From a virus (taxonomy: Duplodnaviria; Caudoviricetes), in IMG/VR virus record IMGVR_UViG_3300011434_000020, positions 1 through 27,697 of that record: DNA of 27,697 nt. The stretch is one strand, 5' to 3'. Numbering within the stretch: position 1 is the stretch's first letter; each line of letters starts with the position of its first letter. A program made the translations under genes and the position numbers. The notes beneath the pieces were generated by a model. The model was not told where the DNA came from. It saw nothing but the letters and a program-made list of their open reading frames with translations, and searched no databases. Below are positions 1 to 27,697 of this stretch, piece after piece.

Positions 1-339
1 CCGGTAAGCATTTGCATAAGCTGAATGAAGATTAGCATAGGCAGATGAACCAGGAAGGTTAGCACTAATGCCTCCCCATCCACCTCCACCACCTCCACCA
101 GCTTCACCAGTAGCTTTCCAAGCCCCTCTCATTCTATCAATATCTTCTGGAGTTAAGCCACCACCAGCAGCATAGTTAGAGTATCCTTGGAAGGCAGGAT
201 TATAGTTTTCTGTGGCCCTATCCCAAGTGGTATCACCTCTACCACCAATGGTATCAGACAAGGCATTATATTTCTGTTCAGATTGGGACACTTGCCCCAT
301 CGTAGTATTATAAATATTTTTCTTGTCGTCTTTAGCCAT
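1..339 (-). CDS. 5' part of a Gly-rich virion protein, probably an internal/DNA-ejection protein (runs off the window)
   Basis: Not in the ORF track. ATG at 339 overlaps the stop of the GNAT-like gene; frame is open to base 1 (MAKDDKKNIYNTTMGQ...GGGGGGGWGG). Position after a GNAT-like gene matches podovirus ejection-protein synteny. Confidence 0.6.
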   Translation of the reverse strand, partial: MAKDDKKNIYNTTMGQVSQSEQKYNALSDTIGGRGDTTWDRATENYNPAFQGYSNYAAGGGLTPEDIDRMRGAWKATGEAGGGGGGGWGGISANLPGSSAYANLHSAYANAYR

Positions 340-709
340 TGTCTAGGTCCAAGAATAATGGTGTCCCAGTACAAACACCATAGTTAAAACGCTCTACTAA
401 GAGCTTGACAAAATCTTCATCCTTAACGTAAGAATGAACCATGTCAATTCCACGCGCCTTAGTAAGTTCAGTTGACTTATCGGATAGCAACTTGAGAGCT
501 TTAACTTTGGTGACTTTGAGGGAGTCTTTCTTTGGTACAAATACTATCTCTACATATTTCTTAGTATATCCCCAGGCTATTACTTTTCCATTATGTTCAA
601 CTACAAGAACGTCTAACATGTTCTTGAAGTCAGGAAACGGAAAGGAATGACCTTTGTGTATCTCTATAAGAGCAGGCCAATCTCCTTGTTTAGCTGGACG
701 AACTTCCAT
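332..709 (-). CDS. GNAT-fold acetyltransferase-like protein (positional analogue of T7 gp13 / P22 gp14)
   Basis: MEVRPAKQGDWPALIEI...VLVVEHNGKVIAWG...ARGIDMVHSYV is a typical GNAT pattern; located between the fibres and the ejection gene. Confidence 0.7.
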   Translation of the reverse strand: MEVRPAKQGDWPALIEIHKGHSFPFPDFKNMLDVLVVEHNGKVIAWGYTKKYVEIVFVPKKDSLKVTKVKALKLLSDKSTELTKARGIDMVHSYVKDEDFVKLLVERFNYGVCTGTPLFLDLDNG

Positions 710-1067
710 TGGAACCTGGATTCTTTAACCATGCTAAAGTCTTTAATGCTAGTCTGGCCGGTTGGCCGATTGACCACGGAACCTTTCCTACGTAATCATA
801 GAGTAAGTCAAACTCTGGATCATCAATAGTAATTTCTGTATTACCAGTAAAATCCAATTCTCTATCCGGCTCATCTAAACCTGGCAATTTTTTGCCACAC
901 TCGCAGGGTAAAGAAATACCTTCAAATTTATCCAGAAGATTAATCTCACGATTAAGAACTGTCAAACCTTTAGAAGTATTAGTATTGCCGGTTACAATTA
1001 AACCGTGGAACAATACTTCAAATCGCTTCTTACTCTCATCATCATTAACAAACTTCAGTACTCTCAT
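690..1067 (-). CDS. hypothetical protein, possible tail fibre assembly chaperone
   Basis: 125 aa ORF with AGAGG RBS, directly downstream of the fibre gene; function from position only. Confidence 0.55.
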   Translation of the reverse strand: MRVLKFVNDDESKKRFEVLFHGLIVTGNTNTSKGLTVLNREINLLDKFEGISLPCECGKKLPGLDEPDRELDFTGNTEITIDDPEFDLLYDYVGKVPWSIGQPARLALKTLAWLKNPGSNGSSSS

Positions 1068-1076
1068 TGGCCACCT

Positions 1077-2471
1077 CTAATTCTTACGACAGAATACCAT
1101 TGTGAAGTATGGAGGAGTATGATCCGCTCCATTTGTTCCGCCTGCTATTCTATGAGTATGATCTCCACCAGCACCAGTTCTTCCATCAATGTTAGTAGTT
1201 ACGTTTACATTAAGATTAACAGCAACAGCAAATCCGTGGGTATGTGCATCTTGCGCTGCACCAAAACTACTACCAGCGTCAACACCTGAAGTTTGAGATG
1301 GGCCGCCAGTATTTCCACCAAAGTTACCACTACCAGAACCGGAACCATTAAACGAACCACCAAATGAATGGTCATGACTTCCGCCACCACCAGAAGTTAC
1401 ATCAAATTGATGAGAGTGGGTATTAGAACCTCCAACTCCTCCGGCTCCTGAACTACCTAATGGAAACCTATTATCTAATTGGGAATATCTAGTCCAACCA
1501 GCCGGACAATTAGTATCGAACATTGCTATTAATCCAGATGGGATAGGCTCTCCTCCACCACCAGAACCAACATCAATGGCTTGCCAAGTGCTATCACCTC
1601 TTAGAAAAGTACCAGCATTAGCAACGCCAGAACCTAATCTGGCAGTTGGAACTGTTCCTAAAGTAATATTAGAGCCATTAAGATTATGTATTGCACCACC
1701 ATAGCAAGTTACAACACTATTATAGCCTACATTAAATACCTCTGAATAAATTCCTCCAGCATCATGAGAAACTTGAAAACCAAAATTACCTTGATTATAA
1801 ATTACTCTCATCCATTTTTGATCAACCGGTGAACCTTCAGCAAACCAATTAATAACAGCATAAGTATGTCTACTAGTTAATGCGCCACTTTCAGTGTTAT
1901 AAAATGTATTACCTCCTGTCCATGTCTGAGTACTAGCAAGTAATCCAACTCCTGTTAATCTAGCAGCAGGAACAGTTCCAATTGTTAATGCAGAAGCATT
2001 AAGAGAAGTTATATTTACTCCAGTTGCAAATACTACTGATGCACCACTTGACATTAATACTTCACCATAACCAGCTAATGCTAAAGAAGCTCCTGTTCCG
2101 CCTCTAGCAAGAGGAAGAACTCCAGTAGTAACAGAACTAATGTCAAATGAAATTCCAGTAATAGAACCACCAGTAATATTAACTGCATTAGAATTCTGAA
2201 GAGCCATGCTACCAAGACCTAAATTGGTAACAACACCTCCAGGAGTAGTTGATCCAGTCCCTCCACCGGCTACACTTAGAACTTTATTTACCCAATTACC
2301 AGCAATCCATTCCTGAAAAAGATTAATAGAACGATTATAGCGAATAGTATTCTCAGGCAGATTAATAGGAGAGCCATTCTGCAAAGTTGCAGCATCAACA
2401 AATTTATTATTCATCTCGGCTACAAAGTTAATGTAGCCGGATGTAACTGTTGGTAGATTCCAGTCAGCCAT
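1077..2471 (-). CDS. tail fibre with collar-like domain and His-x-His metal-binding tip
   Basis: Gly/Thr-rich shaft repeats (GTVPAARL, GTVPTARL), collar-like IPSGLIAMFDTNCPAGW...RFPLG, HxH motifs (THSH, SHDH, AHTH, DHTH), C-terminal PPYFTMVFCRK. Confidence 0.85.
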   Translation of the reverse strand: MADWNLPTVTSGYINFVAEMNNKFVDAATLQNGSPINLPENTIRYNRSINLFQEWIAGNWVNKVLSVAGGGTGSTTPGGVVTNLGLGSMALQNSNAVNITGGSITGISFDISSVTTGVLPLARGGTGASLALAGYGEVLMSSGASVVFATGVNITSLNASALTIGTVPAARLTGVGLLASTQTWTGGNTFYNTESGALTSRHTYAVINWFAEGSPVDQKWMRVIYNQGNFGFQVSHDAGGIYSEVFNVGYNSVVTCYGGAIHNLNGSNITLGTVPTARLGSGVANAGTFLRGDSTWQAIDVGSGGGGEPIPSGLIAMFDTNCPAGWTRYSQLDNRFPLGSSGAGGVGGSNTHSHQFDVTSGGGGSHDHSFGGSFNGSGSGSGNFGGNTGGPSQTSGVDAGSSFGAAQDAHTHGFAVAVNLNVNVTTNIDGRTGAGGDHTHRIAGGTNGADHTPPYFTMVFCRKN

Positions 2472-2483
2472 TTTTTAACTCAA

Positions 2484-3263
2484 CTAACCAATTGCGTAGA
2501 AACCCTGTGCCCAGAATCGATCACCACTTACCCAATTAAATGGATGAGAAATATGACAAAAAGTAGCTGATGGGGATGCACCAGAATGTGCTATAAGAGC
2601 TATTGAGTTAGGAATACCAAGAAAAGTTGGACCTGATGTTATTGCTGCTTGATAATAAGTACCAGTTCCAGCACTAAAAATGAAAGCACTTCCATTAGAA
2701 AAATCATGATTAGTAATTTCATAGGGAGCTGGAGGCATACTAAAAGCAAAATAACTAGTTCCATAATTAGTAGTAGTTCCAGAATTAAATTTAATATTCC
2801 AAAATACTATTTTACCAATTACCGTGTAACTACCAATTATAGATCCATTACCAATAGAAGGAGCAACACCACCTCCATAAACAGACCAGACTGGAGTATA
2901 ATTTTGCCATTCTCCGTTTGGAATTGTTCTACCATGTTCATAGTACTTACCTGGAATTACTAAATTTCCACTTCTCTCAAATTTAAACCTTGAAACATAA
3001 GCATCATCAGCATCGCTAGTATGAGAAATATAGAAATCACCAAATCCTTCCATTCGTGATTTCTTTCTACCAGCTGACTCAGCCTCACAAGTAAAAAGAA
3101 AGTAAGGAAAACTATTAGAGAAATTCTGTTTATTACCAGTGAATGTATTAGCTTGATCCTTATAAGGAATATTAGGTAATTGCACCCACGGACCTGCACC
3201 AGTCTGCCCGGCAGACGTATCGAATTCATATATGTTTAACGTATCATTCCAACGGATGAACAT
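2484..3263 (-). CDS. second tail fibre / receptor-binding protein
   Basis: C-terminal WQNYTPVW...GNGSIIGSYTVIGKIVF pattern typical of fibre head domains; shares modules with 1077..2471. Confidence 0.75.
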   Translation of the reverse strand: MFIRWNDTLNIYEFDTSAGQTGAGPWVQLPNIPYKDQANTFTGNKQNFSNSFPYFLFTCEAESAGRKKSRMEGFGDFYISHTSDADDAYVSRFKFERSGNLVIPGKYYEHGRTIPNGEWQNYTPVWSVYGGGVAPSIGNGSIIGSYTVIGKIVFWNIKFNSGTTTNYGTSYFAFSMPPAPYEITNHDFSNGSAFIFSAGTGTYYQAAITSGPTFLGIPNSIALIAHSGASPSATFCHISHPFNWVSGDRFWAQGFYAIG

Positions 3264-4682
3264 CTAGATTACTCCTCTAGCTTTCCAATCAATCGTAGAA
3301 TTTATTCTATTACCAGAAGAATCAAATACTAGAATCCTAAAATCATCTTTATTTACAGCATCGCAAACAGCATATAAAGGTTGAAGAGAAGTAGCTGCCG
3401 TTGCCGTTACCGAACTAATCCCTGTAAACACTTTGTTATAGGTTACGAGCGTTCCTCCCACATCAGACGCCAAACAATCAATAGAACCGGAATCCAGAGT
3501 AAGAGTAACATTGAGAACGACTTTTAGATTAGTAATAAAAGCGGCTGAAAGATCATCAACATTAGTAAAGATCCATTTAATCTTTACATATCTAAAAGAT
3601 GGAGCAAGAGCACCATTTCCAACTACTGGAGTAGTGTATATTATTCCGTCATCAGAATAAGAAAACTCAGTAGTAACATTAGTAGAGCCATAGAGTTGCT
3701 GTTTATTATAATCTATGACAATACTTAGCTCTTCGTAAATCTGTCCGAAGTCGAATACTTCCTCATAAGAACCTACTCCATTGTAAGCCGGTTGCCAATA
3801 GATTGGATAACCTTTGTCAACTTGGTCTTGTGGAGAAATAAATCCAAAATCTACATAATGTTGTTCCCACGTCTTATCATTCCAAACAGGGCCAAGAACA
3901 CCTACTAACCCATCAATAATAACCTGTTCAGTATGATTATAGATTCCAGTATAATCTGCCTGTAGTTCATCAACAAACTCAAACTCAGATGGATCATGTA
4001 AGTCTACAACTTTAGTGGCCGACCTAAGAGAAACATTACCAACAATGTCAACTGCTTCAACAGAATAGCCATATGAACCGCCTACCTGCTCCTGAATTAG
4101 CTTAAAGGTTCCGTTAATAATACCAATAGGAATATTATCTTTATAAACTACGTAATGGTCAATCCTCCAAGCTGAAGCTGGAACCGTCCATCTCAACAAC
4201 ACAGTAGAAACAACTACTTCTACAGAAAGTTCAGGAGGAGGGATTGTTGGGATAATTAATGTTGCTGCTGAAGAATCTCCCAACTCTCCCTCTAGGTTCA
4301 TTGCCCTAATTAAAAACTGATAAGTACCATATACTAAGTTTAACCAAACAGGATCGACATTAGCAACATCAGTAGCAGTAAGTACAATATGCTTGGCAGT
4401 AATCCAATCGTCACCCATCTTAATATGGTAACGAAAAGCTCCAGGAAGGTCATCCCAATCAAGTCTAAGATTATCGGGGTAGGCCACCCCATTAAAGTTT
4501 TGAACTGGCCCTAGCGGTTTAATGACTCCGCCTTGGTCAACCCCTCCAATTACCTTAGGTGGAAATACCTTATTGTTAATAGTATATAAATCGTCAATCA
4601 TCAACTGGAGAGCACGGAACAGAGTAGGATTAGTCTTATCGTCAACCCTTATCAGATTGCGAACCGCGTTCTCGTTAGCCAT
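3264..4682 (-). CDS. tail protein with fibronectin-III-like domains
   Basis: Beta-rich FN3-like segments (LRLDWDDLPGAFRYHI; LLRWTVP...YVVYKD...YSVEAVDIVGNVS); located in tail module. Confidence 0.7.
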   Translation of the reverse strand: MANENAVRNLIRVDDKTNPTLFRALQLMIDDLYTINNKVFPPKVIGGVDQGGVIKPLGPVQNFNGVAYPDNLRLDWDDLPGAFRYHIKMGDDWITAKHIVLTATDVANVDPVWLNLVYGTYQFLIRAMNLEGELGDSSAATLIIPTIPPPELSVEVVVSTVLLRWTVPASAWRIDHYVVYKDNIPIGIINGTFKLIQEQVGGSYGYSVEAVDIVGNVSLRSATKVVDLHDPSEFEFVDELQADYTGIYNHTEQVIIDGLVGVLGPVWNDKTWEQHYVDFGFISPQDQVDKGYPIYWQPAYNGVGSYEEVFDFGQIYEELSIVIDYNKQQLYGSTNVTTEFSYSDDGIIYTTPVVGNGALAPSFRYVKIKWIFTNVDDLSAAFITNLKVVLNVTLTLDSGSIDCLASDVGGTLVTYNKVFTGISSVTATAATSLQPLYAVCDAVNKDDFRILVFDSSGNRINSTIDWKARGVI

Positions 4683-6613
4683 TACTCAACGATTCTAGGC
4701 GTTTCTGCCCAGAGAGATTTGGCATCCACTGACATTTCAAACAAAGTAAATCGTTCTCCTGCGTTTAGATTAGACATTAGCTTTACAGACATTTTAGTAT
4801 CGACAAAGTTAATGGGTTTCTGGTAGTAAAGATTAGGAGTCTCACTTAGTGTCCATCTTGGTGGATTCATAATCTTCTGATTATTTACACCATAGAGATA
4901 GATATTAAAGTAACCAACTCCCTCTACTCTTGCCTCTAAAAACCCAAAGTGGTTAACAAAATATCCCTTAGTCTTAAGAAGATGAGTTTGGATGTATGAA
5001 GTAATTCTAGTATTGTCGTCTAATACTAATCCTTCTGTCTGTTCGTAAATATGTCCTGAGAAGCCGGATTGCTTGAAAACGGTTTCTGCGTTTAAGTTAC
5101 TATCTGCCACAATAGAAGTAACAGACCAAGGAAATGCCCAGAAATTCCATCTAACTAATGTTCCTACTAACTGGCCGTAACGATTGAAAGCATTGTTGTA
5201 ATCACCAACAAGAATATGAGAACATTCAGTAGCAATATCTAATGGGACCGAGGCGTAAAGGAGTTTTGCTTCCGGGTCATCAACAAGCTGGACTTTACTA
5301 AACTCTTTCTTATTAATTCTGGCCCAGACTCCTGCGATATTATCTGAAAAAGGAGGGTCTTGAAATCCCCCACCTTCATAACAATATATTCCTGATTTGT
5401 CTCCTTGGAAAAATCTTTTGACACTGGTTCCTCGTGAGTCTAGAATCTTTGAAACAGAGAAGCACTCTGCACCGATAGCTTTGTCGAGAGGGTCACAGCG
5501 CCAGCTATCAGGATCGTTACCATTATCAACAGTAATATAAGTTCTGTCTTGCGTTTGAATGAGTAATGAGGTTTCATGGTCTACGACATTCTTAATAGAA
5601 CTAATTGCGTCAGACGGATCAAGATATAGTAAGCCACCAGTCTGGTCAAAATTCTCAACAAAGATGGCCGCTGAGAAGAAGACATAGTGCTCAAAAGCTG
5701 GAACACCCCAAAGGGCCATTCTATTGTTATAGACTGTTAGCCCTAATCCACACGGAATAGTACTTCTTGAATCAAATAGATAGTCTGCTGAATCGATAAG
5801 GTCTTCGTCAAAGAAGTTAATATCGTGTAGAAAGGTAGTGGTGTTGTCAAAAATCCTTCCGTTTGGCATGAAGAAGAATTCATAACCAAGCTGATTCCCG
5901 GTATACATTCCCGGTGGGATTGATTTAGTAATGAGTAATCTTCTTGCAACAGTCCCAGTTGGGCCAATTCCAATCCCATCTACATTAAGCTTAAAACCAC
6001 CAGGAGAATCCCACAAACCAAAAGTTTCAGGTCCTGGTGCTGTAATAAATCCAGTTGATGTTTCATAACAAACTGCAACTAAATATGTTCCTAACCCCGG
6101 GTCACCAGCGTTAACAGAAGTAGTACAGCTAAGAGCAAAACCAGTAGGAGTAGTTCCACCAGCTGCTCGTAAAGTTCCCGGTCCTTCTCCTTCGTATACT
6201 TGTACGTTCGCACCTGCAATACCAGATACCCTGTCATGAAAAGTAATATAAGCGCGATTAAGGTAGTTAAGCGCACTGAAGTCTTTGAAGTTTACATTGG
6301 TAATTAGTGGAGAACCATAGAGAGAATCCCACAAACTACCATTGGTATCGAGTATCAAGTAACGAGAAGTCTCATTGAGTCTCTTATAAACAAAGAATCT
6401 CCTGATGTTAGGCAGGTCGAAAATCTTTGTAAATCCATCCCGCGTCCGAACCTCTATCTGTTCAAACGAAGTATTAAGAGAATCAATGAAATAGCCAGGT
6501 GGAACTGCGTCATCTATACCATTGAAGTACAGACCCTTCCATTGGTTAATCGGAATCTGTTCGTGATCCCGAAGACCTGTTCTTTTAGTGGGAGGCATAC
6601 GCAGTTCCACCAA
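4682..6613 (-). CDS. tail nozzle / stabilisation protein (P22 gp10 / T7 gp12-like)
   Basis: 643 aa, beta-propeller-like composition, position after the adaptor gene. Confidence 0.7.
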   Translation of the reverse strand: MVELRMPPTKRTGLRDHEQIPINQWKGLYFNGIDDAVPPGYFIDSLNTSFEQIEVRTRDGFTKIFDLPNIRRFFVYKRLNETSRYLILDTNGSLWDSLYGSPLITNVNFKDFSALNYLNRAYITFHDRVSGIAGANVQVYEGEGPGTLRAAGGTTPTGFALSCTTSVNAGDPGLGTYLVAVCYETSTGFITAPGPETFGLWDSPGGFKLNVDGIGIGPTGTVARRLLITKSIPPGMYTGNQLGYEFFFMPNGRIFDNTTTFLHDINFFDEDLIDSADYLFDSRSTIPCGLGLTVYNNRMALWGVPAFEHYVFFSAAIFVENFDQTGGLLYLDPSDAISSIKNVVDHETSLLIQTQDRTYITVDNGNDPDSWRCDPLDKAIGAECFSVSKILDSRGTSVKRFFQGDKSGIYCYEGGGFQDPPFSDNIAGVWARINKKEFSKVQLVDDPEAKLLYASVPLDIATECSHILVGDYNNAFNRYGQLVGTLVRWNFWAFPWSVTSIVADSNLNAETVFKQSGFSGHIYEQTEGLVLDDNTRITSYIQTHLLKTKGYFVNHFGFLEARVEGVGYFNIYLYGVNNQKIMNPPRWTLSETPNLYYQKPINFVDTKMSVKLMSNLNAGERFTLFEMSVDAKSLWAETPRIVE

Positions 6614-6619
6614 CTACTG

Positions 6620-6982
6620 TTAGAACTTCTTGAAGATGAAGTATGCTGTGATTGTATCGCCACTTAGGCCAGCCGGAACAGCTCCTGCTCCTACTTCTGC
6701 ACCACCAGCAATTACAGTAAACTTCATCTTCTGTGTGGCAGGGAAATAGGTTCCAAAATAAGCATTACCAACAGCATTCATCCAGATTGGCTGTTGTGCT
6801 ACTACTGGAAGAGGCATACCCAAACCGGCTCCATCAACTGTTCCGCTAAGGACATTGAAAGCATTACCGCCAGTTACATAGGTATCGGCAGCCGGAGCTA
6901 CTGTTAACCTACCAACAGCATGAATCCTTTTACCATCATCCCAAACGTCACCAGTCGTGAAAGTTACCTTTGCTTCTGCCAT
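6620..6982 (-). CDS. hypothetical virion protein
   Basis: 120 aa Gly/Ala/Val-rich beta protein in the structural operon. Confidence 0.6.
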   Translation of the reverse strand: MAEAKVTFTTGDVWDDGKRIHAVGRLTVAPAADTYVTGGNAFNVLSGTVDGAGLGMPLPVVAQQPIWMNAVGNAYFGTYFPATQKMKFTVIAGGAEVGAGAVPAGLSGDTITAYFIFKKF

Positions 6983-7002
6983 TGTCCTACCCCTTGAAAT
7001 CC

Positions 7003-7662
7003 CTAACGGGTGAAAGTAATGTATCTGTTGAGTCGGAAAGGTTTACGGCGAGTTGCCTTAGAGTGAGTCTGCTTCACTTCTTTCTTCAGTAACTTTGATA
7101 ACTTTACTGACGCTACACTTTCCAAGTCAATCGCCTTGGCTCGGTTCTGTCCAACGTGCTCAGAAACTAAAGCGGCTGTGTGGTAAGCCAGATAGTTTAG
7201 AGCATGAGTTAACTCAATGTTACTATTCTCACCAGATACCTGAGTAATGAGACGATAGTAACGGATTCGGAGTACTTTGTTCTGGTTAGAGCCAAGAACA
7301 TTAATAGCCTGTTCTCGCCATGACCAGACAGCTAATTCCCTACCGGGTAGAATGTTGGGAAGGAATGGCCTCTGCTCCATGTATCTATAATATGAATCAT
7401 CTTGACCAGAATCTTTTTCATAGATTTCAATAGGAACAATAATATCGTTAGGCAAAGCCGGTTGAGTTCCTCCAGCGGAAAGAGGAATGGCTTGGGATAT
7501 TTCTTTGGAAACGGTTGAGCCGTTGTCTACTAGTTCATCAGAAAGATCATCGTTAGCAATCTTAAGATATGGAATGAGAACTACATTTGTGTAGAGATCT
7601 CCTACCACATCATTAAGAATTGCTCTCGAACGATCCATTACTTCTGATGCTAAGAGAGCCAT
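7003..7662 (-). CDS. head-tail adaptor (P22 gp4 / T7 gp11-like)
   Basis: Helical N-terminus (MALLASEVMDRSRAILND...YLKIANDDL), beta middle, helical C-terminus; size and synteny. Confidence 0.65.
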   Translation of the reverse strand: MALLASEVMDRSRAILNDVVGDLYTNVVLIPYLKIANDDLSDELVDNGSTVSKEISQAIPLSAGGTQPALPNDIIVPIEIYEKDSGQDDSYYRYMEQRPFLPNILPGRELAVWSWREQAINVLGSNQNKVLRIRYYRLITQVSGENSNIELTHALNYLAYHTAALVSEHVGQNRAKAIDLESVASVKLSKLLKKEVKQTHSKATRRKPFRLNRYITFTR

Positions 7663-7663
7663 G

Positions 7664-8299
7664 TTATACCTTTGCTAAAGGTTTTGGCTGTTCGACAATA
7701 ATGCCAAACTCCAAAGCCTTCTTCTTGTCAAGCACAGCCTTGCAGCTAATACAAATAACTGCTCTGGCATCAATCTTAGAGAAGCAAGCCGGGCAATCAA
7801 TCAGCCCAGAATTGGGATTGTACTCTGGCAGCCAAGCCGGTTTGTAACCTAAATACTGAGCCGCGTAGCGTTGGTGGCCGGAAATCAATCCAATCTTTTT
7901 ATACTGGCTCCAGTCATCATCTGCCAACCGGCAGAGATTCTTGAACCATTGAATCTGTTTCTCAAAGAGAGCTTTAAGTTCTTCTTGATGATCTTTAAGA
8001 ACCTGCTCTCTAGTTAGTTTGTGGTCGAACCACATCATTCCAGGGCCAGCTTCATCGCTAGCCTCAATAACAGTATTAATAAAGTCGTCAACAATAGACT
8101 TAGCAATATGGTGACTAGCAACAGGGACAACAATGTTATGATCCGTTGCCGGAAGCCTCTGTATGTAAGACGATTCTTCAATGAGTACCAAAACGAAATC
8201 GTCTTTTGGGGCGGCAGGGATTTTAAAATATCCTTTTGCAATGGGTTTGATTTCAATGGTTTCAAATGGGCAAATACTTAATACAGTGGAAGTAGGCAC
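7664..8299 (-). CDS. hypothetical protein with C-terminal zinc ribbon
   Basis: CPAC-x10-CISC motif; GTG start with AGGAG RBS. Confidence 0.7.
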   Translation of the reverse strand: MPTSTVLSICPFETIEIKPIAKGYFKIPAAPKDDFVLVLIEESSYIQRLPATDHNIVVPVASHHIAKSIVDDFINTVIEASDEAGPGMMWFDHKLTREQVLKDHQEELKALFEKQIQWFKNLCRLADDDWSQYKKIGLISGHQRYAAQYLGYKPAWLPEYNPNSGLIDCPACFSKIDARAVICISCKAVLDKKKALEFGIIVEQPKPLAKV

Positions 8300-8300
8300 T

Positions 8301-8498
8301 TTACTTCTCCTCTTTATATAGTAAAGTACGCACAGCAGCGTCTTTAGCTTCTAACAACTTACGAAGTGCAACAGTACGTTCAGCATTTTGTGGATACTCT
8401 TCTACAATCTTATTTGCCAGTTCACAAAATGGCTTACTTGCTGCCTGCAAGTTTTCCGGTAAGTGTGAGTACTGAAAGAACTGAATCATTCTATCCAT
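8301..8498 (-). CDS. conserved small helical phage protein, possibly distantly related to the Acb2/Tad1 hairpin fold
   Basis: FFQYSHLP...SKPF...PQNAERTVALRKLLEAKDAAVR; family recognised by eye, function inferred. Confidence 0.6.
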   Translation of the reverse strand: MDRMIQFFQYSHLPENLQAASKPFCELANKIVEEYPQNAERTVALRKLLEAKDAAVRTLLYKEEK

Positions 8499-8504
8499 AC
8501 TTTG

Positions 8505-9029
8505 TTATCCTTTTGGTATTAACGTTGAGTTAGTAAACGTGGGTAGTTCTTTAGTTGGGTCCGGTTTGTCTAGAACTCCGTAAACTACTTCACTTTCTTT
8601 TTCAAGACGCTTTTCTTCTTCCTGAAGATCTTCACTCTCTGTTCGGATTCTCTTTTCAGCCTTTTCGATATGGTTGATTGCAAACTCAATAGCTCTCCAG
8701 TTGAGAGGTAACGGATTGTCCTCTTTGTCAAGGAAAGTAAGTATCGGCTCGTATGTCCACTTATCATATAATGTATCCTGCCGGTTGAGATTGGCTTCTA
8801 CTCTTTCGAGGAGCCAGCATGGTTTAAGATACCAATACTTTTGAATCTCAACTAATCCTTCTTTAACTCCCAGCCAGATTCCTGATTCCTTTGAAAGTAA
8901 ATCGTAGGAACCGTATCGTTTCTCCGTCTGCTCTTCTGAACGGACTACTCGATATTTCTGCTGTTGAGTTGCTTGGTCCCTTCCATACAATTGAAAGAGA
9001 CGTTCGTTAATGAATTCTGAGTCTGTCAC
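8505..9029 (-). CDS. hypothetical protein
   Basis: 174 aa ORF in operon context, acidic coiled-coil C-terminus. Confidence 0.7.
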   Translation of the reverse strand: MTDSEFINERLFQLYGRDQATQQQKYRVVRSEEQTEKRYGSYDLLSKESGIWLGVKEGLVEIQKYWYLKPCWLLERVEANLNRQDTLYDKWTYEPILTFLDKEDNPLPLNWRAIEFAINHIEKAEKRIRTESEDLQEEEKRLEKESEVVYGVLDKPDPTKELPTFTNSTLIPKG

Positions 9030-9168
9030 TTTTGAACTCTATAACTCTTTTGCCACAAATGGTACAGATAACATAGTGCCAAAGTTCATCACCACGCCAT
9101 TCTGTATAATTCATGCACGGTTCAATTCTGAGCCAATGCTGAATTCTATGTATGATTCTACCAATCAT
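9007..9168 (-). CDS. possible 53 aa protein with CxxC motif
   Basis: Below track cutoff: MIGRIIHRIQHWLRIEPC...VICTICGKRV; fills the gap after the terminator; no clear RBS. Confidence 0.4.
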   Translation of the reverse strand: MIGRIIHRIQHWLRIEPCMNYTEWRGDELWHYVICTICGKRVIEFKSDRLRIH

Positions 9169-9170
9169 TT

Positions 9171-9212
9171 AAAAGAAGTGGGGAACAAGGATGGCCACCC
9201 GTCCCCCACTCT
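9171..9212 (-). terminator. intrinsic terminator after the major capsid gene
   Basis: Minus strand GAGTGGGGGACGGG...CCTTGTTCCCCACTT followed by CTTTT, about 20 nt after the capsid stop. Confidence 0.75.
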
Positions 9213-9231
9213 CCCTTACATGCAACCGTGA

Positions 9232-10491
9232 TCAGTAGCCAGTGGGAACTGCCAAGTTGTCAATGTAAGCCTGTGCCGGTGGACAATCGCAGAAGAGATT
9301 CCACGATGCTACAATGTAAAAGATCTGGCTTGTAGCAACTCCACCGCTAGCTCCGCGCATCTCGAAAATCTTTCGACCTTCGACCGTGTAGTAGTCAATC
9401 GGATGCAATTCCGCTCGACCCCAATGATCGTTGGTTAAGAAATCAATTCGAGTTTTGTTCCACACAAAGTTGGGCTTGATTGGTGCTCCAGCCAACCTCA
9501 TGTTCTCAGAGAAGAACAAGTTAAGCCCCTGTTCAGAAGCTTCCTTGTTAATGATGGAAACAAGCTGGCCTAATGCTTCATAAGCCTGCACCTGACAGGG
9601 GTGCATCCATGCAGTAAGAGGAGTCTTGTTATCCATTCCCAAACGATCGCCAATCGCATTAATAGCACGACGGGCAAACGCAGGAGCTAACGCAGCAGCG
9701 GCAGCATTAACTCGATTGGCCTGAACTTCTGGCGTTGTTGCACGCGGAAGTCCTAACCAATTACCAACAGTGGAGTTCTGAACGTGATAAGGAACACCAA
9801 AGAGACCAACCGGATTGGCACCGGCTAATCCTTCTGGTAATACCACGTCAGTCGGAGCAATAGCAGCAACAGTTGATTCGAGAATGATTCGCTTGTTAAC
9901 CAAATCATACCCGATAATCTTTACTGGAGCCGGAGTCTTTGCTGCTGCTAATGCTGAGTCATAAATCAGAATCCTCTGACCTTTCCTCAACAACTTAACA
10001 CCATAACCATCAGTTGTCATGGTTAAGGTATCGTTAGCAACCGTTGTAGTTGACAGAGAAGTAACGGTTCCAAGAACTCCGTTACCAGCAGTCATACACT
10101 GAGATTCAGTCTGACGACGGAACTCAGGCATAGCCTTTGCCATCAACTCTTTAAACAAGTTAATGACAGACTTCCGTGAGTCGTCCGTTCCCCACTGAGC
10201 CTTTGTGTTCCACTGAATTGCGTGCTTGAAGTTTACGGTATTGATTACGGCCTTGTCGTAAGTCTGGCCGTCACCAATCCCTAAATCTCCACCATCGGGA
10301 TTGTAATACCCGAAGTATCCGCCAGGACCAATAGCGAGAGGAATCCGCATATCTCTTTCCGAGATAACTTCGGTATCCTTCTTCTCTACGGTCGAAAAGA
10401 ACTTGGCAGACTCCAACTCGTAGAGCATGGAGAGCTTCTTACGAACCTTCTCCATTTCAACAGAGAGGAGCTGCGTTCCGCCTACAGCCAT
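9232..10491 (-). CDS. major capsid protein
   Basis: 419 aa, AGGAG RBS, follows the scaffold gene and precedes a terminator; HK97-fold-like layout (E-loop region, long helix, C-terminal NLFCDCPPAQAYIDNL). Confidence 0.85.
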   Translation of the reverse strand: MAVGGTQLLSVEMEKVRKKLSMLYELESAKFFSTVEKKDTEVISERDMRIPLAIGPGGYFGYYNPDGGDLGIGDGQTYDKAVINTVNFKHAIQWNTKAQWGTDDSRKSVINLFKELMAKAMPEFRRQTESQCMTAGNGVLGTVTSLSTTTVANDTLTMTTDGYGVKLLRKGQRILIYDSALAAAKTPAPVKIIGYDLVNKRIILESTVAAIAPTDVVLPEGLAGANPVGLFGVPYHVQNSTVGNWLGLPRATTPEVQANRVNAAAAALAPAFARRAINAIGDRLGMDNKTPLTAWMHPCQVQAYEALGQLVSIINKEASEQGLNLFFSENMRLAGAPIKPNFVWNKTRIDFLTNDHWGRAELHPIDYYTVEGRKIFEMRGASGGVATSQIFYIVASWNLFCDCPPAQAYIDNLAVPTGY

Positions 10492-10500
10492 GATGTGCTC

Positions 10501-11814
10501 CTATTTCTTGAGGTATTTGGGACGCCCATTAAGGATGTCCATGTCGGTTGTTCTGGAACGATCAACTCTGCTGAAATCAATCTTATCTTCACTTTTGTTG
10601 CCACCCAACCCAGCAGGAACAAGTCGGCGTGACTCAGACTTTTGATTATCTTTAAACTTTATTCCAGCTTCTCTGAGCACTTTATTACGAACACCTGGTA
10701 AGGCTTGTCTGGCTCTTTGTAAATAAGCCTTAACAATTCTAGACTTCCAATCTGGTGAATACTTGGAACCTCGGGCCTGATCAAAAAGACTTTGAATCCC
10801 ATTAAGGTATCGTTTGTCGGAACCAAGAATCTCGTCAACTCCTGAGAAAATGTCCCGAATAATATTTCGTTTTTGGTAATCATCTAGCTTAATCCCATCA
10901 AGTTCTTTCGTAATAGAAAGCTTCATACTATGATTGACGACTTCGGTAATAGCCCCTTTGAATTCGTAGGACTTAACCGTTTCAAATTCTTCTTTCTCTT
11001 TCTCCCAATCCTCTTGCTCTTTTGTCTTAGTATTTTTCTTTCTCTCTTCAAGAGGAGCTTTAATATCCTGGGTATCAAACCAATAGTTGTGTGCATGAAT
11101 AGCTACTGCTGCTAAATTCTTATTACCAGTCTTAAGAGCATCGTGATACATTCCCATGAGAGCTTTCTTCATGGGCTTTAACATTACTTCCCCGTAAAGC
11201 TGGGGATTAATGTGTCCAATAGAATCTAATATAGTATGAGAGAAGTCTTCAAACGATTCCTTACTAGTGTTCTGAATCGCCTTAAGAAAGTTCCCAGTTC
11301 TTTCTACATCACCAGAAGCAATGTCATTATACATTGATGCTAGAAAGCCAGAATTCCTAGCAGCAACTTTAGCCTCTTCTGGAGTAGAGAAGACTTCAGC
11401 AAATTGCTTGTCCCTTTCTAGGGCTTCGCGTAAGCCGGGAACTTTCTTAAAGAGATCAGGAGCAACTTTCTTTACCGCTTTAGATAAATCAGAAAGAGCA
11501 AGTTCTTCTACATCCTCTTCCTCTTCATCATCATCTTCATCTAAATCTTCTCCCCCAGTCCCATCAGTTTCTTCATCATCATCGGATTCCCCTTCTTCTT
11601 CATCTTCTTTTTCTTCTTCATCTTCTGAAACGGGTTCTTCTTCGTCTTCTCCATCTCCATCGGAAACTTCTTCATCGGAAACGGCATCATCAGTCTCCTG
11701 ATTCAAAATCTGCTTATCAGTTCTATCGGTCTGACCAATGTTTGTTGACTGGGCTGAAGCCGGTCCACCAACACTATCAGGAAATAAGAAAACTTTAGGA
11801 ATAAACATTATCAA
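10501..11814 (-). CDS. capsid scaffolding protein
   Basis: Long Asp/Glu tract at the N-terminus, helical body, position between portal and capsid. Confidence 0.7.
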   Translation of the reverse strand: MIMFIPKVFLFPDSVGGPASAQSTNIGQTDRTDKQILNQETDDAVSDEEVSDGDGEDEEEPVSEDEEEKEDEEEGESDDDEETDGTGGEDLDEDDDEEEEDVEELALSDLSKAVKKVAPDLFKKVPGLREALERDKQFAEVFSTPEEAKVAARNSGFLASMYNDIASGDVERTGNFLKAIQNTSKESFEDFSHTILDSIGHINPQLYGEVMLKPMKKALMGMYHDALKTGNKNLAAVAIHAHNYWFDTQDIKAPLEERKKNTKTKEQEDWEKEKEEFETVKSYEFKGAITEVVNHSMKLSITKELDGIKLDDYQKRNIIRDIFSGVDEILGSDKRYLNGIQSLFDQARGSKYSPDWKSRIVKAYLQRARQALPGVRNKVLREAGIKFKDNQKSESRRLVPAGLGGNKSEDKIDFSRVDRSRTTDMDILNGRPKYLKK

Positions 11815-11820
11815 TCACCT

Positions 11821-14073
11821 TTAAGGAATTGTTGTTGACGCTGAATTCGGTCCTTCACCTGGCGGTTTTTCATTTGGAGTTTCTGTCCTCATCATCTGCA
11901 TCATTTGATGAGCTTTCCAATGAAGCATCACATTATGGTAGCCGGGCGGGTTTTCTGCCTTAGCTTTCTGACCTTTAGAACCAGTTAACCAAACTACGCA
12001 GACTTCCATCTCTACTGCATGGTCTTCATGTTCTTCAGGAACAATAGATGATTCCATTCCCAATGGAGAATTAGGAGAAGGAACCGGCTGTTGCTGAATA
12101 AGTAGAGAGATTTCCCGATACTGCTTAGTCCTTGCATTAATTCCAGGAATGTAGAGTTCGGGAATGGAGAGTGCTTTCTTTACCAGTTCATTATTCTGAG
12201 GATGGGTGAGCATTGCCATTACCATAGGATCTTTGGTAGTCATTAGACCCATAATGGTATCTTTGATCTGCATAGGAGAGATTGGCAACAACTCAGAGAA
12301 TTCTGGTTCACAATTACCAACTTCACCACGCTGAAGAGCCATGTGATCTACTTTAGTTGTCTCAAATCCAGCAGCGGTCTTGTCAACTAGCTTCTCATCG
12401 TACTCTAATACGTTGGCATACTCTAAAACAGCCTTATGAATCACGTCTGCCCATAGGAAAGAGGCTATTGCTGAGACTGTACCCAATCTTTGTAACGCTT
12501 GATTCTGGCTTTTTGTATACTCCGTCGCTGTGCTAGTTCCAGGAACGGAGCCGCCGTAAACAGTAGGAAAGTCGCCAGTAACAAACTCAGCAAGATTACG
12601 ATATTTAGCAGTAAGCCCAACAATTTCAGGGGAAAGCTGAGCAGTACGAGTTTCAAAGAAGTTTTCTGCAATGTTTCGTCCCGGTTCTTTGAAAGCTTGG
12701 GTAATGTTACCCGGTTTAGCTTGCTGATTACCATACTTTTGGAAATCAATAGCGTCCGACGCAATGAATAGCTCAGCGATTCCATGTTCCATCGTCTGAA
12801 GCTCAAGTTCGTCGATTTCTGCATTAATATCCTGAATCATTGCAAGGTTTGTTCCTAAAGGTTCAGCATGAAGCGAAGAACTTCTAGGATCAAGACCAAT
12901 AGTCCAATGCGCGTCCATGTCTTCGCCATTGATTTCTACCGGCTCACCGTTTACATAGATTACGTAGGTACCTTCTGGATGTTTCTTGTTGATTTCGTCT
13001 ACAATATCTCTATTAACTGAGTCACCTTTGCCGGTTACTAGCTCTAATTGCCACGGCCGGTACCAAACACACTGAACTATTGCAGTATTTTGCGGTTGGT
13101 TATTCAGGAAAACAGAAGGATACCTAATAGTACTATCCACAGAAATGTCAGCAGTAGAAGGCTCGATATTATCAATGAGCGGTTCTTCACCATTTGGGCC
13201 ATTTACACAAAAAATAGACCGAAGAGAAGCAACTGACTGATCAAATTTAAGTACAAGATAGCCACAATGCTCTTGTGCCCTAGCATGATAAGGAACTTTA
13301 ACATTAAGAACTCCAAATGGGTCAATGATAACCCTGGATTTCTCTTTGTTTACCTGAATAGGGACAGGAACCTGAATAGTTTGTGGAGTTACTTCGGTAG
13401 TAATCTGCTGTCCGCAGGAAGGACATTGAATGTTTACAGGTTCTTGACCACCTTCACCAAAAGGATTACCACAAATTGGACAATCATGGGTATGGCTGGT
13501 TTGGTCTTGAAGACTAACTTCTTCTACCTGATAAAAACCAAATTTTCTGTCTTTCTTACTGTAAGAGTAGACAAAAGGAGTTCCTTGATTAAAGAGAATG
13601 GAGAGGATTTTGATGTAGAGAAGCTTTGCTTTATTGTGCTTTTGAATAATCTTAGCCAAAGACGAATAAGCTTCGGCCTTCTCGATGTCATCAGGATTAT
13701 CAGCATCATCAGGGAAGAATAAAACGGAAGGTACTCCTACGGAGAGTGCGGCTATGATGCTTTCTCCATGAGGACGATAGATATTAATTATGCGAGGAGG
13801 AATTCCCTCACTCTCTTTTTCGTCCCAGTTTGGAATACTCCAATCATTCTGGAGGTTGTCCCAAAAGAGAGTAACAATATTATTGAAGTATAATTCCAGA
13901 CGCTTTGCTTTTCTAACCCATGCGTAGTGGACGGCTTCGTCTTCAAGGACACACCTAGACAGAAGAGTAGTTAAGAGAGACTTCCACTCTTCAGGGACAG
14001 CAGTAGCCTGTTTAGGTTTCTCTGCCGTCTCGTCTACTGGTGGTGCTTGTTGTTCAGTGCCGTCAGGTATCAT
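11821..14073 (-). CDS. portal protein with zinc-ribbon insertion
   Basis: 750 aa just downstream of the terminase; podovirus portal-like motifs (INIYRPHGESII; TATEYTKSQNQALQRLG); CPIC...CPSC insert. Confidence 0.85.
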   Translation of the reverse strand: MIPDGTEQQAPPVDETAEKPKQATAVPEEWKSLLTTLLSRCVLEDEAVHYAWVRKAKRLELYFNNIVTLFWDNLQNDWSIPNWDEKESEGIPPRIINIYRPHGESIIAALSVGVPSVLFFPDDADNPDDIEKAEAYSSLAKIIQKHNKAKLLYIKILSILFNQGTPFVYSYSKKDRKFGFYQVEEVSLQDQTSHTHDCPICGNPFGEGGQEPVNIQCPSCGQQITTEVTPQTIQVPVPIQVNKEKSRVIIDPFGVLNVKVPYHARAQEHCGYLVLKFDQSVASLRSIFCVNGPNGEEPLIDNIEPSTADISVDSTIRYPSVFLNNQPQNTAIVQCVWYRPWQLELVTGKGDSVNRDIVDEINKKHPEGTYVIYVNGEPVEINGEDMDAHWTIGLDPRSSSLHAEPLGTNLAMIQDINAEIDELELQTMEHGIAELFIASDAIDFQKYGNQQAKPGNITQAFKEPGRNIAENFFETRTAQLSPEIVGLTAKYRNLAEFVTGDFPTVYGGSVPGTSTATEYTKSQNQALQRLGTVSAIASFLWADVIHKAVLEYANVLEYDEKLVDKTAAGFETTKVDHMALQRGEVGNCEPEFSELLPISPMQIKDTIMGLMTTKDPMVMAMLTHPQNNELVKKALSIPELYIPGINARTKQYREISLLIQQQPVPSPNSPLGMESSIVPEEHEDHAVEMEVCVVWLTGSKGQKAKAENPPGYHNVMLHWKAHQMMQMMRTETPNEKPPGEGPNSASTTIP

Positions 14074-14294
14074 TCTGTTTCAATTTCTAATGCAGTATGT
14101 TTAACCTTGTTAGCTAATGCTTGTTCTCTTATCTTTGAGTAGACTGACCTGTAACCTCTGGCACCTTTGAACTCTACTTCGTTCTTTACTCTTTCAAACT
14201 TTTCGTCACGCATTAGAGCTTTAAGTTCAGCTACCTCATCTTGCAAGTAAACAATGAACTCATCCTTTGCTCTAATGGTACCTTCTAAAGCCAC
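14070..14294 (-). CDS. small coiled-coil protein between terminase and portal (start uncertain)
   Basis: Stop overlaps portal ATG (ATGA); a GTG at 14294 gives 74 aa; the frame is open further into terL up to 14504. Confidence 0.55.
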   Translation of the reverse strand: MALEGTIRAKDEFIVYLQDEVAELKALMRDEKFERVKNEVEFKGARGYRSVYSKIREQALANKVKHTALEIETE

Positions 14295-15933
14295 GACGAC
14301 GGAAAGTTGTTCCGCTTCTTGCTTCTTTCTTTGATTCGAGGTATTCCATCTTACGGTAAAAAGCTGTTTGATCGCCTTGAGAAAGCTGGTTAATAGCCTC
14401 TTGAGTCTTTGCATCATGCTCAAATTGCTTGGCATTGGCAACTTGGTACTCTCTGATTCCGGTGAGGAGGATTCGTATACAGTCGTAAGGGTCGTCACCG
14501 TCAAACTCCTTTACGTCCTCAGCTTTCTTTCCTTCTTCTGGAGAGTCAGCGTATACGCAAGCCGGAATCGTTTCTACTAACATGGGACAGGTATCAAATA
14601 TTTGAAGCTTAGGTAAATTCTTTTCATCCTTCTCTTGCTCAAATAGCTTTACATATTCTACATAAGCTGTTTGACCGTAGAGTCTATATACTTTGTCTGC
14701 ATATTCTTTGTCGAAATCTCCTCCATATATTTTAGCCACTGAATCCTTAGGCGTCCACCGGAGGTATTCATGTAAAGCCAGCTTACCATTAATTCTATTT
14801 CTTTCTCCAAGTTCAATGCCACATTTGAATTCCGCTTTACGTAAAGACTTTTGTAACTGGTCATAAATAGTAGACGGTTCACCTTTGTTCTGGTCGGCTG
14901 AATGGCAAATCTTAACCTTAGCAAGTATCTCTCGTTCCTCCGGCTGGGTTAAGTTAATCAAGTCTGTTAAGTAGTCTACTACTTTTTTTCCTTTGAAAGC
15001 GTATTCTCTGTAGATAAAGACCCTACCATTAGGGGATAAGGCTGCCCAATATATAACTGTATAGGCTGCGTAACCCCAATCAATTGCAATAAAACGGGGC
15101 CACCAGCTTGGGATTGAAAAAGGTTCAATAACATGCCTTGCATTATCTGGTTCATCAGATAATGGTTCGAGTCTGAATTCGTTAAAGACTTGTCCCTCAT
15201 ATGTATCCCAATCACCATAAAGTTTAGCCTTCTTTTCTGCTTCACTCAGAGACATCAACTGTTGGATGTACTCTGGATTGTTTGCTAATAGTGTAGGATT
15301 ATCCTGAATCCTGGCCGGAATGAATATCCTTTTCAATCCGGTAATGGAATCTATTAAGAGTCTGTAGCCTTCTTTCCAAGGCTTAACGAATCTCTTCTTA
15401 AAGTATGCATGACCAACATTTCCAGGATTGGTTCCGCTCCTTGCAATGGCAGGAAGATCCGCACATCTAGAACGGAGCCGGGACATAACGAGATATGAAT
15501 ACTGGAATTCTGTAAAATGTGTTGCTTCATCATATGAAATGAGGTTATACTGGTCGGAGTCGAACTTTCTAATATCATCTTCTTTATCCGCTCCGCCAAA
15601 ATATTGAACCGCTCCTGAGGGGAACGTCCACTTCTTTTTGGTATCATTGAAAACCCCACCAAGACTAGGATATATTTCTTTGGAACGAGATATTAACTCT
15701 GTCTCTAATTGTTTGAGATTACGACGTAATATGATTCCCTTGTACAAAGGATGTTCATGGAACTGATAGATAAGAGGCAGCCATATAATGAGTTCTGTCT
15801 TTCCGGCTCCAGCAGCACCACCGTACAATGCTTCCTTAACAGACCAAGGAATTGCGATAAAGTCATTTTGCTTCTTTGTGGGAGTAAACTCCCGTTCAAC
15901 TACCGATTGAACTTCTACCCGGTTCGTGAGCAT
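14272..15933 (-). CDS. terL: terminase large subunit
   Basis: Walker A GGAAGAGKT, Walker B LISYDEA, coupling motif GTNPG, RNase H-like nuclease AIDWG...DDPYDCIR. Confidence 0.95.
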   Translation of the reverse strand: MLTNRVEVQSVVEREFTPTKKQNDFIAIPWSVKEALYGGAAGAGKTELIIWLPLIYQFHEHPLYKGIILRRNLKQLETELISRSKEIYPSLGGVFNDTKKKWTFPSGAVQYFGGADKEDDIRKFDSDQYNLISYDEATHFTEFQYSYLVMSRLRSRCADLPAIARSGTNPGNVGHAYFKKRFVKPWKEGYRLLIDSITGLKRIFIPARIQDNPTLLANNPEYIQQLMSLSEAEKKAKLYGDWDTYEGQVFNEFRLEPLSDEPDNARHVIEPFSIPSWWPRFIAIDWGYAAYTVIYWAALSPNGRVFIYREYAFKGKKVVDYLTDLINLTQPEEREILAKVKICHSADQNKGEPSTIYDQLQKSLRKAEFKCGIELGERNRINGKLALHEYLRWTPKDSVAKIYGGDFDKEYADKVYRLYGQTAYVEYVKLFEQEKDEKNLPKLQIFDTCPMLVETIPACVYADSPEEGKKAEDVKEFDGDDPYDCIRILLTGIREYQVANAKQFEHDAKTQEAINQLSQGDQTAFYRKMEYLESKKEARSGTTFRRRGFRRYH

Positions 15934-16658
15934 TATCTTCTTCTAAATAGTTTATCAATTTCTTCGGAACTTAATTCACTCATCTTCCGTTTATCTGATG
16001 AAAGACCTCTATTAAATATATTTTTATCTCTAATTCTGAGTTCATTCCATAAGTCTTCTACATATTGTGCGCCAGGCTTAAAACTAAATTGTCCTTCATC
16101 TTCAGTTGAAGGATCATTTCTATGGCTTAATTCGTGAGCAACAACTGAACCTCTTGAATATTCTGGTAACTTTGGATTAATATAAACATTATTACCATAT
16201 TCTTTACTTCCAGTATTGGGAGACATTCCTAATAATGTAGTATCAGCTGGGTCAAATTCACCTTTGAATATCTTACTTTGTAATGGTTCTCTTGTATTCC
16301 CTGCAATATATCCTGTTGGAGGTACAGTAGTTAACGTACTAGGTTGTGCTGTTCCTGCTCCCGGTGCATACTTTCTAATATCTCTTACATCTTGGTCAAT
16401 ACCCTTATTCATGGTAGCCGGTTGTTTAAACGGATAAGGTGATGGAGGTAATTCAATGTCTGCATACATTCGATTACCTTGTTCATCAAATTCTCTTAAA
16501 TCAAAACTTTCTGATTTTCGTCTCGGCTCCATTAATTTTCTAAACATTGCTAGCTGAGCTTCTTCTGATAATGAGCTAGCCGGAGGAGGAGCTAATCCCT
16601 TCAGCTTCTTAATCAGTTCTTCTTTAGATGGGGGTGGCCCACCTCTTCCTTGTGGCAT
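15933..16658 (-). CDS. protein with HExxH zincin-like metallopeptidase motif
   Basis: NVYINP...RGSVVAHELSH; translationally coupled to terL (TAATG). Confidence 0.6.
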   Translation of the reverse strand: MPQGRGGPPPSKEELIKKLKGLAPPPASSLSEEAQLAMFRKLMEPRRKSESFDLREFDEQGNRMYADIELPPSPYPFKQPATMNKGIDQDVRDIRKYAPGAGTAQPSTLTTVPPTGYIAGNTREPLQSKIFKGEFDPADTTLLGMSPNTGSKEYGNNVYINPKLPEYSRGSVVAHELSHRNDPSTEDEGQFSFKPGAQYVEDLWNELRIRDKNIFNRGLSSDKRKMSELSSEEIDKLFRRR

Positions 16659-17245
16659 TACTTACCAGTCTTCCATTTACGTTGGTCAGTACCCTTAGGA
16701 ACTCTCTCGTAAACTGTATATGGTTTACCGGCTCGCTTCATAGCTTCTTTAGCAATCCAGCTTTCAATGTTAGCAAGACTAGGAAGTATCTCTGGTTTCC
16801 TCTGATCAATCATACTACTATCAGTATCGAAATCCCACTTATCATAAACACTATCATATTTAGGATTACTCTTATCATACTTAAAATGTCCTAATCCCTC
16901 TACATTATATAGTTCATCATCATATCTTGAAGATGGAATGATATGTAACTTTCTATGTGGTAAATCATCCGGCTTACCAATAGTAGGTCTGTCTGGTTGT
17001 ACTTCTAATATGTCTTTATCTGGATGAAGATATTGTTCTAAGTATGGCTCATCTTCATCTAGATATGCTCCTCGTGCCCGAGCAGATTTCTTAATTACTC
17101 TTTCTATCATTCCTTCTTCTACATCAGAAGGATGAGTTTTAGGAATAATTGTTTCTAGTGGTAAGTTAATATCTTTCTTTGTAGACAGACCTTTTAAATC
17201 CTCTTGCTTCTTTGCATAAGTTGGACCCTGCTTACGCTTAGCCAT
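16658..17245 (-). CDS. hypothetical protein
   Basis: 195 aa, TAATG coupling to the next gene. Confidence 0.7.
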   Translation of the reverse strand: MAKRKQGPTYAKKQEDLKGLSTKKDINLPLETIIPKTHPSDVEEGMIERVIKKSARARGAYLDEDEPYLEQYLHPDKDILEVQPDRPTIGKPDDLPHRKLHIIPSSRYDDELYNVEGLGHFKYDKSNPKYDSVYDKWDFDTDSSMIDQRKPEILPSLANIESWIAKEAMKRAGKPYTVYERVPKGTDQRKWKTGK

Positions 17246-17253
17246 ACTTAACC

Positions 17254-17354
17254 AAGATCAAAAGCGGCTGGTGAACGTGAAGCTTGTTCGCTGCCTCTCG
17301 GCCCGTTTGAGCACCCAAGTGCCCGAGCCGCCAGTGCCCGAAGATCAAGAGCGG
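17254..17354. other. GC-rich structured intergenic element bounded by 14-bp direct repeats
   Basis: AAGATCAAAAGCGG (17254-17267) and AAGATCAAGAGCGG (17341-17354); internal pairings GCGGCT/AGCCGC, GGTGAAC/GTTCGCT, GCAC/GTGC. Confidence 0.6.
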
Positions 17355-17366
17355 ATAGACTAGTAA

Positions 17367-17747
17367 TCACTGAGCTGGTTCTAAATGCCACTGGACGTTT
17401 AACTTACCAACGTAATTGGAACCGGCTGCCTGTAAAGTAACACTCATAGTCTTATCTGTTTGACTAGGAATATAGAGATTCAGAACTCCAGTAAAGTCTG
17501 GAATGTCTGCATCCCATTTAATCTTATCATCCAGCCGAACAGTAAGTCTACTTCTAACCGGCGCGGCTGTTGCTACTGCACCTTCCTCCATAGCAAATGA
17601 GTATTGAATTGCATCCAATACCCAAATCCTATCTCCCGATTCTTCTGGAGGTTGAGCAATAGTTACATCTCTACCAACGACACTAACTGCGTGGTCAGTA
17701 TTGATACCTCTATAGGTACCCGGCTGACCTATTAGCTTTGCTATCAT
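17367..17747 (-). CDS. hypothetical protein
   Basis: 126 aa beta-rich ORF, TAATG coupling. Confidence 0.7.
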   Translation of the reverse strand: MIAKLIGQPGTYRGINTDHAVSVVGRDVTIAQPPEESGDRIWVLDAIQYSFAMEEGAVATAAPVRSRLTVRLDDKIKWDADIPDFTGVLNLYIPSQTDKTMSVTLQAAGSNYVGKLNVQWHLEPAQ

Positions 17748-18148
17748 TAGAGTGCTCTGAATTTGGCAACCAAAGCCCAGTATTCGTGATTAGCAGGAAT
17801 GTTTGACTCTCGATGGTCAAACTTACCAAGGATCTCACTAATCTGTTTGACTAGTTCATCCTTCTGTTTCTTTGTTTCTTTCTCTGCTTCAGTAAGTTCT
17901 CTGGGTTCTGCAACCTTGAAAGGTTCATCAAAGTCACCCGGCAGGCTGGCTTCAACAAAAACAGGAGGATGCTTTGAATGAGTACGTTCCCATTCTAATG
18001 CTTCTCGTGGAGTCTTTGGTAATGTTGGAGTTGGAACTGGTTTAGTTTGCCGTGCTTCTTTCTCTGCTCTTTCCTTGTCCGTTAATGGAACGGGCGTAGA
18101 AGGAAGTGGAGCCGGTTTGGGAGCATCGTAAGTTTTTTCGTTAGCCAT
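17747..18148 (-). CDS. hypothetical Pro-rich protein
   Basis: Start reassigned to MANEK (18148) because of the AGGAG RBS. Confidence 0.7.
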   Translation of the reverse strand: MANEKTYDAPKPAPLPSTPVPLTDKERAEKEARQTKPVPTPTLPKTPREALEWERTHSKHPPVFVEASLPGDFDEPFKVAEPRELTEAEKETKKQKDELVKQISEILGKFDHRESNIPANHEYWALVAKFRAL

Positions 18149-18158
18149 TGTCAATCTC

Positions 18159-18407
18159 CTAATTGGGAAGTCTGTCAACGATTGCCGTTTTTAGCACAGC
18201 CAGCCGGTCTACTAAGTACTCTCTAATCCTATCGTCATCCTGAAACTCAGAGAACCAAATCACTTGGTTTGGTAATGTAAAGTTTCTAGGAACGTAAGTA
18301 AAGTTATACGTTAGTATTCTAATTGTTCCGGCTGAAGGATCACCCGGTACTTTAGGAAGTTGTTTATCTTCCTGAATTAAAACTTCCCAATCGCCTATCG
18401 TCGCCAT
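18159..18407 (-). CDS. hypothetical protein
   Basis: 82 aa ORF tiling the operon. Confidence 0.6.
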   Translation of the reverse strand: MATIGDWEVLIQEDKQLPKVPGDPSAGTIRILTYNFTYVPRNFTLPNQVIWFSEFQDDDRIREYLVDRLAVLKTAIVDRLPN

Positions 18408-18802
18408 GTGCCGTTTACCGACAAAGTAGTAAAGAAGAAATCACTACTAGTTGCTTCTCGGAACAGATTACCGTTAACAAATACTTGCGCTGATAGGAAT
18501 GGTAACGTTACGGACAATGGAAATGCTAAAGGTGTTACGTCTAATGATAGGAACAGTAAACTCTCAGTCGTGTTAAATGCTGCAAAGAATGGTAGAGAGG
18601 TTACTGTTTGTATCAATCCATCAGCCGGCGTACTGTACCTAATCCTAACAGAGGAAGCATTACCAACAACCCTAAACTCTATCTTGCTATTGATTACTTT
18701 CGGTTCTTCTTTTTGAGTAGGCTCTGTTGGTAGATTGATAGTTATTTCTCTATCACATCCTGCTGCAAATAGAATGAGACATAGTGCTAGACATACTCTC
18801 AT
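18395..18802 (-). CDS. lipoprotein with MmpS/Ig-like beta domain
   Basis: Signal peptide with lipobox MRVCLALCLILFAAG-C; AAGGTGG RBS; IEFRVVG...IRYS...SLPF pattern. Confidence 0.75.
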   Translation of the reverse strand: MRVCLALCLILFAAGCDREITINLPTEPTQKEEPKVINSKIEFRVVGNASSVRIRYSTPADGLIQTVTSLPFFAAFNTTESLLFLSLDVTPLAFPLSVTLPFLSAQVFVNGNLFREATSSDFFFTTLSVNGTWRR

Positions 18803-18819
18803 TGGCCACCTTTAGACTT

Positions 18820-18996
18820 TTAGCCATCGATGCTCTCATCATGAACAGACACAAAGACTAGAGCAACAGCAGTACCAACAGTGGTACGGTAGAGCCAGCC
18901 ACCTTTAATACGTAAACGTTCAGTACAAGAGTTGGTGTCTTTCTGTAATGCTTCCCAATCTCTTGCTGTTTCTTCTGGATTGTATCCACTTGGCAT
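18820..18996 (-). CDS. small hypothetical phage protein
   Basis: Start reassigned to MPSGY (18996, GAGG RBS); ERLRIKGGWLYR...VFV motif common in small phage proteins. Confidence 0.6.
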   Translation of the reverse strand: MPSGYNPEETARDWEALQKDTNSCTERLRIKGGWLYRTTVGTAVALVFVSVHDESIDG

Positions 18997-18997
18997 G

Positions 18998-19219
18998 TTA
19001 TACCTCTGTCTCACTATTTGGATCATTAAACACAACTGCTTTAATTGCCCACATTGCAGTAGTCTCATTACAAGTAATTGCATGAGAGAGATGACGAGAT
19101 GGAGGACAAACCTCTCTCATTAGTTCTTCTACTTCACTAAATTTCTGGCGTAATAATGTAATTTTTTCCAGTCCAACTTGACTTGGCTTGTGGTACGCAT
19201 ACGGTTTATCAATAGGCAT
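18998..19219 (-). CDS. Acb2/Tad1-like helical-hairpin protein, candidate cyclic-nucleotide sponge
   Basis: YAYHKP...LRQKF...CPPSRHLSHAITCNETTAMWAIKAV resembles the YH.P...P.SRE.S.A.T.LE...MWA..A pattern of that family. Confidence 0.6.
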   Translation of the reverse strand: MPIDKPYAYHKPSQVGLEKITLLRQKFSEVEELMREVCPPSRHLSHAITCNETTAMWAIKAVVFNDPNSETEV

Positions 19220-19225
19220 TTTGCC

Positions 19226-19579
19226 CTACTTTGGTTGTGCGTGCTCTGGAAGTTCGTTATCAGGAACAGCAACGAATCCTAAACAAGCAACCCACTTCAC
19301 TACTAGCTTGAGGCCAGGATGAAGTTGAATTGGAGGAGTTACTACTGGATTGCCGGGAGTTGGAAGAGAGTTGTCAATAGTCGGATCGAATGGAAAAACG
19401 GGAAGAGTTCCAATCGAACCGGGCGGAAGTGGTCTAGGTAATGAATTGTCTGGCCTTCCATAACCCGGTAAAGAGTTATCTGGCCTTCCACCCCATCCAC
19501 CTACAGGTACTTCTTGACCATAACCTGGATCAACTGGATTACCACGACCATCCAAAAACGTAATCATTGCTAAAGGCAT
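19226..19579 (-). CDS. Pro/Gly-rich protein with DNxLP repeats
   Basis: GRPDNSLP x2, IDNSLP, PDNELP; AGGAG RBS. Confidence 0.7.
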   Translation of the reverse strand: MPLAMITFLDGRGNPVDPGYGQEVPVGGWGGRPDNSLPGYGRPDNSLPRPLPPGSIGTLPVFPFDPTIDNSLPTPGNPVVTPPIQLHPGLKLVVKWVACLGFVAVPDNELPEHAQPK

Positions 19580-19597
19580 TTAGTTTCTCCTTTTTAA

Positions 19598-20227
19598 CTA
19601 GGCAGCAAAAACTTTCCAGATTGTTCCATTCCAACGAGCTAAAACTTGATTAGAGCCTCCACCTACTACTGTAGCTCCCCATGTTGCGACAGTAGAGTCA
19701 GAAATAGCAGCTACTGTTCCTATAATTGTAGGTGCAAGTATTTGTGAAAGAGGTCTAGCTGGTATTGCCATCATACTATTAGCTTGTGATAATACTATTG
19801 CACCATTATTTACATCTCTTGATATACTTTCTGTTCCACCAAGTCCAATTCTATTAAGCTCATAAAAAGCTCCACCAACCCACAATCTTGTATTTATTGT
19901 TGCTATATCACTAAATATAGGTTGAACACCAGCACCCTGACTAATCAGTACTTGTCCTACTACCGCTGTTGGTAATCCTCCACCGCCACTCTCTCCACCA
20001 ACGCCACTCATCACAGGCTTACACGTAACAACAGTTCCAACACCTGCACTTCTAATGAAAGCAGCACTAGTCTCAGTACCATTAGAAAATGGAATCCAAG
20101 TACTTCCATTAGTAGATGTTTCACATGCTGCTGTTGCAGTTACACTACACAGTACGGCTGGTAAAGTGTAGGAAATATTCTGAGTAAGAGTGGTTGGTTC
20201 GTATGGAGAGAGAAGTTGTTGGGGCAT
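19598..20227 (-). CDS. fibre-like / decoration virion protein
   Basis: Gly linker, GQVLISQGAGVQP fibre motif, C-terminal GGGSNQVLARWNGTIWKV. Confidence 0.55.
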   Translation of the reverse strand: MPQQLLSPYEPTTLTQNISYTLPAVLCSVTATAACETSTNGSTWIPFSNGTETSAAFIRSAGVGTVVTCKPVMSGVGGESGGGGLPTAVVGQVLISQGAGVQPIFSDIATINTRLWVGGAFYELNRIGLGGTESISRDVNNGAIVLSQANSMMAIPARPLSQILAPTIIGTVAAISDSTVATWGATVVGGGSNQVLARWNGTIWKVFAA

Positions 20228-20230
20228 GAT

Positions 20231-20764
20231 TTAAACATCAATCGTCTGATAGTGCTTCTCTTCCTTCATACTTGGCACATTAATAATAATTGCCGTTCGA
20301 TTGCCTTTTGATTCTTTTCCAGGGGAGGAAACTCGATCAAGAATCTTAGACATATCGACGGCAATTCTACTAGCTTCGCTCGAACTGGTACTGCTCATAT
20401 TATTAGCAACATGACCAAGAGCGGCAGCTAAGTTAGTTATTAGTTGTTCCTGAATCTTTTTTTCGTGTTCTAGCTTTTCTTCTGCAATTGTTTCTTTTCC
20501 GGAATTAACTCGTTCTCTTAATTCTTTATCAACTCCAGTTGCAACACCAACTAAACCTCTAGAGTTATTAGAGACTGTAGTCTGACTAACTCCCATTAAT
20601 TCAGCTATATTCTTTTGGGTATCTACTGAGTCTAGTATTCCAATTAGAGTTCTTTCATCATCTGTTAATCGTTCTTCTCTTTGACGTGGTTTTCTAGTAC
20701 GTTCCTGAACACGTAATTCTGTTTTGTTTAATCTCTTTTGTAATTCTTCAGGTGTAATATACAT
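20231..20764 (-). CDS. HTH DNA-binding protein, candidate terminase small subunit
   Basis: HTH TQKNIAELMGVSQTTVS, coiled-coil middle, C-terminal beta strand AIIINVP; first gene of the late operon; start reassigned to MYITPEE. Confidence 0.55.
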   Translation of the reverse strand: MYITPEELQKRLNKTELRVQERTRKPRQREERLTDDERTLIGILDSVDTQKNIAELMGVSQTTVSNNSRGLVGVATGVDKELRERVNSGKETIAEEKLEHEKKIQEQLITNLAAALGHVANNMSSTSSSEASRIAVDMSKILDRVSSPGKESKGNRTAIIINVPSMKEEKHYQTIDV

Positions 20765-20787
20765 GATTATATTCCTGTGCAGGGACC

Positions 20788-20816
20788 ACCTTACCACATT
20801 ATGTACTTAGGCGCAA
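20788..20816 (-). promoter_or_regulatory. candidate leftward promoter of the morphogenesis operon
   Basis: Minus strand TTGCGC-17 bp-TAAGGT with extended -10 TG, 23 nt before the ATG at 20764. Confidence 0.45.
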
Positions 20817-21071
20817 GGCCCATTTTGCTAAGGATTTTGGCTATTTCCAGTGTCCAGGTTTTGTCCATAATTAAGGACGTCCATATTTTTTGATTTTTTG
20901 TTTTTTATCTGTTTACTTAACAATCCTTTTTATATGTTACCTCCTATTGTTTTTATGACAGAGACTCTGAGAAGCAAGCTTTCCGTTCTGGAGAGCTATG
21001 GAACCTAATGGTCTTTCGGGTATAGGGGGATGGGTCGGTATTGATGATAGATACTAGCAACAGCTTGTTAT

Positions 21072-21102
21072 AACAACATAACAACCAAACAACATAACAA
21101 CC
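21072..21102. repeat. 15-bp direct repeat x2 (AACAACATAACAACC)
   Basis: Copies at 21072-21086 and 21088-21102; overlaps palindrome TTGTTATAACAA (21065-21076). Confidence 0.85.
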
Positions 21103-21197
21103 TATTGTCATACCAATAAGACAACCTACCGCTTAGGGCATTTGCCCTATCCTAGTCTAAGGAACTTCTGAACATCTGAACCGTCTAACTCTCTGTA

Positions 21198-21256
21198 AGT
21201 CGTTGTTCGTTTCGTTGTTAGTCGTTCGTTAGTCGTTAGTCGTTAGTCGTTCGTCG
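21198..21256. repeat. short tandem repeat array of AGTCGTT / TCGTT
   Basis: AGTCGTT at 21198, 21220, 21231, 21238, 21245 plus partial CGTT units. Confidence 0.9.
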
Positions 21257-21343
21257 CATCGTGCAAGGTAGCACTTGGGCATCGTGTCCATTAAGCTACA
21301 GTAGTTGTAAGCTACTCGGCGCAACCGGAGACCGTAATGCTTA

Positions 21344-21492
21344 CTCCTATCTATCCGTGGCTCGCAGTAGAGTTACTAAACTGCGGAATGAGCGGGAGCC
21401 CCTAGCAGGCGCGGGGCGATATAAATAGAGCTAGGTAGAGTTACTACGCCTAGTCAATTGTGCCGTCGTTTGCCGGGTGTCTCTCCCGGTAG
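21344..21492 (+). ncRNA. candidate structured leader RNA with twin GTAGAGTTACTA hairpins
   Basis: CGCAG-TAG-AGTTA-CTA-aa-CTGCG (21363-21385), CTAGG-TAG-AGTTA-CTA-cg-CCTAG (21431-21453), plus GCCCC/GGGGC and CCGGG/CCCGG stems. Confidence 0.5.
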
Positions 21493-21510
21493 AATTACAA
21501 TACGCCAAAA

Positions 21511-21790
21511 GCCTAATGGATTGATTCAGGGGCTATCGAAAGGTTGTCCCCATGAATAATCACATTTTGGTTGGTTCAGACTCACTCAGTAGAGTAGTTG
21601 GTTTACCTCGCGTGACTACCTCGCATTACTGCCAATTCGGCAGATTGCTGGTATCTCACTTCGGTAATTCATTCAACGTTACTCGTTGTGACTCAGAAAA
21701 GCAGGCCCGTGAGTTTATGACGGCTGTCTGTAAGAACGTGAGAACTCGTTAACTCGTTTCTTTTCTAGCCTCTGAATCAGTCCATTAGGT
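21511..21790 (+). repeat. long-range stem 1 (arms 21511-21535 / 21766-21790) enclosing ORF 21552..21752
   Basis: GCCTAATGGATTGATTCAGGGGCTA / TAGCCTCTGAATCAGTCCATTAGGT: 25 of 25 paired, 3 G-U. Confidence 0.95.
21552..21752 (+). CDS. early hypothetical protein (66 aa)
   Basis: GAAAGG RBS; fills the loop of stem 1. Confidence 0.7.
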   Translation: MNNHILVGSDSLSRVVGLPRVTTSHYCQFGRLLVSHFGNSFNVTRCDSEKQAREFMTAVCKNVRTR

Positions 21791-21831
21791 TAGGTTCGCA
21801 GGTTTCTTTAGTGCCCTAGAAAGGTCACAAC

Positions 21832-21993
21832 ATGAAACCTACCAATCACCCAATCCACAGACTAACGTGGACTGATGGCAATGGTGAAAAGCAAACTCTA
21901 GACTTCCGTAGTCGTGAGCGAGCTATTTACTACCTGAACATCCTTATCCTTGATATGGGTGTTCCTGATGCCAAGCGGACTGTCATTCGCTAA
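21832..21993 (+). CDS. early hypothetical protein (53 aa)
   Basis: Not in track; GAAAGG RBS, MKPTNHPIHRLTWTDGNGEKQTLDF..., TAATG coupling to the next gene. Confidence 0.75.
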   Translation: MKPTNHPIHRLTWTDGNGEKQTLDFRSRERAIYYLNILILDMGVPDAKRTVIR

Positions 21994-22283
21994 TGACTCT
22001 CAATCACAAGATGGTTGAGTATCTGGATGACCAGCTAGAGAAGCAGGAACAAGCTATTGGAAAGCTTCAGTATGCTACTGCCTGCTCCGATAGAGAGCTA
22101 CCGACAGCACAAATGCTGTTTATCATGCTCGCAGAGGTTAACAGATACTCTCGCTACATTCGTCATGCTTTGCAGGAAGCGCATGATTGCGAACATTGTA
22201 AAGAAAACGGATTGATTGTCACTCTGGACTGCTACGATAGCTCAGAAGACATTCAATCAGACTTTCTCCCTGAACCTGAGTAG
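21993..22283 (+). CDS. early hypothetical protein (96 aa)
   Basis: TAATG coupling; HDCEHC motif; small TAGCCC/GGGCTA hairpin at the stop. Confidence 0.75.
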   Translation: MTLNHKMVEYLDDQLEKQEQAIGKLQYATACSDRELPTAQMLFIMLAEVNRYSRYIRHALQEAHDCEHCKENGLIVTLDCYDSSEDIQSDFLPEPE

Positions 22284-22344
22284 CCCTGCGGGGCTAACAA
22301 GTAAACCATTTCTTTTCAGGGCACTTAAGAAGCTTGCGAACCTA

Positions 22345-22992
22345 AGGATTGTAGACTCTCTAAAGTCTACTGGGCACCTAACCTAGTAGAAAGAGAGAGT
22401 GTAACAATGCTCAAACTTCACACCTGTAAGATTGCCAAAAAGGGCAAAGGACAGCAGGGGTTTGTCACGGTCGAAATGTTTGGTATTCCCAAGCTTGACG
22501 ACAATGGCATTGCCCGTTCCTTTGACTATTCAGATGTGGTAGCAGGTCATACCTTGACTACCCTTCTGGATGGCATCGAACAGACAAACAAACTCAACAA
22601 TCGTATGATGCTGGAAGCGATTGTTCGTGGTGCTGATTTGATGAACTCCCGTCAGTCCTTGCAGAATGCCGTAATGGTCAATGAAATGGCCGAATGGATT
22701 CTCGCTCAGGACTTGGCTGAAGACATGCAGAAAGCTGAAGACTTGGCTGCTGTGTGGAATCAGACTCAGGCGTTTCAAAAGAAGTGCGGAATCCTTGTCT
22801 ATTGCAAGGAAGACTTCGCAAAGGAACGTCAGAAGTATGTGGATTCTCAGAAAGCTTTGGGAATCTGGAAGTCTTGTCTCGTTGGAGACACTACGCCAGA
22901 GAATCCTGTCGAAGACATTCCTGAGACTCCTGCGGCGTCAGAGAGCAAGTAATATTAACCTGCTCAGTAGATTTCATAGAGTCTACAATCCT
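22345..22992 (+). repeat. long-range stem 3 (arms 22345-22376 / 22961-22992) enclosing ORF 22407..22952
   Basis: AGGATTGTAGACTCTCTAAAGTCTACTGGGCA / TGCTCAGTAGATTTCATAGAGTCTACAATCCT: 30 of 32 paired, 2 G-U. Confidence 0.95.
22407..22952 (+). CDS. early hypothetical protein (181 aa)
   Basis: Purine-rich RBS, acidic C-terminal tail; fills the loop of stem 3. Confidence 0.8.
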   Translation: MLKLHTCKIAKKGKGQQGFVTVEMFGIPKLDDNGIARSFDYSDVVAGHTLTTLLDGIEQTNKLNNRMMLEAIVRGADLMNSRQSLQNAVMVNEMAEWILAQDLAEDMQKAEDLAAVWNQTQAFQKKCGILVYCKEDFAKERQKYVDSQKALGIWKSCLVGDTTPENPVEDIPETPAASESK

Positions 22993-23058
22993 ATAGTCGG
23001 TAATCTTTTGTGGGGTTCTTTGGTAGCCTGCGGCCTAACCATTAGGAAGCAGGTTACT

Positions 23059-23292
23059 ATGTTCTACGAACTCAGCAAAGAAGTTAACACAAAGCTGGCA
23101 ATGATTGGTCACAGACACATCATGCACAAGCTTCACGTAAAGATGCGTAAGACGCATGAACGTGCCATTCTCCGGTCTGTCTATCAGGCATCAGGAGACA
23201 AGACAGTCAATGAAATCCTTTTGGAGAACGAAAACATTCTCTCAAAGGAAATCACTCAGGAAGAGATTGCTCAGGAAGCATTGAAATACTAA
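23059..23292 (+). CDS. early hypothetical protein (77 aa)
   Basis: Start reassigned to MFYELSKE (AGGAAGCAGG RBS) inside the 203 aa track ORF. Confidence 0.75.
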   Translation: MFYELSKEVNTKLAMIGHRHIMHKLHVKMRKTHERAILRSVYQASGDKTVNEILLENENILSKEITQEEIAQEALKY

Positions 23293-23345
23293 TGGAGCCT
23301 GTCATTCTCTACGACAACACAGGTCGAGTGATTCATCTCCGTTAG
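23292..23345 (+). CDS. possible 17 aa micro-ORF (MEPVILYDNTGRVIHLR)
   Basis: TAATG coupling; stops just before the 3' arm of stem 4. Confidence 0.4.
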   Translation: MEPVILYDNTGRVIHLR

Positions 23346-23493
23346 TTAACTGTCGCAGGCTACTTAAGAACTTCACAAGAGAATTACCTCTGAAGAGTGC
23401 CGTTCCTTAAACAAGAACAAATACTCAGCCCAAAAGGTTATTTACAGAGTGAGGGTTAAACGAACTGTAAACTGGCTCTTCAGAAAAGACTAT

Positions 23494-23925
23494 TTTGTTT
23501 GTGTGCTTTATTGGTAGCCTTGGAAGTAGAAAGGTATCCAATGATTGACTTGAGTAAGGTCACTAACAAGATTGCTGCAATCAAGGCACTACGCGAATTG
23601 CCAATCAAGATTCACACACAAGAGACTTCACCAATGTTTCACACTGTCTCAATCGATTTGGGATTGCGTGAGGCAAAGGAATTGGTTGAAGCAATCATGG
23701 CTATTCAGCCACAGACTTTCGTGGTGGATGGTCTGAATGCCAAAATCAAGACTCTGCAAGAGGAATTGCGTGAGACTGAAAATCGTCTTATGCTCTTTCG
23801 TTCCAACATTCAGGATTCCTTGGATAAGAGTTATCAGTCCAAGTCAATCTCTGACTACTCCGATAGCTACGACGACCCAAAGTTCTAACTAGTCTTTCAG
23901 GCTACCAGTTAAGCACACAAGCAAG
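23494..23925 (+). repeat. long-range stem 5 (arms 23494-23526 / 23894-23925) enclosing the bL12-like gene
   Basis: TTTGTTTGTGTGCTTTATTGGTAGCCTTGGAAG / CTTTCAGGCTACCAGTTAAGCACACAAGCAAG: 31 pairs, 4 G-U, 1 U-U, 1 bulge. Confidence 0.95.
23541..23888 (+). CDS. ribosomal protein bL12 (L7/L12) C-terminal-domain-like protein with coiled-coil tail
   Basis: NKIAAIKALRE-(insert)-LGLREAKELVE matches the bL12 signature KI.VIK.VRE.TGLGLKEAK.LVE; start reassigned to ATG 23541 (GAAAGG RBS). Confidence 0.75.
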   Translation: MIDLSKVTNKIAAIKALRELPIKIHTQETSPMFHTVSIDLGLREAKELVEAIMAIQPQTFVVDGLNAKIKTLQEELRETENRLMLFRSNIQDSLDKSYQSKSISDYSDSYDDPKF

Positions 23926-23926
23926 A

Positions 23927-24217
23927 ACTTATAGGTTTCATTCAGTGCTGGACAGAAAGGTTATCTAGTATGGAAAAGAAGTATTACCACTTCTATATTA
24001 CTTCAGGTTATGTAGAAGTTCTTGCTCTTAATCCTGAAGATGCAATCAGAAAGGTTACTGACGAGCGTAACAATTGCAGATTCCTTTTCACACAACCGTC
24101 AAAAGACCGTGATGGAGATGATTGTTTCATCTGTCTATCAGCACAAGGCAATCCAGAAGAAGTTAAGTAACTTAGTTAGGACTTCTCATTCTCCAGCATT
24201 GAATAAAATCTATAAGT
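23927..24217 (+). repeat. long-range stem 6 (arms 23927-23952 / 24192-24217) enclosing ORF 23970..24170
   Basis: ACTTATAGGTTTCATTCAGTGCTGGA / TCCAGCATTGAATAAAATCTATAAGT: 25 of 26 paired, 2 G-U. Confidence 0.95.
23970..24170 (+). CDS. early hypothetical protein (66 aa)
   Basis: GAAAGG RBS; VEVLALNPEDAIRKV motif common in small phage proteins. Confidence 0.75.
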   Translation: MEKKYYHFYITSGYVEVLALNPEDAIRKVTDERNNCRFLFTQPSKDRDGDDCFICLSAQGNPEEVK

Positions 24218-24714
24218 TTGGCAAAATGCCATGTATGCCTATGCTCATTTTGTGGTGGGCTTGTGGCTATCCTGTGGCTATCCTGTGGTCATCTTGTGGT
24301 AGGTCAAAATGCAGGTTTTCTACGAAATCCCTAGGAAATCTTCAATTTCTGGTCTACCATCCCCCTCCCTCCCCTACTTTTTTAGGGTAGGGTAGTGTCT
24401 CCTTTTTAGGTCAGTGGGTGGTGGGTGGTTCTTCTTTATATATAATAAAAAAAATATATATAAAGAAACACAAACAACTAAAGCAATACAAAACACCCCA
24501 AACCACTGTCACCAAAGGAGGACACCTTGACTACCCAAAAAGGGTATGGTATACTCCCCTAGTAGGCGGCAGAAAACCTCTAAGTGCCTGCTAGGCAAGG
24601 GGTTAAGGCTAGGGTAGGGGCTGAAAACTGCCAGAAATTTGCCACATAGCGCACCATAGAATAGCCACAAATAGCTAGCAATACAGCATATGAGTGTAAT
24701 GGCAAAAGAGCTAA
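24218..24714. other. non-coding quasi-palindromic region, candidate replication origin
   Basis: Central AT-rich dyad TTCTTTATATATA/TATATATAAAGAA, mirrored motifs on both sides, 11-bp TGTGGCTATCC-type tandem repeats at 24262-24300 with inverted copies near 24641-24670. Confidence 0.5.
24527..24555 (+). promoter_or_regulatory. strong sigma70-type promoter
   Basis: TTGACT (24527-24532)-17 bp-TATACT (24550-24555) with extended -10 TG. Confidence 0.8.
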
Positions 24715-24715
24715 A

Positions 24716-24985
24716 ATGCCAAACAAAGAGAGAACCAGATACATAGTAGTAATAGTGAATACTGATAAGACACTAAAATCAGTCTTTACTGGTTACTTTA
24801 CTGAATGTATAGACGCTGCAAACTACCTCATAGATAAATACAAGGTATCAAAAGATAAAATTGTATTTATTAGTGATTCAACACATGAGATTGTAAACAC
24901 CAAACATCTCATGAAGAAATTCTATTACAGAGATTTTGGTTCTTTTGGTAAAGAAACAAGATTAAAGCTACCTTGGGAAAGGTGA
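24716..24985 (+). CDS. hypothetical protein
   Basis: 89 aa, first ORF after the promoter. Confidence 0.65.
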   Translation: MPNKERTRYIVVIVNTDKTLKSVFTGYFTECIDAANYLIDKYKVSKDKIVFISDSTHEIVNTKHLMKKFYYRDFGSFGKETRLKLPWER

Positions 24986-25209
24986 TGGATTACAACTCCT
25001 ACTTAGATAAGGTTTACGAGTACATGCAATACCTTGGTGTTCCTGAAATGGTTCTCTACTACGAACCAGAATCAGTAGCACAATCGTTTGGACCCGTAAT
25101 ACATCATGGGTTCCACTTCTCAATCTCTCCTAGAATGTGTGCAATCATGCTGTTTAGCTTGACTATACACAAAGTGCAGGAGTCTTCGAGCCAAGAGAGA
25201 ATCCATTGA
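24985..25209 (+). CDS. hypothetical protein
   Basis: Start reassigned to MDYNSY (TGATG coupling). Confidence 0.65.
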   Translation: MDYNSYLDKVYEYMQYLGVPEMVLYYEPESVAQSFGPVIHHGFHFSISPRMCAIMLFSLTIHKVQESSSQERIH

Positions 25210-25280
25210 TAGACTTAATCGCTTGGCTCCCTGTTCTTATCATTTGTGCTTACTTCGTAAGAGAGTCTCTGGATTACTAA
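25206..25280 (+). CDS. possible 24 aa single-pass membrane peptide
   Basis: TTG start overlapping the previous stop; MIDLIAWLPVLIICAYFVRESLDY. Confidence 0.35.
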   Translation: MIDLIAWLPVLIICAYFVRESLDY

Positions 25281-25429
25281 AAGGAAGGTGCATCATGGAG
25301 TGAAATAACCATATATTTGGTTAACTTCATGAAAGGGGTATGGAATGCGATAAAAAAGAAGAGGGGATTAATAAAAGGTCCAAGCGCAACAAACCTTCTG
25401 CAATAAGATGGATAGCTTGGTAAATCTAA

Positions 25430-25478
25430 TTGCTCCCCTCCTTGTGTTCTCTAAGGAGAATAGAAGGAGAGGAGGTAA
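25430..25478 (+). promoter_or_regulatory. hairpin occluding the RBS of the kinase gene
   Basis: CTCCCCTCCTTGTGTTCTC pairs with GAGAATAGAAGGAGAGGAG around a TAAG loop; SD AGGAGGT lies in the 3' arm. Confidence 0.65.
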
Positions 25479-25481
25479 TGA

Positions 25482-25856
25482 ATGAGGCAAATCTACTTGA
25501 TACGTGGATTGCCCGGTTCAGGTAAGACAACCTTTGCTAAGAAAATTGCAAGAATTGTCTATGAAGCTGACATGTTCTTCGAGAAAGATGGAGACTATCA
25601 GTATGACAGAGAGAGATTAGCAGAGGCTCACGCTTGGTGTAAGGAAAGGGTTAAAGAAGCAATGTTGAATGGCTTTAACCCAATCGCAGTAGCTAACACC
25701 TTCGTTAAGCGTTGGGAAATGGAAGACTACCTGAAACTGGCAGAAGCTAATTACTACACAGTAACAGAAGTTACTATGAGTGGTCCAGTAAGGAAGAGCG
25801 TTCATAAAGTGCCAGACGAAACGATTGAGAGAATGAGGCTCAATTGGGAGAGATGA
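25482..25856 (+). CDS. P-loop kinase (AAA_33 / polynucleotide-kinase-like)
   Basis: LIRGLPGSGKTT Walker A, EADMFF, AHAWC, VANTF, HKVPDETIERM. Confidence 0.85.
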   Translation: MRQIYLIRGLPGSGKTTFAKKIARIVYEADMFFEKDGDYQYDRERLAEAHAWCKERVKEAMLNGFNPIAVANTFVKRWEMEDYLKLAEANYYTVTEVTMSGPVRKSVHKVPDETIERMRLNWER

Positions 25857-25857
25857 A

Positions 25858-25968
25858 ATGAGTAAATACAGCATCATTTGTCAATACTGTAAGCGTAGGT
25901 TCTTTGGCGCAAAACAGAATGCAGATGCAAAGTGTTGTGCATTCTGCTGGAGTAAGAGAAATGGATAG
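25858..25968 (+). CDS. 36 aa zinc-finger microprotein
   Basis: Not in track; MSKYSIICQYCKRRFFGAKQNADAKCCAFCWSKRNG; GGAG RBS. Confidence 0.55.
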   Translation: MSKYSIICQYCKRRFFGAKQNADAKCCAFCWSKRNG

Positions 25969-26359
25969 ACGAGAAACAAATCAGAAGTGGTATTACTCCT
26001 TCGATGAGAAGAGAATGGTAATCATTCTTAAAGAAGAACCAGAAGAGGGAGAAGTAAACGAAGTGCCAGCCAAGTATGAAGTCTGTGGCACTTGTAATGG
26101 CAAAGGTTCTCATGTTAATCCATCCATTGATAGTAATGGATTAAGTGCTGAAGACTTTGCAGAAGATAGAGACTTTGAAGAGATGTATTTCTCTGGTGGC
26201 TTTGACGTTTCCTGTAATGAATGCAAAGGAAACAAAGTAGTTCCTGAAGTTAACTGGGATTCCCTTACTCAAGAAGAGAAAGACCACGTAACACAAATCA
26301 TCGATGACCACTATGCCTATCAAATGGAAATGGCATGGGAAAGGAAGATGGGTTGGTAA
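25961..26359 (+). CDS. protein with DnaJ-type CxxCxGxG zinc motifs
   Basis: CGTCNGKG and CNECKGNK; start reassigned to MDRRETN (GGAG RBS). Confidence 0.75.
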   Translation: MDRRETNQKWYYSFDEKRMVIILKEEPEEGEVNEVPAKYEVCGTCNGKGSHVNPSIDSNGLSAEDFAEDRDFEEMYFSGGFDVSCNECKGNKVVPEVNWDSLTQEEKDHVTQIIDDHYAYQMEMAWERKMGW

Positions 26360-26526
26360 TGAAGAAAGAAAAGATTACAAGAGAGAACTGGGTTGAACTA
26401 GTAAGACTCTGTGATTGGTGCAAGAAAGAGATTGTTGTTAAAGCAATCTGTGAGAGTGAAATATTCTGTTCAGAGAAATGTGCATTAGATTATATAGATG
26501 CACTGAATAAAGAGACAGTTCACTAA
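26359..26526 (+). CDS. small TRASH/YHS-like zinc-finger protein
   Basis: CDWC...FCSEKC; TAATG coupling. Confidence 0.65.
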   Translation: MKKEKITRENWVELVRLCDWCKKEIVVKAICESEIFCSEKCALDYIDALNKETVH

Positions 26527-26554
26527 CTCCGCCTCGGTCCATAAAGAAGGACAT

Positions 26555-26791
26555 ATGATAGAGAATCAAGAAGCAACCAGAAAAAGAGCATTGGATATTG
26601 CTTATGCCTTTCAGAAAATTGCAAAGGCTAATCATTACATGGTTACATTCAATGCCAATGTAACTGATGAAGAACTAGAGATTGCCAAACAGTTTCTCAT
26701 TAGCTGGAGTAACACCTACAACAATAGCAATCTAGAATTGGAACTGGCATTGGACCTGATAGAGATGGAGATGAAAGGGCGAAAGCTTTGA
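26555..26791 (+). CDS. hypothetical protein
   Basis: AAGGA RBS, 78 aa. Confidence 0.7.
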   Translation: MIENQEATRKRALDIAYAFQKIAKANHYMVTFNANVTDEELEIAKQFLISWSNTYNNSNLELELALDLIEMEMKGRKL

Positions 26792-27051
26792 AACGAAACC
26801 ATCTATGGGATTGCAATGCCTGTCTAGAACCACAGCATTGTGATTGCGAGTGTAAGACTTGCAGAAAGGCAAAAGGCATGACTGTGTATGTAGTCTATGA
26901 AGATATGCCAGACAAAGTATTCAATTGGAGAAACGTAATCCAGATTGATAAACTTGAGAATGGACATTTGATTCTCATGTTTGGTCCGAATGAAGATGGA
27001 ATCATAGAGACTAATCTTCATAACGTAATGAAGTGTGAGGTAATGGAGTAA
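26788..27051 (+). CDS. Cys-rich hypothetical protein
   Basis: TTG start overlapping the previous stop; CNAC...CDCECKTC. Confidence 0.6.
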   Translation: MKRNHLWDCNACLEPQHCDCECKTCRKAKGMTVYVVYEDMPDKVFNWRNVIQIDKLENGHLILMFGPNEDGIIETNLHNVMKCEVME

Positions 27052-27056
27052 CTAAT

Positions 27057-27272
27057 ATGGCAACACTGTTAGAGAAAGCTTTGGCATACAAGTCAAAGAA
27101 ACGACCGAACAACAAGATGAGTAAGGAAGAACTGGAACTAGTAACCGCTTGGCTTAATGATGAGATTCAATTGAATGCAATCATTCAAGCTAAAGGTATC
27201 CAGTCAGGTGCTCAAGTCTATTGCTTTCTAGCACTAGGATGTAGAGAGTTATGGAGAAGGAGTAAAAGGTAA
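27057..27272 (+). CDS. hypothetical protein
   Basis: GGAG RBS, 71 aa. Confidence 0.7.
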   Translation: MATLLEKALAYKSKKRPNNKMSKEELELVTAWLNDEIQLNAIIQAKGIQSGAQVYCFLALGCRELWRRSKR

Positions 27273-27274
27273 CA

Positions 27275-27493
27275 ATGACCAACAAACTTCTAATCAAACG
27301 AATAGAAGTTAGGTTCCGAACCGGAAGCACAGTAGACTTCCATAACGTTAGCCGGTTCATCTTTGAGAATGGCAAGTTCATTATCAGAGACAGAGGTAGT
27401 GACTATGAGTATGACATATTTGATGTTCATGGAATGGACATCAAAGAACTAATGAAGCCAGTGCCCAATATGAATCTTCCATTTGAGGAGTAA
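27275..27493 (+). CDS. hypothetical protein
   Basis: AAGG RBS, 72 aa. Confidence 0.7.
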   Translation: MTNKLLIKRIEVRFRTGSTVDFHNVSRFIFENGKFIIRDRGSDYEYDIFDVHGMDIKELMKPVPNMNLPFEE

Positions 27494-27498
27494 TTAGT

Positions 27499-27697
27499 AT
27501 GATTAGAGATTTGATTAAGCAACTGAGGTATACTGCCGAAGTATTAGAGCAGTTCGTTGGCCCGGCTTCCCAAGCCCAAGAAACAGTGCATATGAGTGGG
27601 ACTCCTATGAAACGTTCCAATGATGAGATATTGGAATTGTTTGCTGATGGCTTTAACAATGCAGCCATGAAGAAACCTGTTCCTTATCGCTGGTCTA
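27499..27697 (+). CDS. hypothetical protein, truncated by window end
   Basis: GAGGAG RBS; MIRDLIKQLRYTAEVLEQF... open to the end. Confidence 0.65.
   Translation, partial: MIRDLIKQLRYTAEVLEQFVGPASQAQETVHMSGTPMKRSNDEILELFADGFNNAAMKKPVPYRWS

Follow-up and report, generated by a model that had tools for sequence, protein, structure and literature searches.

Gene-enclosing RNA helices in a phage operon resemble the leader-trailer helices of bacterial rRNA precursors

The + strand of a tailed-phage genome (IMGVR_UViG_3300011434_000020), analyzed here as a window of 27,697 nt (27.7 kb), carries six small gene units, each enclosed by its own long-range helix. In this phage and its relatives, the helices are conserved, their G-U pairs are biased to the sense strand, and the start and stop codons fit tightly between the arms. 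The genes between fixed arms are replaced, and a boxA-type motif precedes the array in most relatives. We propose, with a probability of about 0.6, that the phage message is built like an rRNA precursor, from which host RNase III likely releases single-gene units whose ends stay paired.

The six stems of the window are real. Each spans 28–37 columns and closes a loop of 215–584 nt, and no other + strand stem in the window has a score of at least 50 and a loop of 120–1000 nt. Dinucleotide shuffles of the array region (n = 150) contain a mean of 0.007 such stems, with a maximum of 1. A first-pass annotation of this DNA had located all six stems correctly, together with the sizes of the ORFs inside the loops, and the arms abut as it described, at 21790, 22345 and 23925. 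The pairing that it proposed between the two leftover inter-unit gaps is found as 6 bp in the minimum-energy fold. This fold of the + strand contains five of the six stems; stem 3 is absent, with local hairpins favored instead. The excess of G-U over A-C positions, which had been counted as 18 versus 2, becomes 19 versus 3 when both are scored symmetrically (p = 0.0009). The loops hold ORFs and no rRNA, and Rfam gives no match in the array region at E ≤ 1 and none in the window at the gathering score. The window showed no promoter for the array, and no close match was found among named genomes or cultured phages.

All units lie on the + strand. The 5´ arm of unit 1 (21510–21543) overlaps the ribosome-binding site with its inner end, and together with the 3´ arm (21759–21791) it encloses a gene for a 66-aa protein of no family (21552–21752). 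Unit 2 (arms at 21790–21824 and 22311–22345) holds two coupled ORFs (53 and 96 aa), also of no family (21832–22283). In both units, an inner extension of the stem pairs with the Shine-Dalgarno sequence. Unit 3 (arms at 22345–22376 and 22961–22992) encloses the gene of a 181-aa protein (22407–22952) that belongs to a conserved family of the clade, termed RRGK, with no known family or fold; its 5´ arm has an alternative local fold over the ribosome-binding site. Unit 4 (arms at 22999–23034 and 23352–23388) holds ORFs of 77 and 17 aa (23059–23345), and a population variant in its 5´ arm, 23013 G>A, turns a G-U pair into A-U. The 115-aa protein of unit 5 (23541–23888; arms at 23493–23526 and 23894–23926) has a coiled coil and a weak likeness to the C-terminal domain of ribosomal protein L7/L12 (E = 0.009, below the cut-off). 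Unit 6 (arms at 23925–23952 and 24192–24219) encodes a 66-aa protein of no family (23970–24170). Pfam matches of the cargo are all below the cut-off, and the seven larger cargo proteins of the window have no PHROG match. Two sequencing runs that are labelled RNA-Seq are probably DNA and yielded short scattered contigs.

Thirteen related phages carry one to six gene-enclosing stem units each. In eight orthologous stems around the RRGK gene, 179 of 192 cells are paired, compared with 132 ± 4 when the partners are shuffled. Pairwise, these stems show 239 two-sided and 49 one-sided changes that keep the pairing and 51 that lose it, counts that come from related sequences and not from independent events. 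Pooled over 38 stems, a set that includes the L020 stem (entered on the wrong strand) and one G003 stem without an ORF, G-U outnumbers A-C by 84 to 25; G-U is in excess in 28 stems and A-C in 2. Where the array is inverted, the bias tracks the sense strand. The covariation and the strand-following bias support selection on a sense-strand RNA helix, as the first-pass annotation had argued.

Its claim that the stems do not belong to a repeat family goes too far. The arms form a degenerate family with a loose consensus, in which two helices of 11–13 bp surround a center. The 35 anchored stems (the 38 minus the L020 stem, the ORF-less G003 stem and one too short to anchor) have a constant length of 24–26 bp. 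All 35 are paired at positions −11 to −6, and mismatches cluster at −4, −3 and −1. Start codons of small-cargo units lie 37–64 nt from the outer edge of the stem, in 28 of 36 units the first ORF stops no more than 21 nt from the 3´ arm, and all cargo ORFs (36/36) are in sense orientation. A stem-motif scan of viral sequences returned seven loci, all within the clade, and a scan of metagenomes returned 34, of which seven have arrays and the others are taken as chance; scanning with a second motif gave three loci, each already known. Locus searches with the RRGK protein as query gave no new loci, and the same layout is also present in phages without an RRGK match.

The helices resemble an RNase III substrate on one side of the center. 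Scored with the E. coli determinants taken from PMC1540722, the 3´ arms of 35 stems carry G at −11 in 26, C at −6 in 29, A/U at −4 in 34 and an A-U pair at −3 in 25. The best-register half-site score is 180 versus 160 ± 4 for the same 38 stems as above, for a register that was picked after the match was seen. The corresponding values are 94.5 versus 84.4 ± 2.6 for 20 less redundant stems, 73.5 versus 67.1 ± 2.4 for 16 later-found stems (which include the L014 stem at 15702, probably not a gene unit), and 29 versus 26.2 ± 1.4 for the six stems of the window. On the minus strand the score is almost as high (172.5), and it therefore gives no support for RNA by itself. The best fit in the array is the 3´ arm of unit 2, where a cut is predicted after 22329. 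The length of the stems, about two helical turns, and their inner half fit an RNase III substrate, but the outer half does not: the mirror positions deviate (+4 G in 6/35, +10 U in 0/35), and this half follows its own consensus instead of mirroring the E. coli boxes. A G-C or C-G pair occupies the antideterminant position, which blocks E. coli RNase III, in 10 of 35 stems.

An rRNA-type boxA is located 12–199 nt upstream of the first stem, on the sense strand, in 10 of 13 relatives, as an exact 13-mer in eight and a near match in two (chance 6e-5 per 300 nt). It is absent in the window and in L006, L070 and L014, and L031 has boxA without a clear unit stem. With one to three mismatches, the phage motif occurs in the rrn leader or spacer of three of the four bacterial genomes examined, and in two of these it forms the 5´ strand of the 16S leader-trailer helix. 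Among viral loci selected by boxA, a stem lies downstream in 17 of 78 cases versus upstream in 4 of 74. The exact 19-mer was not beside rRNA at any of nine bacterial places (9/9). Seven viral loci that a script flagged as rRNA contain none. The rRNA-operon style of expression put forward in the first-pass annotation is strengthened by boxA and by the RNase III-like half site, whereas transcription, cleavage and exonuclease protection are predictions. In bacterial rRNA operons, as described in the available text of PMC10250234, PMC8632103, PMC5725501 and PMC13753749, a helix of about 25–35 bp likewise forms from the flanks of a looped-out unit; the upkeep of the helix by covariation, the upstream boxA of most relatives and the RNase III-like helix center are further likenesses. 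Measured against the same text, the phages differ in that their units enclose protein-coding genes rather than rRNA, with cleavage a prediction here, that up to six units lie back to back with differing arms and swappable content, and that the window genome has no boxA.

Cargo is replaced between fixed arms. In the nearly identical phages L068 and L070, one socket has identical arms and sharply bounded, unrelated genes inside. The 5´ arm of window unit 6 is 97% identical to an arm of L002 that surrounds an unrelated gene of 107 aa. These two cases support an earlier suggestion that the units act as exchangeable cassettes. In the same unit, a population contig diverges from the window at 23961. 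The cargo of one relative comprises AAA_24 and PD-(D/E)XK genes. RRGK is the single constant cargo gene of the clade; in 2 of the 12 loci that could be judged, no stem encloses it. Its structure model is confident (pLDDT 91); structure comparisons of the model gave a best Z of 5.9, no viral match at E ≤ 0.001, Atlas matches below 0.8, and no likeness to nucleases or dsRNA-binding proteins.

Each small gene of the operon sits within a 25–35 bp helix whose pairing is maintained by compensatory change. Host RNA polymerase would transcribe the array as one message and, in genomes with boxA, which excludes that of the window, Nus factors loaded at this motif may help the distant arms to pair. The cuts of host RNase III are expected near the middle of each helix and would leave 2-nt 3´ overhangs and single-gene mRNAs whose ends are still paired; the predicted units of the window are about 254, 522, 616, 349, 400 and 265 nt, closed by 11–12 bp. 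Once released, they would gain stability and be translated independently. Because a unit would fail unless its arms match, abutting arm pairs may persist as about 60 bp of common sequence between variable genes, at which ordinary recombination between related phages could swap cargo. Our best reading is that the arms also determine where cargo is exchanged. More tentatively, the entire rRNA-precursor pathway (boxA/Nus loading, leader-trailer helices, RNase III) may have been taken over by phages to serve as a general cassette for expressing accessory genes. The helices would then be standard sockets, in which whatever gene is inserted becomes a separate closed-loop mRNA, possibly circular, with its stop tied to its own start, and the sockets would mark exchange of first-expressed counter-defence genes across many phage lineages.

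The helices could instead stay uncut in the mRNA, where they would tie the stop codon to the gene's own ribosome-binding site, insulate folding, and time or dose translation, with closure partly hiding the Shine-Dalgarno sequence of small cargo and freeing that of RRGK. The tight placement of start and stop codons and the inner extensions of units 1 and 2 agree with such a role. Upon closure, 22 of 26 small units lose predicted Shine-Dalgarno accessibility and 8 of 10 RRGK-type units gain it, but these shifts are modest and without a null model, and longer RNAs hide more anyway. We consider this explanation unlikely; it leaves the constant length, the central mismatch cluster and the half-site sequence unexplained. 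In hok-like type I toxin mRNAs, the translation start is masked by pairing to the 3´ end, and there is a cognate antisense RNA; the predicted folds here show partial Shine-Dalgarno pairing in small units and the opposite trend in RRGK units. It is distinctly improbable that the helices are processed or bound not by canonical RNase III but by a different factor, such as host Mini-III, another nuclease or a phage protein like the basic RRGK. Such a factor would account for the conserved outer half, and RRGK is the one constant cargo, but this protein resembles neither nucleases nor dsRNA-binding proteins, phages without an RRGK match have the layout, and no RNase III-family gene was found among 55 ORFs of three relatives.

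Those 55 ORFs also yielded no RNA ligase, which speaks against ligation of the adjacent ends after cleavage and expression of each gene from a covalently closed circular mRNA. The ends would be held together by the remaining 11–12 bp, and no unit lacks a ribosome-binding site or a stop codon of its own; however, the 3-4-3 bulge-helix-bulge, the circularization motif of archaea, is missing from all 38 stems, which have single mismatches and single bulges only. Bacterial pre-rRNA cut by RNase III is not known to circularize, and we regard circles as highly improbable. Barely credible is the view that the arms are DNA elements, either sites for an invertase, a transposase or an integron-type system, or the outcome of template switching in which one arm is copied from its partner. 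Sharp cargo boundaries would suit such elements, template switching gives two-sided changes without RNA selection, and an excess of G-T over A-C fits single-stranded DNA too. Yet the cargo is uniformly in sense orientation, contigs of four DNA runs, which drop rare forms, contain no skip or strand-change joint in the array, and no integrase, invertase or other site-specific recombinase was found in the 55 ORFs scanned. Unlike in integron cassettes, the arms stay constant while the cargo changes, and the conserved central mismatches and the G-U bias speak against mere copying. The inversion and integron models are not supported.

The proposed cleavage by host RNase III into paired-end units can be set beside several known systems. 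In lambdoid and T4-type phages, genes are shuffled with the help of conserved boundary sequences and mobile promoter cassettes; these elements resemble the abutting arms as short conserved intergenic stretches that act as crossover points between variable genes, but they are direct repeats or promoters, whereas the arms are matched complementary pairs under RNA-structure selection. The RNase III sites of SPO1 are local intergenic hairpins. The available text of PMC8708148 gives site R1.1 of T7 early mRNA as a local stem of 49 nt, and that of PMC3896407 reports RNase III processing of the SPO1 host-takeover module. As in these phages, small early-type genes near a probable genome end are likely separated by host RNase III; in contrast to their local hairpins, the strands here are 215–730 nt apart and flank a gene, and both unit ends would stay paired. 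Distant duplexes within one mRNA have a precedent in B. subtilis and E. coli, where RNase III cuts duplexes of 10–36 bp, formed by mRNA parts as far as about 1 kb from each other, with 2-nt overhangs (bioRxiv 10.1101/2023.03.12.532304; PMC6212723); in the available text of these sources they are scattered single cases for decay or regulation, rather than ordered gene-sized sockets. The lambda early message also uses boxA (nutL), Nus factors and RNase III, but according to the available text of PMC5725501 it requires N and boxB, and its RNase III stem sits in the N leader and encloses no gene.

No description of a gene-enclosing stem array was found in the open-access literature. If the proposed processing is true, phages would have a second early-expression design beside T7-type local hairpins, namely gene-sized RNA loops taken over from ribosome biogenesis. 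The stems would be a sequence-independent flag for small, quickly swapped, unannotated genes, which are candidates for host takeover or counter-defence. The array offers a test of whether joining both ends of a bacterial mRNA alters its stability or ribosome recycling, and the design is testable by synthetic constructs that need no phage culture.

A non-coding element without an Rfam match lies between units 4 and 5 (23389–23485, + strand). A hammerhead-like identity was rejected, as the core is lost in the two relatives. Across the three phages, the closing stem of the element is variable and its interior is nearly invariant.

All six long-range stems proposed in the first-pass annotation are present in the window, where they bracket the gene units of a plus-strand array at 21510–24219. 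They are the only plus-strand stems with a score of at least 50 and a loop of 120–1000 nt in the 27.7 kb, and such stems averaged 0.007 over 150 shuffles. The reported excess of G-U over A-C positions on the plus strand also holds (19 vs 3, both scored alike), and symmetric scoring of 38 stems from the window and its relatives gives 84 vs 25. The earlier statement that the stems are not a repeat family goes too far: the arms have a loose common consensus and thus constitute a degenerate family. The minimum-energy fold of the plus strand (−965 kcal/mol) forms five of the six stems, and that of the minus strand (−886 kcal/mol) forms all six. In the plus-strand fold, stem 3 loses to local hairpins, one of which covers the unit 3 ribosome-binding site. 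We propose that the array is transcribed as an rRNA-precursor-like message, each helix of which would be cut by host RNase III to release single-gene units.

The terminase large subunit gene (14275–15933, minus strand) identifies a tailed phage. The other long ORFs lie on the minus strand up to 20797, after which coding switches to the plus strand with the array as its first block, a position that suggests early expression. Heptamer tandem repeats occupy 21199–21256, 5´ of the array, and in three runs contig depth is greater to the left of ~21300, which hints at a genome end or packaging start. The runs containing most of the window are freshwater sediment metagenomes, and the nearest cultured phages share ~30% terminase identity. 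Full-length relatives are 48–49 kb, two with direct terminal repeats, and relatives encode a UDG-fused family A polymerase, an SNF2 helicase, AAA_24 and PD-(D/E)XK proteins and an Acb2/Tad1 domain; in two of them the genes for this anti-defence-type domain lie outside the array (L047 17850–18296; L053 14611–15033). A scan of 55 ORFs on the early and replication side in three relatives turned up no RNA polymerase, RNase III, RNA ligase, reverse transcriptase or integrase.

A terminase search returned 44 loci, 38 of them at 71–100%, and arrays of one to six units occur in 13 distinct relatives: six units in L002 and L006; three in L070/L068/L071, L076/L086 and L014; two each in L065, G001, G002, G004 and G008; and one clear unit each in G003, G007 and L020. 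The relative L031 has the leader without a clear unit stem, and remoter phages (L146, L180 and L116; terminase 31–44%) have the same layout. Thirty-six of the 38 stems enclose a sense ORF that starts just inside the 5´ arm, and in 28 of these 36 units the stop codon of the first ORF is no more than 21 nt from the 3´ arm. The near-constant cargo is the RRGK protein, carried by unit 3 of the window (90 profile hits), whose gene lies within a stem in 10 of 12 judgeable loci (13 found, one truncated); sequence and structure comparison matched it to no known family or fold. Relative to the terminase, the L020 block of boxA (a motif of rRNA operons), stem and RRGK gene (4300–6500) points the opposite way to that of all other relatives, and its boxA, ORF and G-U bias all track the sense strand; this inversion is either real or a misassembly. 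In G001 (L047 4295–5265), an alternative 32-bp pairing is possible between the 5´ region of unit 1 and the end of unit 2, which would enclose both genes; G002 has a weaker counterpart.

Pairing is maintained as the arms diverge. Across eight orthologous RRGK stems, pairing holds in 179 of 192 cells, compared with 132 ± 4 for shuffled partners (largest 148 in 5000). In pairwise comparison, pairing survives 239 two-sided and 49 one-sided changes and is lost in 51; these counts come from related sequences on author-set anchors and are not independent events. Population contigs show four single-letter variants within arms, all of which leave pairing intact or improve it; three of the four rest on one contig at depth 3.6.

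The helix consists of two helices of 11–13 bp flanking a soft centre. In 35 anchored stems, numbered from the helix centre with minus for the inner half, positions −11 to −6 are paired in 35/35 and +1 to +12 in nearly all, while mismatches concentrate at −4, −3 and −1. The inner half of the 3´ arm fits the E. coli RNase III determinants (PMC1540722, with position numbering taken in part from general background), matching A-12 in 18, G-11 in 26, C-6 in 29, A/U at −4 in 34 and A-U at −3 in 25 of the 35 stems. In every set the best-register score exceeds that of column shuffles: 180 vs 160 ± 4 (38 stems), 94.5 vs 84.4 ± 2.6 (20 less redundant stems), 73.5 vs 67.1 ± 2.4 (16 later-found stems) and 29 vs 26.2 ± 1.4 (window stems alone). 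Three results count against the fit: the boxes have no mirror image in the outer half, proximal-box position 2 is G-C or C-G in 10/35 stems, and the minus strand scores nearly as high (172.5). A single box set is reported to be enough (PMC1540722), and distal-box dependence is described as differing among species (PMC3074117). The predicted cuts would yield units of 254, 522, 616, 349, 400 and 265 nt, with linkers of 29–42 nt and one of 142 nt around a non-coding element.

Leader alignment revealed the motif GYTCTTTGAMAAY, which matches the published E. coli and B. subtilis boxA cores (PMC5725501, PMC13753749). Of the 13 array-bearing relatives, 8 carry it exactly and 2 in near-exact form, 12–199 nt upstream of the first stem; in G001 and G004 it is the sole exact copy, and G002 has one per end-repeat copy. 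At six rrn loci in four bacterial genomes, the 19-mer occurs with 1–3 mismatches in three genomes, in leader or spacer, and is absent from rrn in the fourth; in two genomes it supplies the 5´ strand of the helix between 16S leader and trailer. Exact copies occupy nine sites, spread over 8 of the 301 genomes from one phylum, and none of the nine adjoins rRNA; at four of them (L235, L236, L237 and L243) an Rfam pemK motif lies ~150 nt downstream on the same strand. Among 122 viral loci chosen by the 19-mer only, a long-range stem follows downstream in 17 of the 78 with enough DNA, compared with 4 of 74 upstream; one of these loci is G008 again. In 13 inspected loci the stem begins within 75 nt and usually surrounds the first one or more genes; four have boxA itself as the 5´ arm, as in those rrn leaders. 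A boxA with a first-gene stem but no RRGK match occurs in L113, L115, L169, L175, L139, L145, L156, L162, L128 and L150, and several boxA phages of this kind have a consensus-like promoter just upstream. In a published model, a boxA-anchored complex brings the leader strand to the trailer, with an effect of just 2- to 3-fold (PMC8632103 and PMC10250234). The motif is missing from the window, L006, L070 and L014, and such loss fits this small reported effect.

The helices may instead remain uncut and time translation, a role that could operate alongside cleavage. This has some support: predicted Shine-Dalgarno accessibility drops on closure in 22/26 small units and increases in 8/10 RRGK-type units, both raw counts with no null model. 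That the arms are DNA-level elements lacks support, since no cargo is inverted, contigs from four DNA runs show no joints inside the array, and no recombinase of that type was found among the 55 ORFs. Nothing observed here favours ligation of the units into circles, as once suggested, and this reading is unlikely.

The arm pairs behave as sockets whose cargo changes. L068 and L070 have nearly identical neighbouring units and unit 2 arms, and their unit 2 genes are unrelated from start to stop. Likewise, the unit 6 arms of the window and L002 are 95–97% alike and enclose unrelated genes, and one population contig diverges from the window at 23961, directly after the unit 6 ribosome-binding site. 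One cargo changes sides of the RRGK unit, lying 3´ of it in L002 and 5´ in L006, and its outer arms differ between the two. Selection for matched arms would preserve ~60 bp of common sequence at each junction, where homologous recombination could swap cargo; the first entry of new genes falls outside this scheme. A protein at 23541–23888 of the window (L065 6204–6530) weakly resembles the C-terminal domain of ribosomal protein L7/L12 and also has a coiled coil; its gene is inside a stem in four phages and outside any stem in L065.

All the components are already known: boxA, the leader-trailer helix, RNase III (for phage mRNA, PMC8708148 and PMC3896407) and long-range mRNA duplexes (PMC6212723 and bioRxiv 2023.03.12.532304). 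The novelty is in how they are combined, into a row of mRNA sockets with interchangeable content. We found no paper on gene-enclosing stem arrays in phage mRNA in the open-access literature searched, which largely leaves out subscription journals and older papers.

The ~95-nt non-coding element between units 4 and 5 (window 23389–23485; L002 1682–1784 and L006 4550–4650, both minus strand) has compensated variation in its closing stem, an almost invariant interior and two copies of the word TTAAAC. It occurs in only these three phages, has no match in Rfam, and is a candidate structured small RNA freed by the same cuts as the units. Directly after the array, window 24245–24700 contains 11-bp tandem repeats in inverted arrangement around an A+T-rich palindrome and a good sigma-70-like promoter at 24527–24555; this region is a likely replication origin, and relatives have the same layout at this place with other repeat units. 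In the 49-kb record of G002, the array appears at both ends (619–1332 and 48282–48996) inside a ~1.75 kb repeat, which may be an array-bearing long terminal repeat or an assembly overlap.
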